Positions 1 through 64,000 of a DNA stretch of 64,000 bases are shown here, piece by piece. The translations under genes and the position numbers were made by a program. The stretch covers positions 18,147-82,146 of the IMG/VR virus record IMGVR_UViG_3300049002_000006. One strand, 5' to 3'. Positions within the stretch are counted from its first letter, which is position 1. Every line of letters begins with the position of its first letter. The notes beneath the pieces were generated by a model. The model did no database searches. It worked only from the letters and a program-made list of their open reading frames with translations, and had not been told where the DNA came from. Source of the DNA: a virus.

Positions 1-2205
1 TTGGACGGGTTCGTGAACGGGGTGATTCGGAACAATGTCATCTATAATTGCTACTCGGCCGGAATCGCCCTGTTTAACGGAGACACGCCCCAGCCGTCTA
101 CCGGAAACGTTGTTTGCAACAATTCGATTCACTTGGCGGCAACTTCCCCGGAGGCCAAGGGGGTGATCTACCTGACCGGGGCGGCGACGGGGAACAAGGT
201 CTTCAACAACGTCGTCTGGTGTGCGAACACGGTCAATGGGGACAGCGGGCAGGGCGGGTATACAGTCCTCGTCAGCCAAGCCGCGATCAGCGGCGACGAC
301 CCGAGCCAATTCGATTACAACGCCTATGCGGACGAGGGTGACAACCAGATTGCGGTCAATACCGGTCTAGAGGCCGGTCCGGTCCGGCTGACGCTTGCCC
401 AATGGCAGTTCAGCGGGTTCGACGCCCACGGCATCACAGTGGACGCCGACGATGCCTTCCTGGACTCGGCAACTCCGAATTTGGAGCCGAAGTCCGGAAG
501 TGATTTGATTGATGCTGGGATTGACACGTTCGCAGGAGAGGATGCACCGGACGATGACGTGAACGGGGCAGACCGGCCGTCCGGTACCTTGTTCGACATC
601 GGGGCGTTTGAGTACGACGCGAATGCCGTCCATATCACGGCGACGTCCCCCGTCGGGAATTCAGTCGGAGTTAAATCCGGGGTAGTTGCTTGGACGTATG
701 ACCGGGCAATCAGTTCCGCTAGTATCGTGTTCACTCTAGTCGATGAGGACGACGTGGCAGTTGCAGGATCGGTCGGATACAACTCGGGCAGTCATGTTGC
801 CACGTTCACCCCGACCGATCCTGACGATATTAACCCACTGACCGAGTACACTGCGACTGTGTCCGTGACGACTACTGTCGGTGGCGGACAGACGATGCCG
901 AGGCCGGCTATTTGGTCGTTCACTACCGCGGCAGCGCCTAGTGTAGGTCCGTTTAGCCTGTTCGGGCAGTCGGTTCCGTCTATCGCGGACTTTGACGATC
1001 CGACTCCTGTCGAACTCGGTACACGGATTAAAGCGTCCTACAACGGCTACGTCATCGGTGTTCGCTTTTATAAAGCCCTCCTGAACACGGGCACACACGC
1101 GGCCCACTTCTGGACTGTGAGCGGATCGCTTTCCGCCACTAAAAACTTCGCCGGAGAAACCTCGTCCGGTTGGCAGGAGCAAGAATTCGATACACCGATC
1201 GGAGTTACGGCCAACGTCGCGTTCATCGTCAGCTACACCTGCCCGGTCGGACACTGGGGGGCCACCCGACCGTTCTTTACTACTGATTTCGTAAATGGTT
1301 TATTGACCGGGCCGGTGGACGATCCGGAAGGCTCCCCGAACGGCCCGTTTCACGCCTACGGCGGTTTTCCTGATACTTCCGTCGGGGCTACTTGGTACGG
1401 TGTCGATTGTCTGTTCACAGGACAAGATCCGTACCCTGACAAGACTGGGGTTAGCATCTTCTCGGCCCTGACGTGGGTGTTTGCAGACGCGGTAGATCCG
1501 GTGTCGGTGACGTTCAGTCTAGTCGATTCCGGAGACACTCCTGTAGACGGGACGTTGACGAACGACGGTCCGAAGAAGAGGTTCACTTTCACTCCGGACG
1601 ACGTACTGGAACTTAGTGAGACTTACACGGCTTCGGTGTCGGGGGCCACACTGGACGGTGGGACAATCACTCAACCGACCGAACAGACATGGTCGTTTAC
1701 GACGGAAGCTGTCGCCAGCCCGGTGAATATCTTCGGAACAACAGTTCCTGGTACTATCGACGCGACGGACTCCCAGCCGTTCGAGGGGGGCGTCAAGTTC
1801 CGGTCCACAGTAGGTGGGAACGCCGTCGGAGTCCGATTTTACAAGGGGCCGCTAGATACCGGGACGCACGTCGGCCGACTGTACACGGTCCTCGGCGTCC
1901 TACTCGCCGAAGTCGCGTTCACCGGAGAGTCGGCGTCCGGCTGGCAAGAGATGAATTTCGCCAGCCCGGTCGCCCTGACGGCCGGTGTGACCTATGTCGT
2001 CAGTGTCTACCACGCCTCTGGGTTCTTCCCGATCAACGCGAACTACTTCACGGCTTCGGGGCACACCAACAATCCGTTGACGGCTTTGCAGACCGGAGTG
2101 GACGGAGGGAATGGTGTGTTCCTTGAAGGTCTAGGCGGAGGATTCCCGACGACGACGGTGAACGGCGGCAACTACTGGTCTGACATCATCTTCCAGGTGA
2201 CTTGA
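1..2205 (+). CDS. Large virion/surface adhesin-like protein, 5' truncated: parallel beta-helix, choice-of-anchor-Q-like segment, two (Ig-like + DUF4082) modules
   Basis: beta-helix repeats IRNNVIY/VCNNSI/VFNNVV; DIGAFEY motif; FTPTDPDDINPLTEYTATVS and FTPDDVLELSETYTASVS Ig repeats; GVRFYK...GTH...GE[TS][AS]SGWQE twice. Confidence 0.75.
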   Translation: MDGFVNGVIRNNVIYNCYSAGIALFNGDTPQPSTGNVVCNNSIHLAATSPEAKGVIYLTGAATGNKVFNNVVWCANTVNGDSGQGGYTVLVSQAAISGDDPSQFDYNAYADEGDNQIAVNTGLEAGPVRLTLAQWQFSGFDAHGITVDADDAFLDSATPNLEPKSGSDLIDAGIDTFAGEDAPDDDVNGADRPSGTLFDIGAFEYDANAVHITATSPVGNSVGVKSGVVAWTYDRAISSASIVFTLVDEDDVAVAGSVGYNSGSHVATFTPTDPDDINPLTEYTATVSVTTTVGGGQTMPRPAIWSFTTAAAPSVGPFSLFGQSVPSIADFDDPTPVELGTRIKASYNGYVIGVRFYKALLNTGTHAAHFWTVSGSLSATKNFAGETSSGWQEQEFDTPIGVTANVAFIVSYTCPVGHWGATRPFFTTDFVNGLLTGPVDDPEGSPNGPFHAYGGFPDTSVGATWYGVDCLFTGQDPYPDKTGVSIFSALTWVFADAVDPVSVTFSLVDSGDTPVDGTLTNDGPKKRFTFTPDDVLELSETYTASVSGATLDGGTITQPTEQTWSFTTEAVASPVNIFGTTVPGTIDATDSQPFEGGVKFRSTVGGNAVGVRFYKGPLDTGTHVGRLYTVLGVLLAEVAFTGESASGWQEMNFASPVALTAGVTYVVSVYHASGFFPINANYFTASGHTNNPLTALQTGVDGGNGVFLEGLGGGFPTTTVNGGNYWSDIIFQVT

Positions 2206-2645
2206 TGGCAAATGAGTTCCAAGTCGATTATATTCCTGGGGCAACTGTCTACTTCCTGGTTCGAGACTACCTAGGACGGATATGGTCTACTGTTGCGTCG
2301 TCGTTCGGGACGTATGCTACGGTGACCTTGGCGAATTACGACGTGTCGGCCACCGAACAAGGAACGGCAAGTGGGTATTATGTGGCCGACGCCCCGGCCG
2401 GGTTACCGAAAGGTGTGTATAACGTCGTGGCGAAGGTCCAGGCAGGAGGGTCCCCGTCTGAGGTAGACTTGACTATCGGGTTTGGGACCCTAGAATTTCC
2501 GCCGGCCTGGTTCGAATACGGCGGGCAGACGATCAAGAACGATGGGGCTGGGACGATTGTCCGAAAAGATCGGGACGGGAATACAGTGTCGAGTCAGACG
2601 TTCACTAGTGCTTCCGGGGTGGACACCATTAACGCGGCGTCCTAA
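2202..2645 (+). CDS. Hypothetical virion-associated protein
   Basis: Translationally coupled ORF, beta-rich, in the structural arm. Confidence 0.55.
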   Translation: MMANEFQVDYIPGATVYFLVRDYLGRIWSTVASSFGTYATVTLANYDVSATEQGTASGYYVADAPAGLPKGVYNVVAKVQAGGSPSEVDLTIGFGTLEFPPAWFEYGGQTIKNDGAGTIVRKDRDGNTVSSQTFTSASGVDTINAAS

Positions 2646-3178
2646 TGATCGACGTACTCGACTTCTTGACGGTTGCCTACCCCTTTTCTTTTGGGGCTTC
2701 CGTTGGGCCGCCGGACCAGGATGAAGGATGGATATTCGACACTCCTAAAGGAGTCCACGTTCGGGTATTTTTGCCCACGGACGAGTCTCAGTTTCTCACA
2801 GGAGAGTCGATGCCGACCGCACAATTCGCCGTAGGGACTTTGATCCTGATTAAAGGGGAAATTAAGACCTTCGGTTTTGACTATTCCAAGTTTGGGGCGG
2901 TCCGGGCCGGGGACACAATTCAGAACCCGGTCGTGTCGTTCGTCACGGGGGGCAGCGGAGTTACTGTGGGCACGGCCGAAGTGAACACCGAAGAGTTCTT
3001 CGATTTTGGCACTAGAAAGGCCATTCCCGCGAACAAGGGCGTTATTGTGGCGTTTGATGCCTCTGGCACAATAACGCCAGGGAAATACGTTGTCAGTTGC
3101 GTTGCGCAAGTAGGTGACGATCCTGCCGTGAAGATTCTTGGGAAAGTTCTAGTCACAGACACGTCGGGGGGTATCTAG
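2645..3178 (+). CDS. Hypothetical structural protein (fibre/adaptor-like Ig fold)
   Basis: Coupled ORF; IKGEIKTFGFDYS and GKYVVSCVA resemble phage fibre-adaptor proteins. Confidence 0.45.
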   Translation: MIDVLDFLTVAYPFSFGASVGPPDQDEGWIFDTPKGVHVRVFLPTDESQFLTGESMPTAQFAVGTLILIKGEIKTFGFDYSKFGAVRAGDTIQNPVVSFVTGGSGVTVGTAEVNTEEFFDFGTRKAIPANKGVIVAFDASGTITPGKYVVSCVAQVGDDPAVKILGKVLVTDTSGGI

Positions 3179-3194
3179 GACCACTGCAAGGTGG

Positions 3195-3278
3195 CGGCTC
3201 CGGTAGAAGTAGTTGCGAGTCCTACTTCTGGTAAGTTGATGTTGTAAGATCGGACCTTACAACATCAAGCCGGGGCTG
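3195..3278 (+). ncRNA. Candidate three-way-junction structured RNA or leader
   Basis: Outer stem 3195-3204/3269-3278 with G-U pairs on + strand; hairpin AGAAGTAG/CTACTTCT (3205-3229); perfect 13-bp hairpin TTGATGTTGTAAG/CTTACAACATCAA (3236-3268). Confidence 0.45.
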
Positions 3279-3298
3279 ATATATTAAGGAATACTAAA

Positions 3299-3397
3299 AT
3301 GGTTTCGTTCGACAGGTCTTGGTGGAAGGGACCGGCCCCGTGGTGGGGCGGGCTACTGGTCGTCGCCGTAACCCTACTGTTCTGGATTTTCTCATGA
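3299..3397 (+). CDS. Small 32-aa membrane peptide MVSFDRSWWKGPAPWWGGLLVVAVTLLFWIFS (not in ORF track)
   Basis: TAAGGA RBS upstream; hydrophobic C-terminal helix; ATGA overlap with portal start. Confidence 0.55.
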   Translation: MVSFDRSWWKGPAPWWGGLLVVAVTLLFWIFS

Positions 3398-4980
3398 AGG
3401 GTATGCCAAAGGTCACTTTCGACCAGGCCGAGCGGATCCTCGATCAGAAAATCGAAGAACTCCTTCGTCACGGCAACGTCCGGAACGAATCCAGTCTGCA
3501 CGGTCGGCCGTCCCGGTCCGATCTTGCTGCCACGTCTGTGGACGAAGATCCGGAAAGGGACTTGTACACGGAGTGCGGGTATCCGAGGACGATCACCGCC
3601 TTCAAGTATAAAGCCCTGATCGAACGGGAAGGACACGCCCGCCGGGCGAACGAAATCTACCCGGACGAAACGTGGGCCGAGGAGCCCGAGATTTTCGAGT
3701 CGGACGATGAGACGGTCGAGACTCCACTGGAAAAGTCGTGGTTGGAGTACGCCGCGAAGACCAGGGCTTTGAGGTACATGTACCTCGGAGACATCGCGTC
3801 GGGCATCGGCCGGATCGGCGGACTTTTATTCGGCTTTAACGACCTATCTGGAAGCCGGAAGCCGGAAAAACCAGTTCTAGGTTTGAAGGACGACGGGACG
3901 CGAGCCCCCGGCCGCCCGCCCGAAGACCGTCAACACCTGTTCACGCGGGTGTTTGACGAGACGCTCATCCAGATCGTTGACGTTGACAACAGTTACGGGC
4001 CACGACACGGCCAGCCGACGATGTACCGGCTGACGCTCACGACACCTGACGGCATCATCAACTCCGCGACCGAGGGCACGCAACGACCGATCAGCAAGAA
4101 GGCGGCAACGGACGAGACGCTACTAGTTCATTGGACTAGGTTCTTGCCCCTGGCCGACGGGAAGACGACACACCCGATTTTCGGCACGCCCCGACTCGAA
4201 AGCAACTATAACCGGTTGCTCGATCTTCGGAAGCTGTATTCGGCCTCGCCCGAGATGTTCTACAACGGAGCGTTTCCTGGGTATTCTCTCGAAGCCCTGC
4301 CGGACGTGACCAGTGACGACGACATCGACGTGGAGGCGACTCAACTCCAGCTGAGTCGGTACCGGAAGAAACTGCAACGGTTTGTCATGCTCGTTGGCAT
4401 GACCATGAAGCCGCTGACACCACAAATTGCCGACCCGTCTAAGCACGTCGAAGTCTTGTTGGCGGCCGTCGCTATGGCGATGGGTATTCCGCTACGAATC
4501 TTCCTGGGCTCGGAGTCAGGGCATCTGGCGTCCACACAAGACGTAGCCACATGGAACAAGCGACTGGCAAAGCGGCAGCATACCTACGTCACCCCCGAGA
4601 TTATCATTCCGTACATCGAACGGATGCAACTCGTCGGGTGTCTGCCGCAGTCGAAGCAGGTCAAGGTGGCGTGGGCCGACTTAAACAGTTCGTCGGACGA
4701 GACGCAGGCGGACGTGGCGTTGAAGACCACGCAAGCCTTGTTGCAGTACGCCAAGTCCGGGGCCGAGGAATTCTTCCCGTTGCCGTTCTTCCTGGCTCAC
4801 GTCCTGAAGTATAACAGGAAGTTGGTGTCGGCTATTGTCAAGGAGGCTCAGAAGCGAGGTCGGTTGAAGCTGACGAGGAAGGTTTGGGAACAAGAAAAGG
4901 CCGCTCCGATCGGCGGGACAGGGAAGAAGCAGACCGGAGCTAAGACTGGTCGCAAGAGGAATGCGACCAGTAGTAAGTGA
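3394..4980 (+). CDS. Portal protein (DUF1073-type)
   Basis: DLYTECGYP, HWTRFL, FGTPRLE.YNRLLDL.K...S.EMFY, GIPLRIFLGSE.G.LAS.QD motifs; start refined to ATG 3394. Confidence 0.85.
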   Translation: MKGMPKVTFDQAERILDQKIEELLRHGNVRNESSLHGRPSRSDLAATSVDEDPERDLYTECGYPRTITAFKYKALIEREGHARRANEIYPDETWAEEPEIFESDDETVETPLEKSWLEYAAKTRALRYMYLGDIASGIGRIGGLLFGFNDLSGSRKPEKPVLGLKDDGTRAPGRPPEDRQHLFTRVFDETLIQIVDVDNSYGPRHGQPTMYRLTLTTPDGIINSATEGTQRPISKKAATDETLLVHWTRFLPLADGKTTHPIFGTPRLESNYNRLLDLRKLYSASPEMFYNGAFPGYSLEALPDVTSDDDIDVEATQLQLSRYRKKLQRFVMLVGMTMKPLTPQIADPSKHVEVLLAAVAMAMGIPLRIFLGSESGHLASTQDVATWNKRLAKRQHTYVTPEIIIPYIERMQLVGCLPQSKQVKVAWADLNSSSDETQADVALKTTQALLQYAKSGAEEFFPLPFFLAHVLKYNRKLVSAIVKEAQKRGRLKLTRKVWEQEKAAPIGGTGKKQTGAKTGRKRNATSSK

Positions 4981-5005
4981 TCGCCTTCGCCTATCGGGAG
5001 TTAGG

Positions 5006-5656
5006 ATGTGGTGGTTTGAAACAACAGACTGGCCCGCCCGCTGGCAGTGCGGTATTTGGCCGTGGTGGCTAGGATGGGGGACGATTTGTAGTAACCTGAT
5101 GATCACGGGAGCTTACTACCTGATTCCTGGTTTGATGCTTTATTTAATCAGGAAGAAGCCGGAGCTAGTCCATAGTCACAAGAAACTGGCAATTTGGTTT
5201 GCTATGTTCGTCATCATGTGTGGAACGACTCACGCGATGGACGCTCTGTCGTACTGGTGGCCGGCTTATCGATTTAATCTTTTGGTCCGTTTCGGAACGG
5301 CAGTCGTCTCCGTGTACACTCTGGCTTTGTTGTGGGCCAGTCGCTTATCACTCTTGAATTACTGCGGGCCGGAGGCCGTGCAGAAGTTACTAGACGAGCG
5401 CAACGAAGCTGTCCGGAAGTTACAGGCGACCAATAGGCTCCTCGAAGCGCAGGCGGCCAGAGACCACAGGCAATTACAGGAATTCGAGAAGGACTTGTCT
5501 GACGTCCGAGTTCAAGCCGTCAAATTAGAGCAAATGGACGATGACGGGTTAAGAGCCATCGGAGACCAAATCCGGAAGAAGATCCATGAGATTCGAGGGC
5601 ACACTCCGATCTCCCTCGCCCACGTGATAGCCAAAGCCGGAGAAGAAATACCGTGA
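5006..5656 (+). CDS. Stand-alone ethylene-receptor-like (ETR1-type) 3-TM sensor domain plus coiled coil, no kinase domain
   Basis: DWPARWQCG..W, SNLMITGAYYLIP, FAMFVIMCGTTH, RFGTAVVS match the ETR1 SD..IA.AYFSIP / FGAFIVLCGATH / K..TAVVS pattern; GGGAG RBS before ATG 5006. Confidence 0.75.
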   Translation: MWWFETTDWPARWQCGIWPWWLGWGTICSNLMITGAYYLIPGLMLYLIRKKPELVHSHKKLAIWFAMFVIMCGTTHAMDALSYWWPAYRFNLLVRFGTAVVSVYTLALLWASRLSLLNYCGPEAVQKLLDERNEAVRKLQATNRLLEAQAARDHRQLQEFEKDLSDVRVQAVKLEQMDDDGLRAIGDQIRKKIHEIRGHTPISLAHVIAKAGEEIP

Positions 5657-6129
5657 TTACGCCTATCGTGTTCGCCGACACTGACTGGAGTACAGTCGTG
5701 ACAGCAGCGGTGGCAGCTTTCTTAACTGTGGCAACTACCATAGGAGGCGGAATAGGGTGGTTGCTGAATTGGCGGTCTAAGCAGGAAGACAAAGAAAGGA
5801 AATATTCGACCGAAATGATGACCAGGTTCGAAGCCCTGGTCGGTAAGGTCGAAAGCATATCGACCGAATTTCGGACGGCAAACCGGGACATGGCCAAGGA
5901 CTTCCAAGGCACGGCGACCTCTTTGGCGAAGGAGGCCAGAACGGAAAGCCGGGAAGTGATGAAGACTCTGCTGAACATCCAGAGTGAGGCGGTCGAAGCC
6001 GTCGGCGGATTGGCCACCGAGGTCAGAGCCCTCGGGATGGCCCTCAACGAGTTGAGACTGGAGTTAGACAGGAAGCAAGACAAGCACCCGTCGCTAGTGC
6101 TTCCTGCCGGGGTGACAGGAGGGAGTTGA
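5653..6129 (+). CDS. Single-TM coiled-coil protein (holin/antiholin-like)
   Basis: N-terminal TM VVTAAVAAFLTVATTIGGGIGWLL followed by heptad coiled coil. Confidence 0.5.
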   Translation: MITPIVFADTDWSTVVTAAVAAFLTVATTIGGGIGWLLNWRSKQEDKERKYSTEMMTRFEALVGKVESISTEFRTANRDMAKDFQGTATSLAKEARTESREVMKTLLNIQSEAVEAVGGLATEVRALGMALNELRLELDRKQDKHPSLVLPAGVTGGS

Positions 6130-6341
6130 TGATGCCAGAAGAACTCCATAGCGGACAGTCACTATTCTGGTATCGAGTTTTCGTGATCGTCGTCAGCCTC
6201 GCCATCGTCCAATACGTCGTCGGCCGTATTTCGACCAAAGATTCGACACGCGAAGACGTGGCCTCGTCTATGGTACGGGAAAACGAGGCTAGAACGTGGG
6301 CATGGTGGGTGGCGGTCCGATCTGACAATCAACAACCGTGA
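6126..6341 (+). CDS. Small membrane protein
   Basis: TM segment VFVIVVSLAIVQYVV; coupled to the previous gene. Confidence 0.4.
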   Translation: MMMPEELHSGQSLFWYRVFVIVVSLAIVQYVVGRISTKDSTREDVASSMVRENEARTWAWWVAVRSDNQQP

Positions 6342-6705
6342 CGAAGAATCGATAGTCGGACGTACCTCTGATTTTCCCGTCCCAAGTCCGGCCCACACAC
6401 TTGCCATAGATCCAGATGATCCCAGTCAGGTCCTTCGGCTTCTCGAGGAATCGAAATACCAAGACGGCCGGTTCTGACAGTGGGCCGACGTGGACCAGAA
6501 TGTCGTCGCCCGAGATGGTGTAAGTTGTTACTGCAACGACCACTCGCCGGTCGTTGTAAGCGATGGTTGCATTAGTTGGGTCAGATTTGTACGCTTGAAC
6601 TAGATAATCGAATCGGACGACTGCCGGCGAATCGTCCTTAACTCCGGCACACGAGGACAACATGACGATTAAGAAGCCGGCGACGACACGGAAAAAAGAG
6701 GTCAC
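6289..6705 (-). CDS. Lipoprotein with OB-fold (tRNA_anti-like), moron-like
   Basis: AGGAGG RBS and GTG at 6705; lipobox LSSC; LVQAYKSD...A...YNDRRVVV and IYGKCVG motifs. Confidence 0.6.
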   Translation of the reverse strand: MTSFFRVVAGFLIVMLSSCAGVKDDSPAVVRFDYLVQAYKSDPTNATIAYNDRRVVVAVTTYTISGDDILVHVGPLSEPAVLVFRFLEKPKDLTGIIWIYGKCVGRTWDGKIRGTSDYRFFVTVVDCQIGPPPTMPTF

Positions 6706-6892
6706 TGGGAAGCCTCCTAAGGTAAGAATCAAGACCGATGCTCCTGTCTGTTCCGGTCCTCCTCAGGGGGCCGGCGGAGTTTGGGTCCATGACGGCATTA
6801 GCTGGACCCAAAAACAAGTCCCAACAGGAAGCGGTACTTGGCGTCTGATCTGGACGTCAGCCCACGGTTGGGATTGGGAGCCCGTCAACTAA
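6662..6892 (+). CDS. Hypothetical Trp-rich small protein, overlapping the lipoprotein gene head-to-head
   Basis: GAGGA RBS; PTGSGTWRL-type motif; reality uncertain. Confidence 0.3.
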   Translation: MTIKKPATTRKKEVTGKPPKVRIKTDAPVCSGPPQGAGGVWVHDGISWTQKQVPTGSGTWRLIWTSAHGWDWEPVN

Positions 6893-6959
6893 TATAATCG
6901 AGATTCGCCTCAGGAACCTGTCAAAAATCTTTCGCCCTTTTAAAACGCAGGAGATTTGA

Positions 6960-7673
6960 ATGCGACGACTCGCAATCGTTGGCATGTTCGTCCTGGTGAC
7001 GGCGTGCCAAGCTGCCGACTTGAAACTGGTCGGTGAGCGGCAAGTGTCGGCGGACAAATTCGCCGACTTCATGGTCGAAGGTCACACCGAAAACGTAGAC
7101 TACTTCGTCTATCCGATCCCGCCAATGTCAGTAGAGCGGGGCGGCGGGATATCGTTCAGCCGCGATCCGAAGGTTGCCGTCTACGTCATCAAAGCGACCG
7201 TGGTAGATTTCAACGCCAAAAAGGTTTTGAAGAGTGATCTAGTTCCGGTGACATTCGGGATTCCGATCCCACCAGGTCCTCCGGACCCACCTGAACCGCC
7301 CCCACTGCCGGAAGATCCCTTCATCAAAGGGTTGAGAGAGGAAGTTGCGAAAATCTCTCCCGCGGAAGACAAAGCCCGGGTCACGGCTTTGTCGGAAATG
7401 TACCGGGCCGGGGCCAAAGCCGTCGAGGACAAGATCGTCAAATCATGGACCGGGCTCCGGGCAAAGTTGGGGGACGAAGCGGCCAGTCGTCAAATTTCAG
7501 GTCGTCTAGCAAACGTCCAGAAGTACATCATCGAAACCAAGCTGAGTAAGGCGATGCCGAAAACCATCGATCCTCTGGACGACGTGTTTACGGCAGATAA
7601 AGGGAGGGCCGCTCAGCAGGTGTTGACCGAGGCGGCGGATGCTTTGGACAAGGTGGCCAGGAACGGAAAGTAA
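6960..7673 (+). CDS. Secreted/lipoprotein with Pro-rich linker and helical C-terminal domain
   Basis: Signal peptide MRRLAIVGMFVLVTAC; PIPPGPPDPPEPPPLP linker; GGAG RBS. Confidence 0.65.
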   Translation: MRRLAIVGMFVLVTACQAADLKLVGERQVSADKFADFMVEGHTENVDYFVYPIPPMSVERGGGISFSRDPKVAVYVIKATVVDFNAKKVLKSDLVPVTFGIPIPPGPPDPPEPPPLPEDPFIKGLREEVAKISPAEDKARVTALSEMYRAGAKAVEDKIVKSWTGLRAKLGDEAASRQISGRLANVQKYIIETKLSKAMPKTIDPLDDVFTADKGRAAQQVLTEAADALDKVARNGK

Positions 7674-7688
7674 CCAGGAGAACTCGCG

Positions 7689-8708
7689 ATGGACGAACAT
7701 GAAATCTTCCGGCAGGTCGGTGGTCGCCCAATGCTTCCTGTAGGAGCCAAGTTCGCCGACTTCGCTCCCGCAGACGTTCCGTGGAACTTCGGGCTTCTGC
7801 CACAGACGCCTCCGGTCCTGGACATGATCCGGGCCACGCCGTCCTTGGCCCAACGGTTTCCTAGACTTGTCGGGTCATGGGACGGCAAGACCGAAATCAA
7901 CCTGCTTGATTCGGTTCGGAAGATTGGTGTGGACCCGATCAGTCTCGTACAGTACCAGCCCCGCGGGACTTGTGGCGGCCGGGCGGGGAGTCTCGGCCTC
8001 GACCTGATCCAGGCTTCCGTGATCGCGTCGGGCAGGTCTGATAAGAAGACTAAGTTCCGGCGGGCCTCGCACGCGGCCGTCTACTACTTCGCCCGGCAGA
8101 AGTACGGCATGGACCGGGGCGGGAATAACGAAAACAATGACGGCGTGGCGGGCGGGGCCGTGCCCGAGATCCTAGCCGACCCCTTATTCGGTGTCGTATT
8201 CCGGGACGAGATCGGGGACACGAACTACTACGGTGAAGGGTCGGACGATCTGGCGTGTACGATTGGTGGCGGTCAAATCAGTGCGGACATGAAGAAGAAG
8301 ATTCACGAATTAGGTAGCGACAACACCATCGTGAAGGTCCGGTGCAAGTCTGCGCAAGACGTGGCCGACGTCCTGTTCAATCGAGGAGTCATCGTTCAGT
8401 CCGACAGTCAGGGCTACACGATGCAGCGGGACAAGGACGGATTTTGCCGTCCTTCTGGAACGTGGGCTCATTACCAAGTTCGCGGGGGGATTATAATCCG
8501 GAACGGCCGAAAAGGGTTTGTATACTACCAGTCGTGGAACAGGGACACACCGTCGGGGGACGTGATTCCGGGTTATACCGGAAACTGCTTCGGCGTAGAT
8601 TGGGACGTCGAAGACAAGCTGTGCCGGACCGGCGAAGTGGATGGACTACTGGACCTGGCTCTGTGGGATTACGATAAAGGACCGATCGAACTCAACTGGT
8701 TATTCTAA
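7689..8708 (+). CDS. Papain-like (C1-related) cysteine peptidase
   Basis: QPRGTC (oxyanion Q plus catalytic C), WAH (His), YQSWN in place of NSWG. Confidence 0.6.
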   Translation: MDEHEIFRQVGGRPMLPVGAKFADFAPADVPWNFGLLPQTPPVLDMIRATPSLAQRFPRLVGSWDGKTEINLLDSVRKIGVDPISLVQYQPRGTCGGRAGSLGLDLIQASVIASGRSDKKTKFRRASHAAVYYFARQKYGMDRGGNNENNDGVAGGAVPEILADPLFGVVFRDEIGDTNYYGEGSDDLACTIGGGQISADMKKKIHELGSDNTIVKVRCKSAQDVADVLFNRGVIVQSDSQGYTMQRDKDGFCRPSGTWAHYQVRGGIIIRNGRKGFVYYQSWNRDTPSGDVIPGYTGNCFGVDWDVEDKLCRTGEVDGLLDLALWDYDKGPIELNWLF

Positions 8709-8727
8709 CTAACAAAGGAAGTGTGTC

Positions 8728-8991
8728 ATGCCAAAATTCAGAAGCAGGCCGGTCGATTTCGAGGCCGTCCAATGGAAAGGAGATATGTACGGCACGCCAG
8801 GAGTCATTCAAGAACCCAATCCGGACTATCGGCCAGGAGGGACACTACCTGATTATAAGTATTACGTGATGACAGCCCACAAACAAAAGGTGTACTTAGA
8901 AATCGGAGATTGGGTCCGAGCCGAGCCGGATGGCAGAGGACACTACCCGATCAAGCCGGACATCTTCGTGACCATTTGTGACCCGATATAA
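8728..8991 (+). CDS. Small phage protein (PGDYG-like)
   Basis: KFRSRPV.FEAVQW...GDWV....G..YPIKPDIF pattern. Confidence 0.6.
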   Translation: MPKFRSRPVDFEAVQWKGDMYGTPGVIQEPNPDYRPGGTLPDYKYYVMTAHKQKVYLEIGDWVRAEPDGRGHYPIKPDIFVTICDPI

Positions 8992-9004
8992 AGAGGAGTG
9001 TGCT

Positions 9005-9586
9005 ATGCGCTCGTTGTTCGTCGTTCTGGTGTTCGTTTTGCCCCTCGCCGCAGACGACAGCCCGTGGGACTTTTCGAGGCGTGTGGACGACATAGAAAAG
9101 AAGCAGAAAGAGTTTGACCGTAAGTTAACGGATCTGAACTCGAAGGTCGATGCCACAATGGTGTTGATCGACCAGATCAAAGCGAAGTTCGCCGAACCGA
9201 TGAAAGTCGCTTCGCCTACCGAGACGGAAATCATTCCGGTCCCGAAGACCACTCTCCCTCCTGGTGTAGGAGGCGGGTGGGTGCCGATGTCGGATGGTAC
9301 TTACGAGCGGACGATTAAAGTGAAGTACAATCCGGTAATGCCGACTTCGGTCATGATCTATGGAACTCCTGTAGTCGAACCAGCCGTGCCGGTGTATGCT
9401 CAGTCTACTCCCGTTTATACTCAACCGTATGTCGGTACTTATCAGACCATTGGAGGGTACACCGTCAGTCCTTCTTGGTACGGGAGTGTGGGGGCCGACG
9501 GCGGCGGGACGTGTGTAGGCGGGGATTGCGGAAACACAACCATCAACTACGGGCGGCCCGGCTTGTTCGGCCGGTACCGGAGGTAA
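9005..9586 (+). CDS. Secreted protein of planctomycete style
   Basis: Signal peptide; coiled coil; Tyr/Pro-rich tail ending CVGGDC...RPGLFGRYRR. Confidence 0.55.
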   Translation: MRSLFVVLVFVLPLAADDSPWDFSRRVDDIEKKQKEFDRKLTDLNSKVDATMVLIDQIKAKFAEPMKVASPTETEIIPVPKTTLPPGVGGGWVPMSDGTYERTIKVKYNPVMPTSVMIYGTPVVEPAVPVYAQSTPVYTQPYVGTYQTIGGYTVSPSWYGSVGADGGGTCVGGDCGNTTINYGRPGLFGRYRR

Positions 9587-9587
9587 C

Positions 9588-9914
9588 ATGACGACCAAGC
9601 AACTGTGTGCCAAGCTGAACGACCGGATGGAATCTGTCCCGGCAGAAGTGTGGGGGGCGATCCTTGCGGCCGTCATGAAACTGATTCAAGGGTGTAAGGA
9701 CACTCCTCAAGAAGCCCTCGACTACGTCCGCGAAGCACGAGGTAACTTGCGTCACCGGGTAGTCGTGGCGGCGATGTTTCGGCGGGCGTGGGTGAATCAA
9801 GGACTCCCTCGCCGGAAAATGGATGACGGACTAGAAGCCCTCCTCGAAGAGGCGGACTTCGTTGATGTTAAGGACGTCAAGCGCATGTTTAAGGAGGCGG
9901 CATATGAGTCCTGA
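9588..9914 (+). CDS. Hypothetical protein
   Basis: GGAGG RBS; hydrophobic WGAILAAVMKLIQGC segment. Confidence 0.55.
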   Translation: MTTKQLCAKLNDRMESVPAEVWGAILAAVMKLIQGCKDTPQEALDYVREARGNLRHRVVVAAMFRRAWVNQGLPRRKMDDGLEALLEEADFVDVKDVKRMFKEAAYES

Positions 9915-10365
9915 CGAATTTCTGGAAAAGTCTCTGGCCGTTCACGACGCACTGAGCAGACCGGTTGAGGACGAGGTAGTGACTATCCTCAAAGTCATGT
10001 CGGACGTGGCAGAACTGTTCCAATCCGACGAAGCCGAGTACACACCCGGCCAGCAGAAGCAGTTGGAGGTCCTCGAGAACGACGTCCACATGATCGCGGT
10101 TAAACCGGTCAGTCTGATTCACGCCAAGCGGAAGACCGTGGATCGGAAGATCGATCCCGCCGCCGAGAAAGGTCTTTGGATGGTCTTCCGGCACGCCCTG
10201 CGGACGATGCTCGGCAAGATCAAAGTAGTCGAGCCCCCGGCCGAAGAAACGCCGGCCCCCGAGAGTGCCGAAGGAAGCGAGCCAGAAGCCGTTTTCCCGG
10301 CCGATCAGCCGCCCGACGTAGAAAGTGACGCCCCGCCCGACAGCAAGCGAAGGAGAAAGAAATAG
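9904..10365 (+). CDS. Hypothetical protein
   Basis: AGGAGG RBS before ATG 9904. Confidence 0.55.
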   Translation: MSPDEFLEKSLAVHDALSRPVEDEVVTILKVMSDVAELFQSDEAEYTPGQQKQLEVLENDVHMIAVKPVSLIHAKRKTVDRKIDPAAEKGLWMVFRHALRTMLGKIKVVEPPAEETPAPESAEGSEPEAVFPADQPPDVESDAPPDSKRRRKK

Positions 10366-10376
10366 GGCCTTTGCCG

Positions 10377-10405
10377 TTGACGCTCGCCCGGCATCCGGCT
10401 ATAAC
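10377..10405 (+). promoter_or_regulatory. Sigma70-like promoter for the head genes
   Basis: TTGACG-17 bp-TATAAC about 30 nt upstream of ATG 10435. Confidence 0.5.
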
Positions 10406-10434
10406 TTCGAGGAACATCAGACCAACCTACCTGT

Positions 10435-11862
10435 ATGAATGAACTAGTCCAATACTCAGTGCTGAATATGGACGGCGTGAGCCGGACCGAATACTTGCAC
10501 GGCCGCAAGTATTTGGTCCGGATGGCCGCCTGTGGTACCGAAGGAGTCATGGCCGGGGTCGATCCGGACGGGAACCCTATCGAGATTTTCTACCCCGAGA
10601 AAGTCTGGAAGGATACTCTGCATTCATGGTCGAACAAGCCGATCATGAACCAGCACCCGGGCGGCGACGACATGGCCGACGACCAAACGGCCCTCGAAAA
10701 GCAGAGTATGGGGTTTTTGCTCAAGCCGAGTTACGACAACAAGTTCCGGACGGAATGCTGGTTCGACGCAGACCGGACGCAGAAACTCGACCCGGCCATC
10801 TACAAAGCGGTCCTTAACAATCAGCCCATCGAATGCTCGACCGGGCAGAAAATGGCCATCCGGAAGGAGGACGGGGAACACAACGGAGTCCCGTACAAGT
10901 ACGTCGCCGTCCGGATCAACCCGAACCATCTCGCCATTCTCACCAAGCGTCGGGGGGCGTACTCGATATCGAAAGGAGGGGGCATTAACGTCCTGAACGA
11001 AGACGGCCATTCGTTGGTCGCAGTAACCAACGAAGCGTCCTATTCCGACATCATGCGAAATCTGGACGTGGCCCTGCGGCAGAAGTTCATGAAGCCCGGG
11101 TACGACTGGTTCGGGTGCATCTGCGACGTGTACAAGGACGGCTATCTGATCTACAGCAGTGCCGGGAAGTTGTGGCGGCTCGATTACGAAGCGGCCGACG
11201 ACGGGACCGTTACGCTGTCCGGCAAGCCGGAGGAAGTGCAACGAACGACCGTCTATGTGACGGTGAGTAACGAGGAGGCGGTCGTGGGCATCGCCTCGGG
11301 GAAGTATCTCACACAAGCGGAGGCGGAAGAAATGGCGAAGGTACTGACTAAGGAACAACTGATCGACACGATCATCGGGAACGGCGGGGCGTGGGAAGAG
11401 ACGGATCGGGAACACCTCGGCAAGAAGAACGAAGACCAACTCAAGAAGCTCCTGCCCATCGGGGCACCGAAGACGACCGAAGTCCCGGTCCTAAACATGG
11501 CCGCCGAAGTCAAGCCCGGGACTTACATCCTGACGGCCGACCAAGCTGCCGCCCTGAGCCGGATGGCCGCCCACGAGAAGCAGGCCAAGGAGGAGATCAT
11601 CACGGCGGTCATGAATATGGAAGGGAACCAGTTCAAGAAGGAGTGGCTGGAAGAGCAGAAGCTGGACGTGCTGCAAGGACTCCAGGCCCTCGCCGTCGCC
11701 CCGAAGAAGGAAGAGGAGGTCGCCGTTCTGAACCAGGCCGGCGGGGCCCTCCAACCGAAGTATTACGGGGCCGGCGGGTATATTCCGTCCGTCCAGCCGC
11801 AAGAAATCGTTCCGCTGCCGTTGTCGGCTTCCCGAAAGAAGAAGGAAACGGCCGCGGTGTAA
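10435..11862 (+). CDS. Prohead protease/scaffold (DUF2213-type)
   Basis: WSNKPIMNQHP, IECSTG, PNHLAIL....GAYSI..G.G motifs; position before decoration and capsid genes. Confidence 0.8.
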   Translation: MNELVQYSVLNMDGVSRTEYLHGRKYLVRMAACGTEGVMAGVDPDGNPIEIFYPEKVWKDTLHSWSNKPIMNQHPGGDDMADDQTALEKQSMGFLLKPSYDNKFRTECWFDADRTQKLDPAIYKAVLNNQPIECSTGQKMAIRKEDGEHNGVPYKYVAVRINPNHLAILTKRRGAYSISKGGGINVLNEDGHSLVAVTNEASYSDIMRNLDVALRQKFMKPGYDWFGCICDVYKDGYLIYSSAGKLWRLDYEAADDGTVTLSGKPEEVQRTTVYVTVSNEEAVVGIASGKYLTQAEAEEMAKVLTKEQLIDTIIGNGGAWEETDREHLGKKNEDQLKKLLPIGAPKTTEVPVLNMAAEVKPGTYILTADQAAALSRMAAHEKQAKEEIITAVMNMEGNQFKKEWLEEQKLDVLQGLQALAVAPKKEEEVAVLNQAGGALQPKYYGAGGYIPSVQPQEIVPLPLSASRKKKETAAV

Positions 11863-11901
11863 TCCAAATTCAATTCGACCAACTCTCAGGAGAAATAAGG
11901 A

Positions 11902-12858
11902 ATGAGCGCAAGCGACAACGTGATCGTGCTCCGGGGTGACATGAGCAAGCGGCACATGGAAGCCAAAGCCGGGGAGGCGAGCATCTACCCCGGGGACCTG
12001 CTCGAAACGTACCGGGCTTCAGGAGAAGAGAAGTTCCGGAAGGCTACGGTATACGGAGCCCGGATCGGCGAGAAGATTTTCGCCAAAGAAAACTACGTCC
12101 TCGGAAAGACGAAGGCCACGGCCTACGACAGTGGGTCGAACGTCCTGGCTCACCGGGCGACACCGGGCGACTGCATCAACGCCCGGATCCCGGCCAACGC
12201 CGCGGCCATCCTGATTGACGATTATCTGATCTCCAACGGGGATGGGACGCTTGTCAAGTCGGTGTACGGCGAAGGACAGAGTCTCGGGAACGCGGTGGCC
12301 GCTTCCACGGCCGTCACGAACACGACGACGGAAGCGGCCTTCGACAACGCGAACGTGACCATCGCGGCGAACACGCTCCGGGCCGGTGACGTTATCCGGT
12401 TGCGTGGCCAAGGGATCGCAACCGCGACTAACTCGACCGACACTCTGACCGTTCAGGTGTATGTCGGGTCTACGTCCATCGCCACGACTGGTGCAGTGGA
12501 CGTAGCCAACAACGACATCTTCCGGTACGACATCCGAGTGATCTTCCGGACCGTCGGGGCGTCCGGAACGATGGTCGTGGAAGGGACGGTGGCCCTCGGG
12601 GCGGCTGCGACCGTTACCGACAAGAACGTGTTCAAGGCTTCCACAGCCGTGGACACGACGGCGGCTATCGTGCTGTCGGTCAAGGCGACCTGGTCCGTGG
12701 CGAACGCGGGCAACAGTGTCCGACAAGACGTGGCAACGGTCGAGAAGTCGCAGGCGACGGGGGCGGCCGGAGACGGGATGCTGGCCCGGGCCGAGGAAGA
12801 CCTTGACAACTCGGCGGTTGCCACCATTACTTGGTGTGCCGTCCGAATCCTTGACTAA
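11902..12858 (+). CDS. Head decoration/cement protein with inserted beta-rich domain
   Basis: IYPGDLL...PGDCINA..LISNGDGTL N-part and ARAEEDLDNS C-part flank an Ala/Thr/Val insert. Confidence 0.6.
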   Translation: MSASDNVIVLRGDMSKRHMEAKAGEASIYPGDLLETYRASGEEKFRKATVYGARIGEKIFAKENYVLGKTKATAYDSGSNVLAHRATPGDCINARIPANAAAILIDDYLISNGDGTLVKSVYGEGQSLGNAVAASTAVTNTTTEAAFDNANVTIAANTLRAGDVIRLRGQGIATATNSTDTLTVQVYVGSTSIATTGAVDVANNDIFRYDIRVIFRTVGASGTMVVEGTVALGAAATVTDKNVFKASTAVDTTAAIVLSVKATWSVANAGNSVRQDVATVEKSQATGAAGDGMLARAEEDLDNSAVATITWCAVRILD

Positions 12859-12888
12859 CAAAACCAACCACAGAGGAGGAGATCAGAA

Positions 12889-13971
12889 ATGGGACAGCCG
12901 AAAGTGATGGGCGGACATTACGAGTCCAGTCACCCCATCATGTCGATGGTCCGGGACCCCGGATACTACCAGCCCTTCTTCGAGAACGGCCGGTCGTGGC
13001 GGTCGAAGATCCGGCGGGACCGGCACGGATATCCGATCGAGGACGGACAGGGCAACATCATCGAGGACGTGGTAGTCTCGAACGAGGAGGCCCTGTACAC
13101 CCGCGATCAGTGGGTCGAGTTCGAGACCGCCATTCTCGAAGTCGCCCAGGAACCGCTCGTGTTCTTTGACGACGTGGCCGGGATGGGGAAGGTCACAATC
13201 CCGGCCGGCCTCGGGAAGACGATGTACGAATATCGGAATCGGTCGTTCTCGGCGTCGGCCACTACCAGCATGGACGGCCTCCGGGAATCGAACCGCGGTC
13301 GGTTCACGGTAGATACGGCCCAGCTGCCACTACACATCTACCACGGCGAACTGTCTTTCCCGTCTCGCGACCTAGACATCGCCGCCGGGAGTGCGTTGCC
13401 GCTCGATACGGAACAGGGGCAGGACGTCACTCGGGCGATTCAGGAACTGAAAGAGGACGCGACTCTCGGCTTGTACACGCCGAATCCGGTCGGCGGTACC
13501 TCGGTCGAAGGGGCGTTGAACTTCACCGGCCGGAACACTTACACCATCCGTTCGCCAGCCACGGTCGGCTGGACGCCTAACGATTTGGTTGATGACCTGA
13601 TCGGCATGAGGACGATGCTCGAGGACGACAACCAGAAGGGACCGTTCCGAGTATGGTACGGTCGTGGTTGGTCGTCCTACCTCGACAAGGACTATTCCCA
13701 GGCGAAAGGGGATAACACCGTCCGGGCTCGCGTCCAAGCCCTCGACAACATGGGGTCTTTCAAGCAGGTGCGGCGGTTGTCTGGGTACACAATCATCATG
13801 ATGGCTCCGAACTCCACGACGGCGAAGATCGTTGAGGCGTCCGGCTTCAAGACGGTGACCTGGTCTGAGCGGGGCGGAATGCTCCGTCGCTGGCTGATCT
13901 ACTGGGCCGGCAACCCGCTGTTCCGGGCGGACGACGAAGGGCAGTGCGGTCTGGTCGTCGGGACGGTCTAA
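12889..13971 (+). CDS. Major capsid protein (HK97 fold, linocin-like family)
   Basis: W.EF.TAI, SMDG, LPLHIYH, PLDT, ML.DDNQ.GPF motifs; GGAGGAG RBS; position. Confidence 0.85.
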   Translation: MGQPKVMGGHYESSHPIMSMVRDPGYYQPFFENGRSWRSKIRRDRHGYPIEDGQGNIIEDVVVSNEEALYTRDQWVEFETAILEVAQEPLVFFDDVAGMGKVTIPAGLGKTMYEYRNRSFSASATTSMDGLRESNRGRFTVDTAQLPLHIYHGELSFPSRDLDIAAGSALPLDTEQGQDVTRAIQELKEDATLGLYTPNPVGGTSVEGALNFTGRNTYTIRSPATVGWTPNDLVDDLIGMRTMLEDDNQKGPFRVWYGRGWSSYLDKDYSQAKGDNTVRARVQALDNMGSFKQVRRLSGYTIIMMAPNSTTAKIVEASGFKTVTWSERGGMLRRWLIYWAGNPLFRADDEGQCGLVVGTV

Positions 13972-14003
13972 CTCCAACTCATCGAACGAAAGAGAACCAC
14001 CAA

Positions 14004-14567
14004 ATGTCGCGTAAGACACAGAGGAAGCAGGCGGAGGTTCCGAAAGGCCCGGCCGTGCGAAAATTCCGTCTAAAGGAGAACGCCGGACGGGCCGCCGTCC
14101 GGATCGCCGAGGGTCCGAACCACGAGGGCATCAAAGTCATCGAGCCGGGGCAGGTGTACGCCACGACGCGGGACATGTGTAAGAAGGACCTGAACAAGTG
14201 GGAGGAAGTGACCCACACGAACGCGAAGCCCATCGCGTCCGAGGATATGACTCCGCTCGTTAAGGACGATCTGCCCGAGGTCGTAGACGTGCCTAACCCG
14301 CCGACGCCGATGAACCCGAAGAAGTCTCGCGTTCATCCGATCGAGATGGAGGATACGCCGGAAGACGATCATGTCGATCTGGAAGACACCGAGTCGAAGA
14401 TCGAAACTTCCGACGAGGAAGAAGAGAGCGAGGAGTCCGAAGACGAAGAGGTCTTTGAGGCTTCCGACGAGAACGAGGACGAAGAAGAGTCTGAGGACGA
14501 GAAGGAAAAACCGAAGGCCAAGGTCAAGATGAAGACGGCACCGAAGACCAAGGCCAAGAAGAAGTAA
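14004..14567 (+). CDS. Hypothetical protein with acidic tract and Lys-rich tail
   Basis: D/E tract followed by KPKAKVKMKTAPKTKAKKK. Confidence 0.6.
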   Translation: MSRKTQRKQAEVPKGPAVRKFRLKENAGRAAVRIAEGPNHEGIKVIEPGQVYATTRDMCKKDLNKWEEVTHTNAKPIASEDMTPLVKDDLPEVVDVPNPPTPMNPKKSRVHPIEMEDTPEDDHVDLEDTESKIETSDEEEESEESEDEEVFEASDENEDEEESEDEKEKPKAKVKMKTAPKTKAKKK

Positions 14568-14588
14568 GTCCGTCTTGGAGGGCTTTCG

Positions 14589-15008
14589 ATGGCTCGCACG
14601 ACGGCAACGCGGGTCGAGGGTATCATTGAGGTCGATCCTGATGATACCTTGACCCCGTTCATCAATTCTGCCAACCGGGTAGTTACCAGGATCTGTGAAG
14701 ACACCGACGATGCCTACACGACCGACGAACTGGAAGATATCGAGTGCTGGTTGGCCGCCCACTTCTACGCCGTCCTTCGACCGGCCTTCGTCGTGGAAAG
14801 TGTAGACGTGATGACGACCAGGATCGAGTCGAAAGTGGACTTGGGGCTGTCAAACACCAGATGGGGCATCGCCGCTATGGCGATTGACACGTTCGGGAAT
14901 TTGGCAAATTGGAATAACGAGATGGTTAACAGGAAGCCGACTGACGGCAGACGGACGCCATCTCTCAGCTGGTTGGGCATTGACCAGTCGCCCAACAACG
15001 TTCCTTGA
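14589..15008 (+). CDS. Head-tail adaptor
   Basis: IECWLAAHF, L..T.WG..A..ID..G.L motifs. Confidence 0.75.
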   Translation: MARTTATRVEGIIEVDPDDTLTPFINSANRVVTRICEDTDDAYTTDELEDIECWLAAHFYAVLRPAFVVESVDVMTTRIESKVDLGLSNTRWGIAAMAIDTFGNLANWNNEMVNRKPTDGRRTPSLSWLGIDQSPNNVP

Positions 15009-15022
15009 GAGGAGATTGACTA

Positions 15023-15382
15023 ATGGCCGCCGCGAACGATAACACACGAATCCCGCGGCGTAAACAGAAGGCCGTGTATTGGGTCGCCCAGCCCAAAGAC
15101 AGCGACGGGAGAACGACGTATGCGGCCCCCGTCGAAATCGATTGCCGGTGGTCAGACGTGACAGAGGAACTCGTAGGACCGTCCGGGGCCGCTGTGACTA
15201 TCAAATCGAAAGTATACCCGGACCGAGACTTAGAAAAGGACTCTGTCCTGTGGCTCGGCGGGTTGAATGATCTAACGGACTTTACAAACCCGTTTAAGAA
15301 TCCGGCCGCCGCTCGCATTCAAGGATGGACTAAGATCCCAGACGCCAGGGCGAAAAGGTTTTTGAGGATTGCCTTCCTGTGA
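15023..15382 (+). CDS. Head closure protein
   Basis: Q.AVYW....D..G...Y.APVEI.CRW motif. Confidence 0.7.
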   Translation: MAAANDNTRIPRRKQKAVYWVAQPKDSDGRTTYAAPVEIDCRWSDVTEELVGPSGAAVTIKSKVYPDRDLEKDSVLWLGGLNDLTDFTNPFKNPAAARIQGWTKIPDARAKRFLRIAFL

Positions 15383-15870
15383 GTACGGTAATCAGGACGA
15401 CCGGAATCGAAGCAACCCTCCGGGCGTTGACCGACAAGAAACGGGACACGGTCAAAGCCGTCAACGAAGGACTGCATCTGGTGGCTAGGATGATTCTGAA
15501 CCGGGCGTTGTACTTGTGTCCGGTCGAGACGGGGGCCATGCGGGCGACCGGGGAAGTCGGTGAGCCGACCGGAACAGGTGTCGGACTCGGGACGAGAACG
15601 TCAGTTAGTTTCGGCGGTCAGTCCGCTCCGTACACAATTTTCGTCCATGAAAATCTGAACGCGAGTCACCTGGCCCCGACGATTGCCAAATGGCTGGAGG
15701 TGGCCGTCATGCAAACCCGCGGCCCGGCGACTAGAGTCCTCGAGCGGGCGTTTAAGTACCAAATCGTCAGTCACGAAGAGGGGGCCGCCGACCGATTCGT
15801 TCGAGGGTCTAAAGGTTTCCGAACCGCCACTGACCGGAGGGCCGGTCCTGCCCCCAGGAGAGGTCGATGA
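15379..15870 (+). CDS. Tail completion protein (HK97 gp10-like)
   Basis: CPVETGAMRAT, APYTIFVHE, AKWLE motifs. Confidence 0.75.
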   Translation: MSTVIRTTGIEATLRALTDKKRDTVKAVNEGLHLVARMILNRALYLCPVETGAMRATGEVGEPTGTGVGLGTRTSVSFGGQSAPYTIFVHENLNASHLAPTIAKWLEVAVMQTRGPATRVLERAFKYQIVSHEEGAADRFVRGSKGFRTATDRRAGPAPRRGR

Positions 15871-16322
15871 TTTCCGCCTCGCCGGCCCGCGTCTTGCAAT
15901 ATTACCTGGTCGCCGCCGGAAAAGCCGTCCTGCCGGCCGCAGGCACGGAAGACAACTGGCCGATCACCCGCGGCTTCCTTCCGTCCGGGGAAGAAGACCC
16001 GGACAACTACCTTGCCACCTACGACTACGGGGCAGATCAGGAATTCGGAGTCACGAACGATTCCCGTAACGACCATCCTGCCGTCCAAGTCAGGATTCGT
16101 TCCAGAACTTATGAAGAAGGGTGGGCGAAGGCCGTCGATATACTGGAAGCATTGAAGGTGATCGCCCAAGATCAGATTTGGACTTCTGTGACGGTCTTGA
16201 CCGAGACGATCCTCATTCAAGGGTGTATGATCCAGGCGGGTATCATGCACATAGGACGAGAGGAGAAGGAGACGCGGGAGAATTTCACGATCAACCTGCG
16301 GTTAACCATTTCGGAGGGGTGA
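15867..16322 (+). CDS. Tail terminator
   Basis: P.VQVRIRS..Y..GW.KA and F.INL motifs; position. Confidence 0.7.
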   Translation: MISASPARVLQYYLVAAGKAVLPAAGTEDNWPITRGFLPSGEEDPDNYLATYDYGADQEFGVTNDSRNDHPAVQVRIRSRTYEEGWAKAVDILEALKVIAQDQIWTSVTVLTETILIQGCMIQAGIMHIGREEKETRENFTINLRLTISEG

Positions 16323-16323
16323 T

Positions 16324-16941
16324 ATGAGCGGAGTCTCTACGGCAGTCAGGAGCAGCATCAGTTTTCTAGGAAAGAATTTCAAACAGGCCAAGGCACAAAC
16401 ACCGGATCAGGTCGGCTACTACGGCGAGAAGGACTTGGCTGCGGCAAAAGTCGGGCAGTTGACGACCAGGACGGATAATGACACCGGCACGTTGACGATG
16501 GTCACCGGTCACGGGATTACGACAGGAGCCATTCTCGACGTGTACTGGGACGGCGGTTACCGGGCGAACATGGTCGTTGGGACGGTTGCCACGAATAGTG
16601 TACCGATCGACGGCGGGTCCGGAGACAACTTGCCGACCAACCTGACGGCCATCACGGCAATGGTTCCTAGTGTCGAGACCGTCGTGATCGTCGGCAACAA
16701 TCTGAACAATCTGGTCGCAGACGTGACGGACAAGACGGTCCGGGGGCTCGTGACGTACACGGACGGATCGGATGTCGTCCAAGCCGCCTTAGAAATCGAC
16801 CCGCTGATCGGGGCATATCTGTGGGAGAGTACGAGCGGGGTGACGAATCCGCTGTCCGGAGCTACGACCGCAAAGATCAAATACTCGCACGCCTCGTCGG
16901 TCGGGACCAAGAAGGTCAGGGCCGGGGCACTCCGTTCCTAA
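16324..16941 (+). CDS. Virion structural protein
   Basis: GHGITTG..LDVYW.GG motif; between terminator and tail tube. Confidence 0.5.
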   Translation: MSGVSTAVRSSISFLGKNFKQAKAQTPDQVGYYGEKDLAAAKVGQLTTRTDNDTGTLTMVTGHGITTGAILDVYWDGGYRANMVVGTVATNSVPIDGGSGDNLPTNLTAITAMVPSVETVVIVGNNLNNLVADVTDKTVRGLVTYTDGSDVVQAALEIDPLIGAYLWESTSGVTNPLSGATTAKIKYSHASSVGTKKVRAGALRS

Positions 16942-16973
16942 TTCGAACCATCTACTAAAAGGAGGCCCCGGAC

Positions 16974-17405
16974 ATGTCTCGTCTACGCGACGGATTTAGT
17001 ACCCAGATCAGCTTCGCGGAAAATCCAACGGTCAAATTTTTCGAGATTACCGTCCAGCCTCCGGGCATCGACGGCGGCGGGGCGAACGACACGACGACGA
17101 TGCGGAACACAGCCCTCCGCACGATGCAGCCGAAACAGTTGAAGTCCCTGACGCCGATGACCTTCTCCGCGTCCTACGACTCGGAAGTCTTCGACGTGGA
17201 CGAAGTGTTCGCGATGATTAACGTCAACCAGTTAATCACAATCCTGATGCCGGACGGGAGTGAGTACGCCTTTTGGGGCTTCCTCAACTCGTTCATCCCC
17301 GGGGCTCATCAGGAAGGCAGTCAGCCGGTCGCGACACTCAACATCATCCCGACGAACCAAGACGACGACTACGTCGAGACGGACCCGGTCTACACGCCGG
17401 CGTAA
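16974..17405 (+). CDS. Major tail tube protein
   Basis: PPGIDGG...DTTT, ITI..PDGS...FWGFL motifs; AAAGGAGG RBS. Confidence 0.8.
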   Translation: MSRLRDGFSTQISFAENPTVKFFEITVQPPGIDGGGANDTTTMRNTALRTMQPKQLKSLTPMTFSASYDSEVFDVDEVFAMINVNQLITILMPDGSEYAFWGFLNSFIPGAHQEGSQPVATLNIIPTNQDDDYVETDPVYTPA

Positions 17406-17412
17406 GTGCTGT

Positions 17413-17489
17413 GAGTCGTTTTCCCGAGTCGCCGAATCGTCGGCGTGTCGAAACATGCCGGGCGGCTTATAACGTGGGAAAACTAGCTC
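17413..17489 (+). promoter_or_regulatory. Long imperfect intergenic hairpin (mRNA stability/attenuation)
   Basis: Nested stems GTTTTCCC/GGGAAAAC, GAGTCGCC/GGCGGCTT, CGGCGTGT-CGAA-ACATGCCG. Confidence 0.4.
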
Positions 17490-17510
17490 TAATATCAAAG
17501 GAAGCGTATC

Positions 17511-17936
17511 GTGAGTAGTGAAGTAGCAGAAGCGGCAACGCCCGAAACAGAAACGCCTGTCCCGGCTCCTGTCGGCCTAACCAAACTCCGATTCACCGTC
17601 AGCCTCCGGGAAGAGAAGTTCGACATCGAAATCGACGGTCAGGAAAAGGAGTACACACTCAAACAAGTCCCGTCGAACGTATTCGCCAAGTGGCAGTCCG
17701 ACACGGCCGACAGGTATCGGAAGGATAAAGACGGTCGGGTGATCGGCGGAATCAGTAAGTTCGACGGTTGGTACACGAGCCTCCTGTGCAAGGCGGTGTT
17801 CGATGAAAGTGGTCAACCGGTCGGGCAGAAGACTTTGGACACATGGCCGGCCGGAGTGATCGACGGGCTGTACGAACGGCTGGGCGAACTCCAGCTGATG
17901 ACCAAGAACGCAATCGACCAAGCAAAAAAAGCATAA
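17511..17936 (+). CDS. Tail assembly chaperone (gpG-like)
   Basis: Between tail tube and tape measure; ends in a slippery A7 run. Confidence 0.75.
   Translation: MSSEVAEAATPETETPVPAPVGLTKLRFTVSLREEKFDIEIDGQEKEYTLKQVPSNVFAKWQSDTADRYRKDKDGRVIGGISKFDGWYTSLLCKAVFDESGQPVGQKTLDTWPAGVIDGLYERLGELQLMTKNAIDQAKKA
17924..17930 (+). other. Programmed -1 frameshift site A AAA AAA
   Basis: GCA AAA AAA GCA TAA; the -1 frame is open (ORF 17843..18520). Confidence 0.7.
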
Positions 17937-18520
17937 CGCCGGAGTTGAGGGCCTGGTCGAAAATAGCCAAGCGGCAACACAGGTCGATATCGGAGGCGAT
18001 GTGCGCGACATCGCCGACCGAGTTCGTTCAAACCGTCCAGATGATGGAGGACGAACTCGAGGACCCGGACCTACATTGCATGTACCAGGCTCAGACGGCT
18101 TATCAGCTGTACCTGCTCCGGCGGACGGTTCAAAACGTGCTTCGCACAACTCCGGACACGACGCCCCCTTTAGGTCTTAAGGACTTCATCCTGAAGTTCT
18201 ACAAGAAGACCGACGTTGTCTTGGACGAAGAGACCAAGAAGAAGGCGCTCGAAGCGTTGAAGAGGAATCTGTTCGCGGCTACCGGCTTTACCGGCAAGAA
18301 AGCGGACGACGGCGGGCGGCGGGGGACGCGCAAACGACTACCAGGTAGGGTGATCCGTGGCAACCTTCGACAAACTGATTCAGGAACTGGAAGCGAAGAC
18401 GGACAAGTTCGAGCAGGGGTACGCGGTAGCAGAAAGGTCGGTCAAGGCTTTCGGAGCGGCGGTCGAGAAGGCGATGACCCGGCTGGCGGCGGACGAAGCG
18501 AAGGCGGAGGCGGCGACTAA
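17924..18520 (+). CDS. Tail assembly chaperone frameshift extension (gpT-like)
   Basis: -1 frame reads SITPELRAWSKIAKRQHRSISE...LKDFILKF. Confidence 0.6.
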   Translation, partial: KKSITPELRAWSKIAKRQHRSISEAMCATSPTEFVQTVQMMEDELEDPDLHCMYQAQTAYQLYLLRRTVQNVLRTTPDTTPPLGLKDFILKFYKKTDVVLDEETKKKALEALKRNLFAATGFTGKKADDGGRRGTRKRLPGRVIRGNLRQTDSGTGSEDGQVRAGVRGSRKVGQGFRSGGREGDDPAGGGRSEGGGGD

Positions 18521-21356
18521 AGGAGTTTCGGAAGCCTTAGAACGGATGAGTCAGGTCGCGGCTCGGGCCGCCGCCGTTAACACGGAACTAGGAGCCGCCG
18601 CCCAATCGGCAATGGACCGAGTCAGGTCGTCAACCGTCGGGGCAATGGCAGCAGCGTCCGCCAGTATGAGTTCGACCGCCGGCCACGCCAAGATGCTCGA
18701 GGATGCTTTACGGCAACTCGGGGCGACTGCGGACGCCACGATGGCCAAGGTTCGGGTTGCCGCTCCAGGAATCCATTATCAGTCTACGTCTACCGGAACA
18801 GGCGGTGGGGTAGTCGGTGCTCCTGGTGTTCGGTTTCCTTCGATGCCTGCGTCCGGTGGTGGGGGCGTTGCCCCTCCGGGGCTTCGATTTCCGACGGTCA
18901 TGTCGGACCCTGGTCGAGGCCCGGCTATAGGGGCACCGGGCCTCAGGTGGCCGATTCAGGAACAGCAACGGATAGTCGGGGCTCCGGGACTTCGTTGGTC
19001 TAATCAAGAACAGCCGGCCGCTTCCGAACCTTGGCGATGGAATTGGGGGGCGGCGGCCGGCGGCGGGTTCTTCGGCCGGGCGATTGGCGGAATGCCCGGC
19101 GGGATTGGCGGGGCACTAGGTGGTGGTATCTTTGGCGTCCCGGGGGCCGTCGGTGGGGCGTTGGGTGGGGCCGGACTAGATTGGCTGGTCGTCAAGCCGT
19201 TATCCATAGCAGCGGATTTGGCTTCGACGGCACTCCATAAGCTGGCCGAAGGTGTTCATTTCCTGGTCGAGAAAGTCTTCACGCTCGGTATCGAATTCGA
19301 GAAGACTAGGACTGAATTCAGCATCATGGCCGGGTCCCCTGAGAAGGGGTTGAATCTTCTCGGCCGCATCCAAGAACTTGCCGTCAAGTCGCCATACACG
19401 ACCAGAGAGTTGGCCCCGACTGGTCGGATGCTCTTGAGCATGGGCGTCGATCCGGAGGATGTTCCGTCCGTCTTGAGTCGCATCGGTGACGTGGCCGGCG
19501 GAAGTCGAGACCGGCTTAACCGGCTGACGTTGGCCTACGGCCAAGTGGTTGCGGCCGGTCGGTTTCGGGCCACCGAGCTTCGCCAGTTCACGGAAGCCGG
19601 TGTCGGTGTTTCGGATTTCGCCAGGGCGGCCGGAGTTAGTCCTCGCCGCCTGCGGGAGATGATGGAAGGCGGCGAGGCCGGGGCCGACATCGTTGGTCGG
19701 ACGTTCAACCAAATCACCGGTCCGGGTGGCCGATTCTTCAACATGTCGGCCGGCGTTAACCGGACCGTCGGCGGGCAGTTGAACACTCTACAGGAGTCAC
19801 TGGAGATCGCCGGGCAGAAGGCCGGGGTGAGCGCCTTCGCCAGGTATGACGTGTCCGGTCGTATTGACCGGCTGACCGCGAGCATTGAGGATATTATCAA
19901 GGCGGCCGAGAAGGGCGGACCGGCCCTGGACGAAGTAGTCAAGATGCTCGATTCTGTTTATGAGGGCGTCCAGAAATCTATCGGTAGCTCTAATTTGACC
20001 TGGGAAAGTCTGACTAGCACTTTGGCAGACTTCGGTAAGAACGATCTTCCGGGGTTGATAACCGGAATCATTGAACTGTCCGGGGCGTTCATGGAACTGA
20101 CAGCCTTCTCCTTGAGGGCCGCGCGGGAGATCGCAGCCGTCGTCCTTGCCGTTCCGGATACTGTGTCCTGGGCGTATCACGGATTCAATTCCAACACGAC
20201 CGGAACATATCAGAAGTCCAGGGAAGCATTTGTCAATTCGACTACTGCACTAGCGGACGCCGCAAGCCGTGGCGGTGGTTTCCTGCTGGACAGAGGACAA
20301 GGCGTTGGAGATCGGGTCGCTACGGCTTACGCCCTCGGCGGGATGCGAGGGGCCGGGCTACCGGAACCGGAACCCGGCCAGATGGTCAACGGTCGTTGGC
20401 TACCACACAGCACTGTAACGCTGGCCGGCGGTCGTACAGTATCGGCACTGTCTCCGGAAGGTAGGGCGGCGTTGCTGTCCGCCGGCATTCCTATTACCTA
20501 TGGGTACTCTGCCGGCGGGCAACAGCAACTCACCAGGGCGTTACAACCTTTTGGTGTCGCGGGAGGACAAGTTCCTTTCTTGCAAAACTTCTTCGGGGCC
20601 TTCGGAGCAGTCCCTCGTCAAGGATTTGTTTCACCTAACATTCCGATAGCCCCTAACGCACCGAGATGGAGTGGAGAAGACCAGCAGCTGATTGACGCCA
20701 TGAAGAAGAAGTTCCTAGAACGTGATCCGGTAACGACGCTCCTGAATCAATTCTCTCTGGCCAGCAGGTTGCAGAATCCCTTAGTTGCAAGGAACTTTAA
20801 CCAACTTCTATTCGGCGAAGGATTTGTTCCGGGCATCAACCAGCAGCAAGGGAACTTCGCCAGGGAACAGGCGATGACGGAATTCAAAAAGGATATGGGA
20901 ATTCCTGTCAGTCCGTGGGAACAGTTCCAAAAATCAATGGATCAGATTAACACTGGGATAGGGGCAGATTTCACCAGTAGGTTTGCTCAAGGCTTCGGCG
21001 GCGGGATGGCCGGTACCGGCCTGACGACGGCGATGGCAGCGGCCCGCGCGGCGGCCGGGGCGCAAGGCGGGCCGCTACAGAACGCCCTCAGGATGGCTCG
21101 GGTCGGAGCCTTCGACAAGCTAACTCAGGTGCGGCCGTGGGACAGTTTACCTACGGCCATGCAACTCGGATCGAGTCAGGCCCAGGAGACGATCAATCGG
21201 AGCATGATGATGCAGCAAGTAGGGGGCGGTGTCCAGGATCGAATAGACGAAGCCCTCCAGGAGCATAAGGAAATGCAACAGAAACAATTGAAAAAACTGG
21301 AAGACATCGAGAAAGCAATCAAGGACAGACCAGGCGTCGAAGTGGTAGGAGGGTAA
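18357..21356 (+). CDS. Tape measure protein
   Basis: 999 aa Ala/Gly-rich; tape-measure core LA.KSPY...L, RIGDVAGG, LAYGQV.A.GR....ELRQF.EAG, GGRFFNM. Confidence 0.9.
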   Translation: MATFDKLIQELEAKTDKFEQGYAVAERSVKAFGAAVEKAMTRLAADEAKAEAATKGVSEALERMSQVAARAAAVNTELGAAAQSAMDRVRSSTVGAMAAASASMSSTAGHAKMLEDALRQLGATADATMAKVRVAAPGIHYQSTSTGTGGGVVGAPGVRFPSMPASGGGGVAPPGLRFPTVMSDPGRGPAIGAPGLRWPIQEQQRIVGAPGLRWSNQEQPAASEPWRWNWGAAAGGGFFGRAIGGMPGGIGGALGGGIFGVPGAVGGALGGAGLDWLVVKPLSIAADLASTALHKLAEGVHFLVEKVFTLGIEFEKTRTEFSIMAGSPEKGLNLLGRIQELAVKSPYTTRELAPTGRMLLSMGVDPEDVPSVLSRIGDVAGGSRDRLNRLTLAYGQVVAAGRFRATELRQFTEAGVGVSDFARAAGVSPRRLREMMEGGEAGADIVGRTFNQITGPGGRFFNMSAGVNRTVGGQLNTLQESLEIAGQKAGVSAFARYDVSGRIDRLTASIEDIIKAAEKGGPALDEVVKMLDSVYEGVQKSIGSSNLTWESLTSTLADFGKNDLPGLITGIIELSGAFMELTAFSLRAAREIAAVVLAVPDTVSWAYHGFNSNTTGTYQKSREAFVNSTTALADAASRGGGFLLDRGQGVGDRVATAYALGGMRGAGLPEPEPGQMVNGRWLPHSTVTLAGGRTVSALSPEGRAALLSAGIPITYGYSAGGQQQLTRALQPFGVAGGQVPFLQNFFGAFGAVPRQGFVSPNIPIAPNAPRWSGEDQQLIDAMKKKFLERDPVTTLLNQFSLASRLQNPLVARNFNQLLFGEGFVPGINQQQGNFAREQAMTEFKKDMGIPVSPWEQFQKSMDQINTGIGADFTSRFAQGFGGGMAGTGLTTAMAAARAAAGAQGGPLQNALRMARVGAFDKLTQVRPWDSLPTAMQLGSSQAQETINRSMMMQQVGGGVQDRIDEALQEHKEMQQKQLKKLEDIEKAIKDRPGVEVVGG

Positions 21357-21379
21357 CGTGATTTTCGACAGGAGGGAGT

Positions 21380-22405
21380 ATGCCCGCGTATCCGGATAGT
21401 CCTGTTTGGGCATTTGCCGACGAGTTGGATGTCGGCAAAAAAGGCACTCCATTCTCGGCCGGCACGGATCAAGTTCGAGAACACTTCAGGAAGTTTCGTG
21501 TCATCCTGCGAGACAAGCGAGGGGGGGACGTGGCCGCGTGTTCGGCCCCGATCATCCCAAAACCGTATGCGTTCTATATGTCACAGGATGGGTATGAGTT
21601 TGACGAACTGGCTTTGTGCGTCAAGATCAGTGCCGAACAGGAACACCAGGACGATTGGAAGTCGTGGATCGTTTCGTGTGACTATTCGACGGACATCCCA
21701 AAGAACGGAATTCCGAATAACTTCGGGTCTGTCGGAAACGGGCAAGGGAGGCAACAGAATCCGGAACTAGAACCACCGACCCTCCGATGGGACTTCACAG
21801 ACATCCAGAAGAACCGGCCAGGAGACTTGAATCAGGACCCGTTCCTTATGTCAAACGGCCGTCCTATAACTGCCCCGCAGAACGTCGCCCGTGCCAGGTT
21901 GACTTATACCAGGAACGAACGGGCGTTCAGCCGGGTAGTGGCGACCAAGTATGCCAATTCGACCAACTCTCTCCCGTTCGCCGGGGTTGGGAAGTACATG
22001 GTGTCGATGCCCGGTCCGGTTGCCGAAATGCGGCAGATGGGAAAGATCAATTACTTCCGAGTTACTTACGTTTTCATATTTCATGAAAACTGCGACGAGA
22101 AAAGACAAATCCCAATTTCTAGCGGCGGGATCAGGGCTGTTGCGGCCGTAGACATGCGTATCGAGGACTGGCAAGGATACTATCTAGATCAGGACACGAT
22201 GTTCTGGGACCCAGTCGCTTTGAAACTACGGAAAATCCTGTCTGGGATGCCAAACAACCGGGACGGAGATCCTGTGAGTTCTCCGGTCTGCCTAGACGGG
22301 AATGGGCGTGTTCTTGATTTAGCTCTGTCCCCTCCGGTCTACCGATTTTTCTTAGAAAAGAAGAGGGTAGACTACAACCAACTCTTACTAAACGGGATCG
22401 GATAA
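21380..22405 (+). CDS. Tail tip (distal tail-like) protein
   Basis: Follows tape measure; W.V..DYST, L.YTRNE, PV.LDGNG motifs. Confidence 0.55.
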   Translation: MPAYPDSPVWAFADELDVGKKGTPFSAGTDQVREHFRKFRVILRDKRGGDVAACSAPIIPKPYAFYMSQDGYEFDELALCVKISAEQEHQDDWKSWIVSCDYSTDIPKNGIPNNFGSVGNGQGRQQNPELEPPTLRWDFTDIQKNRPGDLNQDPFLMSNGRPITAPQNVARARLTYTRNERAFSRVVATKYANSTNSLPFAGVGKYMVSMPGPVAEMRQMGKINYFRVTYVFIFHENCDEKRQIPISSGGIRAVAAVDMRIEDWQGYYLDQDTMFWDPVALKLRKILSGMPNNRDGDPVSSPVCLDGNGRVLDLALSPPVYRFFLEKKRVDYNQLLLNGIG

Positions 22406-22408
22406 CTC

Positions 22409-22909
22409 ATGGCTTCCGTTATCGAAGGGGATCTGATCGTAACTGGGAGTATCGTCCCTGCGGGTATGAACATCCCGGTAGATAGCGTCGGGGCGGCGCA
22501 AATGAACCCGGCCGACCTGCCTACTGTGGATCAGATTCACCATCTGCTGCCCGGCGTGTTTGCCGACACCTTTGCGACCACAACGGCCGCCGTCCGAAAG
22601 CTGATCTATTGTGCGAAGAACGCTGGGGTGGTTAAGGGATTCAAGGTCGGCGTTACGGTGGCGGCTGTTGGGGATTCGACTATTACTCTCGATCTATTCA
22701 AGAACGGCACGACTGTCCTGAGCGCGGCAAAGACGGTCAATGCCGGGCACGGCACGACGGCCCAGGACGCCTCACTGTCAGGAACGCCGGCCACGCTGAT
22801 CTATGCGGCCGGCGACAGGTTCGAGGCGAGCGTGACGATCAGCGCCGGGACAGGGACGCTGCCGAAGGGGGCTTACGGGGTCGCTTTCTTCGATGAGGTG
22901 TTCATCTAA
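22409..22909 (+). CDS. Tail-associated structural protein
   Basis: ITLDLFKNGTTVLS and AAGDRF motifs common in phage tail beta-sandwich proteins. Confidence 0.55.
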   Translation: MASVIEGDLIVTGSIVPAGMNIPVDSVGAAQMNPADLPTVDQIHHLLPGVFADTFATTTAAVRKLIYCAKNAGVVKGFKVGVTVAAVGDSTITLDLFKNGTTVLSAAKTVNAGHGTTAQDASLSGTPATLIYAAGDRFEASVTISAGTGTLPKGAYGVAFFDEVFI

Positions 22910-23706
22910 TGTTCGGCGACCCGGTGATGTTTAGTCCGACTATCGCCGCCCGCATTATGCGGATGCTCGCGTGGGCGGAGCGGCAAGCGGCCAAGCCGGA
23001 CTTACCTGAGTTAGAGAACCCGCCGTTCGAGGTAATGGTCAAGGTTACGAACGGGACGCCGGACGACGACGGGTTGTACGAGGCGACCTACGTCCTTCTA
23101 AATCCGATCACGATGGTCCTGGAAGAACTGGACGAATGCCTAGCTTATGGAATAAATGCCGAAACACTGACCGTAGATACGGTGTACAAAGGGTACACCG
23201 TTAGGTACATGGAAGAGGACGATCTAGACTTCCCGAGTTGGGCTGTGGTTGAACTTATCGTGCCTGGTGGCGACAGCGGTGGGTCGGTCACGATCACCCA
23301 AGTCTCAGACTTGTTGTCGGGCAACGTCCGGGGCACGTCGGTAAACCTCACTGCGTTGTCTATCGGGCCACCCGGGATGTACCTCGTCACGGCCCACGTC
23401 GTATCGCAACTATTTGACCTGACGGCGGAAACTTACTCGTCTAACATGACCGGCACGTTTTCTGTGACCGGTGGGACCGGGACGATTGTAAACCAAGCGA
23501 CTAGTGGCCTACTCATCGCCGCGAGCGGATTCGGCGGCTCGGGCGGGGCTGCATTCACGTTCTGGGAAATGGCTTCTCTGTCGGCCCAGGTAGAGATCAC
23601 GGCCGGGACTGGCCAGGTCACGCTCCAGGTCACCGAAGCCGGAACCGGGGCCGCCAGAGTAGTGTCTTGCACGGCAACGATCAACGCTATTGGCACTTTG
23701 TATTAG
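22909..23706 (+). CDS. Tail tip/fibre-associated protein
   Basis: Coupled ORF; C-terminal GMYLVTA beta-sandwich. Confidence 0.5.
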   Translation: MFGDPVMFSPTIAARIMRMLAWAERQAAKPDLPELENPPFEVMVKVTNGTPDDDGLYEATYVLLNPITMVLEELDECLAYGINAETLTVDTVYKGYTVRYMEEDDLDFPSWAVVELIVPGGDSGGSVTITQVSDLLSGNVRGTSVNLTALSIGPPGMYLVTAHVVSQLFDLTAETYSSNMTGTFSVTGGTGTIVNQATSGLLIAASGFGGSGGAAFTFWEMASLSAQVEITAGTGQVTLQVTEAGTGAARVVSCTATINAIGTLY

Positions 23707-24062
23707 CGGACCGTGAAGTCGTACCAGTGAGAGGATTTTGCCCCCACCGTTCCATACCACCCCTGTCCCTTAACGAAGAGTCCGGTGGGGGAGGTACTCC
23801 CCCACCCGGCCCCGATCCCTTCCTCGGCTCCGGACGTAGAGACCCGGACCTCGACTACGCCGGGCTTCAGGAATGTCATCACCACGGTGTAGGTGCCCCC
23901 GAACTGCATCACGCCTACGAAGCCGAGTGGTGTCGGGGCGAGCGGAGTTGATCCGCCTCGGGCATAGAACGTGGGTACTCCTTGGGCCGAAGCGAGAGTG
24001 GGCAGGAGTAAAGCGACGGCAAGTGTAAGGAGTTTAATCGCGTGCATGGCTCGACCTTTCAT
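23703..24062 (-). CDS. Small secreted protein, moron-like
   Basis: Signal peptide LLTLAVALLLPTLASAQ; antisense to the structural operon. Confidence 0.5.
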   Translation of the reverse strand: MKGRAMHAIKLLTLAVALLLPTLASAQGVPTFYARGGSTPLAPTPLGFVGVMQFGGTYTVVMTFLKPGVVEVRVSTSGAEEGIGAGWGSTSPTGLFVKGQGWYGTVGAKSSHWYDFTVR

Positions 24063-24151
24063 GAAGTCTCGGGCGATGAATTCAGCTTACGCCCCCGGGC
24101 CGCCAGGAGACAAGAGGGAATTTTTTCGCCCGCTTTTAAGAGGAATTCGCA

Positions 24152-24454
24152 ATGGCCGACGACAACGAAACCCCAAAGTGGGGTGTGAATTGGTTGCTAA
24201 GCCCGACCGGCATGTCTCAGGTCGGGCAACTCATCATCTTGTTGATCGCGCTGGTGAAGGCTTTCCAGAACGGCGAGAAGGCCGACAAGGCGAAGGACGC
24301 GGCTGACGACGCCCGGGGCCACGCCGCCGTAACCGCAACCAGGATCGAAGACGTGAAGAAAGACGTGCAAGAAGTTCGTGTGGACGTGGAGCAGGTGAAT
24401 AAGAACCAGCAGAAAGTTCTTATGAACCAGTTGAAGCCGAAGAAGGGCGATTAA
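24152..24454 (+). CDS. Holin-like TM plus coiled-coil protein
   Basis: TM VGQLIILLIALVKAF; last gene of the + arm. Confidence 0.45.
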   Translation: MADDNETPKWGVNWLLSPTGMSQVGQLIILLIALVKAFQNGEKADKAKDAADDARGHAAVTATRIEDVKKDVQEVRVDVEQVNKNQQKVLMNQLKPKKGD

Positions 24455-25176
24455 ACCTTAATCACGTTTCCGACGTGCAGCCAATCGTCATCAGAGACCA
24501 CGATCAACTGCACGTCCATTTCTTCTGCTAGTTGTACCAGGAGCCCGGCAACTCTTTCCTGGTATTCGGACCCATTTACGTTCTTGAACGGTTCGTCCAA
24601 AATTAGCAGTCTCCTCTTCTTCGGACGGAGCATCATCAGGCAGGCGAGCCGCAACCCGAAAGCGGCGACCTCGATCTGCCCGCCGGCTTTCTCCTCCGTC
24701 AAATCCGTGTACTCCTCCCCGTCCGCCGTGAACACGAATACGGCTTCCGTCTTCCCTCGCTTCTGTTCGAACCGAATCTTAAAGCCGTAGGCGTCTTCCC
24801 CGAAGACCGCTTTCAGGCATTTCGTCACGACGGCGACCAGTTGCTTGTGGACTACTTCTTGTGTCGCCACGGCAATTGACTGGAGGAGCTTCTGCGCCGA
24901 GATGCTGTTCCTGTGTTTGGCCGTCGCCACCTTGACGGCGATATTCTCCTTCGACCTTTCGTGTGCGGCCAGCAGGTAATCATGCTTGACACTAGTCGCG
25001 TACCGGATCAGCTGGCGTAGCTCTCCAGTATCTTTAACAACTCCTGATCGGGCTCCTCTTTGGCCTTTTCCTTTTCTAGTAGTTCCTGCCACATTTGGTT
25101 GTACTTTCGGAGCCATGCTATCTCCTCGTCTTGCTGCTTCCGGAGCAGGCTTTCGGCCTCCCGGAGTTCTTTGCAC
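24451..25176 (-). CDS. Rad50/SbcC-like ATPase, C-terminal half (start uncertain)
   Basis: Signature-like AGGQ.EVAAFGLRLA; Walker B LLILDEPF; QLIVVS. Confidence 0.75.
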   Translation of the reverse strand: MQRTPGGRKPAPEAARRGDSMAPKVQPNVAGTTRKGKGQRGARSGVVKDTGELRQLIRYATSVKHDYLLAAHERSKENIAVKVATAKHRNSISAQKLLQSIAVATQEVVHKQLVAVVTKCLKAVFGEDAYGFKIRFEQKRGKTEAVFVFTADGEEYTDLTEEKAGGQIEVAAFGLRLACLMMLRPKKRRLLILDEPFKNVNGSEYQERVAGLLVQLAEEMDVQLIVVSDDDWLHVGNVIKV

Positions 25177-25295
25177 CCGAAGCTTGTCCGGATGCGATTC
25201 ATTCGTTCCTTGTAAACCCCGTCGGCTTCCGCCTTTTCTCTTTTCCTCTTTTCGACGTGTCGTTCGAGTTCAGGTAGCCGGTCGAGCATAATCAT
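25008..25295 (-). CDS. Small coiled-coil protein in the recombination nuclease cluster
   Basis: Helical, charged; FGCKEL.EAE.LL. Confidence 0.55.
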   Translation of the reverse strand: MIMLDRLPELERHVEKRKREKAEADGVYKERMNRIRTSFGCKELREAESLLRKQQDEEIAWLRKYNQMWQELLEKEKAKEEPDQELLKILESYAS

Positions 25296-25504
25296 TCCAA
25301 CCCTTCCTGAATTCCTTGGAAGTGGAAGATGTGTTCTTTTCCTACTTCTCGGCTCGCCGAGTATTTCCAGTATTGAATTGGTTTTCCTGTTGGCTGGTCG
25401 TCGCACGGCCGCATGAAGTCGTAAGTCCTTTTCGGAAAATGGAATTGTTGGCCGTCGAACGGGCCACCGACTATGTCAGTCAGCATGTCTTCCGGTTCGG
25501 TCAT
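25292..25504 (-). CDS. Hypothetical protein
   Basis: GGPFDGQ motif typical of small phage proteins. Confidence 0.55.
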   Translation of the reverse strand: MTEPEDMLTDIVGGPFDGQQFHFPKRTYDFMRPCDDQPTGKPIQYWKYSASREVGKEHIFHFQGIQEGLE

Positions 25505-26502
25505 TTCTTTCCCTCCACGGTCGATAGAAGCTCTAAAATAAGTTTCCTGAGTGTCTTACTTTCCAGTCCTTCTACCTTTCTTTTTACCGCGTCGAAGAAG
25601 TTGGCAGTTTCGTCCTGAAGACCTGATAAGGCTTGGATGAATTCGATGGAGTCTTCTGACTCTTCCACTTCTTTCGATACCGTCTCGCTGAACACGTCTC
25701 TTGATATGTCCAGATAATGCCGCTCGACGGAGCCGTCTGACATGACCAGTCCTACACTTGGCCGCAAGTCCTTCTCGTCCGATCGCCGCCGCATGAACCC
25801 GCCGCCGTTGAAGGCGTATTGGTATTTATCGTCTCTCAGGTGCTTGACCGTCTCGAATGGCTTGTGGTTATCTCCGATCAGGATAGTGTCATAGCCGGTC
25901 AGCTTGTCCATCAGAACCGTGACATGATCTTCTTCCTTAGCCCCCGGGTGTTTGTGACCGCCCATCCATGTGTATTTATGGACGACAGCAACGTCCAATG
26001 CTCCTTGTGATTTGTCACTCGATTTTGACCAGACAGTGCCTCCTTCGTCTAGTCCGTGTAATTCTGCTCCATATGGAAAAGCGTGCAATCGAACATGACG
26101 TCCATCTGATAGGAATACCCATCCTGGCGGTCCGTCCTCTTGCAAATGTTCAATCGCGTCAGAGTTGCGAAGCGTCCAGTAAGCCGTTTGGTTAATATTC
26201 GCCAGGTTATGATAAGCCAGGTCGTGGTTACCTGGGATGGTCCGCATGGACCGCGGAATGGTTTCTAAGACCAGGTTGATTAGTCGGGCAGTGCTGTTCC
26301 ACTTGTCGAAGATGTCACCCGTGCAGACGATGTCTGCTTTGTGTTTGTGCCGGAGGGCTGCTAGTTGTCCTAGGTAGCCGACCTGAGTGGCGAGCCAGTC
26401 CTTCTCCTCCGCCCGACACGCCGGGGCCTTCTCACTCAGGTGAAGGTCGCCGCAGGAAATGAGGACGACCTTCTTTTCATTGGCTGACCACACTTTGGAC
26501 AT
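25501..26502 (-). CDS. Mre11/SbcD-like metallophosphoesterase nuclease
   Basis: GDLH, GDIFD, PGNHD, GDNH motifs. Confidence 0.9.
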   Translation of the reverse strand: MSKVWSANEKKVVLISCGDLHLSEKAPACRAEEKDWLATQVGYLGQLAALRHKHKADIVCTGDIFDKWNSTARLINLVLETIPRSMRTIPGNHDLAYHNLANINQTAYWTLRNSDAIEHLQEDGPPGWVFLSDGRHVRLHAFPYGAELHGLDEGGTVWSKSSDKSQGALDVAVVHKYTWMGGHKHPGAKEEDHVTVLMDKLTGYDTILIGDNHKPFETVKHLRDDKYQYAFNGGGFMRRRSDEKDLRPSVGLVMSDGSVERHYLDISRDVFSETVSKEVEESEDSIEFIQALSGLQDETANFFDAVKRKVEGLESKTLRKLILELLSTVEGKK

Positions 26503-27491
26503 GTCTTTATCTTCCTTTTTTCCTTACTGAGTTTCTCTTCCGCCCCTTGCACTTCTTTACCTAGCCTATTTGACCTGTTCAAGGCTTCCTTAGCTTCTTC
26601 GACCAACGATTCTAGCTCCCGTCGGTGCTCCGCTATTCTGTCTGCCTCGGCCCGGCACAACAACAGTTCGGACAGGTTAGGGACTTCCTGCTTCGCCAGC
26701 TTCTTGGCGGTCTTTGCTTCCTGGATGAGTTTTTTGAGCGCTCGGGCTGTCGTTCGGGCCGCAAACGCCCCTCGCCCTGCCACGACGACGCCAGAAGCGT
26801 CTACAATTGCTTTTCCTGCACGTTCTATCGCCCGGCGTGCCGATTTGCAGTCTGAGATTAAAGAGGCCAAGGAAACGATTTTATGCGATTTGCGGGCAAG
26901 GGCTTCGCCGGCCTTTTCGAGCCGGGCAACGTCCTTCAAGAATTCGGGCACCCACGCTAGTGTTTCCAGCTGTTTCTCGGCGGCTTTCAACCGGGCCCGA
27001 CTTACTTCTTTCTCCGTTCCGGACTTACGGACTAGCTTACCAGCTTCTTTCAGCACCTGGTCGATAGCGTCGAGGTTAACTACCTGGTTGAGTTCTTTGC
27101 TGACTTGACCTGGAGTTTTTGTGAAGAGATAAGGTGGGTCGAGTTGGCCCTGAAAATTGGGGTCACAGGTGTTCAGAAGTTCTTGAACCTCGGCGGGAAT
27201 TCCGCCTTTGCCGAGAGCGTTGAGAGACTTACCGTCGAGGATGTAAGCATTCTTTCTTTTGCCACGAACACGTCGTAAGGTACGCCCATCGACTCTTGCA
27301 GATATTCGGTAAGACTTTGCCCCTCTTTTAATAACAGAAGCTGTGGCCCGGTTGAGACAGAGGGTTTTGATAGCCCGGAGAACGGAAGACTTTCCACGAC
27401 CAGTACTCCCGATGAAGACGGTGATCTTACCTAATTTGAAAGACTTGTATTTGTGTTTTTGGAAGTTCTCAATGATAAGACGGTCGATCAT
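26436..27491 (-). CDS. Rad50/SbcC-like ATPase, N-terminal half with Zn hook
   Basis: IENFQKH; Walker A GSTGRGKSS; Q-loop NFQGQLD; coiled coil; CPKCG. Confidence 0.85.
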   Translation of the reverse strand: MIDRLIIENFQKHKYKSFKLGKITVFIGSTGRGKSSVLRAIKTLCLNRATASVIKRGAKSYRISARVDGRTLRRVRGKRKNAYILDGKSLNALGKGGIPAEVQELLNTCDPNFQGQLDPPYLFTKTPGQVSKELNQVVNLDAIDQVLKEAGKLVRKSGTEKEVSRARLKAAEKQLETLAWVPEFLKDVARLEKAGEALARKSHKIVSLASLISDCKSARRAIERAGKAIVDASGVVVAGRGAFAARTTARALKKLIQEAKTAKKLAKQEVPNLSELLLCRAEADRIAEHRRELESLVEEAKEALNRSNRLGKEVQGAEEKLSKEKRKIKTCPKCGQPMKRRSSSFPAATFT

Positions 27492-27673
27492 TTGACTTTT
27501 TGGTAAGGACAATCGTGAGTCTCGATTTCGATCCACTTCAAAAGACCTTGTGAGCATTCGTACATCGGGGCCTTGCCGCAGTCAGGACATCTTCCAATGA
27601 ATTGTTTCTTCTTCGCCTTGTCCGGACGTATCACTTCTCCGGTCGTTGATTTCGGCGGTTCCGGATGTGTCAT
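27488..27673 (-). CDS. Small Zn-binding protein
   Basis: CPDCG...HDCP. Confidence 0.45.
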   Translation of the reverse strand: MTHPEPPKSTTGEVIRPDKAKKKQFIGRCPDCGKAPMYECSQGLLKWIEIETHDCPYQKVK

Positions 27674-27945
27674 TTCGTCTCCGGTTGCGGTGTTCCTTCT
27701 TGAGATTTTCCGAGTAGTCGCAGGATGGCATTTCCGCAAGCGATCATATCCTCAGCATGGTGCTTGAGCGTTTGTCGGTTCGGTTCGTCCATTACGGTTT
27801 GGGCAGACGTGGTACAGGCTGCGGCCGATTCCCCGATTCTGATTCGGTCTTTGGCGGCTCGGCCCAACGACATCATTTCTGACAGGATGCGATCCGTCCG
27901 TCCAATCGTCAGATCGAAATTTCGTTGAAGTTCATCCATCATCAT
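27670..27945 (-). CDS. Hypothetical protein
   Basis: Coupled ORF in operon. Confidence 0.5.
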   Translation of the reverse strand: MMMDELQRNFDLTIGRTDRILSEMMSLGRAAKDRIRIGESAAACTTSAQTVMDEPNRQTLKHHAEDMIACGNAILRLLGKSQEGTPQPETK

Positions 27946-28556
27946 AGTCCGTGTTGGGCGAGCGTGCGAATGTGGTCCGGCGTGACGTTGGCCAAAAACT
28001 TCCTGAGAGTCGTTCCGACAATTAACTCCCGAACCTTCACCGTCTTGTTGTTTTGCTTCTCCCGGAAGATCGTATCAACGGTGAAGAACGGGGCCGGCGG
28101 GTGCTGAAACGCCCCGACGTTGACGAGCCCGAGCATGAGCAGGTGCGGGTAGAACACGATAGGAACTCGTCCGTTGGCCTGGTAGATCAGCATCCAGGAA
28201 TGTGATCCGGAGTTCTTGTGGCCTTCCCGGGCTTGTTGCAGGAACGCCTCGACCACGGTCTGTCCTTGCCGCTTCGTCTTGTTGACCAAATCGTTCAACT
28301 TGAAGTTCGGGTAGCCCCGCTTGGCTTCGATGGACAGCAAGTCGATTAGAGGTTGGGCGTCCGGCCGAATGGCACAAATGTCGCCGCAGTGGAGGTTGGC
28401 CTTCTGCATCCTCTTTCGCCGCATTGTGGACCTGGCTCCGCTCGCCGACGTCCTCCAGAAGATTGGTTCCTCGTGTCGATCTCCTGTCCACCAGAATGTG
28501 AAAACTCGACAGAGCGATCTCTCGAAGGTACTCCCTTTTGCGTGACCTCGCGGCAT
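27942..28556 (-). CDS. Holliday junction resolvase (PD-(D/E)xK, Hjc-like)
   Basis: KGSTFER, FWRT..SG, GDI, IEAKRGY. Confidence 0.8.
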   Translation of the reverse strand: MPRGHAKGSTFERSLCRVFTFWWTGDRHEEPIFWRTSASGARSTMRRKRMQKANLHCGDICAIRPDAQPLIDLLSIEAKRGYPNFKLNDLVNKTKRQGQTVVEAFLQQAREGHKNSGSHSWMLIYQANGRVPIVFYPHLLMLGLVNVGAFQHPPAPFFTVDTIFREKQNNKTVKVRELIVGTTLRKFLANVTPDHIRTLAQHGL

Positions 28557-28565
28557 TTTATTCTT

Positions 28566-29459
28566 TTACTCGAAGATGGATTGTTTGGCGTTCTTCCTTT
28601 GTGGCAGCAAGGACTTCATACCGTACCGGTCGCATAGTTTCCTGAAAGCCATCTTATCGAGTTTCGTCGGTCCGTCAACGATGCTCCGTTTGAAGTCATG
28701 GAGTGGAAAACCCTCGAACGGGATAGTCACCAGTCGCTTGAACAGCTTGAACTCCTCGGACTTGAAGAAGGCCCGGATCTTTTCAATCTTTACCGACCCG
28801 GGCTTTAGTTGGTTGCTGTAGAACAGACACGCGGTCGCTTCACCGATGCCCTTGCACCCTGGGATGTTGTCGGACGAGCATCCGGCCAGGGCTTTGACGG
28901 ATTTCCACCTGACGGGCAGGACTCCTTTGGACGAGATGAAAGAGGATGCCGTGACCATCTGTTCCTTGCTCGGGTGCCAGACCCCAACGTGGCCGTCGGC
29001 GAGTAATTGGTACATGTCCTCGTCGCCGCTGACGACCACAGCCTCGTCTAGTGGGTCCATCATTTTGCAGAATGCCCCGATCACGTCGTCGGCCTCGAAC
29101 CCGTCATAGGCGTAGATGTTTTCGTAGCCGAGATTCGGCAGGATCTGTCTTCTCAGGGTCGTTGTTGTCGCCCGGACCTCTTCAAGCTGTTGAGTTAGTT
29201 CCGGATCGGCCTCGGCCCGGTCGCGGCGGGCTTGCTTGTACCCTGGGTAGATGTCGAGCCGCTTCGGCTTGCCGTGGTCGAAACAGAATACGAAGCGGTT
29301 GCTATTGAACTTCCTTTCTAGCGTTTGCAGGTCTCGCAGGAAGCCGAACATGACACCGGTCTTGACGTGTTCGTACTCCAACCCTTTCATGGCGTGATAC
29401 GCACGGTAGGACAAATAGTTCACGTCCAGCAGAAGCCATACCTTTTTACTTCTGCTCAT
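28566..29459 (-). CDS. 5'-3' exonuclease (flap endonuclease)
   Basis: LLD.N...YR, YK..R, EADDVI, SGDED..QL, SDNIPG.KGIG. Confidence 0.92.
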   Translation of the reverse strand: MSRSKKVWLLLDVNYLSYRAYHAMKGLEYEHVKTGVMFGFLRDLQTLERKFNSNRFVFCFDHGKPKRLDIYPGYKQARRDRAEADPELTQQLEEVRATTTTLRRQILPNLGYENIYAYDGFEADDVIGAFCKMMDPLDEAVVVSGDEDMYQLLADGHVGVWHPSKEQMVTASSFISSKGVLPVRWKSVKALAGCSSDNIPGCKGIGEATACLFYSNQLKPGSVKIEKIRAFFKSEEFKLFKRLVTIPFEGFPLHDFKRSIVDGPTKLDKMAFRKLCDRYGMKSLLPQRKNAKQSIFE

Positions 29460-29704
29460 GCTCCACTTCCTTTCATTCGCGTACCGGCAACCCTAGGTAT
29501 AGGTTCTTCCGGCTTGAGGCAGATGACCAGAGTTGGCGGGCCGGCGAACTTCTTTTTACCGTCCACCTCTTCGACTAACGGAATAATGTTCCGTTCCGTT
29601 ATCGTCAACCGACGGCCGTCGGGCAGGACGAATACGACTGGTGAATTGGCTGCCAGGTCTTTAGTCACGATCTGTCGGAACTCGGCAGCGGTTAAGATGC
29701 TCAT
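29456..29704 (-). CDS. Hypothetical protein
   Basis: GGAGG RBS, ATG 29704. Confidence 0.5.
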   Translation of the reverse strand: MSILTAAEFRQIVTKDLAANSPVVFVLPDGRRLTITERNIIPLVEEVDGKKKFAGPPTLVICLKPEEPIPRVAGTRMKGSGA

Positions 29705-30465
29705 GGTCCCTCCCGTCCGTTGTCCACGAACGCCTTGTAGGTGATAGGCCATCCTTGTTTCAAGAAGTCTTCGACCATCCGAGCGGCGACCTCTATCTCG
29801 TGCAGTGGATAGCTGACGTGATTGGCCGTCTCGTCGTGCGTTCGGAGTGACAGGAAGGCCATCAGTGACCGTGGGTTGCATGTTACCCAGCAGGACGAGT
29901 AGATGCCGACGGGTAGGCAGTCGCGGGCGAGACCAGGGTCGAAACCCATGGACAGGTTATCCTCATAAATTCGGTAGCTGTGTTCGTAAGACGATTTTAG
30001 ATTCTCGACCAACTGTCCATACTGTCTTTCGGTTTGTCCGTTGTCAGTGCTACCTAATAGTTCTTTTCGTTGTTCGATGGTCAAGAACTTCGGCCGCCCA
30101 GGTTTCCAGGAATCGACTTTGAACATCGCACGATCTTTGGACGGAACATAGAAGACAGGATCGAGTTGCTTGTAACGCCCGCTCTCTTCGTTATAACTAA
30201 ATCCAATTCGGTGCCGGTGCCACTCTCGCCACACGAATATTGGAGCATGGACGAAGAACGTGATGGCAGAATGCTCAAATACCGAACCGTGTCTGTGCTT
30301 CATCACGTAATTAATGAGTCCTGGAACCTTAGTCGGGTCGGCTTTTGCTTTTGTTAAAGCCTCTGCCCCGTTTGTGCTGACCCAGGCCGCTCCGGCGATG
30401 ATGGCGTCCTCACCCATCGACTGGATGATTTTGACAGTAATTTCGGAAGTCAGTTTAATTTCCAT
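29701..30465 (-). CDS. thyX: Flavin-dependent thymidylate synthase
   Basis: H.SVFEH, RHRIGFSYNEESGRY, LAR..LP motifs. Confidence 0.95.
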   Translation of the reverse strand: MEIKLTSEITVKIIQSMGEDAIIAGAAWVSTNGAEALTKAKADPTKVPGLINYVMKHRHGSVFEHSAITFFVHAPIFVWREWHRHRIGFSYNEESGRYKQLDPVFYVPSKDRAMFKVDSWKPGRPKFLTIEQRKELLGSTDNGQTERQYGQLVENLKSSYEHSYRIYEDNLSMGFDPGLARDCLPVGIYSSCWVTCNPRSLMAFLSLRTHDETANHVSYPLHEIEVAARMVEDFLKQGWPITYKAFVDNGREGP

Positions 30466-30727
30466 TTGATTCTTCCTGTTCTACTATGTGAATAGCTCGA
30501 TCCAATGCGACACGAGCTTCCTTCAGGTCTTGTAGCTTGTTTCCCTTGCCACGAATTCCGGCACACAAGACCTTTTTGGCGCAATGGTCAAGGGCCGGAC
30601 TGGCAGTCGGGAATGCTTTCAGCACGCTATATACGTCTACTGTAATTGACGCATGATCGTCCGGAAGGCATGAGAATATCGTCCTGTGGTATTTACTCTT
30701 TCCGTGGTCGTTCGGTTGTTCAGCCAT
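30455..30727 (-). CDS. DUF3310-like small protein
   Basis: DVYSVL.AF...PAL.H..KK.LCAG.RGK....QDL.EA. Confidence 0.6.
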   Translation of the reverse strand: MAEQPNDHGKSKYHRTIFSCLPDDHASITVDVYSVLKAFPTASPALDHCAKKVLCAGIRGKGNKLQDLKEARVALDRAIHIVEQEESNGN

Positions 30728-31811
30728 ATCGATTTTTCCTTTTTACGATACACTGGTCTTCGATATCCCTCCAGGTCTTCGCTACGATTTGCTGGAGTTC
30801 GTCTTCTCTGCCTTGGAACTGGATCATTTCGACTAAGTCTTCCTTCGAACCTTTCGGAAAGTCGAACTCGGGGGCGATGACCTGATTCTCAGTGCCTTTC
30901 CAGTGTCCCTCGTCAATCAAGTAATTAATCATCCCGCCAATGTCGTCCACTCCGGCCGAATGATAGATCGGGATTTCCACCTGCCGCTTGCGGCCCGTCA
31001 ACCTATTCTTCTTGACCTTGACGACGGCCCGAATGCCCAACTCCCGGAACTTGCCGTTGACCTTGCCGGGCGTCTTGATCGTCTCTTTCGTTCCGGTCCA
31101 GATGACTGTATGAGCGTAGAACTTCAACGCCTTTCCACCACTTACGGACTTCTTGTTGTCACCCATGAGCATCGGACTACCGCCTACCACGTCATGGAGT
31201 TGGGCGATGATGATGAGGATAGACTTGGACTTGGCGATTTGAGTGGTGGCTAACACCCGCAACCGGTTGGCGTTCATCTTCGCCTTAGCCGTCCCGTAAC
31301 TGCCGGCCGCTTCTTCTTGTTCGCGACGGGCCTTCCTCTGTTTCTTGATCTTGGCGGCGTCCTCTCTCGGCAGCAGAGCGTCCATCGAGTCGAGGACTTT
31401 AATGAACGGACGACCGTCCTCAATATCCTCGTCCGTGCTGTCGTAGAAATCGTCCAGGAAAGACGAGTGGCGTTCCTCCACTCGCTTCGCCAAACTCGGG
31501 AAGAGTCGGCGAATGTCCATCAGGGCCGTACCGTATTCCGGGTCATCGTAGATTAGCCGGTAGTTTTTGAATTCAGGGTTGATACTCGCCTCGGCCAGAA
31601 TGGAGCGAGCTATGACGCTCTTTCCCGAGTCTGAATCGCCGGCCGCGAGTAAGTACGTGCCTTTGGCGATGCCCCCCGAAGGAGAGCCGCTGAGGGCCAT
31701 GTTAAGGCAGGTCGAAGACGTTGACAGCAAGTCTTTGTCTTTGAGTTTTGAAGGACGGTTTTTAACCTGCGGGGCCAGGAGTTGTTTACGAATCGTTTTG
31801 GTCTGAATCAT
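30720..31811 (-). CDS. recA: RecA/UvsX-like recombinase
   Basis: LN.ALSG, GDSDSGKS, VLDSMDAL, SGGKALKFYA, KKNR. Confidence 0.9.
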   Translation of the reverse strand: MIQTKTIRKQLLAPQVKNRPSKLKDKDLLSTSSTCLNMALSGSPSGGIAKGTYLLAAGDSDSGKSVIARSILAEASINPEFKNYRLIYDDPEYGTALMDIRRLFPSLAKRVEERHSSFLDDFYDSTDEDIEDGRPFIKVLDSMDALLPREDAAKIKKQRKARREQEEAAGSYGTAKAKMNANRLRVLATTQIAKSKSILIIIAQLHDVVGGSPMLMGDNKKSVSGGKALKFYAHTVIWTGTKETIKTPGKVNGKFRELGIRAVVKVKKNRLTGRKRQVEIPIYHSAGVDDIGGMINYLIDEGHWKGTENQVIAPEFDFPKGSKEDLVEMIQFQGREDELQQIVAKTWRDIEDQCIVKRKNRYG

Positions 31812-31831
31812 GGTGACTCTAGAAGTGGAGC

Positions 31832-31860
31832 GAAGGGTCCCTCAATTTGAGGGACCCTTC
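31832..31860. terminator. Perfect inverted repeat (terminator or processing hairpin)
   Basis: GAAGGGTCCCTCA-ATT-TGAGGGACCCTTC; no clear U-tract. Confidence 0.45.
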
Positions 31861-31867
31861 TAGATGA

Positions 31868-32266
31868 CTACCGAATCTTCTTCACACCGCCCGCACCGGA
31901 CGATCCGGACTTCGCCCGCGCGGCCGCAGTCATACCTGACACGACACCTTCCGGCGGCGGAGGGGTTTCCTCTTCCCGGATGTCAAAGAAGCTGACGCCG
32001 AGATTGGTCGCCGGCAGCGGGGCCTCGAAACTCGGGGCCGTGATGGAAAAACCCATCGACATCGTGGACTGTCCGTCCGCCCCGTACACGGTCACGTTGA
32101 ACGACAAGGACGTGAACGGCTCGACCCGCTCGATGGTAAACTCGGACATCTCCGACGGCAGTTCCCAGCTACTCGGGACGCCGTTGACCGTGTAGTCCAG
32201 GACCTGCTTCGTGACTTCGCCCGTCAGGGACCTGTTCCAAGTCAGCTTGGCCGATGCTACCTTCAT
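31868..32266 (-). CDS. Fibronectin type III-like protein
   Basis: LTW..S, F.VTV...DG, P.PATNL pattern. Confidence 0.5.
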   Translation of the reverse strand: MKVASAKLTWNRSLTGEVTKQVLDYTVNGVPSSWELPSEMSEFTIERVEPFTSLSFNVTVYGADGQSTMSMGFSITAPSFEAPLPATNLGVSFFDIREEETPPPPEGVVSGMTAAARAKSGSSGAGGVKKIR

Positions 32267-32293
32267 ACCACAACCCTCTTAGTGTTTTGGGCG

Positions 32294-32328
32294 AAAACGG
32301 CTAGACAGGAATCGCACCTGCCTAGCCG
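32294..32328 (-). terminator. Rho-independent terminator after the SSB gene
   Basis: Minus strand CGGCTAGGCAGG-TGCGATT-CCTGTCTAGCCG-TTTT. Confidence 0.55.
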
Positions 32329-32336
32329 GGGACTAA

Positions 32337-33749
32337 CTACTTCTTCACGACCTTCTTTTTCTTGGTCGGGGCCGGCTCTTCGACCTTCTTCACTTTCTTC
32401 TTGGGCTTCTTCTCTTCTTCCTCTTCGACCTCTTCCTCGTCATCGAAGGACGGGCCGTCGTCTTCCATATCGAGGTCGTCGTCCTCGGTGTCTTCCGAAG
32501 CAGCGTCGTCCTCGTCCTCTTCTGGGAATGGCGAATCATCTTCTTCCTCGGCCTCTTCTTCGACTTCTTCCTCTTCGATCAGTTTGGTCAGGTCCTCCAG
32601 GCGAAGCTGGAGTGTCTTGCCCTTGCTCTTGCCCTCCGTGACCTTGACCGTCGCAACGCCCTTCTTGACCTCCTTGACGATGCCCTTACCGCCCTTAGAG
32701 ACCTCCCACTCGACCTCGTCCTTCGGTTCGAGTTCTACTTCTTCGGACTCCTCGTCCGAATCATCCTCGGTTTCCTCTTCGCTGTCGTCAGTGTCTTCGG
32801 ACTCTTCACTTTCTTCCTCGTCCTCGGAATCCCCACTATCAGCGTCTTCGTCCGAATCTGCTTCGCTGTCGTCATCGGCTTCCTCCTCTTCTTCGATTTC
32901 TTCCTCTACCTCTTCGTCGTCTTTCGGCTTCTTCTTTTTGTCGGCTTTCTTGTCCTTCTTTCCGTCAGCGGGCTTGTCTTCCTGGCCCTTCTTCGGTGTG
33001 GCCAGGAACAGATCCATCAACTCATCATACTCCAAAGCCCCTTGTTCGACCAGATCATCGAGACACGGAGCGGTTTTGTACAGCTTCATGTCCAGGTCGT
33101 TCCGTTCCGCCGTTTCGATCTTGTCGGCCCGCAGGTAGGTAATCGATCCTCCGTCCGATGCGAAACTGTCTTTCACGAACCGGACCTTGAGTGTCCGACC
33201 TCCCTTCGGATGGAAGAACTTGTGGATCGGCGAATCCTCATCGGCCGATTCAAGTTCCGTCTTGAGCAGGGCTCCGAAGGACTTGTAATGAGCCGAGTCG
33301 AACAACTGGAGGCCGGCTTCTTTGTTCTGTCGGTCCCGGACGAGAAAAGCTTGCTGCACCTTGGGCTCTTGCTCCTTCAGAACGGCTTCGGAAACCCCGC
33401 TCCGGCGGGCCTTGGCAACCTCCTCACACACCGGACACGGCTTACCGAAGTTTTCCTTGAGGCAGACGACCTTTCTCTTCCTAGGTCCTACGTTCTTGTG
33501 GATCATGTACGTCCGCTCGAAGTGCCACGACCCTTCGTCGGCCTTCGGGTTGCCCTTACCGACCTTGAACGCGATGAAGTCGAGTTGGTAGACTTTCGCC
33601 TCTTTCGGTCGGAATACTGACATGCCTTCCGGGACCGCGATTGCCGGCGGCGAGGAGTCGTCGTACTGACTGGCCCACTTCTTGGTGTCTGTGAAGTTCA
33701 TCACTTCTTCGGTCTTCTGGACTTTCTTCTTGTCGGCCATGCGAATCAT
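32337..33749 (-). CDS. Single-stranded DNA-binding protein (gp32-like) with long acidic region
   Basis: H.NVG.....C.....GKPCPVCE Zn site; FFHP..G.TL; acidic C-half; between uvsY-like and recA. Confidence 0.75.
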   Translation of the reverse strand: MIRMADKKKVQKTEEVMNFTDTKKWASQYDDSSPPAIAVPEGMSVFRPKEAKVYQLDFIAFKVGKGNPKADEGSWHFERTYMIHKNVGPRKRKVVCLKENFGKPCPVCEEVAKARRSGVSEAVLKEQEPKVQQAFLVRDRQNKEAGLQLFDSAHYKSFGALLKTELESADEDSPIHKFFHPKGGRTLKVRFVKDSFASDGGSITYLRADKIETAERNDLDMKLYKTAPCLDDLVEQGALEYDELMDLFLATPKKGQEDKPADGKKDKKADKKKKPKDDEEVEEEIEEEEEADDDSEADSDEDADSGDSEDEEESEESEDTDDSEEETEDDSDEESEEVELEPKDEVEWEVSKGGKGIVKEVKKGVATVKVTEGKSKGKTLQLRLEDLTKLIEEEEVEEEAEEEDDSPFPEEDEDDAASEDTEDDDLDMEDDGPSFDDEEEVEEEEEKKPKKKVKKVEEPAPTKKKKVVKK

Positions 33750-33931
33750 TCCTTATGGTCGGGCGATTTTAGGACCTTGTTGAGTTCCCGGTAATAAGAC
33801 AGACGAGTCCCGAACCAGGCTTGGGCGATTGCCGACGTTACGGCGTATACGAGGACGTATACGCTGATGACTCCGGCACACAATCCTGCCAATGACAGGA
33901 CGGCAGCTAGAGCGTATTCCCAGGTCGTCAT
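33746..33931 (-). CDS. Small membrane protein
   Basis: Hydrophobic helix; GGAGG RBS. Confidence 0.5.
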   Translation of the reverse strand: MTTWEYALAAVLSLAGLCAGVISVYVLVYAVTSAIAQAWFGTRLSYYRELNKVLKSPDHKE

Positions 33932-34431
33932 TCCTCCATCCTGCCTTTCAGGTACAGCTTCTTTTCCTTTTTGGTTTCGAGCCTCCTTTTCACTTTCCGG
34001 TCCTCTGACGAGTTTTGGGCAACTCTCACACGCGGTTCGGCAAAGTAGTCTCTGGCCTCTAACTTCACCAGATTTTCCAGGGCGGTCTTTCTTTGCTCGA
34101 ACCCGTTCACTAGTGCTTCCAACATTTCGACTTTGTATTTTGCCTGGTTGTAGGCTTTTGTGGCCACTCGGACGCGTTTGTCTCTGGCGACGGCCGCTTC
34201 CGCCGTCTTCTCGGTCAACTTAGGAAGACGGTATCTAGTTGTCGGATTAGAATACACGTCCAGTGTCACGTCGGCCCTGACCACTTCTAAAGCCGCCTTT
34301 CTCTCGTCCCTCCGAAACTTGGCCAGGGCTAACTGGACCGCTGCATTATGGAACTGCTCTGCCTGGTCGAGCCATTCTTCGTCTAATTTATTCTGGTCAA
34401 TCGCCAGAGGCGATGTTAGTTGTTCGGCCAT
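33928..34431 (-). CDS. UvsY-like recombination mediator
   Basis: ID...LDEEW..Q, TE......V, FEQRK..LENLV.L....YF. Confidence 0.7.
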   Translation of the reverse strand: MAEQLTSPLAIDQNKLDEEWLDQAEQFHNAAVQLALAKFRRDERKAALEVVRADVTLDVYSNPTTRYRLPKLTEKTAEAAVARDKRVRVATKAYNQAKYKVEMLEALVNGFEQRKTALENLVKLEARDYFAEPRVRVAQNSSEDRKVKRRLETKKEKKLYLKGRMEE

Positions 34432-34434
34432 ACG

Positions 34435-34530
34435 TTTCCTTTAACGTCTAGAACGGCTTTAAACGGCCGATCATACGTCGGCCGGGCAAAATCATTGTCG
34501 CCGTAGCAAAGGCCGGGAAATCGACGTATA
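34435..34530. repeat. Dispersed quasi-palindromic element, copy A
   Basis: TTTCCTTT..CGTCTAGAAC-N10-GGCCGATC(34465)-N34-CAAAGGCC. Confidence 0.6.
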
Positions 34531-34536
34531 CGCAAT

Positions 34537-35499
34537 CTATTTGCCCTTGCTCGAAAGGGCTTGCGATGCCTCAAAGGCTGCAAGAACGAGACCGGCTTTG
34601 GCCGTGTCGAACAGATTGAACTGAAAAAACCTCATGATTAGAGCCGCTTTGCCCGATGAATGATCCGCTTTCAAACAGATAGTCGAGGCGATGGTCATAA
34701 CCGCCCGGCGAATGCCTTCCGGATCTTCATCGAACTTCTGGACTACAGGAGCGACGTTCGGCCACGTCGGAATGATCTTGTCCCAGCCCATTAGTCTACG
34801 GAACAGAGCGAAGGCGTTGGAGTTTTCTTCTTCTATGGTAATGACTGAAGATTGTTCTTTGCTCGGAAGTTCTCGGACTTTATCGAGAATGACCAGAGCC
34901 TGCCGGGCCGACCCTCTACTGGCTTCCGCAATTTGCTTTAGCACGTCTTCGGACACTTTTGCCTTTTCGGCCTTGACCACCTTCTTCATCAAAGACACCA
35001 GATCGTCCTGACTGATCGACTGAAATCGAACCGTCGTGCATCTGGTTTTGATAGCGTCGATCACCTTAGACGGATCGGACGCGGCCAGGAAAAAGTAAAC
35101 TCCTTTCGGAGTGTCTTCTAGAATCTTTAGGATGGCTTGCTGGGCGAAGCCGGCTTTCGACCACGCCTGAATCTCGTCCAGGTAATAGATTTTCGTTTTT
35201 CCGACTAACGGCTTCATGCCCATCTGCCGTTCGATCTTCCTGATCGTATCGATAGGACTGTCCACAATGGCGCAGTTGAGTTCCGTGTAGGCCGATTCAG
35301 AACATCCTAACATCTTTTTCAGAATCCTAGCTACCGTAGTCTTTCCAGTTCCGCTTGGGCCGGTGAGTAGAATTACTTGCGGTATTCGATTCTTGTTCGC
35401 CATAGACTGGAGGGCTTTCACGGCGGCCTGTTGGCCGGTCAATTCTGCCAAGGTCTTGGGCCGGTGCTTATGATATAGTCCGCCGGCTTCTTCTGCCAT
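34537..35499 (-). CDS. dnaX: Clamp loader, DNA polymerase III gamma/tau-like
   Basis: LY.KHRP, GPSGTGKTT, LDE, LKILED.P, I.TRC, GSARQAL. Confidence 0.85.
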   Translation of the reverse strand: MAEEAGGLYHKHRPKTLAELTGQQAAVKALQSMANKNRIPQVILLTGPSGTGKTTVARILKKMLGCSESAYTELNCAIVDSPIDTIRKIERQMGMKPLVGKTKIYYLDEIQAWSKAGFAQQAILKILEDTPKGVYFFLAASDPSKVIDAIKTRCTTVRFQSISQDDLVSLMKKVVKAEKAKVSEDVLKQIAEASRGSARQALVILDKVRELPSKEQSSVITIEEENSNAFALFRRLMGWDKIIPTWPNVAPVVQKFDEDPEGIRRAVMTIASTICLKADHSSGKAALIMRFFQFNLFDTAKAGLVLAAFEASQALSSKGK

Positions 35500-35687
35500 T
35501 ACTTATGCTCCTTTGTCCAGTCCTTCTTATCGGTGAATACGAACACCGAATACTGACACTGCTTACACCTGGCCGCCTTGTCTAGTTCCGATTCGTTCGT
35601 GGCGTGACACGACGGACACGTCCAAGTGAATAGCCAGGTCTCTAACTCACGGTCGTAGCACCGGATTTGACCTTCGACACGTTTCAC
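35499..35687 (-). CDS. Zn-ribbon protein
   Basis: CPSC...CKQC; GTG start. Confidence 0.5.
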   Translation of the reverse strand: MKRVEGQIRCYDRELETWLFTWTCPSCHATNESELDKAARCKQCQYSVFVFTDKKDWTKEHK

Positions 35688-35980
35688 GGCCAGTCCTTGT
35701 AAAAGACGCCCCCGGCCTTCGTCGTCGGCTCGACAATCTCCAGGGCCGCCATGCCGGGCAAGTCGCGGAGAACGGCCCATATCTCACTCGGCTTGATCTT
35801 GTCGGCCGTGTCGCGCTCGACTTGTGCTAGTATCCGGAAAGTGTCGATGATGTCGGCATCCGGAATCATCTTGACTAAGTCGATCCAGGACGCCCGATTG
35901 ACGTTCCGCCAGACCCGCATTTCGTACCCGAGGGCCTTGTACGGTCGAATGGTTTCGTAGGCGTCACCTTCGTGCTTCAC
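35684..35980 (-). CDS. Hypothetical protein
   Basis: GTGA-coupled ORF. Confidence 0.5.
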   Translation of the reverse strand: MKHEGDAYETIRPYKALGYEMRVWRNVNRASWIDLVKMIPDADIIDTFRILAQVERDTADKIKPSEIWAVLRDLPGMAALEIVEPTTKAGGVFYKDWP

Positions 35981-36375
35981 TCCGGTTCCGGTACGGCGTA
36001 AGTCTTGCAGGACACTTTGGACTCTTGGGCCATCCGGATCATCTTTCCGGTGCTCTTGCACTTTCCATTCGTGAACGCCACTAGGTAGTCCGCTCGGCAT
36101 ATCATTTCCTCGTTCCGTTGTTTGGCCGGGTAGTCCTCGGCCGTGTGCCAGACTTGGACTAGATACCAGTTCCGCCCCGCCCACTTCATGACTAGTTTGT
36201 TCGTGCCGACACTCGACCGGATCATGATAATTGGGTCGGCCAGTTTCGACAGGGCGTGATCCAGTTTCTGTCTCAGGTAGCTGTACGTCGGCCCCGGCTC
36301 CTGGCTAATTACTATTACCTTCTTTCTCGTCTCTTCCGGCCACCTGATTGTCGGTGGTGAAGGTCTTTCGTTCAT
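35977..36375 (-). CDS. SLOG-family (DUF2493/YspA-like) protein
   Basis: RNEEM...AD.LVAF..G..K.T..MI..A. Confidence 0.65.
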   Translation of the reverse strand: MNERPSPPTIRWPEETRKKVIVISQEPGPTYSYLRQKLDHALSKLADPIIMIRSSVGTNKLVMKWAGRNWYLVQVWHTAEDYPAKQRNEEMICRADYLVAFTNGKCKSTGKMIRMAQESKVSCKTYAVPEPE

Positions 36376-36559
36376 TGTCTTTACCGGTTTCTAGTGCGAG
36401 TTCCAATAGAGGGATGATACTTTCTTTTCCGCACGTCTCGACAATGTGAACTCCTTCTAGTCCGAATACTAGAGCGATGACAACGTGTTCTTCGATCGCT
36501 TCTTTGTCCAGGTCTTTAATCAAAGCTGACAGGGCTTTTGTGTATTCCTGATTTTTCAC
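36305..36559 (-). CDS. Hypothetical protein
   Basis: GTG start coupled to the polymerase stop. Confidence 0.45.
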   Translation of the reverse strand: MKNQEYTKALSALIKDLDKEAIEEHVVIALVFGLEGVHIVETCGKESIIPLLELALETGKDNERKTFTTDNQVAGRDEKEGNSN

Positions 36560-37965
36560 GCCGCGATCTCCATGGGGGCCTTCTCGTGCCACGACCTGCC
36601 CCGGGGGGCCACGTCCGCCTCGATTTCTAACGGGACGATAATCCAGCTGAAATGTTTACGGACTTCTTCGACCATTACTTTGTGACAGATCGCCAGCAGC
36701 TTCTTAACTTCGTCCTTGTGACAGTCGAACAGAATGGAATCGTGAATCTCTCCGACCATCAAGCACCGTTTCAGCCCGGCCTTCTCTAACTCTTCCAGAA
36801 TTCTGGGCATCGACCACAGGGCTAGATGGAAGGCCGACCCCTGGACCGGGATGTTGATGACTTGGTTGCGACGCATCGGGCTGTCACAACGAAACCCTGT
36901 CAGCAGGTCGAAGTAGCCACGTTCCAGATATTTATTATACCATTCCTTCTTCCATTTCGAGTAGACGGCGAAGCGTTCGTTCCAGAACTTCTTCTCCACT
37001 TGCTTGATATGGTATTCAAACGTGCCGGGCCGCGGGTCGCAATCTTCGAGGCACGCCCCCATAGATTTGATTCCGTTGCGAGCCAGGTGCTTTTCTAGAG
37101 GCACACCGCTATTGGTCGTGAGTTTGAGCTGGTCGATGGCGTGCCAAAGTGCTTTGGCACAGTCCACATAATAGCTTCCGTAGAACTGTGGGAAGACGTA
37201 CTTGTTTTTTGCGCAATATCTGGAATCTTTGCTAACTTCTTCCTTACTAAGCAGGTAGCACTCCATCGCCATGTCTCGGTGCATATCCGTCGTCTTGTCT
37301 TTGATGTATTTCAACAGGACCGGGTCCTTGTTGTAGCACGCCGAGACCTTGACCTCGATTCCGCCGTAATCGACTTCAACGATACAGTGATCCGGATGGC
37401 GTGGCTTGTAGCATCGCCGAACCATCTCGGCCAGTTTCTTATTTCTTACCGGCTGGTTCTGGAAGTTAGGCCGGCTACATCCGGACCTGTGGCTGAGAGA
37501 CAAATTGAGACTGTAGCCCGGATGCACGAACCCGTCGATCATTTCCCGCTTCAAGCCGTCGAGGTAAGTGGACTTGATCTTTAGGAGCTTTCGCAGGTCC
37601 TGGTATTTTTTCAGGAAAGGTAAGTCCGACGAGTCGAGTCTCGACAAGACCTCTTCTGTCATCTTCGGCTGGCCCGTCTTCGTCAACTCTCTCTGGTCGA
37701 TCTTAAATCCGAGGACGCCGTACAGGAGCTTACCGAATTGGGGCAGGCTGTTCAGGTTGGCCTTCTGCCCGAAGCGCTTCTTCCATTCTAACCAGACAGG
37801 ACTTCCTTTCAGAATGGCTTGCCTGATTTCAATCTTGTGGGCCATGCCCTTGATCGCTGATTCCAGGTAGTCCACGTCTACGGCGACTCCATTAAACTCT
37901 ATCTCGGCGAGAGCCCGTTGCCCACGATACAGGAGCTTGATCGCTTCTTTAGTATTCGGTTTCAC
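36556..37965 (-). CDS. DNA polymerase family A, polymerase domain only
   Basis: PNFQNQP; motif A DYGGIE; motif B RYCAKNKYVFPQFYG; N.PVQGSA; motif C IHDS. Confidence 0.92.
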   Translation of the reverse strand: MKPNTKEAIKLLYRGQRALAEIEFNGVAVDVDYLESAIKGMAHKIEIRQAILKGSPVWLEWKKRFGQKANLNSLPQFGKLLYGVLGFKIDQRELTKTGQPKMTEEVLSRLDSSDLPFLKKYQDLRKLLKIKSTYLDGLKREMIDGFVHPGYSLNLSLSHRSGCSRPNFQNQPVRNKKLAEMVRRCYKPRHPDHCIVEVDYGGIEVKVSACYNKDPVLLKYIKDKTTDMHRDMAMECYLLSKEEVSKDSRYCAKNKYVFPQFYGSYYVDCAKALWHAIDQLKLTTNSGVPLEKHLARNGIKSMGACLEDCDPRPGTFEYHIKQVEKKFWNERFAVYSKWKKEWYNKYLERGYFDLLTGFRCDSPMRRNQVINIPVQGSAFHLALWSMPRILEELEKAGLKRCLMVGEIHDSILFDCHKDEVKKLLAICHKVMVEEVRKHFSWIIVPLEIEADVAPRGRSWHEKAPMEIAA

Positions 37966-38588
37966 GAGAGTCGATTCCTGTGAAGGTGTTTATAGGTCTC
38001 GACCGCCGCTTTGATTTCGTTCCACTCCTTCGCAGACAGGGTCCTTCCTGTTTTCTGACTGCCCTGACGGTTGTTACCGCTTTTCGCGGTAAGTTCTATA
38101 AAGACCCGGTCGGACAGCATCTTGTCGATGTTCGCCACGAATCCGTTCGTGTTATACGTGTTGAGGAATGTCTGCACGTCTGACATCTTTGCCATATTCG
38201 GAATACCGGACCTGGCCCGGATGTATGCCGGGTTATCAAGGATCTTGGTGACGATCATCATGTCGATGGTGTCTGACGGGTTGTGTTCCTTTATGTTCTG
38301 CTTGACCTCACCGTTCGTCCTCTTGCCCTTGTCCGTCAAGGCGTACACTTTTGGCCGGACCTTATCCAGAAATCCTTGGTTGTGAAGTCCTCTTTCCCCC
38401 ATGACGTAAGACAGGACTTTATTATTGTCAGGATGTTCTTCTTCGTATCCGCGAAGACCTAGCAGTTTTTTGTTGTGCTGCCAGCTAGTCACTACCAGTT
38501 GCTCGGCGGTGAACGTGAGTAGCCCTTGACTGGTCAGGAGTTTTGCAGCCGACAGGATGTTTTGCTTGATGGTAGTCGAGTCAGACAC
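37962..38588 (-). CDS. Winged-helix-like hypothetical protein
   Basis: F.AEQLVV..W......GL.GY...HPD.NKV....MG..GL...Y.LT.KG. Confidence 0.5.
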   Translation of the reverse strand: MSDSTTIKQNILSAAKLLTSQGLLTFTAEQLVVTSWQHNKKLLGLRGYEEEHPDNNKVLSYVMGERGLHNQGFLDKVRPKVYALTDKGKRTNGEVKQNIKEHNPSDTIDMMIVTKILDNPAYIRARSGIPNMAKMSDVQTFLNTYNTNGFVANIDKMLSDRVFIELTAKSGNNRQGSQKTGRTLSAKEWNEIKAAVETYKHLHRNRLS

Positions 38589-38591
38589 TTA

Positions 38592-39164
38592 TCAGCCTCC
38601 GTTTTCCTTGAGGACTTCTTCTTGGATGCGATTCAGGTACACTGTCGGACCTATTCGCCTTTGGCAGTTTAGAACGTGGTTATGATCCGGAGCCTGCCAT
38701 CCTTCTGGTTTGAGATACTTCCCTGTCTCAGGGTTGATGATCGCCTTGCCATCCGGGAACTTGGAGTTGTTTGCCCGGCAGACTTCGGCCAGGTGGGGCA
38801 GGTCCGGAACGCCGCAGGCGACCAGGGCTCCGGTGGCGACGTAAATCAGGTCACATGCCCCGTCGATGATCTCTTCCAGAGTGTGCCATTCGTTATCAAT
38901 ACCATCATGGGACAATAGTTCGTAGTTGGGCTGACACGGCACTTCCTCCGGATCGCCCTTCATCGGCATAACTAGGAAGCCTAATGCGTGAATAGTTTCC
39001 ATGGTTTCTTCAAGGATCAGTTGGGCGGACAGCCGCCGGATAGCTTCATCCGGAACGCCCGGCATGGCCCGGATCGCCTGCCGCGGATCGTACTTAACGG
39101 CGACTCCTTTCGTGAAAAGATTCGAGAGGGCGACCTGGCTGAGCAGCGGATGAGTCTTCATCAT
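38592..39164 (-). CDS. MazG-like all-alpha NTP pyrophosphohydrolase (possible dUTPase)
   Basis: LILEE..E, EIIDG.CDLIYV..G, EV.RAN.SK, GK.LKP.GW..PD. Confidence 0.8.
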   Translation of the reverse strand: MMKTHPLLSQVALSNLFTKGVAVKYDPRQAIRAMPGVPDEAIRRLSAQLILEETMETIHALGFLVMPMKGDPEEVPCQPNYELLSHDGIDNEWHTLEEIIDGACDLIYVATGALVACGVPDLPHLAEVCRANNSKFPDGKAIINPETGKYLKPEGWQAPDHNHVLNCQRRIGPTVYLNRIQEEVLKENGG

Positions 39165-39580
39165 GTTCCTTTCTTGACTACTCGGTACCGAACCTTAGCA
39201 CAGTTGTCATGGTGTAGGCGAGTCTTTTGGAAGGCTTTGATCCACTTCTGGACCTTGTTAGCAGCGTCCAGATACGCCCGACTCGGCCGCATGTCCTTTT
39301 CTTGCCCCGGCCGGTACGTAGACCAGATCAGGTCTCGGAGTTCTTTCGGGAGTTGGAACCAGTGAGCGGCACAGCCCCACTTGGCCGGAGGCACTTGTTG
39401 CTTGCAGCCGGGCCAATGACAGCTGTGAGGCCGGTCCTGCTTCTGCCTTTGGACATAATCAGCCTTCCGATTCGCCATCTTCCGGCTCCTGATTGTTTGT
39501 ATTCTAGGCGGACGAGGGAACGAAGAGGCGGGGCGGTTATTTTCTGGACGTTTATAACCGCCCCTGGAACGACTGCCCAT
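39161..39580 (-). CDS. Conserved phage Cys/His protein
   Basis: HSCHWPGC...VPP..WGC..HW..LP. Confidence 0.6.
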   Translation of the reverse strand: MGSRSRGGYKRPENNRPASSFPRPPRIQTIRSRKMANRKADYVQRQKQDRPHSCHWPGCKQQVPPAKWGCAAHWFQLPKELRDLIWSTYRPGQEKDMRPSRAYLDAANKVQKWIKAFQKTRLHHDNCAKVRYRVVKKGT

Positions 39581-40203
39581 CAGCCGTCGTACTCTTCGTC
39601 TTGATCTTCCTGATCTTCCTCGTCGTCGTCCTCTTCTGACCTGCGAATCCTTTCCTTCGCCGCTAGGACCTTTTTGTCAGGGCCGATCACTTCGTGAGGG
39701 ACGAACGGAGTCTCTTCCGAGACGATTTCGAGTTTCGACACCGTGATATTCAGGAATTCGACCTCAATCGAGACGAGTGCCCCGTTCGGGACGTCTTTCG
39801 GACTAAGCCCCCAATGGGCTAGGCCAGCCTCGCAGATGGTCTTCTCCACCTCCGGATTGACGTACTTGCCTAATTCTACGGTCGGCTTAGTCCCGGAGCA
39901 GTAGACGGTTCCGAACCAGTCTTTTCTCTTGATCTGACCAGGAGTCCTTCTCGACAGAGGTTCCAACCGCCAGAAGTAGAACTTCTTCCTGATCCGTTTC
40001 GGTTCTTCCGGCGGCTGATCGTGTTCGTGTGTCTGAGCCGCCGGAGCTTTGACGTGAGTTCCGTTTCTTTGGACGAAAAGCGTCGAGTGTCCGTTTACTT
40101 CGGAAGCGACAGTTAGCGCTCTGGCCGCTAGGACCTTGAACGCTTCTCGTTCCTGTTCAGTTAAGGGAGCTTTCATATCGCGACTGAAAGTCAGTTGATC
40201 CAT
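39580..40203 (-). CDS. Hypothetical protein
   Basis: AAAGGAGG RBS. Confidence 0.6.
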   Translation of the reverse strand: MDQLTFSRDMKAPLTEQEREAFKVLAARALTVASEVNGHSTLFVQRNGTHVKAPAAQTHEHDQPPEEPKRIRKKFYFWRLEPLSRRTPGQIKRKDWFGTVYCSGTKPTVELGKYVNPEVEKTICEAGLAHWGLSPKDVPNGALVSIEVEFLNITVSKLEIVSEETPFVPHEVIGPDKKVLAAKERIRRSEEDDDEEDQEDQDEEYDG

Positions 40204-40234
40204 TGTTTAATCCTCCTTTCTTTTGGTATTTGAA

Positions 40235-40582
40235 TCAGGCCCCAGGAGGCAGTTCCGTACCAGGAGTCGGAACGTCTTGTTGATCGCCGGCCTTCGCCAA
40301 AGGAACAGTTGTCTCTGCCCCTAGCGTGGCAGGAACTTCCGTCGGGACCGGAGGCGTCACGCTCGCCCTGGCCTGGTCCATCATTGCCGAGAACTTCGCC
40401 TCTAGCCGGTTGAAGCATAGCCCGATGTCCTTCACCTTACCCTCGGCCCGGTTGCTATACAAGCTTTGGGCGATGCCGACGAACTCCTGGCCTGTCCGAT
40501 AGTTGCCGAACAGCTTTCGCAGGGTATCTACTTCCTTCTGCACGACTTCCAACGATTCGATACTGACGGTTGCGTTAATCAT
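40235..40582 (-). CDS. Hypothetical protein
   Basis: ATGA-coupled ORF. Confidence 0.55.
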   Translation of the reverse strand: MINATVSIESLEVVQKEVDTLRKLFGNYRTGQEFVGIAQSLYSNRAEGKVKDIGLCFNRLEAKFSAMMDQARASVTPPVPTEVPATLGAETTVPLAKAGDQQDVPTPGTELPPGA

Positions 40583-41799
40583 CCGATCTCCTTGAGTTGT
40601 TCCTTAGCGACGTGCCACGTCAATAAGGAATCTAGGGCGTTATAACGGAGGACCGTACTCAGGTCGCATTCCGTTATTCGGTTGAGCCCCGGCCCGGATT
40701 CGTCTTTCGGTACCAGGTACGGGGCTACTGTATCGTTGTATTGTGGTTGCCCTAGTTTCACGAACGCCTGGAATTTCAGGCCACTAACCCCGCGTCTATG
40801 GTCTAGGGCGTGGGCGACTAGCATTCCGTCATGTCTCCAGTTGTTGACGAACTTGCCCCATTGAAACCTGGTCCATAAATCTTCGTGTTTCGTGTTCCAA
40901 CCGATCTTCGGGCGAGGCCCTAAAACGATTTCCTTCGCGGCTTCGATCACGGGGCCGACGAAAGGGCAAGCGACAGACGAAAGGCCGTCGGAAACGCTTA
41001 TAGAGAAGATGCGGCTATGGACGTGCGGCACTAAAGAGCAAGTCTCATAGTCGAAGGATAAAGACCGTTTATTCGCGTGCATCTTTCGTAGTAATGCCGC
41101 CCCTTCGGTCGGGGCTATTTCGACCACGCATCTAGCGTCCAAGTCATCGACTGGTTCTTTATGTGGCCGTCCGTTTAACTCGAAAGCCGCTTTCAGGTGC
41201 TTGTCGAATAGAATACCTTCTATCGGTTTGTTCTCGTCTTCGTTCCGGTTGACATGACTCGGATGAAACGTCGGGCAGACCCAAGTGTTCGGCTTCCGGC
41301 AAGGAATCTTCCAGCCGGCCCACTTCGTGATGCCCCCGACGTCCTTATCGAACAGCCAACCGATTACCGACTCGACGGCCCTGGCCCCGAGGACGATAAT
41401 TGTTGACGGCTTTAACTCCTTGATCGTATTGGTCACGTTCGGACGACACCATTCGATCATTTCGTCCTTGGTGATCTTATTCCGTGGCGGCCTGCACCAA
41501 AGACTGTTGATGGTCCAGCAATCCCGCTCCAGGTCGATTTTTAGCTTCCTGAGAGTCTTATGGAGTCTGGCCCCGGCCGGGGCTCCTGGAAAGAACGGCC
41601 GCCCGTGCAAGTCTTCCTGTTCTCCGGGGGCCTCGCCGACGATCAGGACACCCCGCTTGCCCTTACCGAAGACCTTCATCTTCGGCGTCCGACACCCGCT
41701 CTTGTCGAGCCGGCACATGGAGCACTTCGGGCTGATCGGGTCCGGCGGCCGAAACATCTCTAAGGCGGTCCGCGAGAACAGAGGACTTTCTAACATCAC
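40579..41799 (-). CDS. Family-4 uracil-DNA glycosylase fused to a PolA-type 3'-5' exonuclease (N-terminal part of split polymerase)
   Basis: CSMCRL, GEAPG..ED..GRPF, CRPP.N, FHPS; ExoI FDYET, ExoII WNTKHE, ExoIII YNALDS. Confidence 0.88.
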   Translation of the reverse strand: MMLESPLFSRTALEMFRPPDPISPKCSMCRLDKSGCRTPKMKVFGKGKRGVLIVGEAPGEQEDLHGRPFFPGAPAGARLHKTLRKLKIDLERDCWTINSLWCRPPRNKITKDEMIEWCRPNVTNTIKELKPSTIIVLGARAVESVIGWLFDKDVGGITKWAGWKIPCRKPNTWVCPTFHPSHVNRNEDENKPIEGILFDKHLKAAFELNGRPHKEPVDDLDARCVVEIAPTEGAALLRKMHANKRSLSFDYETCSLVPHVHSRIFSISVSDGLSSVACPFVGPVIEAAKEIVLGPRPKIGWNTKHEDLWTRFQWGKFVNNWRHDGMLVAHALDHRRGVSGLKFQAFVKLGQPQYNDTVAPYLVPKDESGPGLNRITECDLSTVLRYNALDSLLTWHVAKEQLKEIG

Positions 41800-41987
41800 T
41801 GTTCCTTGCTAGGCGGGCCGTCGTACAGACAAATATTTCCGGAATCTTTCCATTGTTTAACTATTCGGTCGAAGTCTTTTTCGCAGTCGGCGAACGCCCG
41901 AAGGCTGATCTGCCCTCTGGCGAGGAAGGCACCGTCTACGAACACGACGATTCGCTTGACGGTACCTATTGTGATCGGAACTTCCAT
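41796..41987 (-). CDS. Hypothetical protein
   Basis: GGAGG RBS; coupled. Confidence 0.45.
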   Translation of the reverse strand: MEVPITIGTVKRIVVFVDGAFLARGQISLRAFADCEKDFDRIVKQWKDSGNICLYDGPPSKEQ

Positions 41988-43033
41988 TAGTCCTCCAGAC
42001 TTTCGGTTTCCGCCTTCTTGTAGTCGTACAAGCCGGCGACGTAGGTAAACTTCCCACCGTCTACGATGATCCGGCGTTCCGGACTGACTTGACAGTCCGT
42101 GTGTCGTTTGACGAGTTCGATCAGGAGTTTCGGGGACACGGCAAACTTGAGTGGCTTTCCAATATACTTAACCTTCTTGAACTCGGTATGCTTCCCGTTC
42201 GGCCCGTGCCCAACGATTTTGAGGGCGTCGTTGGTTAGTTCGACCACTACGATGTTGTCGTCATTCTCGTCCGAGAACACTTGGGCCCGGTCGGCAGCGT
42301 CGCCTAGTCCCGGAGGCAAAACCGTCGGCACGCCCGTGACCTGAAGGGCTTTGTCCATGTCCTTAATGAATTCTGAGATCCACTTCTTCACACTATATAC
42401 CAACTTCGATCTGGTGTAGAAGTGAACGAAGTTTTCGTCCTCGGCAATGTAGACAGGGGCAATGACTTGGACGTGCTTGACCGACTCTCCTCGGACCATA
42501 AACGGCTCCTTCACGCCCGTTTGGAGCCTATATCGAGTAAGTTGCACACTGTCACAGGACTCAATATGCTTCGGGGTGATATGGACGCAGACCGTGTAGA
42601 ACATCGACACGTCCTTACCTACGCAGGTCATGGCGATGCCGATTGCGTCCGTGAAATCAGTATGGATTCGATTCCAGTCTTCTTTCTTCGGCAGCTTGAT
42701 CTTATCTACCGGAAGCAGGATCTCGCGGGCCGCCGGGAGTTCAGTCTTTCTTCCTTTACCTTTGATCACCAGATCGTTCCCGGACAGGCCCACGTCGATT
42801 TCTTCGTCCGGGAGTTTCGATAGAATCCGGAGTAGTGGGTCGGCTTGTACAGCACACACTAGGTCCTTTGGTAGGCCGCTTGGCGTTCGGCAAGCCACTT
42901 CCTCGTTGTAGGTGTAAATCCAACCGTTCTGAAATATGAAGTGCGTCGATTGCTCCACGATCGGCTGGTGCGAAAGCCCCGGCTTAACTTCGTCCAGTCG
43001 TTGCAGCAGGTATTCACGGTTGATTCGGGCCAT
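41987..43033 (-). CDS. dnaN: Sliding clamp (DNA polymerase III beta-like)
   Basis: About 348 aa three-domain pattern; L..ILSKLPDEEI.V, RA.VFS, F.VSPKLL.E. Confidence 0.7.
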   Translation of the reverse strand: MARINREYLLQRLDEVKPGLSHQPIVEQSTHFIFQNGWIYTYNEEVACRTPSGLPKDLVCAVQADPLLRILSKLPDEEIDVGLSGNDLVIKGKGRKTELPAAREILLPVDKIKLPKKEDWNRIHTDFTDAIGIAMTCVGKDVSMFYTVCVHITPKHIESCDSVQLTRYRLQTGVKEPFMVRGESVKHVQVIAPVYIAEDENFVHFYTRSKLVYSVKKWISEFIKDMDKALQVTGVPTVLPPGLGDAADRAQVFSDENDDNIVVVELTNDALKIVGHGPNGKHTEFKKVKYIGKPLKFAVSPKLLIELVKRHTDCQVSPERRIIVDGGKFTYVAGLYDYKKAETESLED

Positions 43034-43203
43034 TACTTGTTGTCCTCGGCAAGTGAGTCGATACAGGTCGAAATCAGCCGACGCCGGGTAAAGTCTTCCT
43101 CGAGATTGAGAACGACTGTGTAGGCGTTCATCAACTCTTCGTACCTGCGTTGTTCTTCGTGTTGCTGGCGAGCCCATTCTTCGTTTGTTGCTGGCTTCGA
43201 CAT
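43033..43203 (-). CDS. Hypothetical protein
   Basis: AAAGGAG RBS, ATG 43203. Confidence 0.45.
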   Translation of the reverse strand: MSKPATNEEWARQQHEEQRRYEELMNAYTVVLNLEEDFTRRRLISTCIDSLAEDNK

Positions 43204-43364
43204 TCGCTGGCTCCTTTCTTCCATCGGTACTTGATAGCTCGTTTCAACCGGGCGTTGATCTTCTTCTTCCGCATGTAGCAGCACACGTACCAGCTGAGCA
43301 TGATTGGTGGGTCTTTTAGACCCGTTTCGGCAATCTCTGAACCGCCGCTCAGATATACGATCAT
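43131..43364 (-). CDS. Small protein resembling a detached N-terminal segment of DpdA/TGT-like proteins
   Basis: MIVYLSGG...IMLSWY. Confidence 0.35.
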   Translation of the reverse strand: MIVYLSGGSEIAETGLKDPPIMLSWYVCCYMRKKKINARLKRAIKYRWKKGASECRSQQQTKNGLASNTKNNAGTKS

Positions 43365-43606
43365 GTTTTCGTGATTTCTTTAAAGTGATTCGTTCTGAGC
43401 CAGTACACGAAGTCCTCAAATAGTGTCATCAGCTTTGGATCTTTGAAACAGAAGCTCGCAAGCTCTCGCATTGTCTCAGTAGGTCCGCCGTCATGCTTCC
43501 ATGGAAAATCGTAATCGACGGTTAGACCAAAGTCTAAAATCATCTGGTTCGACTTGTTCATATGGGCGATTAATGCCTCGAATTTTTCGTTTTTTGGTCG
43601 GCTCAT
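43361..43606 (-). CDS. Hypothetical protein
   Basis: ATGA-coupled ORF. Confidence 0.5.
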   Translation of the reverse strand: MSRPKNEKFEALIAHMNKSNQMILDFGLTVDYDFPWKHDGGPTETMRELASFCFKDPKLMTLFEDFVYWLRTNHFKEITKT

Positions 43607-44544
43607 TGGAATATCCTTCCGTAATTAGTTTTCGGTTTGAAGGCCCACGGCCATTTAGGCAACCATTCACACAGCTTCTCGAAGAACCTGGCGTTCGCCA
43701 GGGCTCGCGGGTTGTACGTCGATAACGCCCCAGGAACTTTCACCGTTCCGTCTTTGTTGAAAGTCCCGAGCGGCACGTCGATGATCTTCAACCACTCTAA
43801 GACTATTGCCCTTGCCCCGGAAGTCAGATGGTAGAAATGCTTCCAGTTCTTGCCGATTGTTTTACTCCGGTGACTCATGCCGATCTGGTATGGGGCCACG
43901 CCGAACGTAAACGCCCCGTTCCGCTTGTGTGGCACGAACAGGCTCCCGAAGCCGGCCGCTTTCGCCCACGACGAGGAATCGACGCTATAAAAAGGGTAGC
44001 GAATCATCAAGTCGTAGGACGTGACTGCGAACCCGTGTGTTTTGATCCTCGGCTTTCGGTCCGGAAAGCTACACAGCCTGTCGAACACCGAATCAGTCCA
44101 TTTCTTGTACGATTGCTTGGTCGAGTCCTGTCCCATGCCACCGATACCAATGAAGTCGTACCCGGCCTCTATGTGCTTGTCGAGCCACTTTAACGGAGTC
44201 TTATCGTGTATGACAGGAACAGGACTGAGCCCGTGCTTCTCTTCTAAATACTTGAGTGACTTCCAGCTTAGTTCCGGATTGAAGATTACGTCCACAGTGA
44301 CGTAGAAGTCGATGCCCTGACCGTATCTTTTCAGGAAGGCCGCGTACTGATCCAGGTACGCCTTGAACTCGGAAGTTTTGAACCAGTCGTACCGGGCTTG
44401 CCCTTTTCCTAGGACGTGCATGTTGAACAGACTATGCGCTCCTGAGTCCAGAAATAAAGAACCACACGTTGATTTGGAGTGATCGACGTAGACACGGTTC
44501 AAACTCATGAACTTTCTTTTCAACCCTAATCGACCGGAGCCCAT
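43603..44544 (-). CDS. dpdA: DpdA-like DNA guanine transglycosylase (TGT-fold)
   Basis: LFLDSGAHS, VDVI, PVPVIH, IGIGG, HGFA, PFYSVDSSSW; clustered with folE/queD/queE. Confidence 0.75.
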   Translation of the reverse strand: MGSGRLGLKRKFMSLNRVYVDHSKSTCGSLFLDSGAHSLFNMHVLGKGQARYDWFKTSEFKAYLDQYAAFLKRYGQGIDFYVTVDVIFNPELSWKSLKYLEEKHGLSPVPVIHDKTPLKWLDKHIEAGYDFIGIGGMGQDSTKQSYKKWTDSVFDRLCSFPDRKPRIKTHGFAVTSYDLMIRYPFYSVDSSSWAKAAGFGSLFVPHKRNGAFTFGVAPYQIGMSHRSKTIGKNWKHFYHLTSGARAIVLEWLKIIDVPLGTFNKDGTVKVPGALSTYNPRALANARFFEKLCEWLPKWPWAFKPKTNYGRIFQ

Positions 44545-44545
44545 G

Positions 44546-45724
44546 TCAACTCTCCGGGTATAGCGGTTCGAGGACGTAGTTCGTCAGGCCCATTACGTTT
44601 GTCATCCGTTTCCAGGTGTCGTCGTATCGTTTGTGAATCCAAGACCTTTTCTTGATGCTGGCCGGTCCGAAAGATACAATATCTAGTGCGACCAGGACAC
44701 TAGACACAGCGTCCCCGACTGACCAAGGATTGTACATGAACACACCGTCCTTCTCATAGTTCAAGGTCTCGGGGAAGGACCTGAACTTAGGATAGATTGG
44801 GTAGCATCCGGCTACCGATGCTTCGAGAAGGGTAAAACTGACCCAGTCTTGCAGGGCACAGTTGAACTGGATCTTTGACTCGCATAAGGTCGCGTAGTAT
44901 TGCTCCTTCGTCTGATTTTCCCGGAGTTCTACTACACCGTCGGCCAGGGCTTGGTTGAGCAGGGTCAGAAGGTGCTTGCCGTTACTTCTGATCTTCCGAG
45001 CAGAGGTTGTTACGACGAAGTTCACGTCCGGCCTGAACTTTTTGACCTCCCTGGCGACTTGCAGGAAGAACTCCGGCTGCTTCTCGACGTCCCACCGTGA
45101 CGAGAACACGACTTGATTCTTGCGACTGACGGCTCCGGCATATCCGAGGACTGGAAATCCCTTCGTCTCGTTGACGTACCCAGCAGGCATCCGATCCATA
45201 ACTTCGGTCGAGTCAAACGGCAAGCCGACTACATGGATTTTGTCTTCATCGACTTCGTACTCCTCAATCATAAGGTTTTTAAGGAGGGAATTGGCTACAA
45301 ACACTCCTTCACACAGGTCGAGAACCATGTTCTCATAAGTCCACATCCACACATCCATCTTCGCCGTGAAGTCATATTCGTCTACCGACTGTGCCCACCA
45401 GTAGCAGTAGATTTTCGGCTTGATCCCGAGTTGATGGAAGGTGTACGGTAGGGCCTCGATTCCAGGTGTCCACGCGTCGTCTATCAGGATCACGTCCTTG
45501 TCTGTTAACTTCCAGTCTAGCAGCTGACTGATTTGTCTAAAGGAGTTCCCAGTTCTGGCATACGGATTTACGACTTGCCCGATGCCTACCGAGCCTTCTT
45601 GCTGAATAGTTCCTTCTATCTCCTGGAACAGAATACCTGCTTTCCGCCAGTTGTTGTGATACCAGAGTCGTAACTGGTCCGTATATCTTTCCTTGTACCC
45701 TTCGAGCGGCAGGTGAAAAAGCAT
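44546..45724 (-). CDS. GT-B fold glycosyltransferase (GT4-like)
   Basis: VVFSSRWD.EKQP.FF, QDWVSFTLLEASVAGCYPIYP.FRSFPE. Confidence 0.8.
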   Translation of the reverse strand: MLFHLPLEGYKERYTDQLRLWYHNNWRKAGILFQEIEGTIQQEGSVGIGQVVNPYARTGNSFRQISQLLDWKLTDKDVILIDDAWTPGIEALPYTFHQLGIKPKIYCYWWAQSVDEYDFTAKMDVWMWTYENMVLDLCEGVFVANSLLKNLMIEEYEVDEDKIHVVGLPFDSTEVMDRMPAGYVNETKGFPVLGYAGAVSRKNQVVFSSRWDVEKQPEFFLQVAREVKKFRPDVNFVVTTSARKIRSNGKHLLTLLNQALADGVVELRENQTKEQYYATLCESKIQFNCALQDWVSFTLLEASVAGCYPIYPKFRSFPETLNYEKDGVFMYNPWSVGDAVSSVLVALDIVSFGPASIKKRSWIHKRYDDTWKRMTNVMGLTNYVLEPLYPES

Positions 45725-45726
45725 AG

Positions 45727-46077
45727 TTATACCTTACTCAGAGGAAGATAAATGGCCCCGTTCTCGTCGTCCTCGTTCACGGTCACGGAACCAACTGTGA
45801 ATCCGGTACTTGCGAGGAAAGCGGCGGTATTTCTGGCGATCATTTCACACGATTCCTCGAAATACTTTCCAGCGTATTCGATTGCCAGGAAGGCATCGAT
45901 TTTGTGCTTCAACTGGATGAATTCTACTTGGCGGTTATCATTCGTGACAATGATAACCGCCAAGACGTGGAAGATGTGCCGGTGCCAGTTGCGTAAGAAG
46001 TCCACTTCAAGGGGGGCATCTTTCCATCTGTGGAAGCCCTCGAAGGTAGTCTTGGCGTAGATGGTCATTAAGGGCAT
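45727..46077 (-). CDS. QueD-paralogous T-fold protein, DpdL-like
   Basis: FEGFH.W..AP..V.FLRNWHRHIF (LxxxHRHxF), R.VEFI, SCEMIA, EDDENGA. Confidence 0.7.
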   Translation of the reverse strand: MPLMTIYAKTTFEGFHRWKDAPLEVDFLRNWHRHIFHVLAVIIVTNDNRQVEFIQLKHKIDAFLAIEYAGKYFEESCEMIARNTAAFLASTGFTVGSVTVNEDDENGAIYLPLSKV

Positions 46078-46082
46078 GGCAG

Positions 46083-46186
46083 TTTCCTTTGGCGTCTAGA
46101 ACATCGTTTGCGGGCCGATCTTGCCCGGGGCGTCACTTTTGTACGTCTGACACTAGATCGGGGCTTAGAATCGATTGTAGCGCGTC
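46083..46186. repeat. Dispersed quasi-palindromic element, copy B
   Basis: TTTCCTTTGGCGTCTAGAAC-N10-GGCCGATC(46113)-N35-GATCGGGG. Confidence 0.7.
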
Positions 46187-46204
46187 TGGCGGGCAGGATA
46201 TCGG

Positions 46205-46843
46205 CTAGGCTTGTCGGCCGATCATGCGATAGAACTCCGCCCTCGTTGCGGGGTCCGTCTTGAACGCCCCCCGCAGGCTGGCTGTTACGGTCACTGATCC
46301 GGGCGTGTTCACACCACGACACGCAATGCAACTGTGAGACGCTTCGATGACACACGCGGCCCCGTTCGGCAAAAGAATTGAGTCCATCAGCAAGTCCGTG
46401 ACTTGTGTCGTCAGTCGTTCCTGGACTTGTAGTCGGCGAGCGAAGGCATGGACGATCCGCACCATCTTCGACAGGCCGATGATCTTGCCGGCCGGTAGGT
46501 AGGCTACATGGGCTACTCCGGAGAATTGGAGTAAATGATGTTCGCACAACGACACGAATGGAATGTCACGCTGGACGACCATCTCGTTGTATTGCTGCGG
46601 TCCTTCCTCCTCGAATGTTTTCAGGTATTGCCTTGGGTCGATGGTGTAGCCGGAAGTCATTTCCTGGAGGGCTTTGACAAAGCGGGCCGGCGTCTCTACT
46701 AGACCGGCCCGCTTAGGGTTCTCGCCGACGAACGACACGAGCAGCTTGACGGCGTTCTCGGCTTCCAATTGCCTGGTCGCCTCTTCTATGGCAGAGCCGA
46801 CCCAGGTCGGTAGTCCGCTGCCCGGCTTGTGTCCTTTATTCAT
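46205..46843 (-). CDS. folE: GTP cyclohydrolase I
   Basis: TPAR, SLCEHHLL, GLSK..R, RRLQVQE, H.C..CRG. Confidence 0.95.
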   Translation of the reverse strand: MNKGHKPGSGLPTWVGSAIEEATRQLEAENAVKLLVSFVGENPKRAGLVETPARFVKALQEMTSGYTIDPRQYLKTFEEEGPQQYNEMVVQRDIPFVSLCEHHLLQFSGVAHVAYLPAGKIIGLSKMVRIVHAFARRLQVQERLTTQVTDLLMDSILLPNGAACVIEASHSCIACRGVNTPGSVTVTASLRGAFKTDPATRAEFYRMIGRQA

Positions 46844-47630
46844 CTTCGTTTATCTCCTCGTCCTCGAAGTCTTCTTTAACTCCGACTTGTCCGCGTTCGT
46901 CTACTTCCTGTCCTTCTTGCAGGTCTGTCAGGGCGGCGTCAGCCTGCCTCCATGTGCTCCACTCTTTTGCTTGTGCGATGTCTGTCGTCCATACCTTCTT
47001 TTGTAAAGTGGACTTTTTCGACAGGAATTCAAGTCCTGGCTTGGCGTCAGGGTCTCGAACTGTCGGATCGAACAGAATGATGAACGGGCCTTGACTAGAC
47101 CTAAGGATCTCACGACGACTCTCGTCATCTACCTCCATCCTCTCATCTTCTTCGTCTTGTTCTTCCTCGTAGTCACTGAGGAGCTTTGTCTCGACTTCTT
47201 CGTCGGTTCTCTCCAGGACTTCAATATCTTCCTGGCAGCTGTCCTTGCCAAGGTAGGCAGACGCCTCTTCTACGTTGTCAGTCCAGATCGGAAACGATTC
47301 GATCCCTTGTTCCGATTCGATAATCCGCCAGCCGGCCAGGAATTCCTTGAACTTCTGTTTGTTCGGGTATCTAACCCCCTTTTGCGGTTGACGCACGATA
47401 ACGTAGGATCTTTCGTCCTTCTCTTTTTTTGGATGATCTTCTTGAATTAGATCGCCGATCTGCTCCGAAATTTTCTGCATCCAGGCGGCACAGCCCTCCT
47501 CGAAGGACGTGAGTCGTGTATTCAGAGCATCGACACACGTCGAGTGGTTGTGTAGTGCTTTCTGGATGTCTCGTAGAGCGTCCGACACCGAAGGCGACCG
47601 CTTCACGGTAGTTTTCTTCTTCTTGGTCAT
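46836..47630 (-). CDS. Hypothetical protein with internal duplication
   Basis: Two EFL...WT....A units separated by an acidic linker. Confidence 0.55.
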   Translation of the reverse strand: MTKKKKTTVKRSPSVSDALRDIQKALHNHSTCVDALNTRLTSFEEGCAAWMQKISEQIGDLIQEDHPKKEKDERSYVIVRQPQKGVRYPNKQKFKEFLAGWRIIESEQGIESFPIWTDNVEEASAYLGKDSCQEDIEVLERTDEEVETKLLSDYEEEQDEEDERMEVDDESRREILRSSQGPFIILFDPTVRDPDAKPGLEFLSKKSTLQKKVWTTDIAQAKEWSTWRQADAALTDLQEGQEVDERGQVGVKEDFEDEEINEDE

Positions 47631-48349
47631 AGAAGTCCCCATCGTTTGTGGTTTTGTTCCGACAGGATGTATCCGTGTTTCATACACGACGCGATGCAGG
47701 CGTCCAGGTTCGCCTTGTTCTTTGCCTCGTCTTGTTCGTCACACGGTTGCACGTATATTGGCCTGTCGTTACCTAGCGGCGGCCGTGCCGGGTATTGTCC
47801 TAGGATTGATTTGGTCGGAAGGCCGTCGTCCAAACTGACCTCACCCGCCCGCATGACGTACTTGTACGCCAGCGTCAGAGGCTTCATCCCTGGATTGATG
47901 CCGGGCGTCTTCGGCGACACGACGACGGTCGAGGTCAGCCAAGAATCGTTATCGAAAGTAGGCAGAACTAAGGTTCCGTTAGATTCGATTTGCAGGTTAT
48001 ACTCATTTTGGCAGAGCAGGGCCGCCAGGGGTCCGATATTTTGCAGAAACGGTTCTCCTCCTGTCAGGACGACTAGAGGATAAGGATACTTGAACGATCT
48101 GGTCGGGGTCAGTCTCTCGATTCGTGTAATGATCCTATCCAGATATAGTGTTCCTTCTTTATTCGAGTAGTCGGTGTCGCAGGCCGGGCATTGCAAGTTG
48201 CAGGACGCGAGTCGGACGAACACAGCCGGATGACCGGTATACGGACCTTCTCCTTGGATTGTGTACCAAATATCGTGTATTTTTAGTCGCCCGTACGGAT
48301 CATACCAGGGCTTCTCGGGCTTCTGCTTGTTGATCTGTTTGAGTTCCAT
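47627..48349 (-). CDS. queE: 7-carboxy-7-deazaguanine synthase (radical SAM)
   Basis: TIQGEG...G.PAVFVRL..CNLQCPACDT, TGGEP, IESNG, SPK. Confidence 0.92.
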   Translation of the reverse strand: MELKQINKQKPEKPWYDPYGRLKIHDIWYTIQGEGPYTGHPAVFVRLASCNLQCPACDTDYSNKEGTLYLDRIITRIERLTPTRSFKYPYPLVVLTGGEPFLQNIGPLAALLCQNEYNLQIESNGTLVLPTFDNDSWLTSTVVVSPKTPGINPGMKPLTLAYKYVMRAGEVSLDDGLPTKSILGQYPARPPLGNDRPIYVQPCDEQDEAKNKANLDACIASCMKHGYILSEQNHKRWGLL

Positions 48350-48357
48350 GTTCTCCT

Positions 48358-48861
48358 CTAGTAGGCGTGGGCACAGCAGTTTTCAGTCTCTATCACACTT
48401 ACGGACCGGATTTTCATCCCCGGCAGGTTGAAAACCGCCTCGGCCTTTTCCTTGATGAGCCGGGCAATGGCTTCCGCCGTCGGTTGGCAGTCCAGAATCA
48501 TCGGCTCGTGATACCCGAAGATCGGGTCTACGTTTGTGCACCCTTGAACCTTTCTGTCTCCTTTGTTTGGGAAGTCGTCCTTCCAATTCAACTGGAGCCA
48601 TTCGCAGTTGAGTAGTTGGGCCAGAGGGTCTTTTTCCCACAGGATGATGTTGTGGTCGAGTCGGTCGTCAATCCAGGCTCCTAACGTCCTTTTCATCTCT
48701 CCGAAGTCAACGACCATTTCGTTGACATTCAGGTTTTCGGAAATGACAGTGACTTCCGTCTTGTACGAATGACCGTGAAGCCTGGAACATTTGCCCGGGT
48801 GGCCGACTAACCTGTGTGCTGCTTCAAACGAGAACTTCCTGGTTACGCCGAACATACTCAT
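48358..48861 (-). CDS. queD: 6-carboxytetrahydropterin synthase
   Basis: FEAAHRL, CSRLHGHSY, VDFG, LDH, PTAE, ET. Confidence 0.92.
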   Translation of the reverse strand: MSMFGVTRKFSFEAAHRLVGHPGKCSRLHGHSYKTEVTVISENLNVNEMVVDFGEMKRTLGAWIDDRLDHNIILWEKDPLAQLLNCEWLQLNWKDDFPNKGDRKVQGCTNVDPIFGYHEPMILDCQPTAEAIARLIKEKAEAVFNLPGMKIRSVSVIETENCCAHAY

Positions 48862-48950
48862 TTCCTTTGGCGTGTTAAACGACGAATGCGGGCCGATCTA
48901 GTGTCAGCCGGGCAAAACGTCGCCGGGTGTGTGATCGGCCGTTAGAAGCG
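48861..48950. repeat. Dispersed quasi-palindromic element, copy C
   Basis: TTTCCTTTGGCG...GGCCGATC(48891)TAGTGTCAG; N34; GATCGGCC(48933). Confidence 0.7.
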
Positions 48951-48976
48951 TGATAATGTGATTTGTGGGCGAAGCC

Positions 48977-49022
48977 GTGAGAGACGGCCGAGTGGCGTGA
49001 GATGCCCCCGGCCGTCTTTCAC
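48977..49022. terminator. Stem-loop downstream of the 49036..49848 gene
   Basis: GTGAGAGACGGCCG...CGGCCGTCTTTCAC. Confidence 0.4.
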
Positions 49023-49035
49023 TTAGACGATTCCG

Positions 49036-49848
49036 TTACTTCTTTGCCGGCTTGAACTTCTTCCCAGTCTCGACGTAGCCCTTGCCGGCCGACTCGCCGT
49101 CCTTGTTCTTCATCTTCACGACCTTGACGTAGCCGAGGCCGACCAGCTTCGACAGGTGCGAGTGGATCCCGCGGGCCGCCGCGACCTCCATGATCTTCGT
49201 CGCCGTCCTGGGCTTGTCGATAATCGCCATGTTGATCCGGTGCGTCCGGGTGCCCTTACCCGGCCCCTTACGGTTACCGAACTTGTCGATCTCGACCGGG
49301 GCCTTCGGCTCCTTCTTCGCCTTGGGTTCTTTGGCTTCCGCCTTACCTTTGCCGGCCTTCGCACCCTTCTTCGTCGGCTTGGCGGCCGGCTCTTCGTCCT
49401 CTTCTTCGGATTCCTCCTCGTCATCGCTCTCGTCAGCTTCCTCATCAGCCTCTTCTTCGGTCTCTTCCTCGTCATCCCCGTCGCTGTCGTCGTCCTGCTC
49501 GACGACTTCCTCTTCGTTTTCGGTCTCTTCTTCCTCTTCTTCCTCGGGCTCTTCGACCTTAGCCGCCTTGCCCTTCTTCCCGGCCGGAGCGGCGACCGCC
49601 TTCGCGGGGGCGGCCTTCTCGACCTCGGCGATTGTGACCTTCTTCTTGTTCCCGAGTTCGGTCACAATCGCCTTGAACAGTTCGCCCAGTTTCTTGTTCC
49701 CCTTGACCTTCTTGAGGATTTGATCTGGGATCTTCTCCGTCCCCAGCTTCGTCAGATTCTCTTCCAGCTTGGCGTTGTCCCACGTCGGGGCCTTCGCCAT
49801 GCCCATTGCGACCATCAGTTCCACTGCATCGGACTTCTTGACCTTCAT
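49036..49848 (-). CDS. Lys/Ala-rich and acidic protein with C-terminal winged helix (nucleoid-associated-like)
   Basis: PAK repeats, D/E tract, DKFGNR...RIN....KPRTATKI......GIHSHLSKLVGLGYV. Confidence 0.6.
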   Translation of the reverse strand: MKVKKSDAVELMVAMGMAKAPTWDNAKLEENLTKLGTEKIPDQILKKVKGNKKLGELFKAIVTELGNKKKVTIAEVEKAAPAKAVAAPAGKKGKAAKVEEPEEEEEEETENEEEVVEQDDDSDGDDEEETEEEADEEADESDDEEESEEEDEEPAAKPTKKGAKAGKGKAEAKEPKAKKEPKAPVEIDKFGNRKGPGKGTRTHRINMAIIDKPRTATKIMEVAAARGIHSHLSKLVGLGYVKVVKMKNKDGESAGKGYVETGKKFKPAKK

Positions 49849-49859
49849 CGCTTGTCCCT

Positions 49860-49940
49860 TTCGAGTCTCGGGCGATCTTATCGCAGGACCCCGCCGGAAA
49901 CACTCTGGCAGACGGGCCTCCGAAATCAATTGTAGCGGGC
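49860..49940. repeat. Dispersed quasi-palindromic element, degenerate copy F
   Basis: GGGCGATC(49870)-N33-GACGGGCC; AATCAATTGTAGCG matches copy B AATCGATTGTAGCG. Confidence 0.45.
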
Positions 49941-49959
49941 GAGGAGTTTGGAGTCGAAT

Positions 49960-50478
49960 TTATTTCGACGGCGGGTAATTCACGCTGCTATATACGGTGC
50001 CATCCATTGTGACGTGCTTCGTGAATCGCCTCTTCTCGCGGCCAAGGAGGGCTTTGAGTCCGTTGATCGAAATGGTCACTTGGCAAGAGGTTGCGTCGAG
50101 GTCGTATTGAATTTGCTCTGCCGTCAGGCGCTTGTCCACCAAGACGTATTCGATCCAGTCTGTCATCTTGTCGTCTGGGTTCGGAACTGGATGGAGGATT
50201 TCGTTTCCGGTAATGCCCTTCGGCTCGGTCATTCCGCCCATGCTCCGGACTAGCTTGCCCAGGTCCTCTTCGACGTTCTTCGCCTCCTCGAGCGCTTTCG
50301 TGTCCTCGTCCAGAGCCGACTTCGAGTTGTCGTACTTCTCCTGAGCCTCGGTTACGTCCTGGATTGCCGCGTCGTACAGGAACTTGAGTCGTTCGATGGC
50401 TTGCTCCCGGAGCGGCCTTCGGTTGAGCGGTTCCTTCGGCTCGAATCCGCCGATACCTGCGAGTCCTTCTTCACTCAT
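49960..50478 (-). CDS. Coiled-coil hypothetical protein
   Basis: ATGA-coupled ORF. Confidence 0.55.
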   Translation of the reverse strand: MSEEGLAGIGGFEPKEPLNRRPLREQAIERLKFLYDAAIQDVTEAQEKYDNSKSALDEDTKALEEAKNVEEDLGKLVRSMGGMTEPKGITGNEILHPVPNPDDKMTDWIEYVLVDKRLTAEQIQYDLDATSCQVTISINGLKALLGREKRRFTKHVTMDGTVYSSVNYPPSK

Positions 50479-51263
50479 TTCTTCCCCTTGAGTTTGAACA
50501 CCTTGGTTCCGTCTTTCAGCTTGCCCCGGACGATTAGTCCTTTAGTTTTCAGGGCCGACAAGTGCGAGCTACTCGTCCTTCCGCACTGCGATTCCTTCTC
50601 GATCTGCCCGGCCGTCTTCCACTTGCTCGTCAGGACCGAGTTGATCTTCGCCGCCCCCGTCCCGATCCGGTAGCCCCACTCGTCTACTTCTTTGGAAGCA
50701 GGTTGTCGATCCGACGACTTCTTGGAGTTCACTCCAGAACTTTTCGCAGGCCGGGCATCGGCAGAAAGGGTCGTCTCTATTGTGTTCCAAAAGTCCTCCT
50801 CTTCGTTCGGGTTGCTGATCTTCGACACCACGGCCCCGGGGGACAGATTCACATACGGATTCGTTGTGCAGTCCTGGTAGCCGCTGATTAGACGGACGTA
50901 AGTCGCACTGCCATACTGATTCAGGACTTCCCCTTGCATATTCCCGGAAGCGAAGAAGGCCCCGATCTTCAACGCCCCGAGGATCGTGCCGATCACCCGA
51001 TGAGTAGGACTTGTGTTACGTTCCGTTTTCGTGTGCAGTACGTCCTGTTCGATGTTGACCTTATCAGGCACGTTTTGCCGGAGTCTGAGTATTTGGGCTA
51101 ACTCGGATTCGTTTGGGAACTTGGGGCTCCGCTTGGCATATTGCCACTCGTTTCCGGACGGCGGGATGCAATACCTGATATTGTTTCGCCACTCGAATCG
51201 AGGTTTCCTTTCTCCTGAAGACTTGACCTTCTTCTTGACCTTCACTTTCAGCTTGGTCTTCAC
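50475..51263 (-). CDS. Protein with C-terminal winged helix paralogous to 49036..49848
   Basis: DEWGYRIG...KIN....KWKTAGQI......G..SSHLSALKTKGLI. Confidence 0.6.
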   Translation of the reverse strand: MKTKLKVKVKKKVKSSGERKPRFEWRNNIRYCIPPSGNEWQYAKRSPKFPNESELAQILRLRQNVPDKVNIEQDVLHTKTERNTSPTHRVIGTILGALKIGAFFASGNMQGEVLNQYGSATYVRLISGYQDCTTNPYVNLSPGAVVSKISNPNEEEDFWNTIETTLSADARPAKSSGVNSKKSSDRQPASKEVDEWGYRIGTGAAKINSVLTSKWKTAGQIEKESQCGRTSSSHLSALKTKGLIVRGKLKDGTKVFKLKGKK

Positions 51264-51574
51264 GCCGGCCCCCTCCACAAAGAGGCCATGAATCGCGGGT
51301 TCCGTCGCATCGCTTCGGCCACGGACTTCTTCGCCCGTTCTTCGGGGATGAGGTCGATCAGTAGTCGGTGCAGATCGAGTGAGAAGTCGAAGTCCCGGCG
51401 GGCCGTCATGAGCCGGATGCGGGCCAGGAGTTTCCTCCGCTCCCTTACTTCCATTGTGACTATTTGACCTTCGGTATAGTATTGGCCGTAGACGTGAAGG
51501 TTATCAAGCCGGACGCCGTCGGGCGTTTTGATTTCGATACTGGCGAACGGAATGTCGTGTTCTACGCGGATCAC
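51260..51574 (-). CDS. Hypothetical protein
   Basis: GTG start 51574 coupled to the upstream small ORF. Confidence 0.45.
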   Translation of the reverse strand: MIRVEHDIPFASIEIKTPDGVRLDNLHVYGQYYTEGQIVTMEVRERRKLLARIRLMTARRDFDFSLDLHRLLIDLIPEERAKKSVAEAMRRNPRFMASLWRGPA

Positions 51575-51735
51575 GGCTTGCCCCCCTTCACGGTGCGAGT
51601 TGTCTTGCAGGTGTAACACTTTAGCTTGAGTGTGTTGTTTGTCTGGAAGCCGTTGTGCCAGCATAAGCGTCGGCACTTCCGGCAGTAGAGTTTCGCCGAG
51701 GCCGGTGTTGGAACGGCCGCCTCAGTTACGGTCAT
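51571..51735 (-). CDS. 54-aa Zn-finger protein (not in ORF track)
   Basis: MTVTEAAVPTPASAKLYCRKCRRLCWH...LKCYTCKTTR; AAAGGGG RBS; GTGA overlap. Confidence 0.5.
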   Translation of the reverse strand: MTVTEAAVPTPASAKLYCRKCRRLCWHNGFQTNNTLKLKCYTCKTTRTVKGGKP

Positions 51736-51748
51736 GATTATGCCCCTT

Positions 51749-51967
51749 TCAGGTTAGAGGACGATTTTGAATCTCGTTCAGGACATCGGGCACGATCTTT
51801 TTGTGGAACAAAGCCACCGCCCGCTTGCGGACCATGTCCCAGATGTCAGTCGGTTTGACTCCTTTCTTCATGTCGGTCCAGACTTCCTGGACGAGTAAAT
51901 CAACTAACTCCTTCCGAATCAGTTGATAGACTTGCCCGTCGGTCGGGGCCGGTAAGTTACGGCCCAC
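51749..51967 (-). CDS. Hypothetical protein
   Basis: ORF in operon. Confidence 0.5.
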   Translation of the reverse strand: MGRNLPAPTDGQVYQLIRKELVDLLVQEVWTDMKKGVKPTDIWDMVRKRAVALFHKKIVPDVLNEIQNRPLT

Positions 51968-52442
51968 TGGACTTCACCTCCAAGCCATGTACCAGTCCCT
52001 TGGCGATGGCTTTGATGTATCGTTTGACGTTGGCGAGGCGTTCCGGTCTGCATTGGGACTGGAGGCGTTCGAGTACGAGTATCTGGAGTTGTTGTTTCCG
52101 GACGGCTTCGGAGTGTCGCTTCTGCATGACGAGCCGGATGACGACGTGTTCGTCCTGGAGTAGTCGCTTGGCTTGTTCGATCTGCTTGGCTTGCGCCGCG
52201 GCTAGCTGCTCGTGGTTCTTTTTGACGTACACAATATACTGTTCGGCATGGCCCATGATGTCGGCGAAGGTCGCACTGAGTTGAAGGACGTGTTGATGGA
52301 GTTCTTGCGTTTTGCCGGACTCGCAGGCGACGCAGGTCAGGAGTTTGTAGTTGCTCAGGTTGTCTGGCGAGAAGAACAGGACTGCCTGGTTGAAATCGTC
52401 GCAGTCGTCGTCGTTCAGGACGAGTTTCGGGAATTCAGACAC
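51957..52442 (-). CDS. Hypothetical protein
   Basis: GTG start after AAAGGGG RBS. Confidence 0.55.
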   Translation of the reverse strand: MSEFPKLVLNDDDCDDFNQAVLFFSPDNLSNYKLLTCVACESGKTQELHQHVLQLSATFADIMGHAEQYIVYVKKNHEQLAAAQAKQIEQAKRLLQDEHVVIRLVMQKRHSEAVRKQQLQILVLERLQSQCRPERLANVKRYIKAIAKGLVHGLEVKSSGP

Positions 52443-52605
52443 GGTTTAGGCCCCTTTCAGGTTTTTGTCGTTTCGGCCCCCGGCCCGCGACGACGGGCGC
52501 AAGTCGGCCACTTTTCACGTTAGCGGCCCCCGGCCGCCCCGTCGCGGGTGTTTCTCGGCATTTTTTCAAGTTTCTTGCCAGGACATTTGCCGTTTCCTGA
52601 GCGAT

Positions 52606-52794
52606 CTACTCTCCGGCGTGACTTTCTACGCCCCGAACTAGATCGTGCGAAGGAGAGCGTTTAATGCGTTTCCTTTTACCGGATTTGAACTGGTCTAGTA
52701 ACTTGTCAGGTGGAGGACACCAATCATACCACGCCAGCGTCGATCCGTCAGGGAGTTCTATCTCATTCCATTCTTCGTAAATGTCCTCGTCCAC
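52606..52794 (-). CDS. Hypothetical protein
   Basis: AAGGAGG RBS. Confidence 0.45.
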   Translation of the reverse strand: MDEDIYEEWNEIELPDGSTLAWYDWCPPPDKLLDQFKSGKRKRIKRSPSHDLVRGVESHAGE

Positions 52795-53046
52795 TTACCC
52801 CTCCTTTACTTCTTCTGCGAATGGGATGTTTTCTAGGTTCTTTTTCAGAACTGCGAACCCGTTTAATAGACGGAACACGTCTATGTACGACCAGTTCCCT
52901 TTCACCCTCAAACTTCCTGAGACATCCATTATGATGTTGTCTTCCAGTCTAGCAAAAGCCTCCTCCGCCTCTTTGACGTGCCAATCTTCTACTTCCTGCT
53001 TAGTCATCTCTTGAAACTTTTTGTAATTGGTTTGGATGATTGTCAT
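52795..53046 (-). CDS. Hypothetical protein
   Basis: ATGA-coupled to helicase. Confidence 0.5.
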   Translation of the reverse strand: MTIIQTNYKKFQEMTKQEVEDWHVKEAEEAFARLEDNIIMDVSGSLRVKGNWSYIDVFRLLNGFAVLKKNLENIPFAEEVKEG

Positions 53047-54476
53047 TCTTGCTCCTTTTCAGTGTAAGTCCGCCAGCACGACCGGACGATCGGCTGATAA
53101 AGGTCTAGGCATTGGGCGACGTACAGCATTCTCCTGGACGAGAACTTGGCGGTCCTAAGGACGGACCAACTCAGCCGGCAGATACTCTCGTCCCGTTCCT
53201 CGTCCTTTTGATTGATACTGACCATCCCATCCACATGAGCATTCTTTCTTTTATCCTCCGAGAAGTTACTCCGGTCGATGACGTCCGCCTTGTACGCGGC
53301 GGCGTTGGTCTGCGTGGCCGTGACCGTCAAGTTATGAAACTCCTGCGACAGGGCCCGGAGCTTCTTCCAGTTGGCATTGATGCCGTCCCGTGATTCACTG
53401 TATCCAGGACTCGGGGCCAAGATGTCGGCGTAGTCAACAATTACCAGGTCTGGGACCCAGCCGCCCCGGCTCAGCGTGGCAACGGTTGATCGGATGTCGG
53501 AAACACCGAGACTGCTATTCGGATGGACGCTTAATTTGAAGTACGAGTCCTTTGATTTGACGGTATCGCCCTTGAATAGTCGAAACGCCTTCCAGGCTTC
53601 CAGTGGGCTGAGGCCGGTCGTGAACTTCTTCCTTTCCCATGTAATCTCCGGAGTTGCCACCTTCTCTTCGCCTTCCACTACGATCTTCGTAGGCCATTGG
53701 ACTTCTTTCGCGTCGAGAGGTTTACGAGCGGTTCGGACTTTGAACCTATCTATTACCTGGTCTCGACTCAGGTCGCCGGCCTCGAAGTACAAGACCCGCC
53801 GCCTCTGGCTGACGGCCCGGTAAGCCAGGTCTTGCAAGAAGAACGATTTCCCGGTCTTATCGGGGGCCTGAAAAGCTATGAAACGGTCCCGGCAAAACGC
53901 TTTCTTGAAAAACTCCCCCGCGGCCCCAGGATACTCGACCAACACCTTACTCTGGTTGACGAAGGACTGGTTGAGTGCAACTCGGTCCTCGAACAAGTCG
54001 ATCAACCCGCCGCTGCCTATTTCGATTCGACTGAACTGGTCTACTCTTTTATGGAAGGCAGCACTATCACCGCCGTCTCGGTCTCCTTGCAGGGCGTCAA
54101 TGAACTTGGCTTCTCGGACTTCGTTGAAGTGTTCGCCGGCCCGGTCGATCACGTAGTCCGGATTGATCTCCTTCTTGAGTCGGACGAATTTGTCGGATAG
54201 GCTACCTAAGTACCTTTCTACGATCTTGACGGTTGCTTGGTCCGATTCTGGCTTTTGTGACCAACTCACGAACAGGCCAGTCACGCTCCTGCCCGGGGCC
54301 TTGCCATACTTGTTGTGGAAGTTAACTGCCCAGCCGCCGACGACGTTGGCCCACGGATTCCGGAATAAGCCGGTTTTGTCCCATTTCGGGGCGATGCGGG
54401 CGACGACGTGATCGTGAGTAATCATTCCGGTCAGGATCTCGTTCTCGACCGATCCGTCGCGTTTACTTACTTTCAT
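53043..54476 (-). CDS. DnaB-like replicative helicase
   Basis: APDKTGKS, PDLVIVDYAD, TATQ.N, SEDKRK..HVD. Confidence 0.88.
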   Translation of the reverse strand: MKVSKRDGSVENEILTGMITHDHVVARIAPKWDKTGLFRNPWANVVGGWAVNFHNKYGKAPGRSVTGLFVSWSQKPESDQATVKIVERYLGSLSDKFVRLKKEINPDYVIDRAGEHFNEVREAKFIDALQGDRDGGDSAAFHKRVDQFSRIEIGSGGLIDLFEDRVALNQSFVNQSKVLVEYPGAAGEFFKKAFCRDRFIAFQAPDKTGKSFFLQDLAYRAVSQRRRVLYFEAGDLSRDQVIDRFKVRTARKPLDAKEVQWPTKIVVEGEEKVATPEITWERKKFTTGLSPLEAWKAFRLFKGDTVKSKDSYFKLSVHPNSSLGVSDIRSTVATLSRGGWVPDLVIVDYADILAPSPGYSESRDGINANWKKLRALSQEFHNLTVTATQTNAAAYKADVIDRSNFSEDKRKNAHVDGMVSINQKDEERDESICRLSWSVLRTAKFSSRRMLYVAQCLDLYQPIVRSCWRTYTEKEQE

Positions 54477-54842
54477 TCAAAAGATCCTGTCTTGGTTGTC
54501 GATTCGGGCGAACAGCATTACGGTCTTTTCTTCTACGACCAGGAATCTGGCCAGCCCCCGGTATAACTTCCCAGAACCGCTTTCAACGAAGTAGACACTA
54601 TTCTCGTCTTCCGAAGGTTGCCATTCAACGCCGAAGGTCCAATTGTTGTCGGCGGCTTGCCCCGGGGCACCTGGGCAAATTCGCTGGTAGATCGTGCCGG
54701 ATAGGTTGTCAGCAAATCGGAAGTACGCCCCGACGGCAATCTCCCCTAGGCGGACGGCAGGTTCGATGTTTCTAGGCACGGTTGACGCTCCTTTTCTTTC
54801 AGGGCCAGGTGTTTTCTGATGGTTTCCACCGTGATCGGACAC
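54477..54842 (-). CDS. Hypothetical protein (start uncertain)
   Basis: ORF abutting helicase start. Confidence 0.45.
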   Translation of the reverse strand: MSDHGGNHQKTPGPERKGASTVPRNIEPAVRLGEIAVGAYFRFADNLSGTIYQRICPGAPGQAADNNWTFGVEWQPSEDENSVYFVESGSGKLYRGLARFLVVEEKTVMLFARIDNQDRIF

Positions 54843-55348
54843 AGGTTATTCTCTTCCAGATAATCGACTAGCACGGCGATGACTGCTTCGTCCTGAGGAT
54901 TTTCTCGGGATTGTCGGACGAACTCGAAAGCCCGCTCCTTTAAGACCTTCGCCTCCTCGCACCAGGTGATGTAGTCCACTCTAGGTTTTAACATACTAGG
55001 ACTATAAGTCAGTAGGAGCTTCACACGGTTATTGACGGCTATCATCCAATCAGTTTGATTCCGGCATATTGAAATATAGTTGTCTCGTAGAAATCCAAAT
55101 CGGACAGATCCTTCTACTTTGAGGGCCAGGGCCAAACTTCTATAAAAAGGACTATCATTCCATCTTAAAGTCCTTATATCTATTCGTGCTCCTTCGTTAC
55201 TGTATTCTTCCACGGCCGAGAACAAGGAACACAAGTCACGGTCACAATGCAACTCCATTACCCTAGCTGTGTCGTCGGATTTCTGATTCGTCCGGACTTT
55301 TAATTCTTCGCCGCAGACCGGACACGGGTACATTATGTTAACTGACAT
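54746..55348 (-). CDS. Zn-ribbon protein with C-terminal TIGR02996-like segment
   Basis: CPVCG; FVRQSRENPQDEAVIAVLVDYLEEN. Confidence 0.55.
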   Translation of the reverse strand: MSVNIMYPCPVCGEELKVRTNQKSDDTARVMELHCDRDLCSLFSAVEEYSNEGARIDIRTLRWNDSPFYRSLALALKVEGSVRFGFLRDNYISICRNQTDWMIAVNNRVKLLLTYSPSMLKPRVDYITWCEEAKVLKERAFEFVRQSRENPQDEAVIAVLVDYLEENNLCPITVETIRKHLALKEKERQPCLETSNLPSA

Positions 55349-55350
55349 TG

Positions 55351-55445
55351 TTTCCTTCGCATTAAATCGATTCTCCCGGCCGATCTATGTCGGGGCGTGA
55401 TTTTGTACGACTAAGACTAGATCGGCTGTCGGAGAGGCATTTAAT
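55351..55445. repeat. Dispersed quasi-palindromic element, copy D
   Basis: GGCCGATC(55378)-N34-GATCGGCT; core CGGGGCGTGATTTTGTACG resembles copy B. Confidence 0.7.
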
Positions 55446-55480
55446 CACGATTGTCCAGCATCTACGTGGGCTCACTCGAA

Positions 55481-56251
55481 TCACTTCTCGCCCGTTTTTT
55501 GCTTCATCAGATTCCACAATTCATTCGGATTAGTCAGACTGTGCATCCAGCTTTGTAGAGGATGTGTGGCCGAATCGTGTTGTGGTGTCCAGATCATGAA
55601 TGTCATACTTCCGTATTTCTCTAACTGAGCCACACGTAGCAGGAGTTCTAACCAACACTGAAAACTGAACCCGCTATAGTCGAGTTGATTCATGCAATCG
55701 TGCAGCACGTACCTGATTTGGCGGGCGAACAGCTTGTCTGTCTTTGCTGCTTCCTCGACTCTACAAACGAAAGCCTGATAATTGTCCAAGGACTTTTGCA
55801 TGATCTTACTTGCCTGGTCGAAAGAACCTGCCGGCCAGCCCCAATGATCGAAGTAGCTGAGGGTCTTTTTTAACCGGTCCGACACTTTTACTTGAGAAAG
55901 GTCTTTAGTCGATTGTTCGGTGTATCGGACGAAGGCGTCCTTGATCTGGACATACTTGTCCGTAAATGCTCCGGTACTGCGAACTACCGGAGCATAATCC
56001 CAGGTCAGCATCTTGATAAGGTTTTCCAACGTCTCGTTGATGTCTTCTCGGGTGTAGTGTTTGTCTAACTTCATCAGGTTCGTAGCCCACTTAGTCCTGC
56101 TAACCTTCTTTGGGGGCATCAGGCCCCGAGTCCGCAGAACTTCCATTAGCCTGTCTGTAGCGTCGAAATGCCATTGGTCCGGCTGCGCCTCGCGTGCGTG
56201 CGTGTGCGTGTGCGTGTGCGTGTCGGATTCATTTTGGAATATGGGTCGCAT
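55481..56251 (-). CDS. Replication-associated protein (initiator C-domain-like)
   Basis: CAGGAG RBS; KW...LMKL, PVVRS..AF.DKY; lies between origin-like region and helicase. Confidence 0.5.
   Translation of the reverse strand: MRPIFQNESDTHTHTHTHAREAQPDQWHFDATDRLMEVLRTRGLMPPKKVSRTKWATNLMKLDKHYTREDINETLENLIKMLTWDYAPVVRSTGAFTDKYVQIKDAFVRYTEQSTKDLSQVKVSDRLKKTLSYFDHWGWPAGSFDQASKIMQKSLDNYQAFVCRVEEAAKTDKLFARQIRYVLHDCMNQLDYSGFSFQCWLELLLRVAQLEKYGSMTFMIWTPQHDSATHPLQSWMHSLTNPNELWNLMKQKTGEK
56200..56223 (+). repeat. (GCGTGT)4 microsatellite encoding THTHTHTH on the - strand
   Basis: Read directly from sequence. Confidence 0.85.
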
Positions 56252-56443
56252 TGAACTCTCCTGATATTCGTTTGATAATTAGAACGAGGTTCCCTCTTCC
56301 ACTTCCTGCGCACGGCACTACCTTTTTCGCAATGTAGAATGCCCCCTCCTATTCACCAAATGGTAGATAGATCCATCTGGCATACTCCGTCGTCCGCAGA
56401 CCGCGCCAGCGGTTGCGGCGACACTGTTTTGTGATCGAAAGAG

Positions 56444-56507
56444 TTTTTGCTTATATATAGTTCCTGCAGAATTTGCAGATTGTGTCTGCAACGTTTGCAG
56501 ATTTGAC
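56444..56507. other. Candidate replication origin: two 22-bp iterons beside an AT-rich patch
   Basis: CTGCAGAATTTGCAGATTGTGT (56464) and CTGCAACGTTTGCAGATTTGAC (56486); TTTTTGCTTATATATAG adjacent. Confidence 0.45.
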
Positions 56508-56516
56508 ATTCTACGG

Positions 56517-56960
56517 TCAGCCGTTTTTGAACTCTTCCCATTTCTTTCGGAGTCGTTCTTCTTTGCTAATTTGTAGTGCTTCCATGATCTTTAACACGTT
56601 GATTTGGACAAATCTTTTAGGCGGTGATCCTTTTAGTCTGGTTCGTAGAAATTCTCTCTTTTTAAGGTCAGAAATCACATAGTATTGGGAGCGTTTTGAC
56701 ATGAAAGGAAAGGCTTCTGATATGAAGGTTTCCGAAGCCCAAAACCAGCCATGGAATCGCTTCCCTTTGTTCTCCCGAAGTCGTCCTATGAACTCTTCTC
56801 GGTCCATTAAATGTGACAGGAGCAACACGGAGGATTCCGGCATTATCTGGAATAATTCCTTAAAAATAGGCATATAGCTGTTCCCAGGAGCAAGGAGTTT
56901 TCGAGCTATACCAGAGTATTCGTCGGCAGAGAAGGTGCGTGAAGAATCTGGACGCGACAT
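56517..56960 (-). CDS. Replication initiator-like winged-helix protein
   Basis: LLLSHL, GWFW.S...I.E....S.R.Q...I..LKK..FL....KG.P.KRF..IN. Confidence 0.65.
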   Translation of the reverse strand: MSRPDSSRTFSADEYSGIARKLLAPGNSYMPIFKELFQIMPESSVLLLSHLMDREEFIGRLRENKGKRFHGWFWASETFISEAFPFMSKRSQYYVISDLKKREFLRTRLKGSPPKRFVQINVLKIMEALQISKEERLRKKWEEFKNG

Positions 56961-56991
56961 TGAAGGTTCCCCTTTTCCCCGTGTGGAAGTA

Positions 56992-57070
56992 AGGCGGGGG
57001 GAAGATGCCCCGGGGAAGGAAGACATCGACAGATAGCTAGTCTGCCCCCCGCCTATTCGTCATTGTATCA
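56992..57070 (-). promoter_or_regulatory. Extended -10 promoter and GC-rich leader hairpin ahead of the initiator gene
   Basis: TGATACAAT on - strand (57062-57070); stem AGGCGGGGGG/CCCCCCGCCT. Confidence 0.4.
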
Positions 57071-57109
57071 AGAGTCGTTCACGGAGTTTTGCCGTCGCCC
57101 GTCAGATTG

Positions 57110-57195
57110 CATTATCGCCCGTTTGCGGGCCGATCTAGTGTCAGACGTGATTTAGCCCGCCCGCTACTAGATCGGCCCTTAGACGACGTTCTAGG
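57110..57195. repeat. Dispersed quasi-palindromic element, copy E
   Basis: CGTTTGCGGGCCGATCTAGTGTCAG; GGCCGATC(57128)-N34-GATCGGCC(57170). Confidence 0.7.
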
Positions 57196-57532
57196 CCCCT
57201 TGGGATTTGGGCCTAATTTCGTACACCTCGATTCGGTCCACACCTTGTAAAACCAGTGCGTTGAGGTCTTCTCCTCCGTTGACCCATTGCAGTAGACTGT
57301 TTCTGATCGATTCCATGTCAACCTCCTCGTCTACCTGAAGATCTTTCATGAAGACGAAGAATCGCAGGTTGTCCACGTCTTCTATGTGGCCTTTACGGAT
57401 TGGCGGAATGTAAGTGCCGTCCCGGAGCCTACCGACCACTTCGTCCGCCAGAGCCGCAGCCGCCCCCATGTCCCCTTTCAGGACGGCCACGGCCATCATT
57501 TCCATGTCAGTTAGAGCCATTATTCCGGCCAC
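57191..57532 (-). CDS. Hypothetical protein
   Basis: ORF in operon. Confidence 0.5.
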   Translation of the reverse strand: MAGIMALTDMEMMAVAVLKGDMGAAAALADEVVGRLRDGTYIPPIRKGHIEDVDNLRFFVFMKDLQVDEEVDMESIRNSLLQWVNGGEDLNALVLQGVDRIEVYEIRPKSQGA

Positions 57533-58041
57533 CAGGGGTTAGAAGATTCGTCCGTCCAGACCCAGAGGGATTCGGTCGTGCAAACGAGCGGGCCCAGGAC
57601 CCCGCCGGCCCGCCACTCGTAAACCTGCACCTTGACGTAATATCCGTCTACGGCAATCGGGAACTGTGGATAGGTTTGTCCTCCTGACGTCGAAGGTAGA
57701 TGATTTGACCACACCGACATCGGCTGGTTGGTCTTCGCCCCGCCCGGACCGGGCACCACCATCATCTGGTACGTCAGGTAGGTCGTTGCGAGTGTACTGT
57801 CGGGCTGAACGTACATAACGACCCAGTAGGTCGCGTTCACGTCGAGGCCGCTCACGCCGTACAGCAGGTTGATCCACTGATCGACTCGGCCTAGACTGGA
57901 TAGTTCTGCCCGGCCGCCTTCCATCCAGGACACGGTGACTGTGGGCAGGGGCGGCGGAGGTGGTGCAGGCGGACCGCCCATCGGCTGACCGAACACAGCG
58001 CTGCCGAGGGCAGCGACCGTCAGACACAGAAACTTCTTCAT
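57520..58041 (-). CDS. Secreted protein with Pro-rich linker
   Basis: Signal peptide MKKFLCLTVAALGSAVFG; PPAPPPPP; AGGAG RBS. Confidence 0.6.
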   Translation of the reverse strand: MKKFLCLTVAALGSAVFGQPMGGPPAPPPPPLPTVTVSWMEGGRAELSSLGRVDQWINLLYGVSGLDVNATYWVVMYVQPDSTLATTYLTYQMMVVPGPGGAKTNQPMSVWSNHLPSTSGGQTYPQFPIAVDGYYVKVQVYEWRAGGVLGPLVCTTESLWVWTDESSNPWWPE

Positions 58042-58068
58042 ATCGACTCTCCTAATGGAGTTGGGGCG

Positions 58069-58281
58069 CTAATTACCGTCCGGCACTGTCTGCCCTGGGG
58101 CGATCTGTTCGCCGTTCATCAATCTGACGATAGGGTTATTATCCCTATTGCTTCCTTTTGCCCACGCCAAGGCCGATACCATACCCATGATGCAGATTCT
58201 TTGGTCCTTCGATAATCCAGGATAAACAATTTCTTGTGCAAGTCGGTCGATTACTGATTGAACCTCTTCTAAGGGTCTCAT
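58069..58281 (-). CDS. Hypothetical protein
   Basis: ATGA-coupled to primase. Confidence 0.5.
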   Translation of the reverse strand: MRPLEEVQSVIDRLAQEIVYPGLSKDQRICIMGMVSALAWAKGSNRDNNPIVRLMNGEQIAPGQTVPDGN

Positions 58282-59150
58282 ACTAAGAACCTCTTTCGCA
58301 AGGCGATTATTTCCTTCTTTGGGGCGGACGCTGGGTCCTTCCCCCCGATCCGGACTAGATAAGTCTCGCCTTCTAATCCTTCTAGTTCGGAGCAGAGTCG
58401 TTCGGCCCGCCGCTGGGCCCGTGGTTCGTTGTCCAGACAGATCGCTCGTATCGGGTACGACGCGATGCAGTCTATTTGGTTTTTGGTGTACGTTACGCCC
58501 ATCGTGGCGACGGCTCCAGGTCCGACTTTCATGGCGTCGAACGGGCCTTCATGAACCACCACAGAGTGTCCGGCCAGGTGCCCCCCAAATAAGTAGTCTT
58601 TAGCAGGATAGACCTCTGCTCCGGGCTCAGCGTTTCGGTATCTAAGTACCACTTGAGGGTCGATAGATCGAGTAGTCCAGGACACCTGAAGTCCTGTTTG
58701 GTCGTAGATTGGGATGTAAATTCGCCATGCGAGGTCCCCGGCGAATGGCCCCAAGCCCTGGACATCGTATCTCCTTTGCAGTAAAGCGGGCGAGAAGCCC
58801 CGATCTATCAGATAGCACTTGTGAGCCCGGAGAAGCGGGCCTAAGCCCTTTGGAACGACTAGTGTGCCCTTCGGCCTGACTACTTTCGGAATCCAGCCCT
58901 TGTCGAGGTCTTTGGTAAGAGTCAGGATTTCCTTGATCGGCCTGGTCGCTGCCTCGGCCAGGGTGTCGCCTAGTCGGTGTCCACCGCAGACCCAACAAGC
59001 ACAATAGCTGCCTCGCAGATTAATTCCTAGATGCCATTTGCCAGTTCGACACCAGATACATTTGATTTGAGCCCAGCCCGGCCGGCAGTGGTGGTCGCCT
59101 TCCGTCTTGTAGTCGATCCCGAGGGCTTTTAGGACGTCAATGATCGTCAT
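58278..59150 (-). CDS. DNA primase (Zn-binding plus TOPRIM)
   Basis: CIWC...CWVCG; RIYIPI; EGPFDA; CLDNE; KDP. Confidence 0.88.
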   Translation of the reverse strand: MTIIDVLKALGIDYKTEGDHHCRPGWAQIKCIWCRTGKWHLGINLRGSYCACWVCGGHRLGDTLAEAATRPIKEILTLTKDLDKGWIPKVVRPKGTLVVPKGLGPLLRAHKCYLIDRGFSPALLQRRYDVQGLGPFAGDLAWRIYIPIYDQTGLQVSWTTRSIDPQVVLRYRNAEPGAEVYPAKDYLFGGHLAGHSVVVHEGPFDAMKVGPGAVATMGVTYTKNQIDCIASYPIRAICLDNEPRAQRRAERLCSELEGLEGETYLVRIGGKDPASAPKKEIIALRKRFLV

Positions 59151-59320
59151 TTGGTTTCCAATACTGCGTCCTTCTTGGCGTATTCTTCCATGAACTTACG
59201 GAGTTCCTTCGTCATGTCTGTCCCTCGTCGGGCACAGGCGGCTTTGAACCTTTCCCGCAAGATTTTTGGGACGTTCTTCAGGAACAGACAACAGGTGTTG
59301 GGTTTAGGCTTGTTCGTCAT
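59147..59320 (-). CDS. Ribbon-helix-helix DNA-binding protein
   Basis: L.LKNVP..LRERFKAACA..G..M...LR.FM.EY. Confidence 0.65.
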   Translation of the reverse strand: MTNKPKPNTCCLFLKNVPKILRERFKAACARRGTDMTKELRKFMEEYAKKDAVLETK

Positions 59321-59519
59321 TGATTTCCCTGCGGGTTCGGAGGGCAACGTTCAACATGTATAATTGGTTGGCTTCTGTCTTAGGAAGACCTTCTATGAGT
59401 TTCCGATAGCTCTCTTCCCAGAACCAGGCTAGTTTCTCGTATCTATAAGCGAGCCGGATAAAACCAAGACACAGGAGCATCTCCACTAGACACGCTATCT
59501 GAAGGAATTCAATCATCAT
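59304..59519 (-). CDS. Small membrane protein
   Basis: N-terminal hydrophobic helix. Confidence 0.45.
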   Translation of the reverse strand: MMIEFLQIACLVEMLLCLGFIRLAYRYEKLAWFWEESYRKLIEGLPKTEANQLYMLNVALRTRREINDEQA

Positions 59520-60880
59520 TTCCCTTTGTTGACGAGGTAATTTTCTAAAGCGTCGAACATCTTGATTTCTTCCTTCTCAACCTTGCCGTCGAACGTCATG
59601 CTGAGCACCTTCCTTTTTGTCGTGAGAGTCCTGCACATAAATTCGTCTATTGTTCCGACTGCTGCCATCATGTAAATCATGGACGTTTTGCCCTCGACGC
59701 CCCGTCCCAGTCCGTGAATCCGGCCGGCGGCTTGATCCAACTCTCCGGGGGTCCATGGGAACTCACCGACCATGACGTGTTGAATGCCCAGACCGTTCCA
59801 ACCTACGCCGGCCGCCTGTGTGTTTCCGAATAGCAGTCTTGTGTGTTTGTTTTCCACGATGGCGTCGAACGCTGCTTGCCGTTTCTTTCCTGTCACCTGG
59901 CCGGTGACCTTTACGGCGATGTCACCGTAGTAGGTTGTGAGATGACCCAGGAAGTCTAAATGGTTGCCGAACGTAATCAGCTTTGACGGACTCTCTTCTA
60001 GAAAGTTGGAGATCCACTCTTTCAGAACAGGGAGTTTCAACTCGCCGACTAGCTTCCTGAGGTAGATCAGCTTGGCTAGTCGCTCCGCCCGTCTCGCCCG
60101 GTTGGCTCGTTCCATGCTCGTCGCTGCCAACCATTTAATGATGTCGCGTTCGGCCCGGTCGTATTCGTCCTTCCTGGGCAATTCGATTGGGAGTGTAATC
60201 CATTGAATCGCCGGCAAGTCTTTGAGGACGTCCTGTTTCCGTCTGCGCACCATTACGTTTTTCTTGAGGATTCGGTGTAGTTCTGGTATCCTTTCCGCCC
60301 CCGGGTATCTTGTGCCCCACTGCGACTTCTCTGGTGCACAGTATCGGTTACCGTAGAGCCAGAAGTTCGGCCACAGGTCGGGCCGAAGCATGTTCAAGAT
60401 CGGCCACAATTCAATAGGTCTGTTTGTCATAGGCGTCCCGGACAAAGACACCATCTTCTTTGCCAGTACGGAAAGGACTTTGGCGGCTTTAGTCCTTTTT
60501 ACGTTGCGAGTTTTACAATAATGGACTTCGTCAAGGACGAGCAAAGAGAAAATGTTTTTGGTCAGAAGCGGGAGCCAGGACCACAGGACGTCATAGTTGA
60601 TGATGTAGATTTGTCCAGGAGGTAGCACTGGCGGGTGCGTTCTGGAACCGAGTTGTACGGCCCGGGCCTTAATGTGCTTCCAGCATTCACGCTCCCAGTT
60701 GATTTTGATGGACTTCGGGCAGACGACGAGCATCCGGCCGGTCCGGACGAATATCTTATAATACCATAGGGCTTGGGCGGTTTTTCCAAGGCCCATTTCG
60801 TCCGCCAATAGCGCTCGGCCTCCGAACTTGTGTATCTTCCGGACGCCGATGCGTTGGTAGCCGTACAGTTTAGGACTCAT
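59516..60880 (-). CDS. SNF2-family helicase
   Basis: LADEMGLGKT, LDEVH, LSGTP, QAAGRIH. Confidence 0.92.
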   Translation of the reverse strand: MSPKLYGYQRIGVRKIHKFGGRALLADEMGLGKTAQALWYYKIFVRTGRMLVVCPKSIKINWERECWKHIKARAVQLGSRTHPPVLPPGQIYIINYDVLWSWLPLLTKNIFSLLVLDEVHYCKTRNVKRTKAAKVLSVLAKKMVSLSGTPMTNRPIELWPILNMLRPDLWPNFWLYGNRYCAPEKSQWGTRYPGAERIPELHRILKKNVMVRRRKQDVLKDLPAIQWITLPIELPRKDEYDRAERDIIKWLAATSMERANRARRAERLAKLIYLRKLVGELKLPVLKEWISNFLEESPSKLITFGNHLDFLGHLTTYYGDIAVKVTGQVTGKKRQAAFDAIVENKHTRLLFGNTQAAGVGWNGLGIQHVMVGEFPWTPGELDQAAGRIHGLGRGVEGKTSMIYMMAAVGTIDEFMCRTLTTKRKVLSMTFDGKVEKEEIKMFDALENYLVNKGK

Positions 60881-61383
60881 ACAGCGGCTTTCACTTCTTG
60901 GAAGGCGTTTCGGATGCGGGCCTGGGACCAGCCAGAGTCCTTCAGATACAACCAGATCGACGTTCGTACGGTTTCGGCGGTGACACCGAGCTTCCGGAGT
61001 TTATTGAGGACGTACTCCGGCGGCTCGAAGACGGTGTTGACCACTTGTTGACCGTCCACTGACAGTCTGTTCAGGACTTCTTTCAGGTCGGATAATGCCG
61101 GCCCGGCTGGTACCGGAAATCGAGTCAGGTCGAAGTCGCGGACGAGTCTCTTTCGGTCTCTGACTACTTGCCGGACTACTCGCGTCAGGCCCCCGAGGAC
61201 TTCCCACCAGACTTTCGTTGTCAGTGCTCCTTTGCTCTCATCGTACTCGCGCCACGCCTCGCAGAAGGCCAGGTTGGCTTCGGCTATCAGGTCTTCTTCC
61301 GGAATGCGGAATTGTCGCTTGACGGCGTTGACTTCTTTCAGGATCATGAGTCTTACGGATTCATATGCCTCTGTTTCGTCCAT
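60877..61383 (-). CDS. Sigma-factor-like protein
   Basis: EDLIAEANLAF.EAW..YD.SKG.LTT (sigma region 2-like). Confidence 0.6.
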   Translation of the reverse strand: MDETEAYESVRLMILKEVNAVKRQFRIPEEDLIAEANLAFCEAWREYDESKGALTTKVWWEVLGGLTRVVRQVVRDRKRLVRDFDLTRFPVPAGPALSDLKEVLNRLSVDGQQVVNTVFEPPEYVLNKLRKLGVTAETVRTSIWLYLKDSGWSQARIRNAFQEVKAAV

Positions 61384-61419
61384 GACGAGTCTCTTGAGGT
61401 ATAATCGGTCTAATCTTGT

Positions 61420-62184
61420 TTATACTACTGCCACCTCTGCCGGCAAGGCGTTCAGTAGAAGGTTTTTGAAGTTTAGTAGCCGCTTCGGCTGGGTCAGCGG
61501 ATCGTACTGATTGACGGTGACGCCGTAGGCGATCAGCAGGTCGAGGGCCGTTCTGCTTTTTGCCTCCCGCCGGAACTGGTAGTCACAGGCCCGGACCTTC
61601 TCGGGGGCGATCAGGTTCCGCCAACTCCCTTGCTGACGGGTGATGGTCATGAGGATGTGGTCCGACTCCTGTTCGTCTAATTGGATCTTTGTGAGGCTAT
61701 CGATCCATGTCGTGCAGTCGAATAGCCCCAGCTTGAACGAGTCGATCAACTGCTCCAGGTAGTCGTCTAGGTCCGGGCGGCTGTCGTCGGTCGATACGTC
61801 TAGCACGGACGACGTATGCCGCTTCTTATCCAATTCGCCGAAGCAGAATCCGGCCTTGACGTTCTCCGCAGTGAACCGTCCGCCGATGTACCCGACGACG
61901 GCCTTGCGGCGGGCGTTGCTAGACTGGACACACAGAGTCGGGACGAATAGCGTCTTTTCGGTCATGTTCAGGTCGAAAGCCGCGACCAAATCACTCCCGT
62001 CCTTATTCATCCAGAGTCGCTTGGCGATCAGCGGGATTTTCCTCCTTCGTAGTTCGGCTTCGACGGCCTCGACCAGAACGTCATGCGGTAGAGCCGTCCA
62101 TCGAAAGCCGGACCCTTCGGGGGCCTCGGGGGGCTTGACTTTTTTCAGGTCGCTTGGGTAGCATAGCTTGGTGTAGTGAATCAT
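61420..62184 (-). CDS. DUF932-like protein
   Basis: W..LPH..LV..V, SSN.R..A, KRHT. Confidence 0.55.
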   Translation of the reverse strand: MIHYTKLCYPSDLKKVKPPEAPEGSGFRWTALPHDVLVEAVEAELRRRKIPLIAKRLWMNKDGSDLVAAFDLNMTEKTLFVPTLCVQSSNARRKAVVGYIGGRFTAENVKAGFCFGELDKKRHTSSVLDVSTDDSRPDLDDYLEQLIDSFKLGLFDCTTWIDSLTKIQLDEQESDHILMTITRQQGSWRNLIAPEKVRACDYQFRREAKSRTALDLLIAYGVTVNQYDPLTQPKRLLNFKNLLLNALPAEVAVV

Positions 62185-62396
62185 TTCTTCTCCTTAGGAA
62201 GGTTTTCGAGTAAAATTATCATTGTGCCCCACATGATCGGATGGATCTTGCCGTGAGTGTCTTTCGTCCTGAGTACGGTATTCGGACCTAGACGGTCGTC
62301 AGGCGACATGACTAGTTGGAAGTTATGCCGTGGGTCAGGGTCTGATGCCAGTACGAATCCTTTGTTGTAAGGAGTCCGTTCGATTAGTTGTTCCAT
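62181..62396 (-). CDS. Hypothetical protein
   Basis: AAGGA RBS. Confidence 0.5.
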   Translation of the reverse strand: MEQLIERTPYNKGFVLASDPDPRHNFQLVMSPDDRLGPNTVLRTKDTHGKIHPIMWGTMIILLENLPKEKK

Positions 62397-62406
62397 TTTC
62401 TTATCC

Positions 62407-62718
62407 TTAAATGAAGGCTCCGGGGACAGTTCCGATCAGTGGGGCGTACCGGTTATAGAATTCTCGGATAGACGTTTGGAACGCTTGTCCGCTCAGGTGT
62501 AGTTCGATGTGTGGGATCCACGTCTGCCCTTCGTATTCTACCGGCAGAAATTGCATGTATCGCCACCGGACGGCCACGACCGTTAAGTGCAGTTGGAATC
62601 CACTTTTCCATATTGTCGTAGATGCAATCTCGTGGCCGACTTGAGGAACTGCCGGCATCACTGTCGGCCAGAATTCGTTTCGCAGGTCGAGATTTGTGTG
62701 GCAGTGAACGCGGATCAT
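62407..62718 (-). CDS. Hypothetical protein
   Basis: AAGGAG RBS; V.C.TNLD...E.WP......P.VG. Confidence 0.55.
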   Translation of the reverse strand: MIRVHCHTNLDLRNEFWPTVMPAVPQVGHEIASTTIWKSGFQLHLTVVAVRWRYMQFLPVEYEGQTWIPHIELHLSGQAFQTSIREFYNRYAPLIGTVPGAFI

Positions 62719-62736
62719 ATCTTCTCCTTAGGTAGA

Positions 62737-62886
62737 CTATCGGTGAAATCCCAGGCACAAACCGATCCCGGCTAACAGTAAAACCAACGACAGAATCAGG
62801 CAGATAAACCCGAGAATGAAAAAAACCAGACCCGCGTCTGCTGGGGGCAGGTCTGGCCAATCACGGTAGTCATCGTATTCGTTCAT
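62737..62886 (-). CDS. Small membrane protein
   Basis: Hydrophobic helix LVFFILGFICLILSLVLLLAGIGL. Confidence 0.45.
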   Translation of the reverse strand: MNEYDDYRDWPDLPPADAGLVFFILGFICLILSLVLLLAGIGLCLGFHR

Positions 62887-62944
62887 CGGCTGGGTTCCTT
62901 CATTGTAAGGAGTTTGTTTGATTAACTGTTCCGTCTTATTCTCT

Positions 62945-63589
62945 TTACGATTGATGGAATTGCACAACCCACTCATTCGGGAGCGAGTCCATTTCCTGGA
63001 ACATTCTTGCTATTGTGTGGTAGGATACTCCGTGAATGTTTCGCCTTGAGGCCACAGCAGGATCGCAGATTGCCTGGACGATACACACAGGTATTTCATA
63101 TGCTTTGGCTATCTGCCAATATGGTGCGATTTGCCACAATTTGATATTGGTGTTATCAACAATCAGAATGTGATTTTGGTCTTTCTGTTGGGATTGGATG
63201 TTTTCGATGTAGGCTCGGAGGCAGGCGGCGTGTGCTTCTTGGAGTTTGGCTGGATTAAATTCGTACTTATCTCCTTTCAGAAAGAAGTGGTCGGCCGATA
63301 TTATCTTCGCGACCGGGCTGAGTTTGCTGGCAAACGTGGTTTTGCCCGATCCGGGAATTCCGCGCATGATGTAGATGTTCATATCGTTTCTGGTCAGATG
63401 TGTGACTTTTTCACAAAACAGGAAATTGATGCAGTGCTGGTTAATCTGGTCAGTGCCGACTTCCGGAAATAATTCTCGGAGCCGCTTGATCGAACGGGAC
63501 CAGCTATGAACGACTCCGCTGAGGTTGCAGGAGTCTTGGACTTGGAGAGCCTCAGCGGCGAGTTGGGCGAGCGTTCGGTTGTCAGTCAC
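62945..63589 (-). CDS. AAA_33 P-loop kinase with N-terminal extra domain
   Basis: MRGIPGSGKTT, ISADHFF, IVDNTN, RN.HGV....I.RM. Confidence 0.8.
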   Translation of the reverse strand: MTDNRTLAQLAAEALQVQDSCNLSGVVHSWSRSIKRLRELFPEVGTDQINQHCINFLFCEKVTHLTRNDMNIYIMRGIPGSGKTTFASKLSPVAKIISADHFFLKGDKYEFNPAKLQEAHAACLRAYIENIQSQQKDQNHILIVDNTNIKLWQIAPYWQIAKAYEIPVCIVQAICDPAVASRRNIHGVSYHTIARMFQEMDSLPNEWVVQFHQS

Positions 63590-63999
63590 TTGACGATCTC
63601 CAGTTGGAGTTTGTTGGCCTGGACTTTAACTTGCCGGCCCATCAGGACCGTTTCTACGGTGTAGTTCGTGCCGTCGATCTTCGTGACGGCCCCTTCGAGG
63701 AACTGGTAGATGCCTTCTTTGATGCGGACTTTCTCGCCGACGGCCGGGCCGACTTTCGCCGCGTCGTACGGATTTTCTTTGGTCTTCTTCGTGCCGGTGC
63801 CCCGGATCAGGATGATGGCCGCCTCGTAGGTCTCGATGGGCACCGGTTTCCAATTTCGGACTTGCTTGATTTCGTCGTGTTCGGTCATGATGACTTCGCC
63901 GGTTTCTTTGTCTCGACGGACGTAGAACATCTTGCCCCCCGTGTCTTTATCGACGACCACGCCCATCGCCGGTCGTAGTTCTTTCGGCGGTCTAGGCAT
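63586..63999 (-). CDS. KOW/NusG C-terminal-domain protein (may be 5' truncated)
   Basis: VGEKVRIKEG.Y....G.V..ID......V....MGR...V. Confidence 0.6.
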   Translation of the reverse strand: MPRPPKELRPAMGVVVDKDTGGKMFYVRRDKETGEVIMTEHDEIKQVRNWKPVPIETYEAAIILIRGTGTKKTKENPYDAAKVGPAVGEKVRIKEGIYQFLEGAVTKIDGTNYTVETVLMGRQVKVQANKLQLEIVK

Positions 64000-64000
64000 G

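Follow-up and report, generated by a model that had tools for sequence, protein, structure and literature searches.

Ethylene-binding domains are known from plant and bacterial signalling kinases, in which they form the input module. In the Arabidopsis receptor ETR1, seven residues are needed for ethylene binding, which we take to be Asp25, Tyr32, Ile35, Pro36, Ile62, Cys65 and His69. Part of this list comes from the excerpts used here of three reports (PMC6586836, PMC8879215, PMC11819568). Within the available portion of the last of these (PMC11819568), the bacterial receptors AzoEtr1, from Azospirillum brasilense, and SynEtr1, from Synechocystis, are described as keeping all seven residues and as carrying PAS or kinase outputs, and the AzoEtr1 gene as adjoining a response regulator gene. 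An excerpt of a further study (PMC11971883) indicates that Asp25 of ETR1 bonds His69, and that ETR1 D25N is a working receptor whose affinity for ethylene is about 100-fold lower.

The window analysed here is a stretch of 64,000 nucleotides (positions 18,147 to 82,146) of IMG/VR record IMGVR_UViG_3300049002_000006, which represents a complete 82-kb soil phage with terminal repeats. One soil-metagenome sequencing run contains this stretch and is its probable source, and no RNA run is listed as containing it. The original prediction, made from the sequence letters alone, was that this phage encodes an ethylene-receptor-like membrane domain with no kinase output directly after its portal gene. 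Both the phage setting and the open reading frame at that position proved to be real (Table 1). The frame begins with an ATG at 5006, carries GGGAG 5 nt upstream, and ends with TGA at 5654-5656. This start is favoured over an ATG at 4961 because the equivalent residue is the first residue in relatives. The Pfam profile ETR1_N (PF25487) matches residues 22-112 of the 216-aa product over profile positions 2-90 of 97, with an E-value of 2.1e-23 and a score of 82.8 bits against a cut-off of 27, and a six-frame search of the genome again places ETR1_N on 5006..5656 (84.8 bits). The call of an ETR1-type domain is therefore borne out by a highly significant match. No HisKA or HATPase domain is detected in the protein at E <= 1 in Pfam, where the remaining rows are coiled-coil noise (E >= 0.005), and the predicted absence of a kinase is upheld in a protein that simply stops at 216 aa. 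Likewise, none of the GAF, PAS, HisKA or HATPase output domains by which ethylene-receptor kinases are recognised is present.

An AlphaFold2 (AF2) model built from a 54-row alignment is confident, with a mean pLDDT of 91.7 and values by block of 91-98 over the three-TM region. Helices at residues 20-50, 56-81 and 88-111 agree with the three transmembrane helices originally proposed, and are followed by helices at 122-176, 179-199 and 204-214, that is, a long helix of 55 residues, one of 21 residues that runs back, and a short final helix. The earlier description of this tail as nothing more than a coiled coil thus corresponds to approximately 100 residues of kinase-free helix. Because the loop between the first and second membrane helices is rich in Lys and Arg, the positive-inside rule would place the leader outside and predicts an N-out/C-in orientation for the membrane domain. 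Searches of the PDB with the model (Foldseek, E <= 0.001) yield no match, and searches of the PDB with the sequence yield coiled-coil noise only (E about 0.8-1). Foldseek against BFVD returns a single row with probability 1.00, a 289-aa viral protein (E 6.4e-3), amid noise.

Table 1. Coordinates in the window of the stand-alone ETR1_N gene, its parts and its neighbours
Feature	Coordinates	Strand	Remarks
Portal gene	3394..4980	+	PF06381, E 3.9e-17; phrog_146, E 1.2e-40; 528-aa form is P0156
Accessory island, portal to prohead protease/scaffold gene	4981..10434	+	
Stand-alone ETR1_N protein (P0001), 216 aa	5006..5656	+	PF25487 match; AF2 model
N-terminal leader, aa 1-19	5006..5062	+	W-P-x-R-W-x-C-G motif; Cys15; predicted periplasmic
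Three TM helices, aa 20-111	5063..5338	+	Asn30, Tyr37, Ile40, Pro41, Val69, Cys72, His76, Arg95
Predicted cytoplasmic helical tail, aa 122-214	5369..5647	+	AF2 helices; kinase-free
Coupled partner gene, 158 aa	5653..6129	+	One N-terminal membrane helix, then coiled-coil-like helical region
Third coupled gene, about 70 aa	6129..6341	+	One membrane helix (one hydrophobic segment)
Island: lipobox protein	6960..7673		
Island: papain-like peptidase	7689..8708		
Island: signal-sequence coiled-coil protein	8978..9586		

The best matches to the 216-aa protein among 1.84 billion representatives are not kinases but proteins of 203-217 aa, and even these nearest relatives share only 27-46% identity with it. 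Among the best 152 representatives, 16 proteins of 184-241 aa form one clade (SH-aLRT 93), lying on one side of a branch in a tree of 134 columns and 152 rows. When two further phage proteins are added (Molly gp065 and the L002 protein, described below), 15 of the 16 short proteins fall into one set with both of them at a support of 99, and a tree uniting all 18 is not rejected (AU p 0.58). For 10 of the other 15 short proteins, the longest encoding contigs range from 1.0 to 40.2 kb. Pairwise identity among the short proteins averages 40.5% over aa 1-112 and 20.1% in the tail, which keeps its length and helical character while its sequence diverges rapidly. This tail carries no conserved phospho-acceptor His that we could see, and a motif resembling hydrophobic-Arg-x2-hydrophobic-x-His-x-Ile-Arg recurs near its C terminus. 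Metagenome relatives at at least 80 loci include 63 complete frames of 372-1300 aa, 14 that run off the contig end, and 3 short frames that are kinase-type (Asp-type) forms; the loci listed encode no member of the 16-protein short family. A DNA pattern for the short family, which fits approximately half of its known members, finds 54 stretches in 185,579 species genomes, 0 of which encode a relative.

The 216-aa protein is an intact, stand-alone ETR1_N member of an old kinase-less lineage. Its membership of this clade, together with the conservation of key residues, shows it to be something other than an isolated, truncated piece of a host gene, one of the two findings that would have told against the original prediction. 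The related notion that a host kinase gene was captured and has since been decaying into a functionless remnant could account for the missing kinase part and for the absence of the gene from related phages. Yet the frame is intact and preceded by a good ribosome-binding site, the AF2 model is confident, and the protein is one of 16 full-length relatives that match in length, conserved key residues and the recurrent C-terminal motif. Decay is therefore a scarcely credible explanation.

Positions were assigned their ETR1 equivalents by their spacing from two invariant elements, Cys-x3-His and Tyr-x2-Ile-Pro, which is not a tool alignment to ETR1. In the ETR1 numbering that we assume, Asp25 presumably corresponds to Asn30, Tyr32 to Tyr37, Ile35 to Ile40, Pro36 to Pro41, Ile62 to Val69, Cys65 to Cys72, His69 to His76 and Lys91 to Arg95. 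All of the motifs quoted in the original prediction (AYYLIP, IMCGTTH, TAVVS and the DWPARWQCG leader) are present, and its reading of individual sites also holds: the Cys-x3-His copper ligands are kept as Cys72 and His76, Asn30 stands at the Asp25 equivalent and Arg95 at the Lys91 equivalent. The spacing from the His to the basic residue is 19, as it is between H79 and K98 of AzoEtr1 in the available part of its description (PMC11819568).

Counts over the 16 short proteins and the 136 others among the best 152 representatives show how widespread these features are. Arg at the Lys91 site is ordinary, occurring in 52 of the 136 other proteins, and the leader Cys15 is kept nearly everywhere (15/16 short relatives, 135/136 others). 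The equivalents of Tyr32, Pro36 and Cys65 are retained in 16/16 short proteins, and that of His69 in 15/16, the exception being P0028 with Ser. At the Asp25 equivalent, 12 of the 16 have Asn whereas 120 of the 136 others have Asp, and at the Ile62 equivalent 11 of the 16 have Val whereas 134 of the 136 others have Ile. Of the seven residues on which ethylene binding by ETR1 depends, the phage protein thus has five unchanged, and the two that differ are Asn for Asp25 and Val for Ile62. A plain pore-former would not require such strictness of copper ligands, an observation that counts against a view of the protein as a lysis pore.

By analogy with ETR1 D25N, the altered pocket should still hold copper yet bind ethylene far more weakly, and we infer copper binding and a weak ethylene affinity for the 216-aa protein on this basis. 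Alternatively, the pocket may be tuned to another small ligand or to a redox cue. The metal site is not universal, given that the Cys is replaced by Ala in the L002 protein and the His by Ser in P0028.

The original prediction had suggested a search for kinase-less homologues in other phages, and two were found. A tblastn search of 50,697 GenBank phages with the 216-aa protein (P0001) matches 8 records, all of them Maribacter phages Molly or Colly. The same 8 records are recovered with a kinase-type domain (P0071), and no match is found in these phages with the L002 protein. An alignment scan identifies the Molly record only, and scans of IMG/VR with single proteins as queries (P0001, P0004, the portal, the L002 protein) reveal nothing new. 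Molly gp065 (YP_010357114.1), annotated as 'hypothetical protein', matches ETR1_N with an E-value of 1.5e-16. It ends 3 nt before the annotated endolysin gene gp066, and gp064, a one-helix coiled-coil gene, lies just upstream. The second homologue, from the phage L002 (E 2.7e-16), is flanked by one-helix coiled-coil genes and by a PAS-only gene, with no endolysin within the 10 kb read near it. Both proteins carry Asn at the Asp25 site. The partner proteins in the three phages show no mutual sequence similarity, and endolysin adjacency is seen in only one of the three contexts, that of Molly. Sequence comparison thus indicates that phages carry a distinct kinase-less ETR1_N lineage in which the copper site is kept and the pocket is consistently altered, where the label of a phage lineage refers to 3 known phage contexts.

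Why might a phage carry a sensor domain without its kinase? One proposal in the original prediction was that the protein acts as a dominant-negative decoy. Pairing with a host ETR1_N kinase by way of its leader Cys, membrane domain and helical linker, it would yield mixed dimers and thereby silence or lock the pathway while infection proceeds. The family clearly derives from kinase sensors, as the 63 frames of 372-1300 aa among at least 80 metagenome loci attest, alignments to kinases extend into the helical linker as far as query residue about 200, and the protein retains both its leader Cys and the membrane domain through which dimers form. In plants, moreover, truncated etr1 proteins are dominant. 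However, a decoy should track one host kinase closely, whereas this protein belongs to an old, separate clade and has 27-46% identity to its nearest relatives. Its tail diverges quickly (20% mean identity) and is exchanged in Molly for an unrelated non-helical domain, which points to a conserved function in the membrane domain. It is not obvious what a decoy would gain from the Asn and Val changes seen across the family, and a gene in the late structural operon would come late for rewiring host signalling. We consider a decoy unlikely.

The genes that surround the ETR1_N gene provide further clues to its role. Its start lies 25 nt from the portal stop, in an interval with neither a sigma-70-like promoter nor a terminator. 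The GTG start of the second gene (5653) overlaps the ETR1_N stop as GTGA, confirming the translational coupling originally claimed, and the TGA of the second gene is in turn overlapped by the ATG of the third (6129), such that three successive overlapping membrane-protein genes follow the portal. No response-regulator or kinase gene stands beside the ETR1_N gene, whose neighbours are the portal and small membrane proteins, and no response-regulator family occurs among the matches listed for the scanned ORFs.

The second gene product had been labelled 'holin-like', a description that the family searches do not support, as no holin family is matched in Pfam, NCBIfam or PHROGs. This protein has one hydrophobic segment at about residue 12, and its only PHROGs match is phrog_1863, of 'unknown function' (E 5.8e-4). 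It matches 0 Pfam families and nothing meaningful in NCBIfam, and it has no homologue in a word-index search. Atlas provides leads only (0.90-0.92), to viral hypothetical proteins and DUF2746 clusters. The residues before its helix are acidic and those after it read W-R-S-K-Q-E-D-K-E-R-K, so its coil is predicted by the positive-inside rule to be cytoplasmic. An i-spanin assignment was considered for this protein and rejected, given the predicted cytoplasmic coil and a next gene product that has no Cys and therefore no lipobox. The third gene product matches no family in Pfam, PHROGs or NCBIfam. A complex prediction for the 216-aa protein with the 158-aa partner gives scores of 0.00 and 0.00, which are uninformative on binding.

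On a larger scale, the ETR1_N gene is accessory cargo, part of a hypervariable island within the late structural operon. The nine island proteins have no tblastn match (E <= 1e-4) in 80 portal-related IMG/VR loci, and phmmer finds nothing for them at E <= 1 among 169 gap proteins of related phages. The gap between portal and protease in 35 related loci ranges from 177 to 7393 bp and holds Mu-F-like head proteins (30 of the 103 proteins scanned) along with sugar-nucleotide enzymes, APS kinase, zeta toxin, topoisomerase IB and methyltransferases, and no lysis families are found in it. This interval is a general cargo hot spot in the relatives rather than a lysis locus. ETR1_N scores above the cut-off in none of 18 related phage records, and the 11 that are at least 90% complete have no ETR1_N match at all. 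The gene is therefore dispensable for this phage type.

These observations are what might be expected if the protein had some other late membrane function that has nothing to do with lysis, such as exclusion of superinfecting phages, buffering of copper(I) in the inner membrane, or remodelling of the envelope in concert with the neighbouring lipoprotein and papain-like peptidase. A dispensable gene in a cargo hot spot would suit such roles, as would the conserved copper ligands and the presence in the same island of a lipobox protein, a secreted coiled-coil protein and a papain-like peptidase. Nevertheless, there is no positive pointer to any of the roles listed, and the endolysin adjacency in Molly would go unexplained. 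We therefore doubt this explanation, to about the same degree as the decoy.

A link to lysis must be weighed against the gene content of this phage. No endolysin, holin or spanin family is recognised beside the ETR1_N gene, and none is found among the matches listed for the 88 Pfam-scanned ORFs of the genome, subsets of which were also searched against PHROGs and NCBIfam. The papain-like peptidase gene 2 kb downstream, placed by Atlas among phage papain-like C1 peptidases, might be considered as an endolysin candidate, but nothing links the peptidase to cell-wall cleavage. Holin-type adjacency to an endolysin is seen for the Molly homologue, whereas no endolysin is recognised in the scanned ORFs of this phage.

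Class I holins such as lambda S have a similar topology and size, and holins are usually encoded directly upstream of the endolysin. The 216-aa protein might itself form the hole, as a three-helix N-out/C-in holin exapted from a sensor, with the downstream pair serving as antiholin or accessory proteins. The position of the Molly homologue in the usual place of a holin would fit, as would the three coupled membrane genes and their presumed late expression. Against this, the 216-aa protein matches 0 families of holins in PHROGs, none in Pfam and nothing relevant in NCBIfam, proteins of 216-289 aa are large for holins, and no endolysin is recognised nearby in this phage. Furthermore, pore formation does not explain why the pocket Cys, His, Tyr and Pro are nearly invariant. 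We judge hole formation improbable, more so than the decoy.

We tentatively favour the view that the protein is a membrane regulator with a copper site and acts on a late membrane event, probably lysis, and assign this reading a probability of roughly 0.4. We propose that the 216-aa protein would function as a membrane sensor or regulator that acts by protein-protein contacts, comprising a periplasmic leader with a conserved Cys, a three-helix copper(I) site and a cytoplasmic helix of approximately 100 residues, with no enzymatic output. Its gene, probably expressed late, would be translated in series with those for two small single-pass membrane proteins, and the membrane domain and helical tail may contact these co-encoded products. 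The protein would govern something that happens late at the membrane, and the most plausible candidate is lysis, either its timing or its execution. Lysis timing, which the original prediction offered beside the decoy, gains some support from Molly, where the homologue directly precedes an endolysin, although the two proposals could not be separated by the evidence.

A bolder version of the regulator hypothesis, which we regard as rather unlikely, holds that tailed phages carry their own kinase-less ETR1_N lineage of copper(I)-loaded sensors, their pocket retuned by Asn for Asp25 and Val for Ile62 with Arg at the Lys91 site, that couple an environmental gas, alkene, oxygen or copper/redox cue directly to lysis timing through single-pass coiled-coil membrane proteins, without phosphorelay. 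If true, then such phages would possess a lysis clock that is gated by a small molecule and assembled from the receptor module of a plant hormone. Among the literature matches listed, no paper on phage-borne ethylene-receptor domains was found; the reviews by Carlew et al. (2019, Small Methods) and by Papon and Binder (2019, Trends Microbiol) lie outside that search. The regulator reading would show that the ETR1_N module can work without a phosphorelay, and would suggest a possible phage route to sensing a small ligand or the redox state in the host membrane. A link to lysis, if true, would represent a new way of setting lysis time, and is open to direct test in a cultured system, that of phage Molly on Maribacter forsetii. 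In addition, the natural Asn and Val variants constitute a ready-made series for learning how the pocket sets ethylene affinity.

In its organization, the locus recalls the lambda S105/S107 holin-antiholin pair and the T4 proteins T, RI and RIII, which are likewise small membrane proteins made late from genes in series. The three helices of lambda S adopt an N-out/C-in arrangement, and in T4 a sensing partner controls when lysis occurs. The phage ETR1_N protein, however, has no sequence or family relation to these lysis timers and no recognised adjacent endolysin, and we know of no cofactor site in those of lambda or T4.

Arabidopsis ETR1 and ERS1 (PF25487) share with the phage protein the three membrane helices, the Cys-x3-His element, the Tyr, Ile and Pro of the first helix, an N-terminal Cys predicted to lie outside the membrane, and a helical segment after the third helix. 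Unlike them, the phage protein lacks GAF, kinase and receiver domains, has Asn for Asp25 and Val for Ile62, begins with a leader of the bacterial W-P-x-R-W-x-C-G type, and is encoded in a phage late operon. AzoEtr1 and SynEtr1 belong to the same domain family, as far as the excerpted account extends (PMC11819568). The phage protein differs from both in retaining 5/7 residues and in having neither an output domain nor a regulator neighbour. Its natural Asn is the same substitution, at the His69-bonding residue, as in ETR1 D25N, which the available part of PMC11971883 describes; D25N is nonetheless an engineered plant receptor with full outputs, and the approximately 100-fold loss of affinity was measured in D25N only.

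A further counterpart is gp065 of Molly and Colly, whose identity to the phage protein is only 33% over 75 residues. At 289 aa, gp065 is longer, has a non-helical C-terminal domain, carries Ser for the Pro of the first helix, lacks the W-W-P-A-Y loop, and is encoded directly before an annotated endolysin. Regardless of these differences, each is a phage ETR1_N protein without a kinase, with Asn at the Asp25 site and the Cys-x3-His element kept, and each is encoded beside a gene for a one-helix coiled-coil protein.

The 216-aa product of the open reading frame beginning at position 5006 (P0001) carries an ETR1 ethylene-binding-type domain with no kinase behind it, as the original prediction had proposed. 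Specifically, Pfam family PF25487 (ETR1_N) covers residues 22-112 (E = 2.1e-23; score 82.8 bits, cut-off 27) and is the sole significant Pfam family in the protein, with no match to HisKA or HATPase. An AlphaFold2 model built on a 54-row alignment (mean pLDDT 91.7) places the first three helices at residues 20-50, 56-81 and 88-111, followed only by a helical tail that comprises a 55-residue helix (122-176), a return helix (179-199) and a short last helix (204-214). No solved structure resembles P0001 by sequence or fold. This would be expected if the ETR1 membrane domain has no solved structure. The start at 5006 is favored over an in-frame ATG at 4961 because relatives begin at the equivalent residue.

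A HMMER search of 1.84 billion representatives returned 5532 matches at E ≤ 0.001, the top ones being 203-217 aa long (E = 4.6e-34 to 2.7e-29) and ranking above the kinases. Among the best 152 matches, 29 proteins are of 260 aa or less (P0001 and 28 others). All were read, and they divide into 16 full-length short proteins (184-241 aa) and 13 fragments or kinase-type forms. All 16 have the leader and membrane domain in common, as well as a Ser-Pro-x-Glu-Tyr-like turn following helix 3, a tail of helices and a C-terminal motif that recurs. In a domain tree of 134 columns and 152 rows, a single branch separates them from the rest (SH-aLRT support 93). With this many full-length relatives, that support and key residues that are kept, the gene is not a one-off truncated host fragment; that it is a pseudogene is very unlikely. 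Mean identity within the short family is 40.5% over residues 1-112 versus 20.1% over the tail, and selection therefore acts mainly on the membrane domain. The conserved part of these kinase-less proteins is the copper-site membrane domain; the tail is a fast-evolving helix retained as architecture rather than as sequence.

Ten short-family members were looked up, and each stands alone in its 90% cluster, with longest contigs of 1.0-40.2 kb (Logan, ENA, JGI). A DNA pattern matching only about half of the members known so far was run against 185,579 species genomes and recovered no genuine one. A short form of another type occurs in a marine contig (TARA ocean, 83.5 kb), where 9959..10447 encodes a 162-aa kinase-type ETR1_N protein that keeps Asp and ends after a short coiled coil.

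According to the ETR1 literature, copper is held by Cys65 and His69, and the residues that ethylene binding cannot do without include Ile35, Pro36 and Ile62 (PMC6586836); the mutations Y32A, I62A, C65Y and H69A diminish binding (PMC8879215); seven residues in all are required, and His69 is positioned by Asp25, which bonds Lys91 (PMC11819568); and D25N lowers ethylene affinity about 100-fold in a receptor that still functions (PMC11971883). Mapped by spacing from invariant motifs rather than by direct alignment to ETR1, Tyr32, Ile35, Pro36, Cys65 and His69 correspond to Tyr37, Ile40, Pro41, Cys72 and His76 of P0001, while Asp25, Ile62 and Lys91 correspond to Asn30, Val69 and Arg95. The predicted Cys-x3-His pair and the Asn and Arg substitutions are all confirmed by this mapping.

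These features can be compared between the 16 short proteins and the 136 others among the best 152 of the 5532 matches. The Cys65 and Pro36 sites are invariant in both groups (16/16 and 136/136), and the Tyr32 (16/16 versus 135/136) and His69 (15/16 versus 135/136) sites are nearly so. The Asp25 site holds Asn in 12, Asp in three and Leu in one of the short proteins versus Asp in 120 of the 136 others, and the Ile62 site holds Val in 11, Ile in four and Met in one versus Ile in 134 of 136. Together, these residues suggest that the ligand pocket of the short family has been retuned.

Among the 136 kinase-type relatives, the 14 kinases lacking Asp at the Asp25 site (11 Asn, 3 Ser) all carry Leu at the Lys91 site, and 113 of the 120 that keep Asp have Lys or Arg there. 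This co-variation is consistent with the published Asp25-Lys91 bond, and the Asn/Leu combination marks a distinct subtype of bacterial ETR1_N kinases. The short family differs in that Asn is paired with Arg in nine of its 12 Asn members. Arg at the Lys91 site is by itself unremarkable (52 of the 136 others).

The IMG/VR phage record (82,146 bp, direct terminal repeats, estimated completeness 100%), of which the window covers bases 18147-82146, is placed in a soil metagenome by a sequencing-run match. A structural module occupies the plus strand of the window over its initial 24 kb.

Features of the structural module and its surroundings
Feature	Position	Strand	Remarks
Portal	3394..4980	+	PF06381, phrog_146
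ETR1_N ORF	ATG 5006 to TGA 5654-5656	+	GGGAG 5 nt upstream of ATG
Coupled gene 2, 158 aa	5653..6129	+	GTGA overlap; one membrane helix and helical region
Coupled gene 3, ~70 aa	6129..6341	+	TGATG overlap; one membrane helix
147-aa ORF, possibly no gene	6289..6732	-	Lipobox-like L-S-S-C signal; no family match; inside plus-strand late module
Lipobox protein	6960..7673	+	
Papain-like C1 peptidase, 339 aa	7689..8708	+	No signal peptide; Atlas structural TM 0.75-0.78 to viral clusters
Signal-sequence coiled-coil protein	8978..9586	+	
Prohead protease/scaffold	10435..11862	+	
Decoration and major capsid genes	First 24 kb of window	+	
Tape measure protein, 999 aa	First 24 kb of window	+	
Small protein, phrog_1863 (E = 8.3e-5)	24152..24454	+	One membrane helix and coiled coil; end of tail module

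The ETR1_N gene begins 25 nt after the portal stop and opens a series of three overlapping genes, so the predicted position and overlap with the next gene stand. No promoter-like or terminator-like site intervenes between portal and ETR1_N gene, and late co-transcription of the two is therefore likely. A decoy that interferes with host kinases, as suggested earlier for a protein lacking its own kinase, is rather unlikely given this position in a late operon, an old and separate clade, a rapidly diverging tail and pocket changes that run family-wide.

The holin-like label given to the second gene is not sustained. Neither downstream product has a convincing family in Pfam, PHROGs, NCBIfam or the Atlas; the only family match of the 158-aa product is phrog_1863 (function unknown, E = 5.8e-4), with Atlas leads of 0.90-0.92. 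The small protein encoded where the tail module ends, a frequent site of lysis genes, matches the same family, though BLASTP detects no similarity between the two. That the ETR1_N protein is itself the holin is unlikely. The peptidase encoded further downstream has Gln, Cys, His and Asn-Trp motifs in the expected order, and some of its matching Atlas viral clusters carry PF00112, with no match in Pfam, PHROGs or NCBIfam; an endolysin, a packaged protein or another role is possible.

Kinase-less homologs in other phages were found beside coiled-coil membrane proteins. A motif scan of IMG/VR with the family alignment yielded one further contig, a 109.5-kb record (IMGVR_UViG_3300036861_001106), whose 166-aa ETR1_N protein (E = 2.7e-16) has no leader Cys and carries Ala at the position of the copper Cys. 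In the region 7184..9462 its gene directly follows that of a PAS-only protein of 148 aa (PF00989, E = 1.7e-14) and is flanked by one-helix coiled-coil genes, the single-pass coiled-coil membrane proteins there numbering three. A tblastn search of 50,697 GenBank phage records matched only eight records of Maribacter phages Molly and Colly. Molly gp065 (289 aa, annotated as hypothetical; ETR1_N at E = 1.5e-16) keeps Cys-x3-His, has Asn at the Asp25 site, follows a one-helix coiled-coil protein (gp064) and stops 3 nt short of gp066, an annotated endolysin; its tail is a different domain altogether, unlike that of P0001. When added to the tree, the two phage proteins group with 15 of the short proteins, out of 16 (support 99), and a topology that unites all 18 passes the AU test (AU p = 0.58). 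Their membership in the short family is tentative because both sit on long branches that join one another. Adjoining single-pass coiled-coil membrane proteins are common to the three phage contexts, and an endolysin adjoins in one (Molly).

Against 80 IMG/VR loci with portals 33-43% identical to that of this phage, the nine proteins encoded between portal and protease gave no tblastn match at E ≤ 1e-4, while the protease/scaffold was found in 35 loci and the capsid gene in 22. In the 35 loci that contain the two flanking genes, portal and protease lie 177 to 7393 bp apart. Mu-F-like proteins, not detected in this phage, make up 30 of the 103 proteins of 90 aa or more encoded in these gaps; the other Pfam-matched ones are assorted cargo (GDP-mannose dehydratase/epimerase, APS kinase, zeta toxin, topoisomerase IB, DnaJ and methyltransferases among them), and no Pfam lysis family occurs among the 103. 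ETR1_N is above cut-off in none of 18 related records, with no match whatever in the 11 records whose completeness is 90% or higher. The portal-protease interval is therefore a hypervariable hot spot for accessory cargo in this phage group, and the ETR1_N gene is dispensable for the phage type.

The Pfam matches listed for 88 ORFs of the whole genome, including batches of 33 and 30 further ORFs (25 of 29 matched families listed in one batch), contain no endolysin, lysozyme or amidase family. Nor does any lysis family appear in the subsets compared with PHROGs (10 island and head proteins), Pfam and PHROGs (10 and 10) or NCBIfam (10), some large replication-type ORFs being left out. Only by elimination, the membrane-protein cluster after the portal is the best candidate for lysis function in the genome. 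We hypothesize, with a probability of roughly 40%, that the ETR1_N protein is a membrane sensor or regulator that would act through contacts with other proteins on a late membrane event, probably the timing of lysis; a membrane role unrelated to lysis seems rather improbable.

Such contacts could involve both the membrane domain and the tail. Lys and Arg abound in the first loop, and the positive-inside rule would therefore place the leader of P0001 outside and its helical tail in the cytoplasm, which is the orientation of ETR1 itself.
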